DNA from: Tricharina praecox | Lineage: Eukaryota | NCBI RefSeq assembly: GCF_024521635.1 | Contig: NW_026250419.1 | Coordinates: 496,001 to 560,000, forward strand | Direction: 5' to 3' | DNA length: 64,000 nt | The notes under the pieces: model-generated | Told to the model about the DNA's origin: nothing | The model's input: only the letters and a program-made list of their open reading frames with translations | Database searches by the model: none | Made by a program: the position numbers and the translations under genes | Shown: piece by piece, positions 1-64,000 of the stretch | Layout: each line of letters opens with the position of its first letter | Numbering within the stretch: the stretch's first letter is position 1

Positions 1-305
1 TGGTCCTCACCTCACCTCACCTCTTAACCTAATCCCCCCCCCACTCTACCCTTCTACCGCACACTCGTATGGCTGCGCACAATTCATTGCCTGCTGGTTA
101 ACACAAATCTGTTCTTACATAGATCCCAAGACGAAGAATCGTTTTTTTTGCTCTGGGCTCGCTTCCTCTTGCTCTGTCAAAAATAAACGTCATACACCAA
201 CAACCCCAACCCCAACCCCCCCAAGAACTGGTCCAAACAACCGTTTGTTGATCTGCAACGACCGCAACGGCCACATCCCAGAATACACACTACCTCGACG
301 CACGC

Positions 306-3049
306 ATGAGCAGCTCCCAACACTCTTCGCCCCCACCACCGTCGTACCCCGCTATGACCCAGGACGAAAATAGCCCCGAGGTCTTTCTCGGCCCCACCGG
401 CTCGGAAACCGAAGAGTTCTATTGTTTCCAACGCTCCAATCCCGGCCTCGAGAAGGCGGAATATCTGGAGTGGTTTCAGAAGCGGTTCCACAAGGAGATT
501 GAATTGCGGCGAAGGCGCTCCGACCAGCCGTCAGACCTCGAGTTCATGGTCATCAAGAAGCGCTCCAAATATCGCGAGCGGATCGGCGAGGAATCTGCAG
601 AATTGTGTCGCCATTCAGAGCTGTTTCCTCACAAAACTTATCGGGAACTCGCAGAGTGGTTTCAGGATCGCTTCGGAAAGGAAATTGATATCACCGCTAT
701 CTCGAGTATGTCCCCCGTCCCTTTGCTGTGCATTATTCTGGAGGCCGCTCTCGCCACTTCCATATCCATATTCACCCTCCCTCTCTCCCCCGATGATCGC
801 TGCCGGGCAAATCTTTCTTAAAGGGCTGACCCTTGTTTAAGATACCCTTCCACCACCGCGAAACGGTTTACTAACTTCGGCTCACCCGATAGGAGCCTTG
901 AAACGTCAACGTGAAGGCAATGAAGTAAGTGACGGTATTCCAAGCCCGGATCACGCACCCCCGGCTGCCAAACGTGGACGCCGCTCGCTAGGCAGCCAGA
1001 ACAATGGCTACCAGAACCAACAGTCACCGGGCCCGGTGGGTTCGCAACCGACCTTCACGGTGGACATGGCTGGAACTCCCCTTTCCCGCCAGCATACTCC
1101 AACTTATACCCCCGCCCACACGCCAAAGACCATTGCGAGAAAACTTCCTACACCGGAAGAGAGCGGTGCAAGGCCGGCGCAGCAGCAGCAGCAATTCTCG
1201 CATCGGCAGCAACTGCTACAGCAGCAATTGCTACAGCAGCAGCAACAACAACAGGCGCAACAGCAGCAGCAGCAGCAGCAACAGCAACAACAGCAACAGC
1301 AGCTTCAGCACCAGCAGCTTCAACAGGAACAACGGCAGCAGGAACAACGGCAGCAGCAAGAGCAGCGGCAGGAGCAGGAGCAACGACAGCAGCAGGAGCA
1401 ACGGCAGCAGCAGGAGCAACGACAGCAGCAGGAGCAACGGCAGCAGCAGGAGCAACGACAGCAGCAGGAGCAACGGCAGCAGCAGGAGCAACGACAGCAG
1501 GAACAACGGCAGCAGGAACAACAACGGCAACAACAGCATCCTCCTCATCCGCATCCTCACCACCCTCGTCCTCATCCGAACGCTCACCCACCACCGCCCC
1601 AACCACTCTACCATCATCCTCATCCCACCGTGAATGGCTCGTCGACCGTCGATCAGCCCTCTCGTGGCACTATGTGGAACCCGGTTAATCCTGGACATAA
1701 CGGACCTAGTGCTGGCATGGGTCCCGGAGCCGCATCCGGTCCTGGAAACACCTTCGACATTAGGGGGGAGATGCCCGGCCGTCGAACCCCTCCACAACCG
1801 ATTCAACCATCACAGTCGGTAACAATAAAACACGAAGCCCCCACCAACAACATCACCGCCCCCACCACCACCACCACACGTATGTTGAGAAGCAAGTCCA
1901 TCTCACAACAGCAACAGCTACAACAAAAACAACAACAGCAACAGCAACCACCTCAGACCGTCCACAGCATTGCCCCGGGTCCCCCGCCGTTGCAGCCTCG
2001 CGCGAATTACGCGCCTGTGCAGAACCATCACCCGGCGCCACCGGCCGTCCTACCGGCCGCTTCACCGATTGGACTACACCAACAACACCACCCACAGAAG
2101 GACATCGCTGTGCTGCTGCAGAGTCGGATCAATAGCGCGATGGAAAAGCATTTGAGAAGTTTGGAGGAGCTCAAGGCGTCCACCGAAGACGCGAACGCTT
2201 TCATCCAGAACGTATCAAGTCATCACGTTCGTTGGCAGGAGGAGGTCCAGAATTTGGCGATGGAGAGAGATACCCTGCTTGCGAACAATAGGGATCTAAG
2301 GGCATGGGGAGATGATCTGCAGCGAGGAAACTTGGAGCTCCAGCAATTCGAGAGAAAATTCCATGATGCTAGTCGGCACATTGCACAAATCGAAGACGAA
2401 AACCGACGTCTTCGAAGCGACGCCGAACTCGTCTCACGGCTACAGGCCAATCTTGCGCATCGGGAAGCGCAGTTGGCGAATGCTCGGATGGTATTGCGGC
2501 AGAATGGCTTCGATGCGTCGGGAGAAAGGGCTTCGTCGGTCGGCCCCGGTGAGCGCAGGACTAGGAGGGAGCTCGATGAATGGGTATCACGGGGATATGC
2601 CGACGCATGTAGACATGAGAAGGAACTCAAGGTGCTCGTGGACGGTGTTGAGAGCGCTGGTTGGAAGGATCTCAATGGCAGGTTGCACACGCTCAAGGCG
2701 TACTTGGCGGAAATGAAAAGGGAGAGGGAGCAGAAAGAGGGCGAGTGGAAGCGGTACATTGGGCATATTTATGGAAGCCAATCACCGATCCCGCCCTCGC
2801 GCGACGATGCCGGCGATGATGCGGATGATGAGGGTGAGGGAAAAGTCATTGTGAACGGCATCAAGGGTATGTTTACATCCAATCAGCTGTAACCATCCAC
2901 GGAATACTAACTCTTTCCAAGTTGCCCATGCCATTCCAACGCCATCCAATCCAGTCAAGTCGGAGCGTACCAGTGGTCCAAACACCCCCACATCCAACAA
3001 TACGATCGCTAGGGAGGATGCGGTCCAAAAAATGGAGGTCGATTCATGA
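306..3049 (+). CDS. Putative DNA-binding protein: N-terminal ABP1/CENP-B-type HTH, long polyQ/QQQEQR low-complexity region, C-terminal coiled coil; exons approx. 306-705, 842-2866, 2922-3049
   Basis: ORFs 306..821 and 898..2892 join in frame through intron 706-841 (GTATGT...GCTGAC...AAG). A second intron, 2867-2921 (GTATGT...ACTAAC...AAG), adds the C-terminus ...QKMEVDS*. The motif ELCRHSELFPHKTYRELAEWFQDRFGKEIDITAISNTL resembles the ABP1/CENP-B N-terminal HTH. Confidence 0.7.
1180..1537 (+). repeat. Coding CAG/CAA tract and 18-bp minisatellite (CAGCAGCAGGAGCAACG[G/A]) encoding polyQ and QQQEQR repeats
   Basis: Tandem units are directly visible; CGG and CGA Arg codons alternate over several units. 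Confidence 0.95.
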
Positions 3050-5047
3050 GCGGTTGTCTCCTTTTCGCGACATGCATCTACCACCCAACCCCCGGCATGC
3101 GATACCTTTCTCTGTACATTTGACATCGATTCCGTTTCTGCAGCTGGTGCGATGCATGCAGAAACCGTATTGGTGCTATTTTAGCTTTCCCCTTTCCTTT
3201 AATGGTTGTTTTTGTACTATTTTGGGCGGGGCATTTCTTACATACCACCTACCCCCCGCGCCATTTAAATGGGTTCTTCGGCGTCTGCATTTTTTTCTTT
3301 CTTTTTCTTTTTCTTTTTTCTTTCTTTTTTCTTTTCTTTTCTTTCCCCCTGCGCTTACTTTTGCCCGCAGCCGTTTTTTTTCTCGTCCGACCTTGCCATG
3401 TCGTCCGCGCCATTCCAATGTGGGTTGGTTGTTTTGATATCGATTTTTTCTTCTTTTCTTTTTCTTTTCTTTGTATTGTTCACCTGGATATGATCAATGG
3501 CGTATGCGTATTTTTTCGATTTTCGGGGTTTTCAACAGGAAGAAGGAAGGGGTTGGGTTGGGGGGTTTGGGGGGTTAGGAGGGGCGCTGGGTTACATAAT
3601 AGAGGATTGTGTATCATACAGTACTAGGTGCTACAACAGGACCAGGACAAGTGTTTGTCTGTTGGTCGTTTCGTGCATACTAGAATTCCCGTGATATTAT
3701 CAGCTGCATGAGCACTCGGTCTGGTTTGGATCTATGTAGATGTGGTCCAAATGAATGGCGGGAGGCGGGAGTCGGGATTCGGGAGTGGGGACCCATAAGA
3801 TGACTGGATGGCTGGCATGCACATTGCACACATTGCACACATCCTATCGCCACGTGGATAAAGGATTTCATTCAATACTGTACTGGACATTGGCGCATCA
3901 TTGTGTGAGATGGGGAAATGATCCGTTGACACAACAAGGCTACCGCTACCGTTACCGTACTGTACTTATCATAGCAAGCGCGGACGCCCCAAGATATCGG
4001 GCGAGTGCCTTTCCATGCATGCATGCGGGGCGGGCCATACGGCAGGTTATATATCAGATGGCATATGTAGAGTGCGCCGACAGAAGCTTACTGTATCCTG
4101 TATCCTATATCCTGTATCCTGTATCGATAGGGCGGGGATCTTTATAGGATCGTAAGCGAAGTATGCATGTACTTACTGTGTATGGAGAGTACATATCAGC
4201 TATGCATACCTATCGGCCCGAGTGTGTATGTGCACGTTCTATCACTCGCTCTCTTGACTTTGGCGGGGAAACTGGGTTTCCCGTGAGGCTGAGATGAACC
4301 TTTTTTTGCTCGGTTCATTGTTACGTAGGATTGTAGCTACTCTATGTACATAGAGTACACGGTAACTATCGTCACCGAGTCGAGTCCGGTGCCGAGAATA
4401 CACTCCGCACTCTGAATGGACTCTGCACTCTACTTAGACTCCGCACTCTACTGAGAATTTAGTACCGCCAAACCGAGGAGCAACGACGGAACTTACCTCT
4501 TCTCCGCCCCACACCCCCACCGGCGGACACCGCTGCACGTAAGACGGTAAGACGGTAAGACCAAAGACGGTATGTAAGCCCACCTAGGTGCCGCTCGGAG
4601 TGAGGTCACGGTGCATCACCCACCACTACCATGTCGGCGACGGGGGGAGGGGCGGACGGCGAGTTCCGCTGGACGTCTTAAGTTCGGGCTGTGCGGACGT
4701 TTCTCGGACGACTATAGGACCAACATGGCGATACGGGCTCCGCTCACGGCAGGCAGTCAGGCAGGTGAGATTCTGACGGCGTCGGTGGGAGGTTCCGTGC
4801 TTGCCTCCGATACGGTAGGTTGAAATGTGTGCGTAAGGAGCGGATGAAGCCGCGGCCTTTCCCATCTTTCCATGTTCCACGTTCCAGCCCGGGGCCGGAA
4901 TATGCCGGTGATCCTCAGGTGCTGTTCCCCACGTGCTGTTCCACTTGGGCCCCCTGCGTCGCTGACGTTAGGGAACAGGAGGCCCGTCGCTCCGTTCCGT
5001 AGGTACCAGTCCAATCGGCCCAAGCCGTCCACCGAGGGGTGTATGTA

Positions 5048-5075
5048 GGGGGGGGGGGGGGGGGGGGGGGGGGGG
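5048..5075. repeat. Poly-G homopolymer (~28 nt)
   Basis: Uninterrupted G run. Confidence 0.9.
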
Positions 5076-5912
5076 TGATCTCCGCGCTGACTATGCAGGC
5101 GTTGATGGACTCGCCCTCGGAGCCAGTGCTATGGTTTGAGTTTGGCATACTTACCCTGCTTGCTGGAAGGGGCTCCGGACTTCCGAACCTCGGGCCAACT
5201 TCCTGCTGGGACGGGGAAACCGTATTAGGTGTGTGTAAATGTTATTGGATCCGAAGAGTTTGGAGTTCATCGCCATGGTGACGTTGCGGAGTGGCCAGTA
5301 GGTTGCCATTCGGGTTATCGAAGGCACTGGCGATCGTGGGCGTCCAGTTGGGGCCTGGGCCAAAGGCTGGCTGGCTTCTGAACGGACTTTGCCGTATGTA
5401 CTATACGGACTGTTCCATACCTTTTACCGGAGGGACTTAGAAGTTAGGCTTCACACGTATTCCATCCCATTGGAAAGGCATTCTCGGACGACTCCGATGG
5501 GCTCTTGGAGCACTGGAGCTGTGCTTTACGCACCACGAATGACATCTCGGGGGCCTAATCTCACCCTTCCCCACCTCTCTACCTAGTTCCAAGTGGCTTT
5601 TTTTGTTCATTCATTTATTGCATGTTCGTTCCAAGCGGCTGGCTATCAGCCTTTTTTTTTACCACCGAGTGCGAGTGACGCCGTGTGATTTCTACTACCG
5701 AGTGATCAATACGCACCGACACCTCCCGCTGCTCTAATAGGTATACCTATGCTGTCGATGGTTTCACGAGAGGATAATCGACCGCTGCCAAGTCCTTATC
5801 TCCATTCATGCTCAAGCGATTTTCCGGCACTGGGCAGGGCATCCCGCCAAAAGGCCTGCTGCGGGTGATTACTACGCATACTACTATTACTACCCTGCTA
5901 CCCTGCACCCCC

Positions 5913-6220
5913 TACTATTCTACTATCCTACTATCCTACTATCCTACTATCCTACTGTCCTACTATCCTACTATCCTACTATCCTACTGTCCTACTATCC
6001 TACTATCCTACTATCCTACTATCCTACTATCCTACTATCCTACTATTCTACTATCCTACTATTCTACTATCCTACTATCCTACTATCCTACTATTCTACT
6101 GTTCTACTATTCTACTATTCTACTAGGTATGCTGTCATCCTACTATTCTACCACCATCCTACCGTCCTGATTCAACCACCCCACTAGCCCGTTATCCTAT
6201 TATCCTACTATCCTACTATT
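5913..6220. repeat. (TACTATCC)n octamer microsatellite with TACTATTC/TACTGTCC variants
   Basis: Directly visible tandem octamers; they account for spurious ORF 5808..6170. Confidence 0.95.
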
Positions 6221-8237
6221 CGCCGACCACTATACCGTAGGCAGACTAGGGAGGCTGTGCAACGACTGGGCAAATAATTGATCCCGCCCCCCGCGGTCGT
6301 GGTTGCCGGGACGGACTGACGAACACTTTCTTGGCATATTCGTATTCCTCGGCGGCGGCGAGAGTCGGGCACGATTGGATGCTACAGTGCTACATAGACT
6401 TGGAATTGAGGCGCAGGGCTCTGCAGTCGATCTCGGGTATGTAACTAGAGAACGCGGGCGCGCGGCAGGTTACTACGACGACACCGGGGCGTCGAGTTTG
6501 TCGTAGGTACATACCGTATCCCACGAGTAACTGGTTCCGCAGTAGGTACTCAGTACCAGTTAGTAAGCATGCCGAACAAGGAATGCCAGCCGCGTGGTAC
6601 GTACCGTGCGGCTGAGACTCGAGACTCGAAGACGGCAGCGAGGCCGCGAGGGTGATTACAGTGAGGGTGCCTGCATGGGGCGAGGCTGGATTGCATACCT
6701 ACTCCACATACCAGGTACCTATTAGCAACCAAGTAGCCACCAACCTACGTATCTGCGCGCATAGCCTCGTTCGGGAGCAGCACGCAAGTCCGGTGTTCCG
6801 GAAGTGCGGCGTGTTCGCTTCTGCTTTGCTTCTGCAGACTCACGAGCAATAACCAAGTAGGTAGATAGACAAGTTGCGGTCCGGATATGTAGAGTGTGTG
6901 TTGGGCTACCTACTTGTCTAGGTACTATAGCTATAGATACCGGTACATATGCTTCTTCTCCCACCGACCTACCTCCCTTGAAGAAGTGAAGAAGTGGGAG
7001 CCTCACTCACTCACTCAGGAGTCAGCCAGCGCCTGCGCCCGCGCCCGCGGCCCACAATGATCCCAGGACGCTCCGTTCGCTAAATTTTGCTACTTTTTGG
7101 CCTCGCTTGAGGTGGTGCATGGTCAACTGGTGCTCTATCTACTATATAACCAACTATACCCTGCATGGTGATAGATGACCACCGTTGTGGGCTGGGCAGT
7201 GGGCAGTGCGGAGTCAGTCGCGGACTGCGGAAAACGCTCCTTGCATGCCACGCCGTTCTTCACCGTCGACGTTGACGTTGCCGTGGTCGTTGTCGTCGTC
7301 GTGGCGGACATTGTAGTCATGAGGTGCTAGTTAGCAGAGGCCTTGCAGAATCCCGATATTCACTCGCCCATCCACCAACCCCTCACTCTAGCCCGATCCG
7401 TTTTGCATGCGCAGCGGACTTTTGGGGAAGTTGGGAGAAAGTTGGGAACTCAGAGTCAGCGTCAGCGAATCGAATGCAACTCGGGCGCTACTATTTTTGG
7501 GATCAAATAGTAGGACTAGGGGCTTTTGGCGAGCGTCACACAAGACGCTGGGTAAGGGCCAACAATAATATAACATGTGCAGTCACAACACTGCACTGCG
7601 GTGTGGAATTTCCCGCGGTTTGCTTTGCTCGTGCGCGCGCCGTGGAGGAGACTGAAGAGGAGAGACGGTTCGAAACAGAACTGGCGTTTCGGAAAGGAGA
7701 AAGGGCACAAAGCTGAAGGGAGACGGAGCAAAAGCAAAACTCCCAACAGGCCGGCTAGCTAGGGCGAGTCAACCAGCCGGTGCGACTCTCGATCTCGAGA
7801 AAGTCTCAGGAACACCGCCAGCTTGAGTGGACTCAAACAGTCCGCAATCTTTCTTTTGGACATGCGCAGCGCTGAAAAAAACCCTTGATATGTATGAGAT
7901 CACACATGCCTACGCTGCCTGCGTATGCCCCTCTCCCCCCCCTCCCCCCTCCCATGGTCGGCGGAGCAGTACATAAGGCGGAGCCCACACTCTTTGTGCG
8001 CAACTATTCCTTCTCCTCCTCTCGTCAGCTCATCCACCACACACCCACGCTTCCTGCAAATAGTCGAACTCCAAGTGGCCTGCCGCTGCTTTTCTTACAG
8101 AGGTGAATGCGCGACCCGTCGTCGTCGTCGTTGGTGATAAAAAGCCGGACTCGAGAGCTGACTCGAACTGCACAGCAGACCCCACACACACTCACCTTGT
8201 ATCACCTGACCCCTCGCGATCCGCGATACCTTCAAAA

Positions 8238-9096
8238 ATGGGCTTCAATTGGCTCAACCCGCTGCGGATCTTCCAGGCCGTGCTATCGCTAGCCGTCCTG
8301 ATCTCGGCAGGAGTATTCGTCTCCGGCGACCGAGATGGCGCCGGCGAAGGCGCCTTCATGATCTTTGTCGTGCGTACCCCCACCCACCCACCCACGCAGC
8401 TTACCGCTTCCCGCCCGCCCGCTTTCCAAGCTAACTGACGGCCCCCACCACCCCCACTACAGCCCATCTTCACCCTCATCGCACTCGGCTACCTCGTCGG
8501 CGCCCCCGGTTTCTTCCCGGCAATATTCAACTCCTGGGCCGCGCTGGGGATCGAAGCGTTAACCTGGGTTCTCTGGTAGCTCCCCCTGTCCCCTCCCCTC
8601 CCCCTCCCCCTCCCCCGCTCCTCCCTTCCTCTATGTACTAACCCCCCGCCCCAATAGGCTCGCCGGCTTCGCGGCCCTCGCCTCGATGCTAAACCGGTAC
8701 GAATGCTTCGCAGACGGCACACAGCTGTGCGGCAGCATCTCGGGCGCGCGCGCCGCCACCGTTCTCGGCGCGTTCACGTGGCTGGCGTTTTCCGTCTCGC
8801 TGGGTTACTTCATCTTTCAGCTTATACAGGCGCGTCGCGGCAGCGGCGGGGGACTCGGTGGAGGGCTCGAGGCTGGTGGTATGTTATCCCTGTCTAAAGG
8901 TGGTGAGGAGGGAGAGGAGGAGGAGAAGGAGCAGGCGGCTGATGCGTGTGACGTAGGACATCCGAATGCTCCCACCACTGGCCCGTACGATCAGAGCGTT
9001 AGCATGGAGCAGCAGCAGCCGCAGTATGCTCCCCAGCCACAGTACGCGCCCCAGCAGCAGCAGCAGTATGCGCCTCAGCAGCAGGCACAGTATTAA
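8238..9096 (+). CDS. MARVEL-domain (4-TM) membrane protein with QPQYAP-repeat tail; exons approx. 8238-8369, 8463-8575, 8658-9096
   Basis: The protein starts MGFNWLNPLRIFQAVLSLAVL. It has four hydrophobic segments including IEALTWVLWLAGFAALA and AATVLGAFTWLAF, typical of fungal MARVEL proteins. There are two GT-AG introns with CTAAC branch sites. Confidence 0.8.
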
Positions 9097-10376
9097 CCGG
9101 ATATCTGTGTACGAGGAGGGGGTGCGGGTTGCGGGTGGATGGGATACGGTAGATAGGTAGGCCGCCTGGTGTGTACTGGTACTAGGTATACTATACACAC
9201 AAGGTTGGATACTTATCGAGGATTCGAGGGTGCCTTGCGCCTGCGTCGTGTGATGAGCCATGGCTGGCTGGCCGTACGGATGGGATACTTTCTTATTATG
9301 CATACTATTTAGAGGAGGCTTTGATGAATTTAATGATTTATATTTTCTGGGTTCTATGTAACTACCGGTGTGATGGCACTTTGGACGGGGTGGGTGAATC
9401 GGAATTGTTTGTATGTAAGAGGTATGGAGGCACCCGGCATATTGTTCTCGTGGAATCGAATGCTGTGTTTTCTTGCGTCGTATGTTGCTCGTGGAGTCTG
9501 GGGAAACTTGAAAGTGAGGTTTAACCGAACACCACTTCGAAACATCAATGCCCAGAATGATGATGATTTATCACCCGCGGGCCAGATGTACTCTACCGCT
9601 GATAGCGGTAACTACGAGTAGCAAGAAACACATTTTCAGCGAACGTCGTGACGAAACCTACACATCAAGAAAACAACTCTACTCTCCGATTATCATGACC
9701 GACAGTACAGCCGAATTTTTCTTCTCCGAGTACTAGCTACAGACAGCTCCAATGCAATCATAGTTTATAGCTGAGCAGTACTCTAGTGAAGCTCCACACA
9801 GAAATGCGGGGTAAGTAGCTGCTTCGGCTTCAATCGCGGACACGTGGTAGTTTTATACTCCATGCAGGCCTTGCAAGGCAATTCATAGTAGGATCCATCT
9901 AGTGTATCCAGGCTGATAAGTAATACACAGCCTTAGTTATCTAAAAGATCGGTGATTAGTTAAGGCTTAAACCCGGCCCAGCTGCCGGTGGGCAGTCTCC
10001 ACACCTCACTCCCGCGCGCCATCCCATTCCCCCACAATTCCTCTTCTGGCGACGGCTTCCCCACACCACGCCAACGGCAACCAGTCCCTGCGTTGATCTG
10101 CTCTCCGCTCAGTACCGGCTGGTCTGGGGGAAAGACACCATTGCTTGAATGGAATTGTCGGTGGGTCCTCGTCGAAGCACCGCCGGTACCGGTATGCACG
10201 GTATGCACATGTATGGGGTAGTATGGGGTAGTATGGGGTAGTATTACATGCCGCATGAGTACAGGCCTGGCAATTCGAGCTCTCGCAGCTCGAGTTCTTT
10301 AAAAGACACTCGTCGCCGCCGCGGCGATGAATGAGCATCCCAAAGCGGCAATCCACAGCAGCAGTAGAAGCAGCAA

Positions 10377-12338
10377 TGGCTCCCCCATCAGCTCTTCCTC
10401 CACTCCTTGCGGAAGACTGCCACTCCGGTATTCCTGCGCGCCACCACCAGCAAGCAATTGAGAGTCGCGCCCGCCTCTACTCAAACCGCACCGTTCCCGC
10501 TTCTACCCCCAGATCCCAGGAGACGCCTGTGCTCCCGCCCGATGTCGATAGGGAGACTTTCAATCTTGCGGTCGATGAGCTGAGGAAGCTGCTGGGCGCT
10601 GAGAATGTAGAGCTCAATGATAAGCCCCTCGTGGATGGGTGGTATATGGAGCATCCGTATGTCTTTTCTTTCTTGGGCTGGATGGCTCTGCGCGGCGGCT
10701 AACCTGGTGGCAGTAACACCCACGACGCCTTCCACATCGTCGAGCAAGAGGACCTCGTCTCCTCGGCCACGGTCTACCCCGGCAGCGTCGAGGAAGTGTC
10801 CACCATCGTCAAATGGGCGAACAAGTACCTGATGCCGATCTACCCGATCAGGTGTGTACCCCTTGATCCTCGCATCTCATCCGCTAACACCCTCCAGCAT
10901 GGGCCGCAACATCGGCTACGGCGGCGCGGCACCGCGTCTCCGCGGCAGCGTGGTCGTCGACCTCGGCCGGCGCATGAACCAGGTCCTCAAGATCGACGGC
11001 GAGTCCGCCACGTGCATGGTCGAGCCCGGCGTCTCGTACTTTAAGCTGTACGAGGAGGTGCAGAAGACGGGCTTCCCGCTTTGGGTGGATCCTCCGGATC
11101 TCGGCGGCGGGTCCGTTCTCGGAAACTGTATCGACCGTGGTGTAGGCTACACGCCGTACGGTGACCATTGGGCGAATCATTGTGGGCTGGAGTTGGTTCT
11201 GCCGACCGGTGAGATCGTAAGGACGGGAATGGGCGCGCTGCCTGGAAAGGACGGCGCGGATAATCCTACGTGGCAGTCGTTTCAGCACAACTACGGTATG
11301 TATCGCCCCCCCCCCCGCTCTGCTGTGCAGCCACTAACACCACCAGGTCCCTCCGTCGACGGCATCTTCAGCCAGAGCAACTTCGGCATCGTGACGAAGA
11401 TGGGCATGTGGCTGATGCCTGCAACCGAGCACCAGACGTACATGGTGACCTTTCCACACGACGACGACTTCGAGCAAATCATCGAGATAATCCGGCCTTT
11501 GGCGCTGCAGCGGATCCTGGGGAACATCCCGCAGCTGCGCAACGTGATACAGGAGCTTGCGGTTCTCGCCACCCCGCGCTCAAAGTACTGGTCCGGCAGC
11601 GGCCCCATGCCGCGCGAAACCCTCCGCGCCCTCGCAAAGAAATACCTCCCCACCGGAGACTGCAGCTGGATCTTCTACGGGACGGTGTACGGTCCCGAAG
11701 CCACCCGCAACAGCCAAATGGCAACAATCAAGGCCGCGTTCGGCCGCGTGGCGGGAATGAAATTCTACCTCCCCTCCGACCTCCCGTCCACCCACTACAT
11801 CCACTCGCGCGTAAAGATCTGTTCCGGGACCCCGGAACTGAGAGAGCTAGACTGGTTGAACTGGGTCCCGAACGCAGCGCACACCTTCTTCGCGCCAATC
11901 ACGCCTACGCGGGGCCGCGACGCGCGGATCGTGCACGAGCTTGTCACCTCGCTGCACCACAAGTGGGGCTTCGACAGCTTCCCAACGTGGTGTGTCGCCG
12001 GCCGCGAAATGCACTACATCGCCAACATCGTGTATGACCGCGCGGATGCCGATGCGAAGCGCAGGGTTAACGGACTGATGCATGAAATGATCGCGGCGGC
12101 CGCGAGGGAGGGCTATGGTGAGTATAGAACTCACCTGCTGTATCAGGATGTTGTCGCCAGGACCTATGGCTTTGGAGGACAGGCCCTGCTCAGGCTTAGT
12201 GAGACGCTGAAGGATGCGCTCGATCCCAATGGGATTTTGGCACCTGGAAGGGCGGGCATTTGGCCTAAGAGGTATAGAGGACGTGGATTCGAGATCCTCG
12301 AGGCGAAGGATGAGAGTGCGCCGAAGGCAAAGCTGTAA
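10377..12338 (+). CDS. vaoA: Vanillyl-alcohol oxidase / 4-phenol oxidase (VAO/PCMH flavoprotein family), 4 exons
   Basis: Motifs GRNIGYGG, VEPGVSY, PDLGGGSVLGN..DRGVGYTPYGDH, FSQSNFGIVTKMG, PNAAHTFFAPI, GEYRTH and LKDALDPNGILAPG. Introns at approx. 10657-10713, 10852-10898 and 11296-11346. The start could be 10331. Confidence 0.9.
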
Positions 12339-12584
12339 ATAGGATTGGGTTGTGCGTGTATTATGTATGTAGGGAATGTGAAGATGGGGATCACAGTCAT
12401 GACGTTACACGAAATATGAAGGCACAAGTGAGATACTGTGACGTGAGGGTTTGCATCGCTGTTTAGATCTATCGTTCCACCTATCCATCTATCCCAATCC
12501 AATCCAAAAGAAATCCCCCACCCGGGTATCTAAAACATCCACCCTTTGCATGTAAAATAAACTGAAGATCTCTTTCATCCTCCC

Positions 12585-14031
12585 TCATACACCGCCCCCC
12601 TCCGGCCCACTAAACGCATACCACACAACGCCGACCAGCAACACCGTGACAACGCCGACCGCGACCACGCCCAGCGCGCGGCCCTCCATGGCCGCCTGTT
12701 TCAGCAGGACCAGATGCTCAAGCACCTTCTCGGGACCAAGCTTGTACCACACCAGGCCCGCCAGCGCAATGCTGTACCCAATGAACTGCAGCAGCGTCAC
12801 TTCCGTCTGCCAGATCAGGATGCTGAGGACTACTAGGAGGATATCCTTCAGCACGCCGCAGAGCGTCAGCACGAGGGAGGAGGTGCGGCCGATCTAGACG
12901 CGTTAGATGAGACGGTAAGATAAGATGGGGGACGGGGGGACGGGAAGGGGGGGTTACAAGGAACACGACGGACACGTTCAGCGCGAACGCGACACAGGCG
13001 TTCAGCGTGAGCATTGGCAGGCCGACTTTTCCCATGACATCGTTTACCCAGCTTATCTGGCCCGCCTCGAGCACCAAAAAGAATGCGCCATTAATCAGCG
13101 CGCACACCGGCGCGAAGTAGTACAGCGACACGAGCGGATCCATCTTGTACTCGTTTGCGGAGAGCAGGCGCTGCACCATGACGAGGCGTGTGGCCTCGAA
13201 GCAGATCCCGAGGACCTGGTAGATCACGCCGGTCGCGTCGAGGGCGATCTCGCCCCATGACGCGATTATCACCCCCACCACGATCAGCGCGACGTTGCCG
13301 AGCGTGCGCAGCGACGGCGTCGACAGCGAGAGCGCCCATGAGGCGACGAGCACTGCTACGGGCGTTGTGGCCTGGGCTTGCTCAGCGCCTGATAACTACT
13401 GCGGAGAGGACGGGCGGGAAAAGAATTGTACCTTCAGCATCTGGATAAACGCCACGCTGAGATATATGTACGCCTTGTTACTGCAGATCAGCGACAGCGA
13501 GAAGAACAGTCCTATCGGCATGATTGCGCGGAGGTATATCCGCCCCGTCATCTTGACGCGGTGCCGACCATCCAGCAGATCCGTGGTGCGCGCGAGTAGC
13601 TGCGTCGCCGCCGTCGCGAAGACCAGGTGCCATGTCGTCAGGAATATTGCTGCGTCTCGTCAGCGTCGGCGGTGGGAGAATCGCGAGGGGCTGCTTACGG
13701 AATGCTAGCGGGTGTTAGTGAGATGCGCGCAGCAGCAGCGGGGACAATGGGACGTACATACCGAACTCGCAGGTGGACAAGATCCACTTGTTGAACAGGA
13801 TCGTCGCTGACGACAACGTGATCCAGAACCTGGCGGGTTAGCTCCCGGGACTGGCTGAGATGGAGGGGAGACGACGGACCCGACATAGACCGCTGGGTGG
13901 AAATTGAGGCCGCGTCGAGGAGGAGCTGCAGGCAGTGGCGGTGGAGGCGGGTCGGGATTGCGCATCGACGGGAGCTCCATCAGGTGTTCGTCGGCGCCGT
14001 CATGTTCTCGTGGTGCGGCCATTGCGGACAT
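12585..14031 (-). CDS. Triose-phosphate/nucleotide-sugar transporter (TPT, DMT superfamily), multi-exon
   Basis: Spliced fragments include ILFNKWIL, FLTTWHLVFA, ICSNKAYIYLSVAFIQMLKA, EATRLVMVQRLL, MDPLVSLYYFAPVC and TSSLVLTLCGVLKDILL. Confidence 0.85.
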
Positions 14032-14769
14032 TGCTGCAGCTGTGTACTGGAGAGGCCTTGAGCCCCAGCTCCGGCGGGAGTGTGCTGGGTTCGATATGGT
14101 GGCAGTCGGTGAGGTGTAGCCCCGGAAACGCGTACGTATTCTGTGCGATCAATTGCGGCAATGGCGGATCAACGGGTTTGGTGCTCGATGACGCGGGTGG
14201 GGTATCTATGGGTATCTAGGCCGGAGAGATAGAGTTGGAGGTAAGGATTGATGCTGCAGGTCGGAGCTTTGTCCCTGGGCTCGACAATTTTGACCGGCAA
14301 GGCCACGCGGAGCTGGCCACGTAACACAGGCAGATCCCTAACACCCAGCTTTTTTTTGTTTAATCATCATCGCACGGCAGTTACATACGGTTTTCCAACC
14401 CACTGCCCTCGGCCCGTTCCTGATCTCCGATCGCTCCAAGTAAAGTACATGTAAATGAGAGAGACGGAACGAACGGATATCCATCTGCGCGATTCCTGGG
14501 CTATCCCCTTCCCCAGGTTATTCCCATCATTGCCCCCAACCTTTTCATACTTAACAGCCAACAGCGCAGCCGGCAAGAGTCGCTTTCTCACATGTCACGA
14601 GTGATTGCAAGTGCGCGCGACTGTACTGATAGACTTGCGCGATCGAGTCAATTCGTACTATCAATTCGTACATTCGCTCGATTCAACGGAACACAAGTAT
14701 CCGCTCAAGCAATCGCCATCATCCGCCTCCATATGTACTTAGGAACCTCTATCTAATGATCCCCTGTGC

Positions 14770-15783
14770 TCACGATGATATCGGCGCATGCTTCCGCACC
14801 TGCTCCTCACTCCACTCCCACAGCCTCGACGCTAATGCATCATCGCTTGCAAGCTTCGACGGGCGGCTCGTGTACCACGCGTCATCATCTTTGATCCCGA
14901 CCGGAACATAATAATGCCCGCTATCCTCTGGCTTCACTGGTCCGGTTGCACAGAACAGCTGGTTCAGGGTACCGTCGGGAACGCTCGTGCACACGAGACT
15001 CATGGTGTTGAACCACATCTTCATGATAGGATTGCTGCCGACCGCGGCGTTGTAGAGATCGCTCATGATGATGCCCGGGTGGAGGGATACACTAGTGATC
15101 TTGGGATACCGCCTAGCCAGCTCCCGCGCGTGCAGGATATTCGCCAGCTTGCTGACGCCGTATCGCTCTCCGGTGTTTGCATTCTTGAGGTGGTTCTGGA
15201 GGTCATCGAGCTTAATGCCCCTGTATGCGAAGTTGTGGCCAAAGCTGGAGAGGTTGACGATGCGGACGGAGCCGGCGGGGGCATCGGGCGCATCGGCGGC
15301 GGCTTCGAGCGCGGGCAGCAGCAGCGACGTGAGCAGGAAGTGTCCCACGTGGTTCGTGCCGAATTGGATCTCGTAGCCCTCCGTCGTCTCGCTGTACGGC
15401 ATCGCCATCACCCCGGCGTTGTTCAGGAGCACGTGCAGCCGCGGCTCGAGCGCGATGAAGGTGCTGGCGCAGGCGCGGATAGACGCGAACGAGGTCAGGT
15501 CCAGTGGGACGTAGTGGATGTCGGCCGAGGGAACGAGCTTCTTGATGTCTTCGATCGCGGCGAGCTGTCGGAACGGACAACGGTCAGTGGAGCGCACAGG
15601 ACGGGCAGAAGAGAAACCCACAGCTTTCGACTCCGTGCGCGACGCCATGTACAGCTTTGCATTCTTCTTTGCGAGCTGCGTGATGGATTCCTTTCCGAGT
15701 CCTGTATTGCCGCCCGTGACGAAGATCACGCGCCCCGTCTGGTCGGGGATATCTGCGGCGGTGAAGCTGGGGCTGCCGAACAT
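14770..15783 (-). CDS. Short-chain dehydrogenase/reductase (retinol-DH/WWOX-like); probable in-frame 57-nt intron 15565-15621
   Basis: TGGNTGLG Rossmann motif, LLNNAGVM, FGTNHVGHF, YGVSK (YxxxK) and HPG. Confidence 0.92.
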   Translation of the reverse strand: MFGSPSFTAADIPDQTGRVIFVTGGNTGLGKESITQLAKKNAKLYMASRTESKAVGFSSARPVRSTDRCPFRQLAAIEDIKKLVPSADIHYVPLDLTSFASIRACASTFIALEPRLHVLLNNAGVMAMPYSETTEGYEIQFGTNHVGHFLLTSLLLPALEAAADAPDAPAGSVRIVNLSSFGHNFAYRGIKLDDLQNHLKNANTGERYGVSKLANILHARELARRYPKITSVSLHPGIIMSDLYNAAVGSNPIMKMWFNTMSLVCTSVPDGTLNQLFCATGPVKPEDSGHYYVPVGIKDDDAWYTSRPSKLASDDALASRLWEWSEEQVRKHAPISS

Positions 15784-17435
15784 TTTCGCTGTGGTGAAGA
15801 TTTGGATTGGGTTGGAGCTAGACAGTTATCGAGTTTGTTGATAGAGCCGCGATATATAGCACATCCACCAGTGGCCATCCGGCAACTCTAGACTCCGTCT
15901 CGACGACGTCTGCAAGCACACGATCGCCCACCGGACCACCGGTGTCTGTGTATCGGACCACCGGTGGCAATCGTCTGCGGGTACTAGAGTACCTACGTGC
16001 ATGCAGCTCAATGGCAGAGATCGAGAGCTCTGCCATGGCCGATGCTAGTTGGTTATCGTCTATCTTCCATATGCAACATTCGCTTGCCATTCCCCCGTTT
16101 CCCAGTGCAACCCTAATCTTTCCTCACCCCCGGCACTCGCACCTGCAATTCTCCCTCAGGCTCCACGTCTCTTTGAGGGCGGAAAGTACAATACGTCTCG
16201 ACACAGTCCAGATAGGCTGCATGCGAGGAATGAAGAAACAAAAACAAAAACAAAAAACAAAAGTTGAGCGATCTTCTCGCCCTCAATCAGCAAACAGATA
16301 AAGTCCAAGCCATGCAACTCGCCAACTTGCGTTGGTGGTTGCAGCCACGAAAAGCTTCTTCTGGTGAAATCTAGGGCGTACATAGGGCTGACGTTTGCTA
16401 TGCTGTGCATACGAGCGTTTGAGCCGGGATCGTGCGAAAGCATGAGTGTCGCTGGACGCAGCGGAGAGAACTATCATATGCATCCGGTACACAATTCGAT
16501 CCTGCTGAAACTCGGGCTTGGACCGAGTGTCGAGTGCGGACGGCGATCCGGTACGGTAGGTATAGAAGCCACCGCATCTATCGCCGGTGCGCGACGCTCC
16601 CAATGACACCGGGCAAGTAAAGACGGCCCGCTTGCATATATTAGTTAATCCATATGTTCCGCAAGCGGCGATGCGATGCTTTGCGGCGGCGGCGGCGGGG
16701 GTTCGATACACTCCATCGATACTCCATCAAAAGTCACTCGCTCGTGATTCTCTGACCGTGGGAATTGAATCCAAGTTTGAGCGATGAAAGCATGAGCGAT
16801 GAGCGTCGCTGGACGCAGCGGAGGGAGGGAGGGAGGCAACAGCAGAGGTGGATGGGGCACGATCACATGCTACTGTCTACAGTCCGGACTCCAGGCAACA
16901 GGCTCGGCGTGGAAGCTCCAAACCCTCCGCCTTGCATGGGCCGGCACCGAGAAGTGATGAACGCACCAAGCAGACGCAGAGAACAGGTGAAGAACAAAGT
17001 GTAGTGTCCGGAGAATCATTTGCAGTGTGTTAGGTATCCCTGGATCGGCCTAGGTTTCCTCGTATCCTCGTATGTGCCAGTTTCCGATCCGGTCCTTCAT
17101 ATGTACCTGAGTAAGTACCTATGTCCACGCCCTTGCCTCAACAGTGACACCCCTCAGATGGAGGAGGTATCAAGAATACATACTTCGCTTCTTCGAGGGC
17201 ACACCTCTTGTGCGGAGGCGTCGTCGAGGTAGCCGAAGCAGGTGACACATATCGCAGCGTGAGATGGAAGAATCATCCAGACGCTCAGCTGCAGGGGCCC
17301 CGGAGAATATCGGTGAAGCAGGACAGGCTCTGATCTGGCGGGCGTCGCTTCGTCGTCGTTGTTATTGTTCATCGCCGTTGTTCTTGTCCATCGCGGGGTG
17401 GCCCGCACCACTTCATAATTTTCGAATTCATGTTT

Positions 17436-17592
17436 CCATCACGGAAAAAACCCCGCGTGGTCCAGTGGTCTAGGGCCACGCAATCGACGAGGGGAGCTGA
17501 GAGAAAGTCCCCGGTTCAAAACCGGGTGAATGGCCTATGTATTCAGCTCTTAGGGTTTCCAAGCCACCCGCCGGGGGTGGTGATGGTTTTTT
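17436..17592 (+). ncRNA. Candidate Pol III-transcribed structured RNA with tRNA-like D and T loops (not a cloverleaf tRNA)
   Basis: A box TGGTCCAGTGG (17458-17468), B box GGTTCAAAACC (17513-17523), six mutually nested helices, and a T6 run directly after the closing helix. Confidence 0.55.
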
Positions 17593-20500
17593 GTTTTTGT
17601 TTTTGGCATCACGGGTGGAGCACCAAATGTCACTTGGCACTTCATCATCACGTGACACGCTTTGCAATGCCAGCTGTGGAGGCACTGATGTGGGCAGACG
17701 GATGCCAGAGGCCACGGAGGAACATGCAGCAAGTGAGGTATCCGAGTGGGAGCTTGGGGAGCGTGAGGAAAGGGAAGCGGACCTGAGGCGAGAGGAGGAG
17801 GAGGATGGCGCTGAGGTTGAGGAATGGGGGTCACTCCCGCTGTTCCCCCCACACCTTCATCCATAGCATCTCGTGATGAAGAGGCAGGAGGCGGTGGCGA
17901 GGACTAGTGTCTTGCGGTGAGGTCGGGACGAGTCGAGGGAGTGGAAGTTGTCTTTTCCTAGTGTCATTTCTTTGGTGCGCTCATACATCGTTGGGACAGG
18001 CCGGGGCGGAGGACAGGGAAAGCCACATCGAGCCGCCTGATGAAACTTGGGTTGGACAGTAGCGGAGAAACGGGGGGAGGGAGAGAGAGATCTTCCTGCT
18101 TTATTTTGCATGCAGCCTATCTAGACTATGGCGAACCCACTACCTCCGTTTCCTGTCCGCCCTGGCCAGTCGAGGTGAAAGCTCCACTTCCCCTGCCCAT
18201 CCGCCTCGGGCCGACACAAGCAAAAAGAGGGAAATGGGGAGGGTGAACGGGCAGATATTGCCATGATCTAGATAGGTCGCAGGAAATCAATGAATGAACA
18301 AAAACGTTTTGGAGCAATCCATCCATCAAGACCCACGGAGACCGACGTTTTGCCGCCGAAACCGCCTACACAAGACCCCTCACCCCTGTGGGTGGGAAAG
18401 AAACATACGGTACTTGTAGGTACGGGCATTCGCCCCTTCCACATGACAGTGACGACCCATCACTCGAGGAAAACCTCTAATCCAACAGGCCCCCCGAGCA
18501 TCCATCCATCCTGGCATGTCAGTTCCCCAGCAGCCACTGGCCACTGGCCACTTGCAGTAATATGGAAATCAAGCTCCTAGCCCAACCGATGGCGCCCATG
18601 CGCTGGGCGGATCATATATGCTCTCCACACTGCAATGGGCCTTTAGTGTTTCACGGTTCACGCTTACCTATTGTCGGAAGAGAAAGCCGAGCACAGCTTT
18701 GGCGGCATCGGATGTACGGCAACCCGCGGCCATCCGGGTGGATATGATACCGGTGTGATACGGGCTGTGTGATCACTGATCAGTTACCGGAGACTTCGAG
18801 ATCGATTATCACTCGCCTGCGGTACCTACCTAGGTATTATTCCCAGAAAGGGAACTATGCACTACCAGTATTCGCGCACCACAACAGTCTACATACGCGG
18901 AGCCGGACTCCTAGGGAGGCGTCCAGGGGGCGGGAATAAGGCGTCGTAATGCACTCGTCCATGAAACTATACTACGGTAGAGCAACAACTGACGATACTG
19001 TACTGGGTGCTGGTTCCAATATACCTAGACCAATGTGATATCTGAGACTCATAAATGGCACTTATGCATACAAGCACCATTATTCCGTTCGCTTTGAATG
19101 CCGAATGCCGTCTGCAGATCCCATGCTTTGAGCCTTGGAGCCCGAACACCGAGACAAAAAACTACTTGGACACACCTCACCTCGAAACATGTCTCCCAGT
19201 GATATCCCATGAGCGTAGTGAGTTGGCACTATCTCGCATTCCGTTTCCTAAGGCTAACGCAACCATCCGCAGGGGAATGTGAATTCGCAAGCTCCTCGAC
19301 CAGCACCGGCAATTCAACACATTCTTGGTCTTGGTCGGTGCATCGATTGGAAATATACATACGTCTGGCATAATATCGACTCAACTACTTCATGTGCGTC
19401 CGGCCAGCTTTCGGATTGGGCTCAGGAACTACTAGTATCGCCCTCGGCTCCGTTGCTGGATGATGATAGCCGCATCCCCGATACCTCGAATGTCCATCCT
19501 CTTCCGACCCGGCTCCGACCTGACGCCGGTGCGGCCAACGAAAGCAGTGCGTTCAACTGTTTACACATTCCTACGGTCGTCTACCGTAGGTATTGTCTAG
19601 GTATTCAATGGGTGCAACGAAACAGCAGTCCGGATTTCCAGTGCGGACAAGAACCATTCTGCATCATCCGACTGCGGGTTACTACCTAGAGTGACCATCC
19701 GATATGTCATGTTCTTGGGAGTCGGCCATGGCGGGATCGCAATTGGCTCCTATGTACTCTACGTATGTAGGAGCTCGGCGACGCCACTGGCCAGCGGATG
19801 GCTTGGTTGCTTGCTTGCGTGCGGAAGGGGCTTGGGTCCTGGGCAAGACTGGGGCTCTGGAGTCTGAAGGCCAACACGACAGACCTATCTAACTAAACGC
19901 TCCGTTTGCAGATCGTCTCTTCGGAAGCTTGAGCTTGAGTTCACAACTTAGCGTTGACACGTGCGTTTACTCTACGACACAAGCAAACAAGCCGGACGTA
20001 CGGACGGACGGAGTTCGCGGGTATACATATATTAGGTACGAGCCGCGAAGGGTTTACCTTCCTATGTAGTGGAAGGCACTCTTAAGAGTAGACCTCGGAG
20101 ATCACCTTTACCTTTTTTTTCTCTTCGTCTCCTTCTCCTTCTCCTTCTCCTTCTCCTTCCCGACGTCGGCGATGAACCGGGTTAACTAACAGTTACCTTT
20201 GTTCAAAGTTCACACAAAACGGATATTTGATCGGGTGCACGCTGCCGCACGGTATGCCAGCACCCGTATGTGCGCACCTGCGCTGTGCAGTTGATTTCTT
20301 CTTGGGGCCCGGGGAGGTTGAGGTGTCGGCCGACCGACGAGTGTGAAGGAAAGGAAAGGCGGGGGGAGACTTCGATGGTGAGGCACATGCAGACGACACC
20401 GTGATCGGGGAAAACCCTACTGTACTCTACCTACGGTAGACAACCGACGATACGACACGATAAGACACGACACGACAAGACATGCTCGTTCCAAACGGCC

Positions 20501-21510
20501 TCCCTCACCACACGGCGTCTGTCTAGTCTAGTGTCCGCGGTTTACCAAGAGTACCAAGCACCAAGTACTCTAGCATACCCAAGTGCTTACTGGCCTACAT
20601 ATACGTCGGAAGACGATCGTCACAAACACCTGCGGCCATCGATTAGGTAGAGTATGCACCTAGACGGCATGCAGAGCAACCGCCGATGCAAACCCTTCCG
20701 AACTTCAAAGGCCTTGCGATTGTTGCCGTCGGCACCGAACTATCTAGAGTATGATGTACGTTCCTGGTAGTTACCCATTGGACGGCCATTGGCTCGAGAC
20801 GATCGCGCACGCAGGCAGGCTCGCAGGCAGGCAGGCGCAGTGTCAGCGAGTTCATCCGCAGCTGCGGGCCCGTCGTGATCGCCACATAAGCGGGGCTGGT
20901 CCAATGTCCCTGTCCATCATAGCCTCTACTCTAGGTAGCGAAGACTGCAAGCACGGAGAAAAAAGAGCATCTCGAACAGAGGGGAAGGGGAGATGATGAT
21001 GCATGTGATGTGATGTGATGTGGGCGAGACATATCCACTCTGTGTAGATATGCACTCCGAATCCGTGCTGCAGGAGGTCATGTGTTGGCAATGCGAGTGT
21101 GTACTTACTCCAAGTAGTTTGCTGTGTGTGAGGTGAGGTCGCCAATCGAGTCTGTTGGCGATGCAGTCGCAGTTGCAGTCGCAGTTGCAGTTGGAGCATC
21201 ATTGCCGAGGGGCTCGTCGCAATCGCTGTTTGCCTCCCTCCCTCCCTCCCTCCCTTCCCCGCACCGCATCGCACCGGAGACACTTGCACCACTTATTACT
21301 GGTGCTGCCGGTGCTGCGGCGGTTGCGGGCGATGGACGTGAGAGCCACGCGGAGAGACGCGCTCAGTTGCGGTCGAGCGAAGAAGAAGAAAGAAAAAACC
21401 GACTCCTCTCGCCATATGCACGAAACGTTGAGCCACAGCCACCCACCCACACGCACACCCACCCTCCTTCACCCAGTGGCACCACAGCGTCTCCGAGAAG
21501 AGATCGCCAC

Positions 21511-21568
21511 CCAGACAAGCAGACAAGCAGACAAGCAGACAAGCAGACAAGCAGACAAGCAGACAAGC
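21511..21568. repeat. (CAGACAAG)n octamer microsatellite
   Basis: About 7 tandem units are visible. Confidence 0.9.
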
Positions 21569-23884
21569 AAAACCCCCCTCCCCCCCTGTCCGCGCGCACT
21601 CTACTCTACTCTAGCCTAGCTCTACTTAGTTCCGCAGCATGCGCCCCCGACCCCCGACCCCTTGCCACTTTCGGCTGCGCGATCTCGTCTGGCCGATCGT
21701 GAGCGAACGAACGGGCCAGTCGCGAGTCGCGAACGAGCAAGCGTGAGCGACGTCTTTCCGGTTTCGGGAGGCAGGGTGGGCAAGATTGAGATTTTGAGAT
21801 TTTGAGATTGATTGCGCCAGGGGTAGGGGGGTCGGTATTAAAGGTTAAGTTAGCGGGGTTGTTGGTGGTGCCGTGGTGGTGGCGGTGCCGTGGTGCCATG
21901 GTGGTGGTGATGAGGAAGGAGGGAAGGAGCGGTGGCCGAGGGGACGGGGGGGTGGGGGGGGAGTGGGTACAAAGGGTAGCGTGACGCTGAGGGGGGGTGC
22001 ACAAGGTCTAGATTTCGAGTGTCGAATTTGGCACCGCACCGTGGCTATTTCGGTTTCTCTGCTCTGCTTGCTGACTGGCCGCAGTCCGGCGGGTGGGAAT
22101 TAATTAGAGTAGATACCGCGTAGGAGATACCGCGTAGGAGATACCGCGCAGAGGAGAACTCTGATCTGACCGCGCGAGTCGCTGTGCGTGTGCGTGTGCG
22201 GATGCTGTATGTTTCAACTTGCTTGAGACTCGAGAGTCGAGACGGTCTCGGCTGGGTTGTTTCTTCTTTCTTTCTGCACTTGCAACAGATTATTGCGAGA
22301 AACAAAAATGCACATGGAATCGCCATCCGTAGAGTAGGTACTATTGAAGGCCAAGCTGCCGAATACAGAAAGCCCACTGCTGTATACGGCAATAAAACCA
22401 TTACCTACATCTCAAGCGAAATGGGGCATCTACGGTATTCGGTACGCCGCACTGCACCACGCCATGAGTCGTGGGCGCGAGGGTTTGGCCGTGGCCGTGA
22501 CCGTGACCGTGGAAGCCCGCCTGGCGTTTGACGGAAGATCATGTTTCATGCAGGCGAAGCTTCAAAGGGTCCGTCCAGTGGTCCGTTCTCGTCATCCGTG
22601 CCTTTACATAACTCTTGTGTTGCCCGCCGAAACCGAAACCCAACCCCGGTGGACCCCTAGGTACCTTACTCTAATCTTGAGAAACGGTCGTTGCAACTTG
22701 CGCCACAAAAGGAAAAAGAGAGCGCCGCTGGATGCCCGCTTGCATCCCTCGTCTGCGGATTGCTGGCCAGCGGCTATCCTGCACCGCGAGGAATGCCGAG
22801 TCTTGATGAACGTCGTGGATTCGTGGATGGCCTAAACTTCAAAGCAGGTTTATGTCGGGAGCTGCGAAAGCGCGAGAGCGGAGAAGGCTGCAGGCTTGGA
22901 AACTCTTCACCCATCGCTGCGGCTTGCGGGCCTTGTTCTCTTTGGACGGAGATCTCCTTTGGCGGTGGTGGTGCTGTCATAGCGAGCTTGGCTATGATGC
23001 ACTCGAGGAACTCTTCTCCTAGCAGTTAGCACTCTACTGAGTGGGCCTACGGTGCTAGAGTTGGAGTAACCACTTCCTCACTTAGTACGATACATGGTGG
23101 GCTTCTGGAGATTGCCCGTCGATAGGATCAAGTCCAGGCGAGAATCTAGCGCAGGGGGGAGGGAGGGCAGCGTGAGGATGTGGACACAGCAAAACCTGCT
23201 GGCTGCCCTCCCTTGACCGTGTGTTTCGTGTTGTGCTGCTCTCTCTCTCTCCCACCTCATCCCTCACTCACACGGCTCCGGTTTGAAGCTGTCCATTCTT
23301 TCCCCCCTTCTCTTCTGTCGTTCGTTACTTCGATTCTAGCTATCGTCTCCGCCTGTCGATTCTAGATATCTTCTTTCCCCACGTTCACACTCTCCAGCCT
23401 GCGTCGTCATCACTGCCGCCGCCGCCGCCGCCTGCACGCAACCGAACAGAGTCAGAGACGCTGGATGCTCTAGCCTGCTGCTTGCTTGCTTCTGCGTGTG
23501 CGTGTTGCGGATCCAATCCGGATCGTCCCTCCCCTTGACGTAACAACACACTCGGAGGAAAACCCAACCCCCAAGGAACTCGTTAGGCTATTTTCCCATC
23601 CAACAATCCCACACACACACCATCTCGCTGAACTCATCTTTCGCAATAATCCTGGAAAAGCTAAACGCGTGTGGTGGCTATATTCATACATAACTCGTGG
23701 TCGTCCGCCCCCTTGGTAACCGACTATCGATCAGTTCCCTCGCGAAAGAAAGTTGGTCCTGCTCCTGAACGAGCGCCAACCCCTCGACACCACCCCCCTC
23801 CTCCCCAAAACACAACACAGTAAACACACAGTAAACACACCAACCTTCACACGCGGCCGTCCATTGGCCTAAACAACTGCAATC

Positions 23885-24372
23885 ATGGACCGGGCCTACG
23901 CTTTCCTGGCAAAGCGCCAGAATATCGCGAACGAGAACAACGATCCGAATGTCGGCAAAGCCCGTGGAGTCACAACAGAGGCCTTCCTTTCGACTCTCCT
24001 CGTCAATCTCGTCATTTTCGCCGTCCTCTTCCTGATCTTCATCGTTCTGCGCCGCTCGAACCGTAGAATCTATGCGCCTCGTACCTATGTGAGTGGCGGC
24101 CGCCCCCCCCCCCCCCCCCCTACCCCACGCGAGGAACACGACTTCTGCGCGCACGGTTCTGACGTCATGTTGTAGGTTGGCGCTATCGAACGTTGGAGGA
24201 AACTGCGTGTTCACGACGACAATGGCGACGGTTACGCCGACGAGGTCGAGGGTGTTTCTGGATTCTCGGGCATGTTGAGCTGGGTCAAGGCTGTCTGGAC
24301 CATCCCGTACGATTCCCTGTCTTCCTTTCTCGATCGAATTCGTCAGCCGTCTAGGAGGATGTCTTCGTGTTG

Positions 24373-24410
<38 letters not shown>

Positions 24411-26884
24411 TGTTCTGACAGAGCGACAGTGACGAGACGGTTCTGCGCACCAACGGCCTTGATGGCTATTTCTTCCTTCGTTACCTGCGCAAGGCGCAGA
24501 TGATCTGCTTCGTCGGATGCTGCCTGACTTGGCCCATTCTGTTCCCTCTCAACGCGACCGGTGGAGGAACTAGCGAGGGTCTGGATATCCTGAGTATGAG
24601 CAACATCGGTGAATCTTCGAGGAACCGGTAAGTTCTTGAATGTTGTGGAGGGGAAGGGGGGACTTGATACTGATGGATCTTTCAGCCTGTATGCGCACGT
24701 GTTCCTCAGCTGGATATTCTACGCGTTCGTGCTGTTCACCGTCTACCGCGAGCTCATCTTCTTCACCACCACGAGACAGGCCTACATGCTGTCGCCCATC
24801 TACTCCACCCGTATCTCGGCGCGCACTGTGCTCTTCCAGACCGTTCCGTTGCACTACTTGAACGAGACCGCCCTCAAGAGGACCTTCGACAATGTCAAGC
24901 GCGTTTGGATTACAACCGACACCACCGAGCTGGATAAGCTGGTCAAGGAGCGTGACGAGATTCTGTTCAAACTGGAGGCTGCTGAGGTCAAGCTCATCAC
25001 GCTCTCCGACAAGGCGCGTACCAAGGCGGGTGCTGAGGTCGCTAAGAGCGAGCCCAACTCTACGGCCTCTGGAGAGAGTGGAAGTGTTGCTGCCAATTGG
25101 TTGGACCGCTCCAAGAGGCCCATGCACCGTCTGAAGCCCCTCATCGGAGAGAAGGTTAGTTTAGTTGGCTTGTCTTGTCCGTGCGCAAGTAGGTTGTGCG
25201 CAGATCACTAATGACTTTGTTCCAGGTTGACACCATCGACTGGTGCCGTGGAAAACTCGCCGAGCTGAACCCCCAAATCCAAGACATTCAGGATACGCAC
25301 ACGTCCGGCGAGGCCAAGAAGCTCAGTTCCGTTTTCGTCGAATTCGCCAGTCAATCCGCTGCCCAGGTTGCTCTTCAGACGTTGGCTCACCACAAGCCCC
25401 TGCACATGTCTCCCCGCTACATTGGTCTTACCCCCGAGGAGATCATCTGGAGCAACATGAAGCTCCTTTGGTGGGAGCGCCTGGTCAAGTCTGCCGCTAC
25501 CACCTCTTTCGTCGTTGCCCTCGTCATCTTTTGGTCCATTCCTGTCGCCATTGTCGGAGCCATCTCGCAGATCAACTATCTGACCACGAAGGTGCCCTTC
25601 CTGAGCTTCATCAACGACATTCCCCAGGCGGTTCTCGGTCTTATCACCGGTCTTTTGCCCGTGGTGATGCTAGCTGTGTTGATGGCCCTGTTGCCCATCA
25701 TCCTCCGTATCATGGCTAGGATCTCGGGCTTGCCCTCTCTGTCACTGATTGAGCTCCGTGTCCAGAACAGCTACTTCCTGTTTCAAGTTATTCAGGTGTT
25801 CTTGGTCACCACAATGTCGTCGGCCGCTTCCGCAGCTATCCCTGCCATTATTGAGAACCCGGCCGCGGTCACTGGTCTGCTTTCGGACGCTCTGCCCAAG
25901 GCCTCTAACTTCTACATCTCCTTCATGATCCTCCAGGGTCTGTCGATCTCGGCAGGCGCCTTGGTTCAGATCGTCGGATTGATTCTGTACAAGGTGCTTG
26001 GAATGCTCTTGGACAACACTCCTCGCAAGATGTTCAATCGTTGGTCGAGTCTGGCTGGACTTGGCTGGGGCACTGTATTCCCGGTGTACACCAACCTATG
26101 CGTGATCTCTCTGTCCTACTCCATCATCGCACCCCTGGTCATGGGCTTCGCTACCGTCGGTTTCGGTCTCCTGTACTTCGCCTACAGGTACAACTTTTTC
26201 TTTGTGTACAACATCAACATCAACACCAACGGAATGGTGTACCCGAGGGCTCTGTACCAGACCCTTACCGGTGTCTACCTTGGCCAGCTCTGCTTGGTCG
26301 GTCTGTTTTCCGTCAACAAGATGCCCGGCCCGGTCATTCTCCAGATTATCTTCTTGATCTTCACTGTCCTGTTCCAGATGACGCTCAGCTCGGCCGTCCA
26401 GCCGCTCCTGAACTACCTCCCCAAGAACTTGCAGGTCGAGGAGGAGGCCCTGCTCTCTCTGGAGAGCGGCGTCGTTGGCACCTCCGTTGATGCCGATCGC
26501 GACGGTGTTGCGGACATGCCGTTGGACCCTGATGGTGACGGAGTCGACGGTATCAGCGAGGTTAAGCCCAGTGCTCTCAAGCGCTTCCTGAAACCCCAGC
26601 AGTACGAGAGCTACCAACACATGCGAAAGCGGATTCCCCAGGAGGCCCCCGCGGTCCATTACACGCCCGAGATGGAGAGAGACGCGTACTACAACCCGAG
26701 TATCACTACCGTGCCAACCACCATCTGGATCCCGCGCGATGCCGGTGGTGTTAGCAGACAGGAAGTGGTACACACCAGCGCCGTCAACCCCATCTCCGAT
26801 CACGGCGCCATCGTGACGAACGGAAAGATCGAGCGACATGACGATGCTTTCCCTCCCGACTGGAAGGAGAACCCCCTGTGGTAA
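23885..26884 (+). CDS. OSCA/CSC1/TMEM63 (DUF221; RSN1/PHM7-like) calcium-permeable stress-gated channel, 5 exons
   Basis: Motifs LRRSNRRIYAPRTY, GLDGYFFLRYL, ILFPLNATGG, SARTVLF, VDTIDW, PEEIIWSNM, YFLFQVIQVFLV, LPKASNFYISF and YSIIAPL. Introns at approx. 24089-24175, 24307-24429, 24628-24686 and 25155-25225. Confidence 0.93.
24378..24409. repeat. (GT)n microsatellite inside intron 2 of the OSCA gene
   Basis: Directly visible dinucleotide run. Confidence 0.9.
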
Positions 26885-28168
26885 TCGGATTACTGGTGGT
26901 AGTGCTCTGTTGAGCGTAATAGTTAATACCCCTTTCTTTTTCTCGTATTCGAATGAGTACTGGATGTGTTTTTTCTTCTTTCTTGTTCTTCTACTTCTAG
27001 AGTTAGTGTGGCGTACCAAGTAACCAAACCAGACCACTGCTCATTGATGTTTGCGTTTTTCCCATCATTACAGTAACAACTCTGTTTTCTTTTTTTCACT
27101 TTTCTTTCCTTTCTGTGGGCTGGGCTGGGCTGGGCGTAGGTGTTGGGTTGGTCGTTTGCGTAGTCTGTTGTGGTTCTCTGGTGGGATCGGAACCGAAGTA
27201 CATAAGAGAATAATGACCTGGTGTTTTTGCAACTGAGGGTTTCGATGAGTACTGTTTATACTGGTGGCTAAGTGACGATGGTGTGCTGTGCTGTGAATGT
27301 GAATGATGTGACCTTGGGATTGTGTCTTGGGGTTTGGTCGAGGTGTCCGTGTGTGGACTGGTAGACTGGTGAGGTTCATACTTGGGTAGTAGGAGGCTGT
27401 AGGACTTGTCGGAGGGAGGTGGAGGTTGCCATGGTTGCGTGACTGGCCACGGCCTACTCTACAGGTTGTTTCTTTGGCGTTTGAAGACGATTTTATTTTG
27501 TTTGATCATTGATTACTTGCGACATCTATTAAATAGTACTATAGAATATGGTAATATACTTCTTATATATAGTAAATACCGCTCTCTCACCTACTGTCCG
27601 GGCCCAACGAGTCAGACGGCTGCTTATATCCCTCGCGCTCTCAGCCCTCCGCACTGGCAACGTCCGAAGGCGATGACTACTATAGCCATGGTCTGCGGAC
27701 GCCGGACAGACAGGCGGACGGACGCATAAGGCGAGTGATCAGCGATGACATGTCCGACCTCAACAGCGTATTCCTTACGCCGAGTGACGCACGACGCCGA
27801 GTGACGCACGATGCCGCGAGCTCCCAACTCTTGCGCTCCCAACGCTTGCGAACCCTCGCGAACCCTCGGCGGAGAAGGGTGGCAGGGTGCAGTTTGTTTT
27901 ACGGATGCGGGAGGCCCGGGAATTCCGCATCATTGTGGGAGGCTGGAGGCTGCAGATGGCCGCAGACAGTGGGTGGGTAAAGGCGGAGCTTTGGGGGTTG
28001 TGGACTGCTGTGCACAGTGGGAGGCTGGAGGGCGAGGCGGCAGCGGATGGGGTGCGGTCGGCAGTCGGTCGGGCTGGCTGGATAAGGTCGGAGGCGGACT
28101 TGCGACTGCTGATTGGTCAAATTATCATAATGGTATATAAACGTAAGATGGACACTGAAATACAACAA

Positions 28169-28254
28169 CCCTCTGTGGTGTAGTTGGTATCACACCGGAC
28201 TGTAATTGCAATGTTGTCATCCGTTGGTCACCAGTTCGACTCTGGTCGGAGGGA
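28169..28254 (+). tRNA. tRNA-Tyr(GUA) with 13-nt intron (28206-28218)
   Basis: Acceptor stem CCCTCTG/CGGAGGG plus discriminator A (C1:G72 and A73 are eukaryotic Tyr identity elements). D arm GTG..CAC; anticodon loop CT-GTA-A followed by an intron at the canonical 37/38 position; T arm ACCAG-TTCGACT-CTGGT. TATATAAA lies ~30 nt upstream and TTTT downstream. Confidence 0.95.
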
Positions 28255-28606
28255 CTTCCTTTTGCTAGCCCCCACTTTGGCTGGGTGGGATGCGCTTTTT
28301 AGCATGCATCTCATGAGGCTGATAGTGATGGGTATGCTTTGGTGTCTCAGCCACAATAGCTAGCGACACTCCAAGTTCACAGGCATGGGAATCTGCAGAT
28401 ATCCGTGACTGGATAATATTATACACAAATAGAAGCTTCCATCATGCCAATGCCAATCTCCAAACCTCGAAGAGAGCATCAGGAAATCAAAAGAAACACG
28501 CAAATCAGAGCAGAGCAGGGCACAGGTATAGAATGCGGAAAAGAAAGAGATCGAACCGAGAAAAAATCTACATTCCATCATGTCGTCGTGACCCGTCACC
28601 GTCCCA

Positions 28607-29922
28607 TTACTAGTGTCTAGTTAGCACGGGGAGAATACGTTGGGAAAAGGGGGATGTGGGATACGTACCAAAAAGTAATCCGCGACCGGCTTCTTGGCCG
28701 GCATTCCTCGGGAGTCTTGCGGCGCTGCTTCGAACACGCGGTATCGCCGGCCAGGCCCCGCCTTGACTGATATGCCGCCGCCGCCGATACCACCCACCGT
28801 GCCGCCTCCTCGCTCACCGCTACTGCGCAGCACGGGCCCGTTCTCTTCGTTCAGCTCCAGTATCGCGGCTACGTTGCCGCAGCGGTAGCAGTAGTTGGGC
28901 GCCGACCACACCGTTACTATCGACGAATCGAACATCTCCTTGAAGCCCTCCATGACCAGTTGATGCGCACGAGCGATCAATGAAAGGTTGTTGGCATGGT
29001 TAAAGTGTTTCACGATATCCGCGCCGAAAAGGAAGCCCGCACCACGAGGAGACAGTCCCCAGCCGTCGATATCGTCTGGATCGGACCATAGCAAATCACA
29101 CATCGCACCTTCGTGTGGCACTTCCTGTTTGCGATCTAACAGTCTGATCGAGTCGACGCTGGCAATCACGGGCGACAGGCCACCGTGGACACAGAGAATT
29201 GCACCGCCGGAGTTCTGTTGCGGTGCCTGTGCCATCTCCCTTGCCGCCTCCGCGTTCACCAAACTGGGACCATTCCGCCGGAGTCGCGTCACGTCGCCAT
29301 TCGTCTGCACAATCTCCTGTTCACACTCGGTGTCGCCTGAGCCGACGGCTGGGCCGGCACCGATCACCAATGCACCGAGCGCTAGGTAGTCGAACACCTC
29401 GCAGCAATACCGCCACACGTTTGCGGAGCCGTACTTGCGCATGCACTCGTCGTAGAATCCGTAGACGGTAGTGATTTGCCGCGACTCGTGGTTGCCGCGA
29501 ATGAGGGTGATGCGATCGGGGTACCGCACCTTGAGACTGAGGAGGAGGAGAAACGATTCGAGAGAGTAGAACCCGCGGTCCACGAAGTCGCCCATGAACA
29601 GGTAGTTTGTGTCCGGCACGTCGCCACCAACGCGAAACAGCTCCATCAGGTCGTGGAATTGCCCGTGGATGTCGCCGCAGATGGTCACGGGGGCGTCGAC
29701 AATCTGGACATTGGATTCTTCGATGAGGAGCTCGCGCGCCTTGTAGCATAGCTGCCGAACGTCGGCTTCGGGAATGGGTTTGCATGCGCGTAGAAGCGAA
29801 ATGTAGCTGGATGTAAGACGCGTCAGTTATGGATGTTTGGCGGGGTTGACCCAGGTAGTGAGTTGACCTCTTTCGTTTCCGAAAGGCTTGGGGAAGGATG
29901 ATTACCGATCGAGGTCGCTCAT
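28607..29922 (-). CDS. PPH3: Ser/Thr protein phosphatase 4 catalytic subunit (PP4C/Pph3); exons approx. 29922-29906, 29807-28669, 28609-28607
   Basis: MSDLDR start; GDIHGQ, GDFVDRG, RGNHE and [11 protein letters not shown] motifs; PP4-type [16 protein letters not shown] and C-terminal KKPVADYFL. Confidence 0.9.
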
Positions 29923-30320
29923 GGCGAATGAGACTTGCGGAGCCTGAAAGGTTTGTGGGGTAGGTGACAAGAGGGCGGAGTTCGGGAAGATGAGCGTGAA
30001 ACTTCTCAGCGAAGAGTAGCAGCTGCTATCGACGTGGTGGGAGATGGCAGAGTGGAGGTGTTGTAGCGTTGGTTGGGAATTTGAAAGTAGTGGCGGTGGG
30101 TGATAAGTGCAAGTGGGGATGGCGTCGCGTTTCAGAACACAAATCCTTGCATACGATAACAATAGCTAACTAGACGCGGAGGGCGGGGCAACTAAGCATT
30201 CAAGAGCCGCACCCTTAAGGAAACGACCTACCTCATGTTAACCATCACCATCAAATCACGAACAGCAATCGGACTACACACGAACGAACGTCATAGAACC
30301 CGAAGCCGACTTACAGTAAT

Positions 30321-33300
30321 ATGGATTCCACTGGAGAAGATACCGATGTCAAGCTCTACAAGGCGTCGGGAGGTGTCTTTGACGACTTCCTGGCATCTCT
30401 TCCAGAAGCTCTCCACGACGAGACTGGATCACTGCGACGAATGTGCGACAAGAAGCAAGTCGAGAGACTGGTCAACCTGGTGCAACCTATTTGCCTTCTT
30501 TACTTTGCTCCTCACCTGGTTTCGCTCTCTAATCCACCAACTCTTTTAGCTAGAACCCTTCCAAGAATCCCCCCAACTCCTCGATCCTCATTTGCCGCAG
30601 TTCCTGGCTCCTCTCACGACTGCCTTCACAACCTACATCGCGGAAAGCTCGCAGAGCAATGGCGATCTGCCACCACGCGGCTACTATACCCTTCCGGTCG
30701 CCATCTCGCGCTTGCTCTACACTCTCGCCAAGATCCGCGGCCCCAAGATCATATCGCGCTTCTTGCCCAACCAGCCCCATCTGCTCGATCCTGTAGCTAC
30801 CCTGTTCGATAATCCGTCCACCGGTGTCAAGGTCTCGTGGGAACTACGATACATCCTGCTCCTATGGCTGAGCCATCTCCTGCTGGCACCGTTCGATCTG
30901 AGCACCATCTCGACCGACCCGCCTGCGGGCGTCACCCATGACCTGTCCATTCTCGACGGCACCGCGTTGAGCATTACCACTCTTCCTCACTTATCGCAAC
31001 GGCTACTGGTCCTGGGAATATCGTATCTGTCATCGCCAGGCAACCGTGAGAGCGATGCAGCGGCACTGCTGTTGATCCGGATTTCGCTACGTCGGGACAT
31101 GCGTAGCCTGGGGCTCCTGGATGCTATGGTGATCTGGGGAACGCAAGTTATGGCGACAGTTGATACTATGGCACACGCACGGACATTGTTTCTCAAGACG
31201 GGAGTGCTCGCCGTGCTAGCAGGCTTACTCGCACAGGGCGATTCGGCTGTGGTGGAGAAATTTTGCCCTACGATTTTCGACCTGGTGACAACACTACAGG
31301 ACGACGAACGCGAGGAGTGGCAGTCGGCTGGTGTGCGGAGACTAGGCATGAAGATCTACCGATGGGTAGCGTCACTGACCCTGGCACATCCGACAGAGAA
31401 GGACTACATAGAGGATATCATTGAAAGACTGTTGAATGCGCTTGGCGACCGTGATACAGCGGTGCGGTTCGGAGCATCTAAATCACTAGCGGTGGTGGCG
31501 AGAAAGTTGGATCCGGATATGGCGGGTGAAGTGCTGGAGGCAGTCATGAGTGTGTACGAGGAGGACGTCTTTCTCGAGCAGGGAAGAAAAGTCTTTTCGG
31601 CTGTTTCACCAGAGAAGTGGCATGGCGCGACATTGACACTTGCAACTTTTCTTCGCCAGCGCGCGGTGAGATCGACCGACGTTATGACGAGAGTGGTTGA
31701 GTGTATGATTCAGGCTCTGTCGTTTGAGCAGCGACGGTCAACTTTCGCCGTCGGCGGAAACGTGCGTGATGCGGCGTGCTATGCGGTGTGGAGTCTGGCG
31801 AGATGTTATACCACCGATGAACTACAGGCTGCCGGCGACATTGTAGTTCCGGCGACAGAATTGAAGGAAGGTCGTCACATCATCCAAATTCTTGCCACGC
31901 AACTGGTGGTGGCCGGTTGTCTTGATCCTTTGGGGAACGTGCGGCGTGCTTCATCCGCCGCACTGCAAGAGATAGTGGGGCGTCACTCCGGGTGTGTCAT
32001 AGAGGGCATATCATTGGTGCAAGCGGTTGACTACAATGCCGTCGCCTTAAGACAACGTTCAGTAATCAGCGTTGCAAGCTCTTCAGTAAAGCTGGACCTG
32101 GACTACTGGAAGAGCATCGTCCTGGGACTGGTCGGCGGCTGGCGTGGGATAGGGGGTAGTGACGATGATGGACGGCGACTGGCGGCAGTGAGCTTGGGCA
32201 ACATGGTACGCATTACGTATCCCACAGACACCGCAACGAGTGTCGGCGAGCGAGCAGAGTTCATCTTGCAAGCAGTCGTTCGACGAACCATAACGGAGGG
32301 CTTGAAACACATCGAGATTTACCACGGCTGTCTGCTTGCCCTGGCCGAAGTTATTGACCGACTGGATCCTGGCATGTTGAAGGAGAGCGACGTAAACGCA
32401 CTCCAGCACAACGTTTTTGCCAAACTGAAAGGAAACGAGTTCATCAATCCTGTTCTTCGTCCCGAATTGACGGCCGAGGCTGCCTGTCGCCTTGTCAGAT
32501 CACTTTGTCTGGCCACACCAACGCAGATCACGCCCTTGACCAGCACATGGCGGCTGTGGACTGCAATCCTCGAAACCTCGTTAGATCGCATGGAAGATGC
32601 TGTGCTCGACCAAGCCGTTCCCGCAGCCGACGCACTGCTCGACAAGATCTCGGCTGATAATCGGCAACGACTTGTCGAGAGCTGGTGTGTCAAGGTGGCG
32701 GATCCCTCGTACCACCGGCGAGGGCATATTCTGGCGCTCGGGCACGTGGTCCGTTCTATGTCAGGGGCCGATGCAGAAAAGGTGACCGACGTCCTCATCG
32801 CTGCCGCCCGTCGCACAGACGATGTGGAAATTCGCGTCGCTGGAATGAAGGCTCTTGGTTCCGGCGTCACCTTTGTTCCCATGGTGATCGAAGCCATCCT
32901 CAATTCTCTAGATGATTATGCCGTCGACGCCCGAGGCGATGTCGGATCATGGGTCCGCTCCGAAGCTGTTTCTGCGACGCTTTCACTGTTTACCCACAGC
33001 AACATCTCCATGTCAGATGATACCAAATGGGCTTTCCTAAGTAAAATTTCTCGCCTCGCGGTGGAGAAGCTGGACCGTCTCCGCCTCCGTGCCGCTGAAG
33101 TGTTTCTTAGCATAAGTGGTGCCTTCCCATCCATAAGTCCTATCAGCCCAGAAGTACTCCAGGTCCCGACAACCGAATACTTCATCCTCTTCCTTCCACT
33201 CCTCAGCCATCCACAAGTCCGTGAGTTACTGGTCGAGGGCTTAATCACCTCCGCCGGGGCCGGCAGCGACTCCGTCCTAAAAGCCTCGCGAATTGCTCTG

Positions 33301-33786
33301 CTACAGCACCTCGCTTCCTCCCCTTCCTCCCGCGACGACTTCGCCACCGCCCTTATCTCAGTCTTCCGCCGGGCAGTGGAAAACCCGCAAGACCGCATCA
33401 CAATCCCACTTATGGATGTAGCCAGCCTTCTGATTGACATGTCACTGCTCCCGCTCGCCGACATCGGAAAACGTCTTTTCATTCTGACACAGAAAGCGCA
33501 CTTCCGCACCACCAGCGTGCCAAAGTTAGCTGCCGCCGTCCGTGTCTACGGCTCCCTGGCGTTGGCCGCGACCGCCGAGCCATGGCATGGAGACGTGGTG
33601 ACAAAGCTAGTGGCAATGCTGCTGCACCCGTTTCCCCGCGTCAGGATGGATGCAAGTGCTATGGTGTATCTAGTTGCCGCCGAGGGTGGGAGTGATGTGG
33701 CGGCGGGAATGGAGAAGGTGGACTGGGGGAGGAGTACGAAGGAATTGGCCGGGGTTGTGAAGACGGTGAAGGCGGGCCTTTGTTGA
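30321..33786 (+). CDS. TBCD: Tubulin-specific chaperone (cofactor) D, HEAT/ARM repeats; intron approx. 30480-30549
   Basis: Motifs LEPFQESPQLLDPHL, KIRGPKII, LLLWLSHLLLAPFDL, GGNVRDAACY, VRRASSAALQEIVGR, LDDYAVDARGDVGSWVR and LLHPFPRVR. Confidence 0.93.
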
Positions 33787-34498
33787 TTCGATATAGAACG
33801 TAGAATGGTCGTTTTAAAGGCGAATAGATGGGGGGTTAGATGTGATAGTTGAAGTTTTTTCTGGGGGTCCTGGAGTGTGTGATGGAGCTGTCAACGACGT
33901 GCCTAGGTACCTGGTTAAATCGTGATTTGGTGTTTTCATGCCCAGACTCGGACCGAATAGTTAGAAGACTGAGGCCGCCCGACCACGTCCCTGTTACTTT
34001 TTGGGTCGGTCCCGAGCATGTCGGAGCCAGTCCTTAGCGGCTGGAGCGGCTACCGCAGGAGCTGAGGATATGCGGATGCTAGTGCCAGACAGCTGTCTTT
34101 CGGTCCGGGATGGTAGCGCCTGCTTTGGTGGTGAATCCTCGGCTGGGGCGGGACGGCCCGAGGACGAGCGGTTGAGTACTTCACTCATGATCATTGAGAC
34201 GGAAGTCACGTGGTAGTCTCCCCCGAGACGATAAATCCATCCTGCTGGGATCAGGATCTTTGAATGCAGGTTCCCGCAATTCGGATCTCGAGACGCCACA
34301 TCGTCTTGCCTTGCTCGGTGGGCTGATTGTTTGCACAACCAGAAGAGCCCCTCATGTGCCACCTGCCTAAACGGGAGGCGTTTACTCTGCATCTAGTCAT
34401 CTGCAGGAAGGCTCCATACATACGTTAGGCCTACAGTTTCAATTACTGACGCGGTCTCGCGAACACATCACCTCGGTGCTCACCAACGTCGACTTCAT

Positions 34499-37400
34499 AT
34501 GGGGATGCCGAATTTGAACACCGTCTTTGTGGTGCTGCTGCTACTCTTCGCAGCCCTCACATGGGCGCAAAACGAGACGTCGACGCCGGCGGAAGAAGAG
34601 GCGCAGGGAGGGTTCGCAGGCGATGACTTCAGCAATAAGTATGTGGGCAGACGGCGAACGCGCAATCGAAGCCCCGAGTTGGAGGTCGCAAGGCTGACGG
34701 TATAAAACAAAAGCCTTTTCAGCGATATCGCACCGCTCCTGGCGCTTTTCGGAGAACGATTCACGGTCTCGTTTATGTCCGAGAGCCAGGGATGGCTCGA
34801 CCATATCGTGTTCGCCAGTAAGATCGTCCTTCCAAACTTTTAGCCCAGTGGGGTCTGAGATGTGACAAGTGGTGCCGTTGGGAATCATCACGGCGGTGGT
34901 GGGAGCGCTGCGGATCGGCGGTCCTGCTTGGCTTCGCGCTATCATCGGACGTGCCCGCGAGAATAGGGCTTCGGCAGAAGTCGAGTTGATGTCTTCAACG
35001 TCTGCAGAGTGAGTTCTTGTGTTGATACCTATGTGGGAACTTCATCCGGAAAGCTTACCGACAACGAATGGTAGGGTTTGCGAGCTCTGGAATGGTATGG
35101 CGATTGTCAGAACGCTGGGAAAACCCGAGATCAAGGAGATTGTTTACCTGGAAAAACTCGATGACGGGGAATCGACCTTTGGGCTCTATTCGACGCCCGT
35201 GGCGGATAAGGAAGGAATCCTGAAATGTGAAGGTGAGTTATTGATCGAATACCTTCGGCTATTTTGGCAATTTTGTTTACCGGTTCTTTTAGCTGTCGAT
35301 GACCCTCTCGTAATGTGGTGTAAAGCTTTACTTAGTGGTGTACTAGCCGTAATTTGCGGCGTCCGTGGTACGTATAGGCGATCCTGATCCATAACTTATG
35401 CTTTATCCTAACGTATTGGAAAGATTTATTCCTGTTCCCGGCCCACAGTCTTCGGCATACCAAGCCTGTACGAGACGTGGAAAACGGCGGCGTATTTCCA
35501 CCTAACAGCGGTGCAATTCCGTCCGCGGGCGTCTCGAAGGAACCTACCGTTGACACACAGCCAATCGCGAAGAGTAATGTGGTCAAGAATCGCCAGCAGC
35601 CGGGCGAGGAGTCAGCACCCAACATATCTCTGAACGTTCACGCTCACGGCGGTAGTAAGGTCCTTGACCTTGTTTTTGTTGCAGTTGTGGGTATCGTGAT
35701 GCAATTTGGTTTCTTGGTCTTTGTCGGAGCTGGCGTTTATCATCCAACCTGGAAAAACAACTTTCTGAAAGAGGGGCAGCCGGTAGCATCATACGCATAC
35801 CCACTCCTGGCAATTGGGACGATTTTCATTGTGCTGGGCATGATGATTTGCAGCGCTATCGTTGAGCGGAGCACCGAGGAAAAGCGGTGGGTGGCTGGTT
35901 CGAAGTACCTCGACGACGTGCCTCCAACGTTGGGCAGACGCTCAACTTGGGCAAGTATAAAAGGGAGAACCCCGGGTTCCAATAGTGCCCGCGCACCTGA
36001 GCTTGGGGCCCGAGTCCTCTGGTTGCAAAAAAATCACACAGTCGGTGACCAGCTTTTCGATTCGTTCGTGATGTTTGCTCAGGGGAAGCGGGAATCTGTT
36101 TTGATGTCCCACAGACGTGGAATGGAGGGGAGTGAAACAGATGTGAACGCCCGCAGGTCTAGATCAAAGAAAGGACGGAGGGCCTTATGGAAGACGCTTG
36201 CCTCTAGTTTCGAGGAAGGCTTCACCTTGCTTGGAACGTTTCTATCTCTTGCTGGTTTTGTGCTTCAGTTTACAGGTGCAGCGATCCCACAGGCCCCCGG
36301 GGTTTATCTTGACTAAATTTAATGTAGGTCTACGCGCGCTTAATTGGACGGCATCAATTGCACAGCTCGTGGCAATTGCTATCATGACGAGTTTGAGAGC
36401 CTGGTTGCGTCGAGGAATGATCACACCGCCGGTAACTGCCAGAGTTCGTAGTGCGGGACACGAAATGGATTGGCTTGCTTTGGAAATCGCATCTGAGCCA
36501 AATTTCTGGAACAAATACAGCGATAGAGATGATGCGTACCTAGAAGATGCAGACTCGAGTGATCCTGGAGACGCACTAGAGACGGAACCCTCGGAAATCA
36601 TGGCAAAAAGATTCTCAATATGCACCGGCACTAGCAACTTCGCCTCACGAGGACTTTGGTCGCATGGGCCGACTCTGCCAACATCTGCGGGCCAGCATGC
36701 AATGAGGGTTCGACAACGGTTGGGTAGTCTCACAAAGTGGGTTGGTCTAGCATCCAAGCCGGCAGTTGCAGTTGCCGAGGCGATTGAGAGTGTGATGAAT
36801 GAATTCTTTGATCAGCCATCCGAAATGGGGGAGCCGCCAAGGCTTATTTGGTCTCTAAAGGTCAAAACCAGCTTCACCGAAGAGGATGAATGGATCAATT
36901 TCACCGTGAAGTACGATGGTCATGATCAGAAGTGGATTGCCGATGCGACAGAGATAGAAGCGGCCCTGTCCCTTTGGATCTATGATATTCAAGAAATCGA
37001 GCGCCTCAAAGCTGAAGATGAAGGTATAGAGAAGACCGGTGATTGGTTGCGGGAGGGAAATACAGCGGTACGCCGAAAGTCAACACGAGTATTGGGCATC
37101 AAGGATGGGCCCCTTGAAACCGATCTGCGTTGGTGGTTGCAAGACACCATCCATCCAAGAGGCACTTATGCCGAAGCGGATTTAGAGGTGCCTCCGAGTA
37201 CATTGGACCCGCTTGAGTACTACCAAGTCCCGGAGGATGACGGTCGGATTTGTGTCGGGTTTACAGGTCTCCATCAAAATGGACGGACAGGTGAGCCCAG
37301 ATTTTCGACTCGTGGGGGTGAATATAACTTACTTGGTGTCATCTAGATCAATCTGATTCTTCCCAAACGCTTGCCGTCACCTCGGAGGCCCCATTAGAGA

Positions 37401-40171
37401 AACTCCTTGCCCAACACTTGTTTTCCGGTTTCATGTGGGCGATTGCCGATTCTGTGCCTGACTCCAAATTGAGGGATCTCCAAACAACAGTGGATGTCGT
37501 CAACCTATCCGAGGAGGATCCAATGTCGTCGGCAAGCTTTAGGAACGACGATCTTTCCAGACTTCTGGATAGCATCGATAATCACACCCTTGGGACTGTG
37601 CTGGATTTGTTGATGTGCATTGTTCCTCCTCTCAGCCATGCCAGAAAGCTCCCAGACGAGGCATTGGTCTCTTTCGTACGAAAGAAAACATACCATCTTG
37701 AAGTTCTTGGTCAATGGGATAAAGTTATTCCACTTTATGTTTCCCTTCTGGACATCTGTGTTAGATTCGGCGAAGATAGCACCATTTGTCAGAAGGCAAC
37801 CCTTGCCGCGGTAGAGGTATATAGAAATATCAGCAGTACATGCCGCCTTTGGGAGAGACAATACCGGGAAGGAATGGCGGTAGATGGACTCAGAAACCAG
37901 CGGGACACGTTACAACAAAGATTGAAGGTAGTGGATGGCACCCTAATGTTCGCTTTCGCCCGATTCTTTTCCTCTAAGCAGGGTCCACCAGCAAAATTCG
38001 ACGAACTTAAGCCACAGCACTGGAAGATCGACAAAACGAAGATTGACCCCCGCGAAATCCACGAATTCTTCGGGTACTCACCATTCTTCAAGGACTTGCG
38101 CTCCGTTTCGGTTGGCCATGTTGAGGAGTTTGTAAAGCAAATACGGCCCAACTTGGACCAAAGAGACATATATGGAAGGTCGTTCCTTCATTACGCCGTG
38201 ATCCAGGGGACGGAGCAAATGGTCAGAGGGGTCATATCTGCCGGCCTGACGCCACAAGTGGAAGACATTGCTGGTTTTACGCCTCTGCACTACGCCGCAT
38301 TGGAGGGTTCTGGAACGTCCACCTCCATACTGCTTGAGTACGTAGCCGATGTCGACCACAGAGCCCGAGATGGAACTTCACCGCTTCATTTGGCCGCAAA
38401 CGAGAAAGTGGCTACACAACTCATTCAGAGAGGAGCCAATGTCGAACTCCAAGACAACATGCGAAGAGTTCCCTTACACTATGCCGCCTTCATGGGCCGT
38501 GAGAAAGTGGTTAAGCTTCTGATTGAGAATCGCGCGTTTCTGAACGTGCGTGACGATTACGGCAGGACGGCCCTCCATCTGGCGATGATTTCGGGTAACG
38601 AGGGGACCATGATGGCTTTGCTCCGCAGCGTCTCTGTCACAGAAGCTTTGGATATTGTCGACCGCGACGGAAGAAACTTCTTGCATCTCGTGGCCATTCA
38701 AGGCCTTGGAAAAAAGGCTCTATGGCTAGGGGAGCAACTCAAATCTGGCTTAGGTTCCCCCAAGCAGCCAGGGTTACTTTCGGCCCAATCCGTCCAGCCA
38801 AAAACATCCCCCGACCATCCAAGCTCGTCTCCCGACAATTCGGAACAACTGAAGTCCGCCATAAGCACGAGGGACCGCGATGGAAGAACACCGCTACACT
38901 TAGCCGTACTGAAGGGCCACAAGGAGCTGGTAAAGATGTTCTTGGAGTGGGGTGCTGATCCGAACGCGAAAGACAGCTCGCAAGGCACTGCAATCCATTT
39001 TGCTGCCCACTATGATCGCCATGAAATGATCGGGCTGCTGGTTGACAAAGGTGGTAAGATTGAAGAGCGGTACAAAGGCACTGCTCTAGGCAAGGACCAC
39101 CATGTAAAGGAGAGAGCAACTATCAACGACAGCAGCCGTGAGGCTACAGCCACGCAGATGCTGTCAGACCACACATACGGCGAGGAAGAGGAAGGATCGA
39201 CCCCGCTTCTCATCGCCGCTGCGAGAGGCAACACCGGTACCATGCGAGCCCTTTTGAAACATCACGCAAATCTCTCGGCGTCGGATGACAAATGGTCAGC
39301 ATTGGCCTTTGCATGTTCTTTCGGTCATGTGGAAGCAGTGAAGTTCTTGCTGGAGCAGGGAATCGAAGTCGACAGTCGCGATCTCATGCGCGATACACCA
39401 CTCCATAACGCCGCGAGCGGGGGTCATGATTCGGTGATACGACTGCTACTGGAGAAGGGCGCAGAAATCCAGGCAGGAAACAATGGTTTGGAAACTCCGC
39501 TGCATATGGCCTGTCTACACGCGAAGGAAGTATCAACAGTTCGGATATTACTGGAGCACGGTGCCGACCCAAACGCACATTCCTTGGGAACTCAGTGCAC
39601 CACACCTCTCCACATTGCTGCCCAAAACGATAGCACCGAGATCGTACGGCTCCTGTTGGAAAAAGGCGCCGATCCTAACGCGAAGACGGAAATGATTGGA
39701 TGGGATGCTCTGAGGCTAGCACAATCGGTCGAGGTTTGCGAAATCCTAATAGTAGCCGGTGCCGACGTGAAGGCTATCTCGAACAGTGGCTTTACTCAGC
39801 TGGCTCAATCCGCCGGCAACCTCGGAAAAACAAAGCTTCTAGCGGACCATGGCGTTGACTTCACGCGTACCGGGGGCCCCGGCAATAAAGGCCCCATCAG
39901 CTGGGCGGTTGCCGCGAACGACTTCTACATGGCTCGGCTCGCGATCGAGGCAGGCGATGACATCAATCGAAAAGACACCGAGACCGGGGGCACGCCTCTT
40001 CATGCTGCTGTCCAACGAAAGTTGTTTGGTATGATCAAGTTTTTGATCAAGAATGGGGCCGATAAGAACGTGAAGAATGACAACGGCGAAACGCCTTGGG
40101 ACTTGATCCGCACCGCCGTTTTTCTGGGCAAGCATGGCTGGTCTGATGATATCATCCGACTATTGCGGTAG
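34499..40171 (+). CDS. Large multi-exon protein: signal peptide + N-terminal multi-TM region + long C-terminal ankyrin-repeat array
   Basis: N-terminal DDFSNNLFSDIAPLLALFGE...IVFAMVPLGIITAVVGALRIGGPAWLRAIIGRARE...AEVELMSSTS..VCELWNG is typical of a fungal TM-ankyrin family. About 15 ankyrin repeats (GRTPLHLA, TPLHNAA, TPLHIAA) lie in 38160-40110. Checked junctions (e.g. 35233-35423) keep frame. Confidence 0.82.
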
Positions 40172-40500
40172 AAGGTTTTTGGTATGTCTTCCTCATGATC
40201 GCTTTATAGGTTGTGATGCGGCCAAGACTCTTACGAAAAACCAGGTGGTAGGAGCTTTGCAGGGCGAGGTTTCATGGGGGGTTTTTGGTTCGTGAACGTG
40301 AGGGTGTATACGGTAATGGGGTGTATACGGGACTATGTACGCAATATCTGGGACTTAAGCGTTTGGTTAATTTGGATAGGGAAGATGGCGTGGATACAGA
40401 TACAGGTTGATTGATGGTAACTGTCTATGGTTCAAGTGCTTGTATATACGAAATATGTACATACAAAATGACGCAAACAAAAACAACCATCATAAGAAGC

Positions 40501-40887
40501 CTAAGTACCGCTTCCGTACCACTCCTCCAACTTCTTCCAAAGCTTCGGCACCTCGACTATCCCAGCTAGCGAGGAAATACACTGGCGCAGCTGCGATTCC
40601 AGCCCGGACATGATGATGCGTCTCGCCAGCGCGCGGCGGTACGACAACTCGCGGTCGCGGTCGCGGGCGGCGATGATAGTACCAGTAGAGTCTCGCGGCA
40701 CTGACTCGGGCCCGAACACGACGTCGTAGACGCCGTAGTGCAGCAGCAAGCCACTCATATTGGTTACCCAGGTCTGGTAATTGCTGCCGTCGCTGAGGAG
40801 CTGGAATTCTGGGGCCATGTATGCGAAGTTGTTCGGGAGGAGGGATCGGGAGGGGGTCAGCGGCGTGATAGCGGGGGGTCTCGTCAT
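40501..40887 (-). CDS. 128-aa Ty1/copia Gag N-terminal-like protein, copy 1
   Basis: LLSDGSNYQTWVTNMSGLLLHYGVYDVVFG...LARRIIMSGL...PKLWKKLEEWY fits the copia Gag N-terminal pattern (L.G.NY..W...M...L...G....V.G ... A...I...L ... LW..L...Y). Confidence 0.7.
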   Translation of the reverse strand: MTRPPAITPLTPSRSLLPNNFAYMAPEFQLLSDGSNYQTWVTNMSGLLLHYGVYDVVFGPESVPRDSTGTIIAARDRDRELSYRRALARRIIMSGLESQLRQCISSLAGIVEVPKLWKKLEEWYGSGT

Positions 40888-41282
40888 GGTGCTGTGGTCA
40901 GAAGGGTATTTGCTTGTGTATGTGTATGTGTATGTGTATGTGTAGTTTTTCACTCGTCTGGGTGTGGATCGCTTGGTAGATACTTGGGTGGGGAGAGGAG
41001 GGGTGATGGAGAGAAGGTCGCTATATGTTAGCGGTTTGCGAGGATTCAAGTGATGTAGTGACGACGTGGATTGAATCTGAATCTGAATCGAACGGGACCT
41101 CTGCCTCTCCCTTTGCCTCTGCCTCTGCGGCGAACATGGAATGGATGGAGATTTGGAACGTTTGGTTGCTTTTGACGGGGAATATGGCGAGGGTATAGAT
41201 ACAGGTTGATTGACGGCAACTATCTATGGTTCAAGTGCTTGTATATAAATGACGCAAAAAAACAACAACCATCACAAGAAGC

Positions 41283-41660
41283 CTAAGTACCGTCTCCAAA
41301 CCACTCTTCCAACTTCCCCCAAAGCTTCGGCACCTCGACTATCCCAGCCAGCGAGGAAATACACCGACGCAGTTGCAGTTCCAGCCCGGACATGATTATG
41401 CGTCTCGCCAGCGCGCGGCGGTACGACAGCTCGCGGTCGCCAGTACTAGTAGTATCTCTCGGCGCCGACTCGGACCCGGACCCGAAAACAACGTCGTAGA
41501 CGCCGTAGTGCAGCAGCAACGCGCGTATATCGATTTCCCACATGCGGTAGTTGCTGCCGTCGCTGAGGAGCTGCATTTCTGGGGCCGTGAGGGCGAAGTT
41601 GTCCGGGAGCAGGGAGCGGGAGGGGAGCGGCGGCGGCGTGATAGCGCGGTATTTCGTCAT
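41283..41660 (-). CDS. 125-aa Ty1/copia Gag N-terminal-like protein, copy 2
   Basis: Paralog of 40501-40887 (LLSDGSNYRMWEIDIRALLLHYGVYDVVFG...PKLWGKLEEWFGDGT) with the same start and stop positions. Confidence 0.7.
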   Translation of the reverse strand: MTKYRAITPPPLPSRSLLPDNFALTAPEMQLLSDGSNYRMWEIDIRALLLHYGVYDVVFGSGSESAPRDTTSTGDRELSYRRALARRIIMSGLELQLRRCISSLAGIVEVPKLWGKLEEWFGDGT

Positions 41661-43756
41661 GGTGCTGTGGTCAGTTGGGTACTTGCTTGTGTATGTGTAT
41701 GTGTAGTTTGTCACTCGTCTGGGTGTGGGTCTGTTGGTAAATACTTGGGTGGGGGTGAAAGGGTGAAGGGAGAAGGTCGCTATATTATGAGGGTTTCCGA
41801 GGATTCAAGTGAAGCAGCGACGGCGAGGATTGAATCTAAATCGAACGGCTCTGGACCGAACGGGATCTCTGCCTGTGCCTCTGCGGCGAACATGGAATGG
41901 ATGGATGGATGCCGGTCAAATTGAATGAGCATCGATATCGAGTTGGCCACGCATGTGGACTACCACGACATCTGGAAGTATTTTTGCCCATATGTGCACG
42001 AGTCGGAGAAGATGCCGATCGTCTTTGTACATACGGTGCGGCACCGTAAACTGGACCCGCCCGTGATGGAGCACCGTATATACGGCATGCCGTCGAGAGC
42101 TACGTGATTTGCCTAGACGTCATGCCTGATTCCCTGCCGTGAGTCGTGACACTGCATGCAACGTTGTTTGACATGTGTTTCTCAAAAGGCTACACATGCG
42201 CAGGTCCGAACCTTAATTCCGCCATGCCACGCCGTCATGCCACGCCGCCATGCCGCAAAGTTACATACAGACCAAGTCCGAGCACGTGACATGGTCTTGC
42301 CAAGCCTCACAACAAACCTCCATCACGTGCCCTTAGCCGCCGCTGGAGCCACACACCACGCCACACCCGACAATCGTAGCAATGAGTTGACATGTACCGG
42401 GGCCATGGCCAGGGACCTGATAATGATCAGCGGAACTCCTACATCGGATTCAAAGAGTTGTAGGGGCTAAAAGTAAGGTTTGAGGTAGTGGTGGGAGGGC
42501 TGTTTGGAAGGAGAGAGGAGCAAAAACATTGTTCGAAATTGGACATCTGGGTGGAATGTGTAACTTCTGTCACTATTGCAACTAGCATGATGGAATATAG
42601 CCTTTAATAGCATGCAAAGAGAAATTCCATCTACCAAGAATCCCAGTCCGTGGTGTGGTTAGTGGGAACGGAGGGGCAAAGAGTGACCGTTTATGAGGCC
42701 ATTTTGGCACTCAGCGGTGCTATATGATCGAAGGGATACATGTTATGTATCCCCTGTGTCGTGCTTTTTAGAGAATGCTGGGCGGCTATATGGAATCGTA
42801 CTGCGCATCGAGAAACAAGCGCTCCTGCTGAAACACAGGCTCGGAATTAACCATTTGCATTTCCGTGATCTCTCGTGGGGAGCTCGGGGAAAGAGTGGGG
42901 AGGATGCATAGAATCTCCTTCCACTCTATATCCGTTCGCAAAGATTACGAAGACTGCCCGGTTACTATCTCAGGTACAAGCCGGTAGGTATCTCAGATCC
43001 AGACCATCGGGCTACAAAGACGGCGGTCGAAAGGTGGAGATCGGGTGCTCCCCACTTCTGAGACAGGGATGGGACGACTTTCGGCCCCGCAGTTCACAAT
43101 TCGCAATCGGATGGTTTCCTCGGAAGATTTAGCTTGCGCTCCAAGCAGAATAAGTATAGTAGTACTGTTCCGGTAAACTACTAATGATATATCTATACCC
43201 AGGCGACGAACGCCTCCAGGGAGCAGTAGTCGGTGGTTTATTTGGTAGGCTGCAGCATCTCTCCACCGGCAAACATCCTTTTTATTATAGCAGAGCGCAT
43301 TGCATCTCTACATCTCCCCCCCTCACCAAATAGCAACTCACTCTAATTTGTGCCACCAAATAAACTACCGGCTACTGCTCCCTGGAGGAGTTCGTCGCCT
43401 GGGTATATATCATTGGTAGTTTACCGGAACAGTACTACGGTGCTACATAGGTGGAGGGCATCCTGTCTGTATGTACCATCACTCTCTTGCATGACCCCTT
43501 ACGCCTCGATTACGCGACAGCTGCACATCTGACCTATTGATATGATCTACATACACAGGTCGCAAGAAATTACTGATTTCATAAACTAAAAAAATGCACA
43601 TCGGACTGAAGCTTGTCGAAAATCATGCTTTAAAATCGTCAATCGCATCTTGATGAACACCCAAATGGTATCCTCGTCGTAAACAACCCTCCAGTTTCCC
43701 CATGAGATCATGGTTCCATACTAATCAGATCATCTCATGCAGAACTGCAGAAGTCG

Positions 43757-44174
43757 CTACTCTAGTTTTTCCGCCGCCTTTCCGTTCTCCCTGGTCGCAT
43801 CCCAGCGCTTGAACTCGTGTTGAATGCTTCCTTCAACCAACGTCGCATAGACCTCTCCCGCCAATTCCTCGGGGAAGTCCACCTTGTTGGCCGTGGCCTT
43901 GACCTTGGAGATGACGTCGTCGACGCGCCACTGATCGCGAACCACATCGCGCGACGGCTTGATGCGCGCAGCCGCCTCAATGTACCGCATACGCTGGCCT
44001 AGAGATGCGCGGCGCGGTTAGCTCCCGACGGACAGTAGCAGGGGGTGCAAGAAGGGTCGACCAACCTAGAAGCGTGACGATCTGGCGGTCCAGGTCGTCG
44101 ATGGCGGTGCGGACGTGCGCCATGGACGTCGCGTTCTCGGCGGAGGGGTAGGAAGCTCCGGTGCTTGAGGACAT
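43757..44174 (-). CDS. Small bacterial-type chorismate mutase / isochorismate-pyruvate lyase (AroQ/PchB, CM_2 fold); intron 43999-44065
   Basis: The spliced product SMAHVRTAIDDLDRQIVTLLGQRMRYIEAAARIKPSRDVVRDQWRVDDVI has the AroQ R..ID..D..I..LL..R......A..K.....V.D..R pattern. The intron has GT...GCTAAC...TAG and joins in frame. An alternative start is 44228. Confidence 0.85.
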
Positions 44175-45786
44175 CTTGATCGCGGGAATGTCGGTGGAGG
44201 GAATGATGGTGTTGGTGCTGGGGCTCATGGTGCGGGAGTCGTTGAAGGATGTGGGTAGGAGTTCTGATGGAATTCAGGTGTGGAGGATGCTCTATCAAGC
44301 GTGGAGTGGAGGGTCAAGAGGGAGCTTTTATCGTGCAGGAGGCATCAAACGTCGAGACTCGGGACGGCAAGTTGTGCGCTCCCCACAAACGCAAAGTTTA
44401 GACAAGCGGACCCCTGCAGATGGCGCCTAACCGCATGAAGCGTGAAGTATGCTAGCTGCACAAGCGGATTGTTGGATAATCCGGATGCATTCGTTCGTAC
44501 ATGAAGAATGCATTTTGCGTCTTTCATATGGTGAGTCTTCCGTGTCCCTGCGGCCCGGTTTCGGGCCTCACGAGAAGTCGGGACGTTAGGCGAAGCCAGT
44601 CTGATTTTGACCCGGCGCTAGTCGGAGCTGTTCCAACCCCACCGCTAGATATCACAAGCGCTGCTCGGGACGACAAGTACGGTACATGTGAGGCATGCAC
44701 CCATCACAACGCCGGAAGCGAGACTGTTAGACGTCGTGTGCGATCGTCGATGACACACTGCGGTGTCACTATTAAAACGGTGTAACTTCCCTTTGTCTCC
44801 GACTCTCGAGTCTCCGCTCGTCTCCGCTTGTACATCCCGAAGCCAACAGGTAAACCTTATCTCCTTCCTTCATTCCGACACAACCCCGCTTTGTAGCTTC
44901 CCCGAAGCTCTCCTGGCTTGCACCTGTCTATCCATTCCTCCGACTCTCTGACCATCTGTTCTCAGTAGCAGTCGAGGTATTCCTGCAGGGTGCAAAAATT
45001 CCTCGGCCGAAGACGTTCGTCGGGAATAAAACATTGACATGTGAGGCGGATTATATTTGGATCGGAGCTCTCACGATTATAGCGATCCCACCAACCGCCG
45101 TATTACTATATGAGAGAACTGGGGCTCGGAGAAGTACTTTCAAATGCGCGGCAGCGCTACGGACAGAGGTGGGTTGTATGGTCCCCCGCACAGCACGAAG
45201 AACAGTGGGAGAAGGCCCACTTTGTCCTTAACCCTATAGAAGGTGATATATGGAGGTATGTCTAGTATACTACCGGTTCTTTGATCCCCGAGTTCCCAAT
45301 GTCATAGCATTGTTTAATATTAGCCGTTTGGCTTGTGTATGGCTATTTGATCGCTTTCGACCGCTGTCGCGGTTGCTGCTGCGTGCGATCCCCGGAGCTG
45401 GAGTAGTGTGCATATCTGGTGACGGACGAGCGAACTTGTCACCGGAACCGGCTCAGGAATATAAAGGGTATTTAATGACGGATCTTGAGCCAGATGAGAC
45501 TGCAGGGTTTGTGGCTGGTATGAGTTGCGGTGGCTGAAGGGATGTACATGTTCAAAAGTCGAATCACATGATATCACCCAGTCTCCCCATTGAATCGGCA
45601 CATTTCCTGCTCATGGGTCCGGTAGAAACGCAATCAACTCGGACCTCATACTATGTATCATCATGGCCGCCTCCTGAAGTTTTAGATAAAACCCCTCACC
45701 CTCCCCGACAGGAATTACCGAACGCCAATTACCACTGCAACCCGTCGGATTGCCCATCATATATCGCTCTGCAAAGCCAACAAACA

Positions 45787-46311
45787 ATGGCAGCCGAAAA
45801 GCAAGTCATTCCCACGGGGAATCTGAACTCCGATGCCGAGAATATACCACCTCCAACTAGCGACTGCTCGCAACAACCGGACTCATACCTCGACATAATC
45901 AACAGCCTGAACGAGACCATAATTGCACAAAAGATGGCAGCCGAAAAGCAAGAAATTCCCCCAGGGGATCTAAACTCCGATACGGAGAACATACCACCTC
46001 CACCCAGCGACTGCTCCCAAGTCCAACAACCGGCCTCATACCTCGACATAATCAACAACCTGAACGAGACCATAATTGCACAAAAAGAAGTGATCAGCTC
46101 TCTACGCGCTGCTTTAAAGGACCTCGAAGCACGCCACGATAGGTATGAAGCACTGATGAAGATAAAGTATCCAGAGGTGAGCGGGGCAGTGGTCGTAATG
46201 CGGAAGTGGTGGGAGGGAAAGAAGCGGAATCAGAAATACGTCTGGGACGAGGTGGTGGAGTGGGAAATGGGTAGCGAGCCGGAATCGTCAGTCGAATATA
46301 CAGATACATAG
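45787..46311 (+). CDS. Hypothetical protein with duplicated ~49-aa N-terminal unit and coiled coil
   Basis: MAAEKQ..P.G.LNSD.ENIPPP.SDCSQ..QP.SYLDIIN.LNETIIAQK occurs twice (45787-45932 and 45933-46085). The ORF is open from 45568. Confidence 0.55.
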   Translation: MAAEKQVIPTGNLNSDAENIPPPTSDCSQQPDSYLDIINSLNETIIAQKMAAEKQEIPPGDLNSDTENIPPPPSDCSQVQQPASYLDIINNLNETIIAQKEVISSLRAALKDLEARHDRYEALMKIKYPEVSGAVVVMRKWWEGKKRNQKYVWDEVVEWEMGSEPESSVEYTDT

Positions 46312-47021
46312 GAGTAGTTGTAATGCAATACCACCGTTTCCTAAGTCATGATTATCGGTTCGAAGTCAATCCTCGGCCGGCTGTGCTCGCTTTCTGTTGC
46401 CTGTGGTGTAAACCTCATTTTCAAACTCCGCGTAACAGGACCCGTAGGAACGGCGAGTTATATCCTGCTGATGAAATATCTGCCATTCGAGTCGAACGGT
46501 TTCACACTCATGCTGGGCCCTGCTACGTACTCTTCCAATCCATCGGTCAACCTACGCCGTCGGCGGAAACAGACGAGTGAGCGATGCTGATTCCTATCGC
46601 CTTCATGCCACCAGGCATGATGTGCTTTCCTCGCCTGGAGCCCAGTAATGAATCAAAAACCTCGCCTCCTCGCATTGCAGCCAGGAAGGCGATGTTTTAG
46701 AGGAAACCCGAAGGAAAAAAAACTCGACCACGTTTGGGGCGTTATGTCAGTCCGCTGTGCTCTTGCCACTGCTATGTGCTTGCTCTTTACTCTTGCCACT
46801 GCTGTTGTGCTTTGCTCATGCCTGTGCTTGAAGAGAGAAGATGGAAGGAGAGGGGGTGAGGGGGTTTTATAGCTATCGCCGCCGGCTAGCTTGGAGGTTG
46901 GAACGTGGGTCTTGCCCTTTGAAGGGTCGTTTGCTAGCTAGTGAGCGTTTCTCTCGACCTTTGAAGAATAACCCTAGTTAGGGCTTCTTCTTCTCCCACG
47001 CACATTCTAATTACCTTCCTT

Positions 47022-47219
47022 CCTTCTCTTCCTCTTTCTCTTCCTCTTTCTCTTCCTCTTTCTCTTCTTCTTCCTCTTCCTCTTCCTCTTCCTCTTCCTC
47101 TTCCTCTTCCTCTTCCTCTTCCTCTTCCTCTTCCTCTTCCTCTTCCTCTTCCTCTTCCTCTTCCTCTTCCTCTTCCTCTTCCTCTTCCTCTTCCTCTTCC
47201 TCTTCCTCTTCCTCTTCCT
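47022..47219. repeat. (TCTTCC)n hexamer microsatellite, ~200 bp
   Basis: Directly visible pure pyrimidine tract. Confidence 0.97.
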
Positions 47220-48087
47220 TACTACCACCACCACACCAACACCACTCGGTAATCTCCTTTCTACAAAGAAAGGAACCACCCGACCAGCACCAGGACGACA
47301 CTAACAGGACGACACCACCGGTGCGGATCGAAAAGAAGTACAACAACAATCGTCCATAATTCACATCATAGTTCTCAATACCTTGAATGTGACAACGTGG
47401 GCATGCAAACAAGAGGACGTTTGCGGTGGGAATCTGGGAGCCAACTGGACAACAACTTGCTCGGCGGATACTAAAAGATCAACAGCTTTTGTGGGGAGGG
47501 AGTGCGGACGAATGCGGGCTGCACAGAAGACAACAACCGGGATCACGTACCCGCGAATACGGCGGATCAACAAACCAGCAACTCGACTATCCGGCGGACA
47601 CCAAACGAACTCCCGAATATCAATGGACGTATATCAAAAATGCATCCTTCCATCACACCTCAGTATTCAATACTGAGGTTGTGATGGAAGCGAGCGTATG
47701 CAGACATGCCGGCATTCGGGGGATCTTATGTAGTATGTAGTAGGATCGTGGATAGAAATTATTCAGCCAATGACGGGTCATAAACCGAATATTATACCCA
47801 GCTCGCTGTAATTGCTCTTCCCTCTTTGCTGGCGATTCCTCCAACACCGTCGATAATCGACCCACCTTCAGTTTTGCTGGTACTCCCGCTCACTGACGCT
47901 TGGACAGTAAATACTTGCAACTCCGGATCCCAAGATCACCTCGGAGCTAGTGGAACCTCTGTATGTTCGGACAAACACCATTAGTATTACTACCGTAAAC
48001 AGCCTCGAGACTCTCCCGGAAATCCCCGTGTGCATCAGGTAGAGGCAGAGAGAAACGAAGAACGAAGAGTGTATACTCTAGTCGGTA

Positions 48088-48848
48088 TCAATCCACATTG
48101 TCTTCCCTGCTTACCCCGCAAGCCACAGGCACACATTCCTCGATCCCAACCTTTGCCCAGAGCCCATAATGATCACTAACCCAGTTCCTGCCACCCTTCC
48201 TCACGCTCTGCTCTCCCATCGGTGGAGTATACTCTAATCCTACCCCAATCCTCCTTAGCTTCCTCACATTACCGCCCTCGATCTTATGATCCGCAAACCT
48301 CAGCTCCCCAAGAAACAAGACCTTATCCAGCCTGGTCGGTGGAAACCTTCCAGGCGGCTGATAGCCCCAAGTATGGCCCTCTTCCGCATCCCAGTCCACT
48401 TCTAGATCCCACACATCCCTCAGCCCCACCACCGCCGGGAGCATCTCATCATCCGGCCTGATGGCATTCATGTCCCCCGCCACAAGCACCCGACAAAGTT
48501 CTCGCGAACCCAGCCGTCGCTGAGCACCGCGGCGAGGGCCTGCGCTGTGACTTCTTGTAGGAGCAGGATGGTGTGGCTTAGCAGTGCGGGAAGGACGGTG
48601 GAGAGGTGCGAGAGTGCCGCTTTCGTGCGCTCCGCGGAGTGATCCGCCATGAAATCGATGTTCCAGGTGATTACGTCGATCTCCGTTGATGCTGCGAGCG
48701 GAGGGACTGCATCGGTGTTCTGTGAGAGCGGCCGCCAGATGCCGGAGGTCCGCGCTGGCCAGAAGGCGGTGGCGGGCTTGTCGTAGATGTAGGAAATTGT
48801 GGGCTCCGGAGTGGGCGTGGGTGGGCGGGTCACGGTGGTGGGCAGCAC
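48088..48848 (-). pseudogene. Endonuclease/exonuclease/phosphatase (TDP2-like) pseudogene with central deletion and frameshift
   Basis: N-terminal ITWNIDF..LLQEV (48468..48848) abuts C-terminal VAGDMNAI, TWG, RLDKVL and SDHYGL (48088..48489) in a different frame, with no intron between. The expected central ~100 aa is absent and there is no clear ATG. Confidence 0.75.
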
Positions 48849-50955
48849 TAAAGTTACATCCAGATAAGCTTTCGTTATTAAAGTTCGAATGGCTCAGGTG
48901 GATAGAAATAAATTACCTGAACTCGACGGATCTGAACCACCCTAGTGGTGCGAAGAGTGTGAAGAAACGCCGAGTCGCCATGAATAATCCTAAGACCGGT
49001 ACCGGTATTCCGGCGGAATTTCGTGGGATTTTTGAGTATCTACGGATTTGGTTGCGCACTAGGGCCGAGGGGATGATGCTTAGCTCGAGTCCTCGTAATT
49101 TGGGGAAGGCAGTAACTATTGCTGAATTGACTTTTCCTAGACTTGGTGTCCCTGGAATCGACAGCTGGGCGGGGTTAACGTGCACCACGCACATGGCCAG
49201 AATCGAAGAAATCACAAGAGTCACTCGGCTTTACAGGGGTACATTGTTCGTGTTACTAAGCAGAAATGACTGTCGCGCTCTGTTGTCTGCCACCACCATG
49301 AGAGGAGCGACATGTAGGATAACTAGAGTACATTAGGTATACAGATGTGGGATCAGACAAGATAAGTGTAAGGCTAGTCGGATCGGTGGGTCCGAACGGC
49401 GGTGATAGCCGGCCAAGCCAGATCGGGTGGCACTGAACGTTATGGCTCTTCGAAGTTCGAAGTTTAATAGGACCTCAACTTCTCTATCATCCTTCATTTT
49501 CGCCGTTTCGCTTCGCGAGCTACGTCACTTCTACGACGACAATAGGTATTTACAGAGGTACGCGTCCCCAACCATATGGGCTGTACTCTAGCTAATTGCC
49601 GATTCAACGGAAACAGTGGTCTCCTGCCCTGTCGTTGGGAAGCTCAACAATCATCACGAATGAAATTCCGAGGCTGACTGTAGTAGGTAGCTAGAACAAA
49701 TGGTCGGTTGGTCGGATCGCATGTCCTTACATACTGCTCGCCTGGATATCGACCGATACGCTGACAAAGCTTCAGAGATAGTAATCACATATATCTCCAG
49801 CATTCGTATGTACCGTACGGGCCCCCGGAACTATCTTCTTCTTCTTCTTCTGGGGCTGTCGATTCGGTTTGCTTTTCTGCACTCAGCCTTCCACTAGAGC
49901 ACGTCCTCATCTTTGGCAGGAACATACGGATGGCAGGTGGGGACGGGCTCCTAGCATAGAGTACCGTCTTCCGGGCTGTAACAGCTAGATGAACCTCCGG
50001 GTCGCGCTGGGCAAGTCACCATATGACTCCGCAGAGCCATCTCAAGTTTCAAACGACCAATAATCGCGGTTCGTTCGGTAGCAAGGTTCAAGATGGCGAT
50101 GCAGGCAGATGGGATACTCGGCAGCTCGGTGGGCCCTGGGCAGAGTTCCCTCTGCCGACTGTAGCAGTCGTCAGCTACATATAACTATCACCTACGTACG
50201 TAGGGGCTCTGGCAAACCGTACAAGGCTGCGAGGGATTAATCGATGATCCCGCAGTCTTGCAAGTCTAATCAGGGATTATCCATCGTTATCGCATGGTTG
50301 ACAACGTAAACGGTACTTCCCGCCCAATAACCACGGACGGGATCATGGAACGCGTTCGCCGCCGCATGTACGATCGACGTCGCGGTAGAGTTGCGCCGGC
50401 CGCTAGCCTGCTGCTGCTGATGCTCGTATTCCGGTGGATAAATATCCCACCCGTGACCCAAGTCTCCACCGTAACTAGCTGACAGACCACGGCAGCCTAT
50501 CACATCCACTGCCGAAACTGGCTTCATTGGAAGTCACCCGCTCTTGATTTCTCAGCAAGGGAAAGTTTTTATTTAGTTCGGAGCTACCACTGGAACTATC
50601 CGCACGTCACTAGGAGTCACCCGCTAGGCGTTGATTTCTCAGCAAACGAGAAACTTCGTAGTTCGGGTCGGGATCTTGGAACGGACGTGGAGAGACTTTG
50701 TGCCGACTTTTCCTGTAGTGGCCCGGTTATGGGCAAGTGGTTACCTTTTTAGCGTGCACGTTGCGGGAAGCATGGGTAAGTCTTGGACATTGGCGTGTGA
50801 TCGGCCACTGCGTTTATCTTTTCGGCAAGTCGGAGTGGCCGCTGTATGGCGGGGTACAGGTACTTAAGAGCATGGCTCCCTCGTGGGTGGGGAAAGGTAC
50901 AGACAACATCTACACAAACACTTATACCCAGCTTCCACCAGACCTCAAATCCAAC

Positions 50956-51800
50956 ATGACAGTCACCACCGAATCCAATGGCAATGGCAAGTTCATCGCG
51001 TCTCTCCCCCACCTTCTCGGACTAACGGCTCCCCTCCAGGCCAAACCGCCGCCTGGTCCGCCTCCAACCCCCAATTCACCCTCTATTCGCACCGTGTTGG
51101 CCCGAACGGCTTCAAAGTCGCGCAGGTCCTCTGCGAGCTCGGCCTGCACTTCCGCACCATCTTCCTCGAATTCGGCACCGGCGAGAACGGCATCAAGTCG
51201 CTCGCCTTCGAGGCCATCAACCCGAACGGCCGCATCCCCGCCCTGGTCGACCACAGCGCCAATGACCTCGCCGTGTGGGAGAGCACCGCTATCATCACCT
51301 ACATCGCGAAGAAACACGACACTGAGTTCAAGGTGTGGGCGCAGAGTTTCGAGGATCAGGCGCTGATCGAGACTTGGCTCGCGTACCAGCTTTCCGGTCA
51401 GGGCCCGTACATCGGACAGGTCCGTCCCCACCCCCCGCGACCGCTCTAGAATCGTAGCTGACGGCGAGATACCCAGGCAATGTGGTTCAGCTACTACCAT
51501 TCTGAGCAAGTGCCCAGTGCTACCGCACGGTACATGGCCGAGACGCGGCGTGTTCTCGGCGTGGTCCAGAAGCAGCTTGAGCGCGAGAACAGCAATGGCT
51601 GGCTCGTGCTCGGCCGCATGACCGTTGCGGACCTGTCGTTCGTGCCCTGGTACAGGCTGCTGTACAGGCTCGACATGAACGTCGAGGAGGAGTTCCCCGT
51701 CGTGTGGGAGTGGATGAACAGGATGATCGAACGTCCCGCTGTCAAGGAGGCGTATGAGGGCTCCGTGTGGCCCCCTGTGGGCGAGAAGACGAAGGTGTAG
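50956..51800 (+). CDS. Glutathione S-transferase (Ure2/GST-II-like); exons 50956-50986, 51040-51419, 51477-51800
   Basis: Motifs FTLYSH..GPNGFKV, INPNGRIPALVDH, VWESTAIITY, QLSGQGPYIGQ and RMTVADLSFVPW. The first intron is GC-AG. Confidence 0.9.
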
Positions 51801-52270
51801 ATTGTACTTAGATACCCCGGGCGTGGAGAGCGATGTGTTGTGCGCGTATGTATACATCAGTAGGGCCATATAGAATCAATACTTGTCTACGGACCCTAGT
51901 ACCTACCTCGTTTGATTCCAGCAGGGCCACATGGTGACCAACTTGAACGGAGTACATACACGGGTAAAAAGCGTGGCAAACGAAGTGATTTCGGGCGCAG
52001 CGGGAGTGGCGAAGGGAATGATTAAATTGAAGTTACGAGCCAGCCTTTATGCAGCCTATCTAGACTATGAAGATACGGTATACACACTCTGTTACGAGAA
52101 AGCATCGCTGTATCCTCAGAATCCCGCGAGTACGGTAGATGACGGAGTGATCGCCTACGAAAGCACTCCTGTGGGTATCACAACGAAAGACCCCTGACGA
52201 TTATAACAAAACATTTCAAGCTCCAGTAAATCAGTAAACCAAGTCTACCAAACCCGCATCATTGTCCTAC

Positions 52271-53095
52271 CTACGGCACCTCACACGTGCCAGCGCCTCC
52301 CCTTCCACCGGCGGTCTGCATGACACAATACTTGGTCATAGCCGCAGTCTCCTTCTCCGTCTCCGTCTCCCTCACCGTAGCCGTCTCCCTCACCGTAGCG
52401 GTATACATAACCCTCGCCGTCACCACCGCCTTCGTCGGCCACAGTCCACAAGTCTGCCCCGCTGCTCCCACTGCCCCCGCAGCACAATCCCCCACCCCCA
52501 TACCTGCCACAGCATCCCCCGCCCCACCGCGCCGTGTCAGCGTCAGTATGCACACGACCATGATAACGGTAGCGCACATGGACGGCCACAGGTATCGCAG
52601 GCCGTAGTGCAGCGAGCCGGTCCAGCGGCGCCGCGGCTGTGGGACCAGCCCGAAGCGCTTCAGCGTGCCCAGGATCTGGAATACGTGGGATAAAGACTCC
52701 AGGAGCTGGAGAGATTTGGAGCCCGCTCTGCTGCTGCCGCTGGAGGGCGCGCTGGTTGGTGGGCAGGGGCAGCTTGCGGGTTGCTGTGCTGCGGCTGGCC
52801 CTGCGGCTGGCCCTGCGGCTGGCGCGGCGGGGGTAGAGGGTGTACGGCAGTCGCAGTTGTGGCACGCTGGCCCCGTGGGCGCGGTAGGATCGGTAACGTT
52901 GTGGGAGGGCAGGCATGACGGCCCGTGGCCGTGGTTGGGAGCCCTGCTGCCATCAGGGTTGGTCACGTTAGTAAACAGGTTCTTTAGGGAATCTACTAGC
53001 TCTGAAAAACTCTGGATTGTGACGTCAAGTGCGGGTCTGCCTGCGGCGGCGGCTGGGGCGGCGGCGGCAGGCGTAGGTGGGGGGTTGTCTGCCAT
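52271..53095 (-). CDS. Hypothetical Pro/Ala-rich protein with Cys/His cluster, one predicted TM helix and Thr-rich C-terminus
   Basis: Open ORF from MADNPPPTP; contains CHNCDC, the hydrophobic stretch LWPSMCATVIMVVCILTLT and TATVRE repeats. No family recognised. Confidence 0.45.
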   Translation of the reverse strand: MADNPPPTPAAAAPAAAAGRPALDVTIQSFSELVDSLKNLFTNVTNPDGSRAPNHGHGPSCLPSHNVTDPTAPTGPACHNCDCRTPSTPAAPAAGPAAGPAAAQQPASCPCPPTSAPSSGSSRAGSKSLQLLESLSHVFQILGTLKRFGLVPQPRRRWTGSLHYGLRYLWPSMCATVIMVVCILTLTRRGGAGDAVAGMGVGDCAAGAVGAAGQTCGLWPTKAVVTARVMYTATVRETATVRETETEKETAAMTKYCVMQTAGGRGGAGTCEVP

Positions 53096-53494
53096 GGCTA
53101 TACGGATATTGATATCGAGAGGAGGATGGAGGGGAAGGGGGGGGGGGGGGATACCAATAATTTTTTTTGATTGAGGGATACTTTGAGCCTTCCAGTGGAA
53201 GGGCATGGACCGTGAGCCAGCGACTTTCATGCGGACTCGGGAGTTGATGGCGAGACTCGGGATGATATCACAAAGAATAGCGACCTCGTGATAATGCCAG
53301 TCGGTAGTAGAACATTCTCCGGTTCACCACCACAACCTCCTATATACATACGAAAAGCGGGATGTGCATGTAGGTATGAGGTATGTACTTCGTTGGTGTG
53401 CACAAACGATGCTGCCCGCTGGATCAGATGGTCGCTTCCCGAATCATCGTCTTCCACGGTTCCAGACGCCGAGTCATCTTTGCTGACAGATATG

Positions 53495-55828
53495 GAGAGT
53501 ATGTACCTTTTATATACCATGGAATACGGAGGCAACCTTTTATATACCATGAATACCATGACGGGAATATAGCGACCTTTATTATGGCCGCAACAGGCGG
53601 GCGACAGGCGGTCAGAGTCTGGTGTGAAAATAATATTGGTAACTGCGAGCGGGCATGTGCGCAACATTGCACGGAGCGGAAAATCCACCACTCATGAAAT
53701 CCGTAACACAGAGCGGAAAATAAATAATACACAAATGAAACTGCTATGCATTCTTTTTTGTCCGAAGTTTGCAAGTACCCGCCTTATGCCCCGGCCTTCC
53801 ACAACTACCACAATGTTGCTGAGTTCTACCCGATGCTCTGGCCGCCGCCGCGCGTTGCCCTGCAACCGCCGCACGCGCCTGCTGTCGTTTCCCAATAATT
53901 TGACGATACTATCCAGCGGGAGCAGGTGGATGGCAGTTGTTGGCTTCTGAGGCAATCGCGCCGGGTATGATAAGGTGAGCGGCACCATGAAGGTTTGCAG
54001 TGCCATCCGCCGGGAGGGGTGGAGTAAAAAACGAATGGCCGCATGTTTTGACTACAATGGATGATTAGCAACTACTACTTCAATGGTAAGAAACCAAAAA
54101 ACAACTAACCTGTAGGTGCTATTCCAACGAGCGTAGGTAAAGGTTTCGAGTATAAAATCAACAGTATCCTTTCAGAGTTCAAGAATAAGTGCTAGAGCGT
54201 GGCTGCACGGTAGTAGATTGAGTTGAAACTGTTTGCAGGTACACGTACGGGCCGGTAAGTCTACCGCATACTGGATATGTTCGGTATCGTGAACAAATCC
54301 AGTATCCTCAGGCTCACGAGTGACAGTATGTAAACGCGCAATACGAACATCGTTGTTGATGAGTTTCTGGATACGAGGAGTGATAGTCTGTCCAGGCGCA
54401 GGATTCTGGGCAAGTTCATAGCGTTCCTGGCGTGCTCCCATCTCCTGGTGTCAAATACCATCCAACAATTCAAAGATCCCCAGCTCTCGAAGGTCTTTGA
54501 GCATGTTGAGATTTTCGACTGCGTTCGATGTTTGTTACCCGCAGCGACGATGAATTCCACCCGGAATCATTCCGTCGACCCAAAGCGTAGGATCGATCTT
54601 CGCAAGATAGTCTGCAGCAGTAGGTTTCTTCTCACGCAGTACGCTCATATCCGCATCGTAGGCAACACGGTTGATTGCCCGAGCCAAGCTCCAGAAGTTG
54701 ACTTTAAAGTCTTCATGGCCATTCTTCTCGAAGTTTCGTCGCAGATGCTCCAAGCAGAAGAGCCGTGTAGCTGTAGGACCGAGAACATCTTCCGCCGACT
54801 CGAGAAGCGCTTTATCGCGGTCGCTCATGATCGTAGCCGTGCAGACCTCCGGGATAGCAGCTTTCAGATGCGAGAAGAAATACCGCCAGGAGTCTTCGTT
54901 CTCGCTCTCGACAACGGACCATGCGAGGAGCATGGACTGTCCATTGGCATCGATACCGCTCGCAACAAGTAACGTTTGTGGATAAAACACCTTCAAACAT
55001 GTGCCGTTGATGGCCGTGAACTGCCGCGATTGTGCGAATGCGTGTCGCGACTCAGCCGGCGAAATAAAAATACGTTGGAAATCTCGTTTTCGCGGGTTTT
55101 TTGGTGTTGCCGAAGGCAGTGTTGTCAAATCGATAAAACAGTTTGGACTGTGCAGCTTGAGGGCGTGGAGATACGCCGGAAGATGAAAGAACTGAAGAGC
55201 GTGAGCGGCACTGCTGGATGCTACCAAACTGTTCCGGCACTCGAGCGCTGCATTGTAGTTGACTGTTTCTCTATGCCGAAACTTGACCGCGGCGATGATC
55301 TGTTCGGGGGTGACCTTTCTCGTGACGTGGAGAAGTTTCGACACCTCTCGTCGCAACCATTCCTGGCTGTTGACATGACTGTGTTTTGCAGTTTTTCGGG
55401 CGGGACAGGTGTGAAGCGGCTTTACCCGCCGTACCTCGACTCGGTCCTTTTGTTGCGTCGCATACACTCGGAAGGGACATGGCTTTTCGCGGTACTGGTG
55501 GCATCGGTAGTCGACTCGTGTGCGGTCTTTGGGGTGTAGCCGCGTGGAAAAGTTCTCGGCCGTGGCCCACGCCTCGACTGCTTGCTTCAAGGCAAGAAAG
55601 CATTCGAAAGATGATGATGATAATGATGGCGGAAGGACAAAAGAGTTGCCCCTTTATTTTCTCACCAGACTCTGACCGCCCGTAAGCTGTCGCCCGCCCG
55701 TAGGCTGTCGCCGCCATAATAAAGGTCTGTGGGTCAAACTGTATCCCTGTCATGGACTCATGGTATTCATGGTATATAAAAGGTTGCCCTGTATTCCATG
55801 GTATATAAAAGGTACTATATGTACTCTC
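53495..55828 (-). mobile_element. Mutator-like (MULE/MuDR) DNA transposon, 2334 bp, with long TIRs and 9-bp TSD
   Basis: The left end GAGAGTA..GTACCTTTTATATACCATGGAATAC...GGTCAGAGTCTGGTG (53495-53633) is inverted at 55653-55828. Flanks are ACAGATATG (53486-53494) and ATAGATATG (55829-55837). Confidence 0.93.
54110..55590 (-). pseudogene. Decayed MULE transposase (MuDR DNA-binding domain, DDE core, SWIM finger)
   Basis: Motifs CPFRVYA..HTC, FQRIFI, AINGT (normally DGT), IMSDRDKAL, CLEHLRRN, TSNAVE and CTCKQFQLNLLPCSHALA all lie in one frame. In-frame stops at 54535-54537, 54451-54453 and 54172-54174. Confidence 0.88.
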
Positions 55829-56283
55829 ATAGATATGGGGTACATACCTCATAGATACGTATTGTACATACGGAAACGCGACGTCCCAAGACCGCACGGC
55901 TCTGGTTAAAGAAGCGTCTAAACGGATATATGCTGTGGGCCGTGGCTTCCGGAAAGCTGGCATGGGGGTTGATTTATCGAAAACAGTTCACCACCACGTA
56001 GCGTGATTTTGGATGTTGCGGGCGCGGCGTGTTAGGGAGGACATTTGGTAAGTTTCGGTGGACGGACATCGATCTTTTCCGCATACTTAGAGCTACCGCT
56101 CCTTCTTGATGATTTTCAGTTGGTATTTCTTTGCTCACTTCACACGAATAGAGAAACAAGTAGTAGGTAGCACACGAACACGCCTCAGGCATGCTATTCA
56201 CACACACTATGTATCAAACAATGTATTTACAAGAACACTCCTCTCTCTCCCTTTTCTCCTCTCTTCTCTTCTCTCTTCTCCGC

Positions 56284-57818
56284 CTAGTTCCAGTAGCTCC
56301 TGTACCTTCCAGCGGGGGTGCACGCGGGAACCTTCGACTTTCCACTGTAGGTAGCAGTGACGGTGACCGTCTTCTGCTTAACAGCCGTGGGGGAGACAGT
56401 GACGGTCTGGTAGACGGTAGTCGCAGCGGCGGTGGTGTCATCGACGTACTCGGTCGCAGTGTTGGTGGGGTAGACGGTCAGCGTGAACTTGACGGTCTGG
56501 ACCATGGTGCTAGTGACGCTCTCGATGCGGGTGGAGACGAGGGTGGATGTCATGACGCCATCGGTGCCGATGGAGGAGTAGGACTCTACGGGCGCGGCGG
56601 TGGTGGGAACGGGGGTCTCGTACACAGGCGCGGTCCCGTACACAGGCGCGGTCCCGATGGGGATGCTGACGATCACGGTGGTAGTCGGCTCGGCGCTGTA
56701 GCTGTCGACGGCGGTGGTGGAGGCCGTCTCAGTCGGGTACGACTCGGCGCTGGTCTCGGTCGGGTAGCCGACGAGGGTGGAGAGGAGCTCGGTGGGGATC
56801 GCGACCGACCAGGGGAGGGTCGAAGGGAAGTAAGAGGTGCTGTAGTTTCCGTGCGCAGACGCGGTGGAGGGCTCCTCGGTGGGGTAGGCCGCAAGGGTGG
56901 TGGAAGCCTCAGTGGGGTAGGCTGCGACACTGGTGGAAGCCTCAGTGGGGTAGGCTGCAACACTGGTGGAAGCCTCAGAGGCGTAAGAAGCGACGCTGGT
57001 GGAGGCAATGGCCGCCGCGGTCGAGCTGGCGGAAGCGCCACCGCCTTGGTAGACGGGAGGGCCGGGGATGACGTAGGAAGTGGGCACCGGGTAGTAGATG
57101 TTCAGAAGGATACCAGCATCGTCGGACGAGTATCCACCGGGGAACTTGACGGTATCGGTGGGCACAGCAGTACCGGTACCGGTGATCACAAGGTTGGCGC
57201 AGACGGGGTAGAACTAAGGCGATAATCAGCATATGTTTTTTTGTGGGATTGAGTGAAATGGGAGGTACAAACCTGAGCACCGTTCACAGTTCCAGCGGAG
57301 TGAAGGGCCAACAGCTCGTGACGGAGCAAGTAGTTACCGGGCGCGATGTCGGAGGGGATCGAGGCGGTGTAGGTCGAGCCATCGTTGATGATTGAATCCG
57401 AGGCCCATGTTCCATCTGCCAGGAGTCCGGCCTCGTCGATCTTGAAGAAGTCGAGGGTGGTGGCGTCAACCTCGCTACAATCGCCATTGCAGTTGGCCAT
57501 ATAGGTCATCACCGGTCCACGGTGGCTCTCGGGCCACACGGTCCACGAGAACTTGACCGACGAACCGGCAGCAGCGGTTGCGGAGATGGCGCCGGCCTTG
57601 GAGTCGGCGTTACAGGCGATAGCGGCGGAAGACACGTCCTCGACGGGCCCGTTGGAGGAAACGGTCCATCCGATGAGGTCGGGGATGGGGTTCAAGTACG
57701 GAGTGCTGTATGGGTTGTACATGTCGTACAGCTCGTCACCGATGGTGAGGTTGCTGACGATGCCATGTGCCATAGTGGCAGCGGCGAAACCCAAGGCCGA
57801 GATGATGGTAGACTTCAT
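56284..57818 (-). CDS. Secreted AA9 (GH61) lytic polysaccharide monooxygenase with long Ser/Thr-rich C-terminal extension; intron 57214-57272
   Basis: Signal peptide ...AATMA|HGIV gives His1. Motifs WPESHRGPVMTYMA, FFKIDE, PGNYLLRHELLALH and GAQ|FYPVC (spliced), then FPGGY...PGP. Confidence 0.95.
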
Positions 57819-59199
57819 TGTGATTTTGTAGTTGGGTGAATATAAACGCAGGTTTGATGGTCGCTCAGCGAGAAAGAGTGTGGGATGTCAAAGGCGTCGA
57901 GCCTGAAGAATCAAAGCAAAAAGGAATGGAATAGCGAAGAAGCCTGCGTCTAAGGAGTGACAGTGAAGTGGTGAAGAAGTTTCCATGGAAGGGCGAAGCC
58001 CGGTACTTTATACACTCGAACATGCACCGGCAGCGATCTTCAGGAGGCCACTACGGACTTTTTTGCAGTCGTCAGGCCCCCACGATGCGAAGTGACACAG
58101 CACTTTATTTCTCCGTACATACCCGGCATGGGGGTCGAAGCGGGGACCAAACAGAACGAAGGATGGCGGACTTTTCCAGGCGATTGTTTGGCTGTTGTCG
58201 ATGTTAGTTGGTAGTTACTAGTAACTAGCACCCTCATCACTCATGTACTCTCCGATGCAGGCGGTACCGCGGATAAAGTGCCAAGTCGTCCACCGGCCAT
58301 AGCTCCCCAGTTGGAAGCTTGTAGAGTAGAGTAGGCGGAAGTGGGGCCCTCGTATGTATGAAAGGTAGGCGGTAGGCGGAAGAGGCATGTCGACATGTCG
58401 GTAGAGTAGAGATGTACTCTAGGCGGGGGAGTCCGCGCGATGTGTGATGGTTGATGCGTGATGTGATGAATGCCAGAGTATTACCAGGTAGTTGCTGGTG
58501 CCACTCGGGCTAGTGAAACCACTAACCCGCCCGCCAACGTTTCATGCCAGCCCGTGTTACACTCGCTAACATCCGACCCTTGCCAATGGCACTCTAAAGT
58601 CGATGCAGGCCCTGGATTTGCCCTGCGATCAGATTAAAGGGTGCACATGTACCGGCTATAAGGCGTGGGGTCGGACTGTTGTCATCGCGAGCACTCAGGA
58701 GTTTAGACATGCTGGCGGGATTGGGTAACTATCAGGGTCAAGTCGGCTCGCAACCTCATCGCGAGCACTCTAGAATGCACATGCTAATGAGTATAGTAGG
58801 CATCTATCAGGGTCAAGTCGGCTCGCAACTTCATCACGACCACGTTATTCCTCCCAAACTGGCGTTAATATGTATACCCGGGAGCTTGCGCAATCATCGT
58901 TGCTTCCCGAATACCCGGATAAACACGAATACCGCCTTGCAAGCCCCAGCCGCCGCCGTCGTCGTTATCGTCAGGACCGACACATCGTAGGGTCACAACT
59001 CGTCAAGGCACGGAATGGGATGCCGGAGCGAAGCCGAGATCTCTTCAGGTGCAGTTTCACAGCGACCCAGAGCCGCGAGGGCGATATGCTAGCCGGTACC
59101 TACATAAGCAGAATTCAAGTGCAGGTACATACACACCTACACGTGCAATCCCGGCTACGGAACGGAGGCGCCCCGAAATGTCGATTCTCAGTGCCGTCT

Positions 59200-59243
59200 C
59201 TTGCCCCTCTTGCCCCTCTTGCCCCTCTTGCCCCTCTTGCCCC
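59200..59243. repeat. (CTTGCCCCT)n 9-mer tandem repeat
   Basis: About 5 units are visible. Confidence 0.85.
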
Positions 59244-61568
59244 CAACCGAGATCACTCGCGGCTCTTGCAGGAAGGTGGCCGCCGTGGAGAACTGGCTAA
59301 TATACGTGCCGCCATGCCGCATAATTAAGGTATCTCTCCCCTTTCCATGCGGCAGGCGGGGGGTGCGTATTTGCTGCATCTTCTTGCTCGGCCGGCAGGT
59401 CCTTGACGAGGCCTGAGCCCCCAGTCTCATATTGGTACCTGGCATCAGAGCGGAAAAGTGTGCGAATATTGTACCGGGGGCCGATAACTATCATTATTCT
59501 GTGTATGTATATACATACATACTGGTCATCTAGGTAGTTGTACATAGCTGCGAGCATGAATCCACCCCAATATCCCCGAGAAGATCGAATTATGGAAAGA
59601 AAGAGAAAAAAGCCGCTACCTACTCCAGAGGGCCAGGTCAGGAGTGAAATAAAGGAGTAAAACCATGGGAAAGATCCAAGTGGAAGCGCGGGAGATAGCC
59701 AGCCAGCAAGCCAGCCGGCACTGTATATCCAAGGCGCAGTATATCATATATAAACCACGTAAACTCCCGCCCGCCCCATTTCGAGCCGGTCCATCCGTGA
59801 CAGGAAGAATTGACACGAAATCCCGCAAGTGGCGAAGACGGGATGCAATCTTGTACGGGGGATGGGGGATGGGGGTCCCCTAGGTAGCCTATATAGTAGT
59901 ATGTACTCCCATGGTATACAGTCACTTCGAACCGCTCCACCGCTGGGATTTGATCGTCGTCGTGGTCGTCGTCGTGGATATAGCACTCCAACTTGCTGAA
60001 TCCCCACCCAACATAGTGGAACCTTCCGATAGTTGGTTATCCCCCGATCCTGGCGGCAGCGGCAATGCGGATTGAATCTATAGACCCTAGAGAAGACGCT
60101 CGGAGGAACTCCAGCGCGTTGGCAAAACCCGGGTTGACAACCGGTTAACTTCTGGACCACTGCTTGTGCGGATGTATAGTCTTTCCTTGGTAACAGTTCC
60201 GAAGACCTATCCCCTTGCATGAACAATCCAAGTCTCTTCCTATCAGTATTCATTGGGTGTTGGTCGATAAGATTATCAGGTTTAGGACAGCTAGATAGCG
60301 GCGGTGACGACGTAGAGTTGTAAATGTTGGTATACACCCTGAGTCCATGGACGCGTCTCCGCCCGTGTATAGTATGACTGTGACCACACTCATACGATAG
60401 CAACGATCTTCCATACCGTTCCCCAATTCCCGATTCCCGACCTCGACAATGCACAGGCTACAGCCCCTCAACCCTCCACTAGAAATTTCTAGGTCTGCGT
60501 AGTATCTATAATCACACCGGCGTTTCTCTGCCCCGCCGCGGCTACTTCGTGTGACGTCCCGCAAACCTTTCTTCGAATCGACTCGAGGGCTGAGTCGCTG
60601 CGAGAACCATTAGTACTTACCTATGAAGGTATGTATATAGGTTTTCCGAAAATCACCCTTGAATCCACCACTCCCCTCCGCTATGACGGTTCAGAGTCTC
60701 AAATGCAAATACCTAGGTTGGTACCTACAAAAGCACTCGACTCGGCTCCTGATGTCGCGTGAGGTATACCTACCTTCTACCTAGGCCAGTACTATATCTA
60801 CTCACTTGAGTGCCGGGACCGTACTTATATATAGACGGAGGGGTGAAGGGGTGTGTTTTCTCGGCATGAAGTTTTCCATCACGCCCTTTGCACAATTTAT
60901 CACTCGGGAAAACTCGAGTGAGATTACCGTATGCGGTGAGGGTTTGTGGGCCGGAGACGGCGGCGGTGCCAGTGCAACCAGACCATCGCTGCCACAGCTG
61001 CACACACGCACGCACGCACCACACGATAGACCAGCGCAAATACGGCGTGGACCCTAAGTATCACTGGAGAGTACTTGCTTTTCTTTTCTTTTCTTTCCGT
61101 CTGTTTCTTCGATGTCCAGTACGTAAGAAGATGAAGATGAAATTCCAGAAGGTGGACACCCTGTGCATACTAACTAAGCCGCGATACTCTAGGGTCCTGG
61201 CCGGCGGTCGCCTGTCAACAACTGAATAATTATCTTCCCACAGTACCGTATGGGGGGGCTGAACACGGCGCGCATCACATCGTATCACGCCGGCGACACA
61301 ACCGATACTGATATCTTGCGATTTGACCACATAATTTGCATCGGTCCCTACCCAACACGGATGGTAGACAGGCTACCTGGGGTGAGTTTGGCATGATCTC
61401 AATATAAGAAATAAACTAAAACATAATTTCCAGCCGTAAAACCAAGGTCCAACGTGTTCCATGCCGTGTCGCAATCTCGCAAAAGCCCCACCCTCCGACA
61501 TCCTTTTCCTACGTTTCAGCACAGTATAAGAGGCCCATCGTCGTCCTCCTCAAGTCAAGTACAAAAAC

Positions 61569-63441
61569 TCACTGCGACGGGATAACCGGCAGTGTCACGT
61601 AGTTATGGAACTTCGGTCCAAAATGCAGATGATTCCTGCCTCTGAAGATTTTCTCCGGTCTGTACCATAATCAGCAGCCATACTACGATTGGAAGAGGGT
61701 GGTGGGAGCATACCGATCAGTTATCTCATTATGCAAAAAGATGCTACTGCCCTGGGTATCGCCACTAGCAACCTCAAACACGATTCTCGCCCCCTTCTCG
61801 ACGACCACATTGGTCGGCCAGATCTCCACATCGACGGGATAGATCTCGCCGGGGATGACTGGCTGGACGTCGGTAGAGAAGTAGTCTCTGTGCGGAAGCC
61901 ACGACCGGTGTCGCGCATGCTCCGTGTTCACTTTGCGCAGCGAGACGCGCAGCCAGCCTTTCGTCAGTGGCGCGGGGTCGCCCGCCGTGCCGGTGTAGAA
62001 TATCTCCTTTCCGTCCGCGCTTAGGTGCCGCAGCGTCAGGAAGAGATCGATGTCGCTGGGAGTGGGGCCTGTGGGGTCCGGCGTGACGGAGACGTTGAGG
62101 TGCGCGACCACGTTGCCGGTGATTTCCGTTTCGGTCTCGAACGGCGCGGTGGTGAAGTGTAGGAACTGCGGGGACTGGATGCTTCCCAGTGCGGGGTAGG
62201 AGACTTTTTGGTGGTGCGAAATCGTAGGGAGTTCCGTGACGAGGCCCAGGTCGTCGGGAGTGAGATGGTATTGTTGCCAGATGGTGCGTGCGATAGGCCA
62301 TTCGAGCTCGGTACGCCGCGTGTAGGCCTTTTCGGCGATGGCGTTGTTGAAGCCTACGTCGCCTTTGCGGAGGACGAGATCGACCGGGGGCACCTTGCCG
62401 GGGACCGACCAGCCGACGCGGTCATCGTCTTTGAGGAATGCGTCCAGAAAGCTCAGCTGGACTTCGACCTCCTCGTCGTAGTAGAAGGGGAGATCGTGAC
62501 GGCCGGTGATGAAGCGCAGGTACTTGAGCTTGCTGCCGGCATGAACCCAACCCTCCACGTTCCCGCGGAGATGAAGTAGTATCCCGCCCCAATTGGCGAC
62601 GGATAGCAGCGGAACAGTAACATCCTCCATGCTGTACTCCTTGCTCGCATAATACTCGTCATCACGAAACTTATTATTGCGGTTGTCGATATTCTGATCG
62701 CGCCTGTTCTCTTCGAGCTCCTGCTCGCTCAATTCCCCACGGCCGTGCTGATTGACGACCACCTGTCGATTCCACCAAAACTTGATGAAGTTGTTCGCCA
62801 GGATGCCGCCATGCCTGCACCGGTCACGATAGTAGTCACTCATTCCCTCCCAGGGCACAATCGCGGCGAGGCCCTTGGGCTGGCGCGCAGCAACCCGCCA
62901 CTGCGAGCCGGCATAGTAGCTGATCCCCAGCAACCCGACCTTCCCGCTCGACCATGGCTGCTCGGACGCCCACTCAACCACATCGAAGAATGCCTCGGCG
63001 GTGCCGCGGGACATGGTATTCAGCCGCCCGGGGGACGCTCCGATGCCCCGCTCATCGCACCGGATCACAACGTACTCCTTCGACGTCCAGAATCCGGGAT
63101 CTGGCGTCTCCCATGCGGAATGTTCCGAGTGGTGCTTGGGGTTGACCTCTTGATACGACGGGAGCCGGAAACTTCCCCCATTCCGTTAGCACCACTTTCC
63201 AACCTCACAACCACAGCACAGGGACTCACTCGCGGTAGTGGATATCCTTCCCGTACGGGCCATACGTGACTAAGACGGGGAACTTCTTCCCCTCGGCGAT
63301 TGAATGCGGGAGGTAGATATTCCCCCGAACCATCTGCTGCGCACTGGCGTCCGAGGTCTTGAGAGGGATCGAGACATTCTGGCGGTAGATGTATGGGAAG
63401 CTCGTAGAGTCTTCGGTCGAGATGTCAGCGTGCGAAGACAT
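61569..63441 (-). CDS. CocE/NonD family alpha/beta hydrolase (peptidase S15 + PepX_C); exons 63441-63230, 63171-61714, 61659-61569
   Basis: Motifs FPVLVTYGPYGKD, WETPDP, DERGIGASPG, WSSGKVGLLGISYYAG (GxSY nucleophile), GWLRVSLR and VEIWPTNVV. Both introns restore frame. Confidence 0.92.
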
Positions 63442-64000
63442 GGTGGGCGGTGGTGATGATGGTAATAATACTGCGGCGAATTCGACACTTCCAACGCGGG
63501 GAAGAAGGAGGTTTAACTACATGAGACATCTACAGCTTCGGATGTGGGGGACAGGGATCTGGACCTTCCCCCACATGGGCCGACGCGGATGCAGATCTAA
63601 CGGGAACCGAAAACGGAGAACTGCGAGTGATGATCCTTAAGTCCGCATGAACCCAACAACCGAACCCCCCCACCTCCGAATGCGGACCGATGCGGATTCG
63701 GAGATAATGGCTTCTGCAGCCTTGTCGGCGTGTGTTGCGGAGACCGAGCCGAGTCGATGTGAGTTCGGCCATCACCCTTCTGATTGGGCTAACTGGCACT
63801 TGGAGGTGTCGGTATGTGTGAAGACTTCTGAAATTCTGCGGGGCCTTCGGTGTCCATCACGGACTGCATAGTAACGGTGGTCGGTATTTACTGCCTCATG
63901 TCACCATCATTGCGTGTCTTTCGAAGACTCACGACTGTCACAGCACAGTTATATCATGCATGTAGGTAGTTGCAATTGCGTGTTGAATAAACGAGCTACC

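Follow-up and report, generated by a model that had tools for sequence, protein, structure and literature searches.

The element at positions 17436-17586 on the plus strand of the 64-kb stretch of DNA analysed here (hereafter the “window”) is read by us, with moderate confidence, as a single diverged member of a SINE-like repeat family with a tRNA-derived, Pol III-type core, possibly lying within a slightly larger repeat unit. This reading follows from the combination of many similar versions in public sequencing runs, their dispersal, a tRNA-type promoter, the private differences of the window copy, repeats in the surroundings and SINE-like ends. According to established Pol III biology, TFIIIC would bind the B box at 17513-23 and the A box at 17458-68, and TFIIIB would be placed upstream, aided by the TATA-like site at 17414-22. 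Transcription would then start between about 17436 and 17449 and stop in the T-rich run from 17587, the product being a compact RNA of about 140-155 nt; copies could spread via this RNA with a retroelement reverse transcriptase acting in trans, or inside a larger repeat. That the copies share one genome, that they are transcribed and how they are copied are points that we infer.

The original prediction had described six nested helices, an A box, a B box and a T6 run, all of which we recovered in the same places. The core is closed by the helix CCATCA/TGATGG (17436-41/17581-86), which encloses a second helix (17443-53/17553-60), a D-arm-like hairpin spanning 17455-17481 (9-bp stem 17455-63/17473-81, 9-nt loop AGTGGTCTA with GG), a 10-bp helix with three G-U pairs (17492-501/17542-51) around a T-arm-like hairpin at 17510-17526 (perfect 5-bp stem, 7-nt TTCAAAA loop), and a 3′ GC hairpin (17564-69/17575-80). 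The T6 (17587-92) follows directly 3′ of the closing helix, all of these features being on the plus strand. The minimum free energy (MFE) structure contains all six helices, the same helices appear when 17400-17620 is folded, and pair probabilities are mostly 0.9-1.0 across the element, the lower ones (0.18-0.77) belonging to helix-end pairs and to two inner pairs of the 17443-47/17556-60 helix. With RNAfold, the element reached an MFE of -67.5 kcal/mol against -52.7 +/- 4.4 kcal/mol in 200 dinucleotide shuffles (z = -3.39), and none of the 200 shuffles equalled it, so that the comparison with shuffled sequence proposed in the original prediction turned out in favour of the fold. The minus strand also gave -60.1 kcal/mol, with z -3.41 against its own shuffles; since it folds nearly as well by this measure, the significance of the fold comes mostly from inverted repeats in the DNA, and it is to four G-U pairs that the plus strand owes its advantage of 7 kcal/mol. 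Further copies of the element within the 64-kb window were not found, either with up to 3 mismatches or by blastn at word size 7.

Two promoter motifs lie within the tRNA-like hairpins. An A-box-like motif at 17458-17468 sits inside the D-arm-like hairpin and fits TRGnnnAGTGG, the established A-box consensus, and a B-box-like motif at 17513-17523 inside the T-arm-like hairpin is the only plus-strand match to GGTTCRANNCC in 64 kb. The two are 55 nt apart, start to start. A joint search for an A box, a B box 20-85 nt downstream of it and T4+ within 120 nt gave a single match in the window, while 200 first-order Markov simulations gave none; absent from every simulated window, the combination confirms the Pol III signals that had been claimed for this DNA. 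The A and B boxes with their D- and T-like hairpins are not a product of chance, and the element has the internal, tRNA-type A and B boxes of a tRNA-derived SINE.

Upstream, a TATA-like site at 17414-17422 (plus strand) reads CATAATTTT in the window and TATAA in most other copies, the majority reading being taken from the variants at 17417-21 and from the loose-end consensus of the aligned contigs described below. For comparison, the tRNA gene of the window at 28169-28254 (plus strand, 14-nt intron, 51 bits with Rfam; anticodon GUA as read from the alignment) has its TATA box 28-35 nt upstream of the mature 5′ end and is followed by a T4 run. By analogy with this gene, Pol III would start near 17440-17449, placing the A box at about +10 to +19, while a start at 17436, as needed by the closing helix, would place it at +23. 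Both distances are possible for type-2 promoters. A start near 17445 would leave the closing helix outside the RNA.

As for the terminator, the T-rich run at 17586-17605 (plus strand) reads T6 G T5 G T5 G, a (TTTTTG)3-type tail and a possible Pol III terminator. The T6 directly after the closing helix is there as the original prediction had it, but it opens a 20-nt run that is the exact reverse complement of 16239-16258, ~1.3 kb upstream, so that the T6 may not belong to the element. Elsewhere in the window, (TTTTTG)2 has a single match, with 1 mismatch, at 1924 (shuffle mean 0.17). A 38-nt motif stands beside both copies of the 20-mer (16198-16235 and 18099-18134, 31 of 38 positions alike, inverted), lying ~493 nt away from the 20-mer on the right side, and we did not find a flanking duplication around this inverted pair (16198-16258/17586-18134). 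The T-run may have come in as the A-rich tail of a minus-strand repeat next to it, or may itself have attracted such a repeat.

The assertion that the element is not a tRNA and forms no cloverleaf was borne out: ARAGORN finds no tRNA in the window and Rfam none at the element at E up to 10. It should be added that ARAGORN reports 0 genes in the window and thereby overlooks the tRNA gene at 28169-28254, which is the one RNA in 64 kb that Rfam detects at gathering thresholds. The Rfam scan covered 4227 families and was relaxed to E up to 10 on 17200-17800 (601 bases) and 17425-17600 (176 bases), where the element gave noise only: four matches, two of them on the wrong strand, with E no better than 0.34. 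A known family, which would have spoken against a new RNA, was therefore not matched at the element, and the models of RNase P, RNase MRP, SRP, Y, vault, U6 and 5S RNAs gave no match to it at E up to 10. A word at 17503-12 resembles CR-I, and 17540-55 CR-V, which in RNase P/MRP form helix P4 within the P1-P3 frame; an RNase P/MRP identity was dropped since there is no Rfam signal at E up to 10 and the multi-copy pattern is also contrary to it. The open frame at 17430-17609 had no candidate among proteins of 33-105 aa. In the open-access literature, no relevant paper contains exact strings of the element, and no description of a fungal element of such form or sequence was found.

Similar versions of the element are abundant in public sequencing runs. 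Four runs share words of 17300-17750, namely a soil metagenome (X1, 0.65 of the words), two air metagenomes (X2, 0.13, and X4, 0.04) and the run of a second organism (X3, 0.04, with 30 Mb of contigs), none of the four being on record as RNA. Their contigs were aligned on 17200-17800 at 80% likeness or more, 17576-17612 being skipped as repeat, which gave 186 contigs for X1, 30 for X3, 2 for X4 and 1 for X2. The 186 soil contigs comprise 13 at 99% likeness or more, 24 at 95-99%, 64 at 90-95% and 85 below 90%, and near full-length versions are 88-94% alike to the window. Among the pieces listed, those of X1 starting at 17378 and 17407 and that of X2 starting at 17404 all reach 17565-17575, and the pieces of X4 cover 17390-17560 and 17420-17569. 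At 17439 the window has T, and G is read in 43 contigs of X1, in 5 of 5 contigs of X3 and in one contig of X4. Word searches of other collections were negative in their scope: a 19-mer in metagenome contigs hit 8 loci, all chance matches to AT-rich coding DNA in which only 19-20 nt agree, and neither a 24-mer in genome contigs nor an 18-mer in viral contigs gave any hit.

In X1 the summed depth rises steeply from the unique flanks into the element. It is 6.3 over the unique flanks 17200-17220 and 17305-17367 (contig 6.34) and 9.2 over the unique flank 17620-17661 (contig 9.17), against 305 at 17410-30, 656 at 17431-51, 445 at 17452-72, 150-245 at 17473-17535 and 439-491 at 17536-77. The last interval lies in the best-kept 3′ part of the element (17536-17580, plus strand, kept up to 17577), which includes the GC hairpin and has none of the listed variants at 17538-17577. 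As summed contig depth is not a copy number, the argument is made from the depths of single contigs, which in X1 are 4.4, 5.9, 6.3, 6.3, 6.32, 6.55, 6.55, 6.68, 6.82, 7, 7.34, 7.6, 7.9, 8.03, 8.09, 9.2, 11.7 and 12.4. These values (4.4-12.4, most of them 6-8) match the unique flanks of the window (6.34 and 9.17), and none falls at 2-4, though X2 and X4 keep contigs of such depths. This uniformity at the depth of the unique flanks speaks for one genome, as mixed species would spread far more, and from these contigs it is quite likely, contigs of a metagenome being no proof of a single genome, that X1 holds tens of copies in the window's organism or in a near-identical strain. X3 has several versions of the element (at least 5) at depths of 5-39, while the 1 contig of X2 and the 2 contigs of X4 would also fit one copy per genome there. 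The alignment runs on into unlike sequence in a fraction of 0.31 in X1 and 0.84 in X3, from which it follows that the copies have different neighbours. Many dispersed copies with target-site duplications had been named in advance as the mark of an ordinary SINE, and as far as the copies go this is largely what was found, with dozens of distinct 80-99% versions, many with unlike flanks. Of the two options that the original prediction had left standing, the many similar contigs with unlike flanks speak for the SINE-like repeat of tRNA origin and against a lone, undescribed ncRNA gene.

The limits of the repeat unit are less simple. Likeness starts only at 17445 in some contigs, at ~17431-34 in most, at 17410 in about half and at 17242-17378 in a few; among the five longest pieces of X1 over the element, likeness begins no earlier than 17445 in three. 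The summed depth upstream is 602 at 17439, 477 at 17434, 213 at 17417-21 and 71 at 17389-409. Two upstream blocks on the plus strand can be told apart in the alignments: one at 17406-17444, common to many copies (depth 305 at 17410-30, 602 at 17439) and holding the TATA-like site, and a distal one at 17242-17298, present in few copies. The distal block is joined to 17406-09 in 3 contigs (two of X1 and one of X3, with the junction at 17284-86) and to 17445 in 1 contig, one of the three long X1 pieces just mentioned, which carries 17253-98 and 5 other letters immediately before 17445. The loose ends before 17406 and 17422 agree mutually (0.61 and 0.69), and they are similar to what lies upstream in the window itself. 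Judging from the aligned contigs, some members of the family have as much as 200 nt in common ahead of every plausible Pol III start, the TATA site among them. Retroposition of a Pol III transcript would be expected to leave the upstream promoter behind; such likeness ahead of the start is hard to square with a textbook SINE, and the assignment to that class is therefore tentative.

An 8-nt direct repeat, CATCACGG, is found on the plus strand at 17437-17444 and 17607-17614, bracketing 17445-17606 like a target-site duplication, with the second copy right behind the T-rich run. By our own estimate, chance would give about 0.3 matches of 8 nt in the whole grid, and far fewer at these places. The 5′ copy, in which most copies read G at 17439, lies in a stretch common to the copies and so is not private flank. 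Three more short words from the upstream blocks recur at 17638-58, and no LINE with the same 3′ end as the element was seen in the window. Several origins of these limits are possible: a SINE that went into an older repeat and later spread with it as a composite, insertion at a specific site, a DNA-level duplication of a gene together with its promoter, or chance. The 8-nt repeat around 17445-17606, together with the 3′ hairpin followed by a simple-repeat, T-rich tail, suggests SINE-like ends.

Variation between copies was compared with the structure at the listed sites, beyond which there are 24 further variants, and site by site rather than by haplotype. At 17436-17577, 5 of the 17 listed variable sites are in helices, against an expected 56% (79 of 142 positions; binomial p=0.027), which hints at selection on structure as far as the listed sites go. 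Both C>T variants in helices, at 17479 and 17497, turn G-C into G-U, and both G>A variants, at 17494 and 17513, break the pair unless compensated; the partner of 17439 in the closing helix lay in the masked stretch. The window copy itself differs from the majority at 17439, 17487, 17502 and 17419-21, private differences as would be seen in a single decaying copy. When four majority bases were put in, a rough look indicated that the helices 17455-81, 17492-17551 and 17510-26 stay, and that pairing becomes weaker in the closing helix, in the 17443-53/17553-60 helix and in the 3′ hairpin.

The surroundings of the element were described as gene-free, and indeed none of the 9 ORFs of at least 100 aa tested between 16283 and 24718 showed a Pfam family, even at E 0.1, but fragments of other repeats are present in this interval. 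About 90 nt downstream of the element lies a separate multi-copy block (17683-17866, plus strand), a 5′-cut fragment of a repeated ORF end, with summed depths up to 510 in X1 and 630 in X3 over 17683-17800. A 3590-nt contig of X3 with a depth of 283 ends within this block, and other copies of 17683-17800 continue leftwards in common sequence that is absent from the window. The frame ending at 17866 matches 29 representative proteins (E 2e-7 to 1e-3, 46-78% identity, 68-805 aa), with an acidic motif of ~55 residues in all 10 of the best matches aligned to it; a Pfam family was found in none of the 7 homologues tested, and no longer homologue was found. One match has a word reminiscent of the C-terminal part of fungal non-LTR retrotransposon proteins, and the block is probably, from its sequence, a transposon-borne ORF end. 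A dispersed motif of 21-38 nt is also seen near the element, with an exact 21-mer at 18110-30 and 52049-69 and a degenerate inverted copy of this 21-mer at 18260-86, giving a MITE-like pair at 18106-18286 (~180 bp). Elsewhere, the window has a tandem array at 21504-21577 (8-nt unit CAGACAAG, ~8 copies) and a DNA transposon, the minus-strand ORF 54535-55653 carrying MULE/Mutator transposase domains. ORFs of the window run uninterrupted up to 1078 aa, the long ones showing by Pfam RSN1_7TM/PHM7_ext, tubulin cofactor D, ankyrin and MULE transposase, and the plus-strand open frame 841-2892 (683 aa) has no Pfam family, its nearest Atlas clusters being unnamed ascomycete proteins (only 0.84). These Pfam families, the long uninterrupted ORFs, the tRNA gene with its intron and the weak Atlas lead to Ascomycota together suggest that the window comes from a filamentous fungus.

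Several observations stand against the SINE-like reading: likeness between copies continues upstream past the Pol III start, the candidate target-site duplication has its 5′ half in the shared stretch, the listed variants avoid helices (5 of 17, p=0.027), X2 and X4 have only 1 and 2 contigs and summed depth is no copy number, the tail is T-rich rather than A-rich and common to the neighbouring repeat, and neither an empty site nor a LINE partner sharing the 3′ end was seen. Another explanation, which we hold to be unlikely, is that genuine Pol III genes for a closed, structured RNA of ~150 nt make up a multi-copy family, arisen as DNA-level duplicates with their own TATA-type promoter besides internal A and B boxes and maintained by selection on structure. 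In such an RNA a tRNA-like elbow could be built by the D- and T-like loops and, with paired ends and an oligo-U tail, the RNA might be a fungal counterpart of Y, vault and YrlA-type RNAs. Such genes would agree with an upstream likeness that includes TATAA at the distance seen at the window's tRNA gene, with a T-run directly behind the closing helix, and with four G-U pairs favouring the plus strand; the listed variants, mostly outside helices (5 of 17 inside, p=0.027) and in two helix cases changing G-C to G-U, and the better keeping of the 5′ and 3′ parts while the middle varies, also point this way. However, a divergence of 5-20% between copies is high for an RNA with a function; with the majority base at 17439 the closing helix is broken, provided that the masked partner does not change as well; and over the B-box region only about a quarter of the summed depth can be aligned. 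Furthermore, the T6 is common to the neighbouring repeat, no Rfam relative was found, and the element sits among transposon fragments.

The copying of upstream, non-transcribed sequence would also be explained by a solo LTR, or some other part of a larger non-autonomous element, into which a tRNA-derived SINE had been captured (TRIMp3/Helenus-like). The repeat unit in some copies spans about 17242 to within 17577-17612, and the 8-nt direct repeat around 17445-17606 would mark the old SINE insertion. We regard this as improbable: no second copy lies within the window, TG...CA ends with a 4-6-nt duplication were not found for starts at 17215-17299 and ends at 17578-17639, and neither a PBS nor a PPT was seen, though a solo LTR whose ends have decayed would be compatible with this. 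In addition, PMC10886601 reports fungal Helenus from basidiomycetes only, whereas the window looks ascomycete-like, on the weak lead of the Atlas score of 0.84. Slightly less credible again is a single-copy, conserved Pol III ncRNA gene, the contigs being its orthologues from many related soil fungi. The 1 contig of X2 and the 2 contigs of X4, at different depths, would agree with it, and snRNA-type genes commonly have conserved promoter blocks upstream; against it are at least 43 distinct versions in one run at near the depth of the unique flanks, at least 5 versions in X3, whose 30 Mb of contigs look like one genome, and the unlike flanks of the versions. Finally, a decayed tRNA pseudogene, or chance hairpins with neither family nor function, seems very improbable even with D- and T-like hairpins that are clearly tRNA-derived, given a fold that beats 200 of 200 shuffles, a motif combination found in 0 of 200 simulations, and homologous versions in four runs which include parts that are not tRNA-like.

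If the element is SINE-like, as we favour, it would enlarge by one the small set of tRNA-derived Pol III elements known in filamentous fungi, which is not surprising; its use would be in repeat annotation, in avoiding false ncRNA or tRNA calls and in marking retroelement activity. The upstream likeness and the helix-sparing variation are odd points for a plain SINE. Should they hold in an alignment of copies, the unit may spread by a route that carries its promoter, or there may be a dispersed, structured fungal Pol III RNA family that nobody has described.

Among known fungal elements, MgSINE is a tRNA-derived SINE (SINE2), and AfuSINE2 is a further case. According to PMC5063351, AfuSINE2 of Aspergillus fumigatus has 140-493 bp, degenerate A and B boxes, 4-14-bp duplications and no cloverleaf. 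The element of the window resembles it in length class, A and B boxes, lack of a cloverleaf, probably dispersed copies and candidate short direct repeats at the ends; it differs from SINEs of this type in the likeness upstream of the start, the T-rich tail and the one closed, nested fold, the comparison being of build alone. A T-rich 3′ end is known from plants, where PMC4223381 describes the poly(T) 3′ tail of the wheat Au SINE and SINEs with terminators (“T+”). With the Au and “T+” SINEs the element shares a Pol III head and a T-rich 3′ end, a likeness of build only; these plant SINEs belong to another kingdom, and the T-run of the element is also found in the neighbouring repeat. According to PMC10886601, Helenus LTRs carry tRNA-like A and B boxes, Cassandra has 5S-like LTRs, solo LTRs are common, and insertion of a SINE into an LTR is proposed as the origin of Helenus LTRs. 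These TRIMp3 elements are like the family described here in dispersing a Pol III promoter with upstream sequence and in their frequent solo copies. Unlike Helenus and Cassandra, an LTR pair, PBS, PPT, TG...CA ends and a 5-bp duplication were not found in the window.

A last comparison concerns RNAs that borrow parts of tRNA. The element differs from YrlA, Y and vault RNAs in its lack of an Rfam match, its probably high copy number and its 5-20% divergence. On the other hand, mascRNA, vault RNA and animal Y RNAs mimic tRNA, are transcribed by Pol III and have an oligo-U end. The bacterial YrlA Y RNAs (PMC4201824) combine D- and T-arm modules without anticodon function with paired 5′ and 3′ ends, as does the structured core at 17436-17586, a resemblance of form only.

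Follow-up and report, generated by a model that had tools for sequence, protein, structure and literature searches.

Gag-derived inhibitors known to act on Ty1/copia elements work through the capsid CTD and require a near-identical target; N-terminal half-capsid genes are known from mammals, where they descend from gypsy elements. The former are p22/p18m and Drt2 of Saccharomyces cerevisiae, CA-CTD fragments that target a near-identical cognate Gag by way of the CTD dimer surface; Drt2 occupies a single locus fixed in the host and poisons particle assembly (PMC13709905). The latter, the mammalian "half-CA" genes RTL8A/B/C and LDOC1, encode proteins of about 110-130 aa that consist of CA-NTD only, with no zinc knuckle or pol (PMC11684626; PMC11011659). 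RTL8, a 113-aa protein with three paralogues, derives from Ty3/gypsy (Metaviridae), and is <30% identical to its target PEG10; it binds PEG10 at the NTD and reduces particle yield (PMC11684626).

Copia gag sequence has also been found in other host genes. Crtg12 and Crtg13 of Dothideomycetes are stand-alone, single-copy, copia gag-derived ascomycete genes with 217 and 293 aligned sites, present in Pleosporales and Mytilinidiales; Sphaerosporella brunnea was in the genome list of that study, which reported no such gene from it (PMC8321522). Plant DUF4219-ankyrin(-PGG) host proteins carry copia NTD-sized units only, repeated and fused to ankyrin/membrane domains (PMC12062965; P0009, P0013). In Drosophila Copia, residues 1-90 make up the NTD, which builds the central spokes of the capsomers (PMC11835246). 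Here we describe a tandem pair of ORFs in a 64,000-nucleotide stretch of the Tricharina praecox genome (the window), and compare it with these systems.

A tandem duplication with one ORF per copy

The features of the locus are listed in Table 1. The duplicated unit is ~0.79 kb long, and copies A and B are 79% identical over 802 alignment columns including gaps. A preliminary description had reported a ~0.78-kb duplication with one ORF per copy, common starts and stops and three in-frame coding indels; our alignment bears this out, with intact ORFs of 128 and 125 aa and indels of 3, 6 and 18 nt. Its statement that no zinc knuckle, pol or LTR lies nearby also held. Copia pol and zinc-knuckle families had no match in the 9 window proteins scanned, no RVT_2 or rve match from a genome-wide search fell on the contig of the pair, and LTR-like direct repeats between 30001 and 52000 were limited to the tandem unit itself. 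Absence of pol near the pair is ordinary in this genome, since no RVT_2 match lies closer than 10 kb to 21 of its 23 Gag matches.

Table 1. Features of the tandem locus (window coordinates).
Feature	Position	Strand	Basis or remark
3' UTR of convergent ankyrin-repeat gene (intron 40182-40244)	40172..40512	+	From spliced contigs (two runs, putatively RNA)
Tandem unit copy A (3' flank, ORF A, upstream region)	40360..41149	-	79% identity to copy B
ORF A, 128 aa, predicted copia CA-NTD only (P0001)	40501..40887	-	ORF, fold match, GC3 0.79
Candidate 92-nt 5'-UTR intron, copy A	40892..40983	-	GTATCT ... CTGAC-CACAG, then CACC-ATG; from sequence
ATATAG then CT-rich tract, putative promoter	41021..41026 (copy A), 41780-41785 (copy B)	-	Kept in both copies
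Tandem unit copy B	41159..41905	-	Comparison with copy A
ORF B, 125 aa, predicted copia CA-NTD only (P0002)	41283..41660	-	ORF, fold match, GC3 0.76
Helix-1 segment, residues 39-47 of B	41520..41546	-	8/9 residues differ; A counterpart about 40750-40776
Candidate 80-nt 5'-UTR intron, copy B	41665..41744	-	GTATTT ... CTGAC-CACAG, then CACC-ATG; from sequence

A copia origin and two similar copies are what would be expected if the unit were the coding part of a copia-derived, non-autonomous element, mobile still or recently, but this appears very improbable. DNA and protein searches found only the two adjacent copies in the genome, in line with the stand-alone, non-dispersed status first proposed, and the dispersed non-autonomous LTR family named beforehand as the refuting alternative left no trace in our searches for LTRs, pol or dispersed copies. 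The unit itself has no terminal repeats that we could find, and the 1.25 kb upstream of the pair is single-copy except for one 141-bp, 76% match elsewhere. A close full-length parent was not found among 1.84 billion representatives, nor were longer relatives (386-2000 aa) among 8000 scored candidates, the latter being a weak search.

In composition the ORFs resemble host genes. Their GC3 values lie within the range (0.72-0.79) of six of the nine window host genes tested and exceed those of 19/20 (ORF A) and 18/20 (ORF B) own-genome Gag frames (0.52-0.78); CpG depletion and RIP indices did not separate relics from host genes in this genome. Both signals of the candidate intron in copy A are kept in copy B. 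The splice-plus-Kozak pattern, defined after these instances had been seen, occurs twice in the window, both times in the pair. The ATATAG upstream is a candidate TATA-like promoter element.

Both ORFs are predicted to encode a copia CA-NTD

Against residues 3-91 of the Drosophila Copia capsid (8VVW), the ORF B model aligned over 89 residues with Z 11.6 and rmsd 2.2, and the ORF A model over 89 with Z 11.0 and rmsd 2.9, although only 2 of 5 structure models of copy A were confident. The top structural matches, the first 17 rows for B and 15 for A, were all retroelement capsids, and the best Foldseek match was the same 8VVW chain, with an E of only 0.071. Sequence identity to the Copia NTD over the same residues is 17-20%. 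DUF4219 and Retrotran_gag_2 scored 17.4 and 11.3 bits against a curated cut-off of 27; both the DUF4219 match on ORF B (E 0.0038) and the Retrotran_gag_2 match on ORF A (positions 1-75 of 172, E 0.23) therefore fall below it. Atlas neighbors at 0.90-0.92 carry these same domains, and a profile search reaches a full copia polyprotein (E 1e-5). The fold, the weak Pfam matches and the Atlas neighbors thus uphold the copia Gag N-terminal origin suggested at the outset.

Coverage of both ORFs corresponds to Copia 3-91, or Retrotran_gag_2 1-75 of 172, which is CA-NTD with no CA-CTD. On these models, the ORFs encode a Ty1/copia Gag CA-NTD cut at the NTD/CTD border, without nucleocapsid. The pair shares with Drosophila Copia (PDB 8VVW, 8S41; DUF4219 plus the first half of Retrotran_gag_2) the predicted fold over 3-91; unlike Copia, it lacks CTD, nucleocapsid, pol and LTR and has an extra N-terminal motif. 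The likeness to Ty1 p22 proposed in the preliminary description picks the wrong half of the capsid, because p22/p18m and Drt2 are CA-CTD and the pair is CA-NTD only. What the pair has in common with p22/p18 and Drt2 is a Ty1/copia-family Gag fragment in a fungal host; the model that gives Z 11.6 to the Copia NTD gives only Z 4.5 to Drt2, and no close cognate element was found.

Small relatives share the truncation

Five of the 12 matches in a database profile search are small relatives, 32-68% identical, one of them from Sphaerosporella brunnea. Three others (P0006, P0008 and P0010), which are bacterial surface repeat proteins, were set aside as chance matches. All five relatives share the N-terminal motif, which is absent from the aligned Gag rows. 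Four of the five end 10-15 residues past the LW motif of the last helix, as judged from gene calls, and A and B end 11 past it; the fifth, the Sphaerosporella member, runs on into a non-Gag tail. The truncation point is the same even in relatives only 32-44% identical.

In the tree, a branch (93/93) separates the family from the Gag NTDs included, 16 from this genome and 5 from the database; the grouping is partly circular because members were chosen by similarity to the query. Placing the pair as sister to own-genome L010 was rejected (p-AU 0.009); joining it to L005 was not (p-AU 0.063). Identity of the pair to the 16 own-genome Gag NTD frames is 14-26%, and no near-identical cognate element was found among them. 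The plant DUF4219-ankyrin proteins are 18-24% identical to the pair and belong to another branch.

The diverged, equally truncated relatives, together with own-genome Gag pieces that are only 14-26% identical, argue for an old, host-kept family. We consider it probable that the pair are host genes, recently duplicated members of a cup-fungus family derived from Ty1/copia gag cut to CA-NTD; the Sphaerosporella brunnea member suggests assignment to Pezizomycetes. At about 125 aa, and tandem here, the family is set apart from Crtg12 and Crtg13 by length, copy number and host class.

Divergence between the copies

Domestication by the host, as first proposed, draws its support mainly from those relatives; the evidence for selection from the pair itself is weaker. 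The comparison of copies that had been suggested as a check gave a whole-ORF dN/dS of 0.60, a point estimate below 1 with a bootstrap interval (0.32-1.08) that reaches past it, and 0.36 for the C-terminal part. That part, previously called nearly identical, is well conserved, yet its 51 codons contain about 7.5 non-synonymous differences. The three coding indels are in frame, but this says less than had been claimed: of the six indels in the flanks, four (12, 9, 12 and 18) are likewise divisible by three and two (2 and 1) are not.

These figures bear on whether the pair is instead a Gag relic, once or never kept, duplicated by unequal crossing-over and drifting, its short GC-rich frames open by chance. 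Copies differ at 14.4% of sites in the ORFs versus 14.3% and 11.4% in the flanks, so that coding and flank divergence are about equal; this, the dN/dS interval that includes 1, the flank indels mostly in threes and the many pol-less Gag relics in the genome are as a relic would have them. In neutral simulations, however, both frames stayed open with a probability of 0.004-0.03, and the 27 residue differences observed between A and B fall short of the 35 expected (28-40; p=0.009). For contigs of a second strain over 41399-41743 and 40617-40875, the listed differences include no stop or frameshift within the ORFs, and neither host-like GC3 nor a truncation shared with relatives 32-44% identical is what drift would predict. 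Together these make a relic distinctly unlikely.

Divergence was said to cluster in one helix, and it does: helix 1 has 8 of 9 residues changed. In permutation scans of the protein the cluster was significant with 9-residue (p=0.0013) and 10-residue windows (p=0.005), but not with a 15-residue window (p=0.16); at the DNA level p was 0.007-0.02. We do not accept positive selection on helix 1, because dN/dS of the segment is 0.72, not >1, because the segment is loose among outgroups (pairwise identity 0.35; the two best-conserved helices have 0.59 and 0.54), and because a single clustered event or conversion could yield 12 changes in 27 nt.

A possible inhibitor of copia capsid assembly

The family resembles RTL8 and LDOC1 in having tandem or near-identical paralogues, a truncation common to relatives and low identity to full capsids. 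It differs in being Ty1/copia-derived, fungal and known from sequence, and the likeness to RTL8 is one of analogy, with no family-level homology. On that analogy we tentatively suggest, as a reading somewhat short of even odds, that the pair may inhibit copia capsids by an RTL8-like mechanism. The ~125-aa protein would join the NTD ring at the center of a growing copia capsomer. Because it has neither CTD nor nucleocapsid, it could form no CTD-CTD links and bind no RNA, and the assembly of particles by copia elements, or by a domesticated gene that encodes a full capsid, would be stalled or spoiled. Duplication and the change in helix 1 may widen the target range. The low identity to own-genome Gag NTDs counts against inhibition, as Ty1 restriction needs near-identical surfaces.

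Genome-wide RVT_2, Gag and integrase matches yielded no intact copia element as a target. There were 14 RVT_2 matches, seven with stops and none in a frame >358 aa; of 112 integrase loci, the 2 with long frames that were checked are both Ty3/gypsy. Inhibition would offer a testable reason for decayed copia versus intact gypsy elements in this genome, and the pair would supply a small, soluble protein with which to ask if the NTD by itself poisons capsomers across subfamilies. A family of copia NTD-only genes in cup fungi would be a third combination beside the two known ones. A broader proposal, which we regard as unlikely, is that capture of the copia CA-NTD has happened repeatedly in filamentous ascomycetes and produced small host genes that duplicate in tandem, diverge quickly and block copia capsid assembly broadly in a dominant-negative way. 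Such genes would be the fungal equivalent of RTL8 and would mirror p22/Drt2; if true, the proposal could help to explain the dead copia beside intact gypsy elements.

An alternative role and the neighboring ankyrin gene

The domesticated CA-NTD could instead be a small self-associating or partner-binding module with an ordinary cellular or non-self-recognition role and no part in transposon control, for which Arc lobes, LDOC1 and plant ankyrin-PGG proteins with fused NTD repeats would be parallels. All of the family evidence speaks for such a role, including the N-terminal motif specific to the family and absent from aligned Gag rows, as are the non-Gag tail of the Sphaerosporella member and the lack of an intact copia target in the genome. 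Tandem copies with clustered change would, however, fit conflict genes at least equally. We hold this role to be rather unlikely, if a serious contender. Were another role correct, the pair would still be a co-option not previously described, and one not reported by a 2,011-genome survey.

The position of the pair touches on the same question, in that copia NTD-ankyrin fusions form a large plant family (PMC12062965; P0009) and the pair overlaps the 3' end of an ankyrin gene. The 3' UTR of this gene runs antisense to the 3' flank of copy A and to the final codons of its ORF; the spliced contigs behind this assignment, from two putative RNA runs of two studies, extend to 40512 and 40476. A chorismate-mutase gene is a further neighbor of the pair. 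Contigs of the same runs cover neighboring genes with introns and leave ORFs A and B uncovered save for the last bases of ORF A; since such contigs show presence and not absence, this counts neither for nor against expression. Among the runs listed as containing the sequence, none is registered as RNA. The ankyrin adjacency may be due to chance, because ankyrin genes are common, and another adjoins the C17 Gag-like ORF.

A Duplicated Unit at a Single Locus

The preliminary description reported a duplicated ~0.78-kb unit with one ORF per copy, and this was confirmed: copies A and B are 79% identical with gaps counted, and ORFs A and B (P0001 and P0002) have a common start and stop. In the source assembly (38.4 Mb, 104 contigs; the window is C14:496001-560000), whole-genome DNA and protein searches recovered the unit as these two adjacent copies only. 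When the genome was searched with the database relatives P0005 and P0004, ORFs A and B were top-ranked by at least 9 orders of magnitude. The reported lack of nearby LTRs also held, with no LTR-like repeat found across 30001-52000, and the 1.25 kb upstream of the pair is single-copy save for one 141-bp match. Beside these results, we regard a non-autonomous element as a very improbable reading.

Coordinates of the duplicated unit, its neighbors and other features (window positions, or positions within the locus for L-numbered loci)
Feature	Sequence	Position	Strand	Remarks
Tandem unit copy A	window	40360-41149		head to tail with copy B
Tandem unit copy B	window	41159-41905		head to tail with copy A
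ORF A	window	40501-40887	-	128 aa
ORF B	window	41283-41660	-	125 aa
Large ankyrin-repeat gene	window	35477-40512 (37418-40171)	+	flanks pair; many repeats, hydrophobic segments
3′-UTR intron of ankyrin gene	window	40182-40244	+	5.6-kb spliced contigs
Small type II chorismate mutase gene	window	43757-44180	-	flanks pair; bacterial-like family; intron backed by contigs
MITE-like element	window	43159-43438		280 bp, ~88-bp inverted arms, yet single-copy in genome
Nested inverted repeats	window	53503-55815		enclose MULE frame
MULE transposase frame	window	54535-55653	-	371 aa
Orphan ORF	window	45568-46311	+	247 aa, internal ~50-aa duplication, coiled-coil end
Tandem array	window	5871-6225		8-bp repeat, about 25-35 units
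Full-capsid copia Gag-like frame	C26, L043	3830-5176		intact, 401 aa (from Met), Ser/Ala-rich insert
CA-NTD/Pol_BBD frame	C17, L045	4218-5348		intact, stand-alone
Gag-like frame	C28, L046	3896-5542		intact, stand-alone, 549 aa; NTD-like start, long repeat tail
Gag-like frame	C1, L044	4251-5339		intact, 363 aa, amid host genes
Gag-like frame	C35, L049	4187-5260		intact, 358 aa, amid host genes
Two decayed copia RT regions	C44, L047	3534-8253		inverted, 66% identity over 939 bp

Each ORF Encodes One Copia Capsid N-Terminal Domain

Pfam matches were below threshold (ORF B, DUF4219, E 0.0038; ORF A, Retrotran_gag_2 positions 1–75 of 172, E 0.23), and in the Atlas ORF B sits among DUF4219/Retrotran_gag clusters at 0.90–0.92. 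Structures predicted from a seven-sequence alignment have five helices, with pLDDT 75 for ORF B (all five models >70) and 69 for ORF A (two of five >65). Among 48,161 chains compared, the best match of both is residues 3–91 of the Drosophila Copia capsid 8VVW (ORF B, Z 11.6, rmsd 2.2, 89 aligned; ORF A, Z 11.0, rmsd 2.9), although for helical bundles Z <13 may be a common arrangement. Retroelement capsids fill the first 17 rows (B) and 15 rows (A) of structure matches, Drt2 scores 4.5 and 4.1, respectively, and the top Foldseek match is that 8VVW chain again, with an E of only 0.071. Despite the modest Z and weak Foldseek E, three lines agree on a copia capsid identity, bearing out the resemblance to copia Gag N-termini noted earlier. 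In Copia the NTD comprises residues 1–90, which build the spokes at the center of every capsomer, and the CTDs build its rim (PMC11835246). With the match spanning 3–91, each ORF thus consists of a single CA-NTD, no more and no less, behind a short leader.

The Pair Belongs to a Truncated Family

A search of 1.84 billion representatives with a profile built from P0003 and the two ORFs gave 12 matches. Five are small relatives (P0003, P0004, P0005, P0007, P0012), 32–68% identical to A or B, the only named one being from Sphaerosporella brunnea (Pyronemataceae). This relative and the intron-bearing genes of the window suggest that the DNA is that of a cup fungus. Two are ordinary copia Gag or polyprotein sequences, and two are plant-like proteins (P0009, P0013) in which a unit of copia-NTD size occurs three times, in one of them joined to ankyrin and PGG domains; DUF4219-ankyrin fusions are already known in plants (PMC12062965). 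Three bacterial repeat proteins were dropped as relatives. A proline-arginine/LLP-type leader motif is common to the four relatives with an N-terminus, and four of the five end 10–15 residues past the last-helix LW motif (11 in A and B), these ends being read from database proteins and in some cases perhaps gene-calling artefacts. P0007 runs on into a 100-residue non-Gag tail, and a weak search for longer relatives found none among 8000 scored candidates.

In a tree of 28 NTDs (seven family members, 16 uninterrupted own-genome Gag frames and 5 database rows), the family members, which were picked by similarity to the query, form one side of a branch with support 93/93. They stand apart from the 5 database rows and from the 16 own frames, which are 14–26% identical, though a topology grouping P0003 and the tandem pair with the own-genome locus L005 was not rejected (p-AU 0.063); the one with L010 was (p-AU 0.009). 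The strongest sign of host retention is a single truncation point, apparently held across 60% divergence. The observation is real, and the pair probably belongs to a host gene family.

Constraint between the Copies Is Moderate and Relaxed

The proposal that these are domesticated Gag fragments under selection is supported mainly by the truncated family and less so by comparison of the copies. Their dN/dS (Nei-Gojobori) is 0.53–0.64 by transition weight, with a bootstrap range of 0.32–1.08; it is 0.36 over residues 75–125 and 1.06 over residues 1–27. Of 369 ORF sites compared, 53 are different (14.4%); in the flanks the figures are 14.3% and 11.4%. Coding indels are in frame as described (3, 6 and 18 nt), but as a sign of constraint they lose force, since four of six flank indels are also multiples of three. 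In neutral simulations with 53 substitutions both frames survive with probability 0.10, or 0.004–0.03 with indels added, and 27 residue changes were observed against 35 expected (28–40, p 0.009), a count lowered because changes cluster. A drifting Gag relic seems unlikely.

The clustering of change in one helix was upheld: in helix 1, 8 of 9 residues differ (p 0.0013–0.005), with a dN/dS of 0.72 that falls short of diversifying selection, and the same segment is loose in outgroups also. B is the faster copy (branch length 0.15 versus 0.031). Three changes are listed for ORF B in a second strain (two residue-replacing, one silent, no stops), and one replacement is the residue found in A. GC3 (0.79 in ORF A, 0.76 in ORF B) is in line with the 0.72–0.79 of six among the nine host genes that were compared; of 20 Gag frames in the genome, 19 have a lower GC3 than ORF A and 18 a lower one than ORF B.

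Copia Relics and Intact Gag-Like Frames in the Genome

Genome-wide counts, all lower bounds, were at least 23 Retrotran_gag_2 matches (7 with stops), at least 14 RVT_2 matches (7 with stops, none in a frame >358 aa) and, for integrase, at least 112 matches, of which many lie in frames of 1,000–1,442 aa, including intact ones of 1,273, 1,384 and 1,442 aa. The two integrase loci checked are Ty3/gypsy chromoviruses, and the two relics inspected that join gag to pol are both split into short frames. Because copia RT occurs only in short or broken frames and many integrases in long ones, the assembly does include repeats, with gypsy appearing alive and copia dead. The absence of pol near the pair, correctly observed, is unremarkable in this setting: RVT_2 lies within 10 kb of only 2 of the 23 Gag matches, and 21 lack it at that distance.

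Several more Gag-like frames are intact, stand alone and lie amid host genes, a full-capsid one on C26 among them. The C26 frame adjoins a peptidase M28 gene and has no zinc knuckle match; nearby frames, when scanned, gave no match to pol families. On C17, a copia CA-NTD is joined directly to a Pol_BBD (protease-like) domain in a frame with GC3 0.78, between host genes and close to an ankyrin gene; it is a second domestication candidate.

Possible Modes of Action

Ty1 p22, offered earlier as a model, does not fit: p22/p18m and Drt2 are pieces of the CA-CTD and need a near-identical Gag to pair with (PMC13709905), whereas the pair is CA-NTD and its own-genome Gags are far more distant. Half-capsid genes of mammals retain the N-lobe only (PMC11011659). 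RTL8 (113 aa, <30% identity to PEG10) enters PEG10 particles, binds the PEG10 NTD and cuts yield, an effect mimicked by the PEG10 NTD alone (PMC11684626); like RTL8, the pair is an N-terminal capsid half only. On this precedent we tentatively favor a reading in which the pair's proteins would poison copia capsomers via NTD-NTD contacts; their expression, binding to capsid and effect on transposition are presumed by analogy. The available text of a copia structure paper (bioRxiv 10.1101/2024.02.21.581285) gives no helix-level interface detail. The apparent death of copia fits a defense that has succeeded or is no longer needed, and fits just as well a protein with some other role; a CA-NTD serving as an unrelated cellular module is somewhat unlikely, ranking after capsomer poisoning and ahead of the drifting relic and, last, the non-autonomous element. 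For capsomer poisoning, the full-capsid C26 protein might, speculatively, be a partner, as PEG10 is for RTL8.

Wang and Han reported three fungal co-options; the copia cases, Crtg12 and Crtg13 (217 and 293 sites), occur as single-copy genes in Dothideomycetes, unlike the shorter tandem pair here. S. brunnea was among the genomes listed, although an event entered their count only if it lay above the family level (PMC8321522). No copia NTD-only fungal gene was found in the literature covered, which is mostly outside subscription journals.

Neighbors and Putative Gene Anatomy

In spliced contigs from two runs guessed to be RNA, the ankyrin transcript reaches 40512 and 40476, antisense over the end of copy A. 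Both copies retain a TATA-like word followed by a CT-rich tract, a putative promoter, and a candidate 5′-UTR intron (92 or 80 nt) with branch-point and acceptor kept. CACC ahead of the ATG and TA-rich 3′ words, likewise in both, are putative gene signals. The TATA-like, branch-point and acceptor words presumably represent consensus signals. Elsewhere the window holds a MITE-like element, a MULE transposase frame, an orphan ORF and a short-repeat array.
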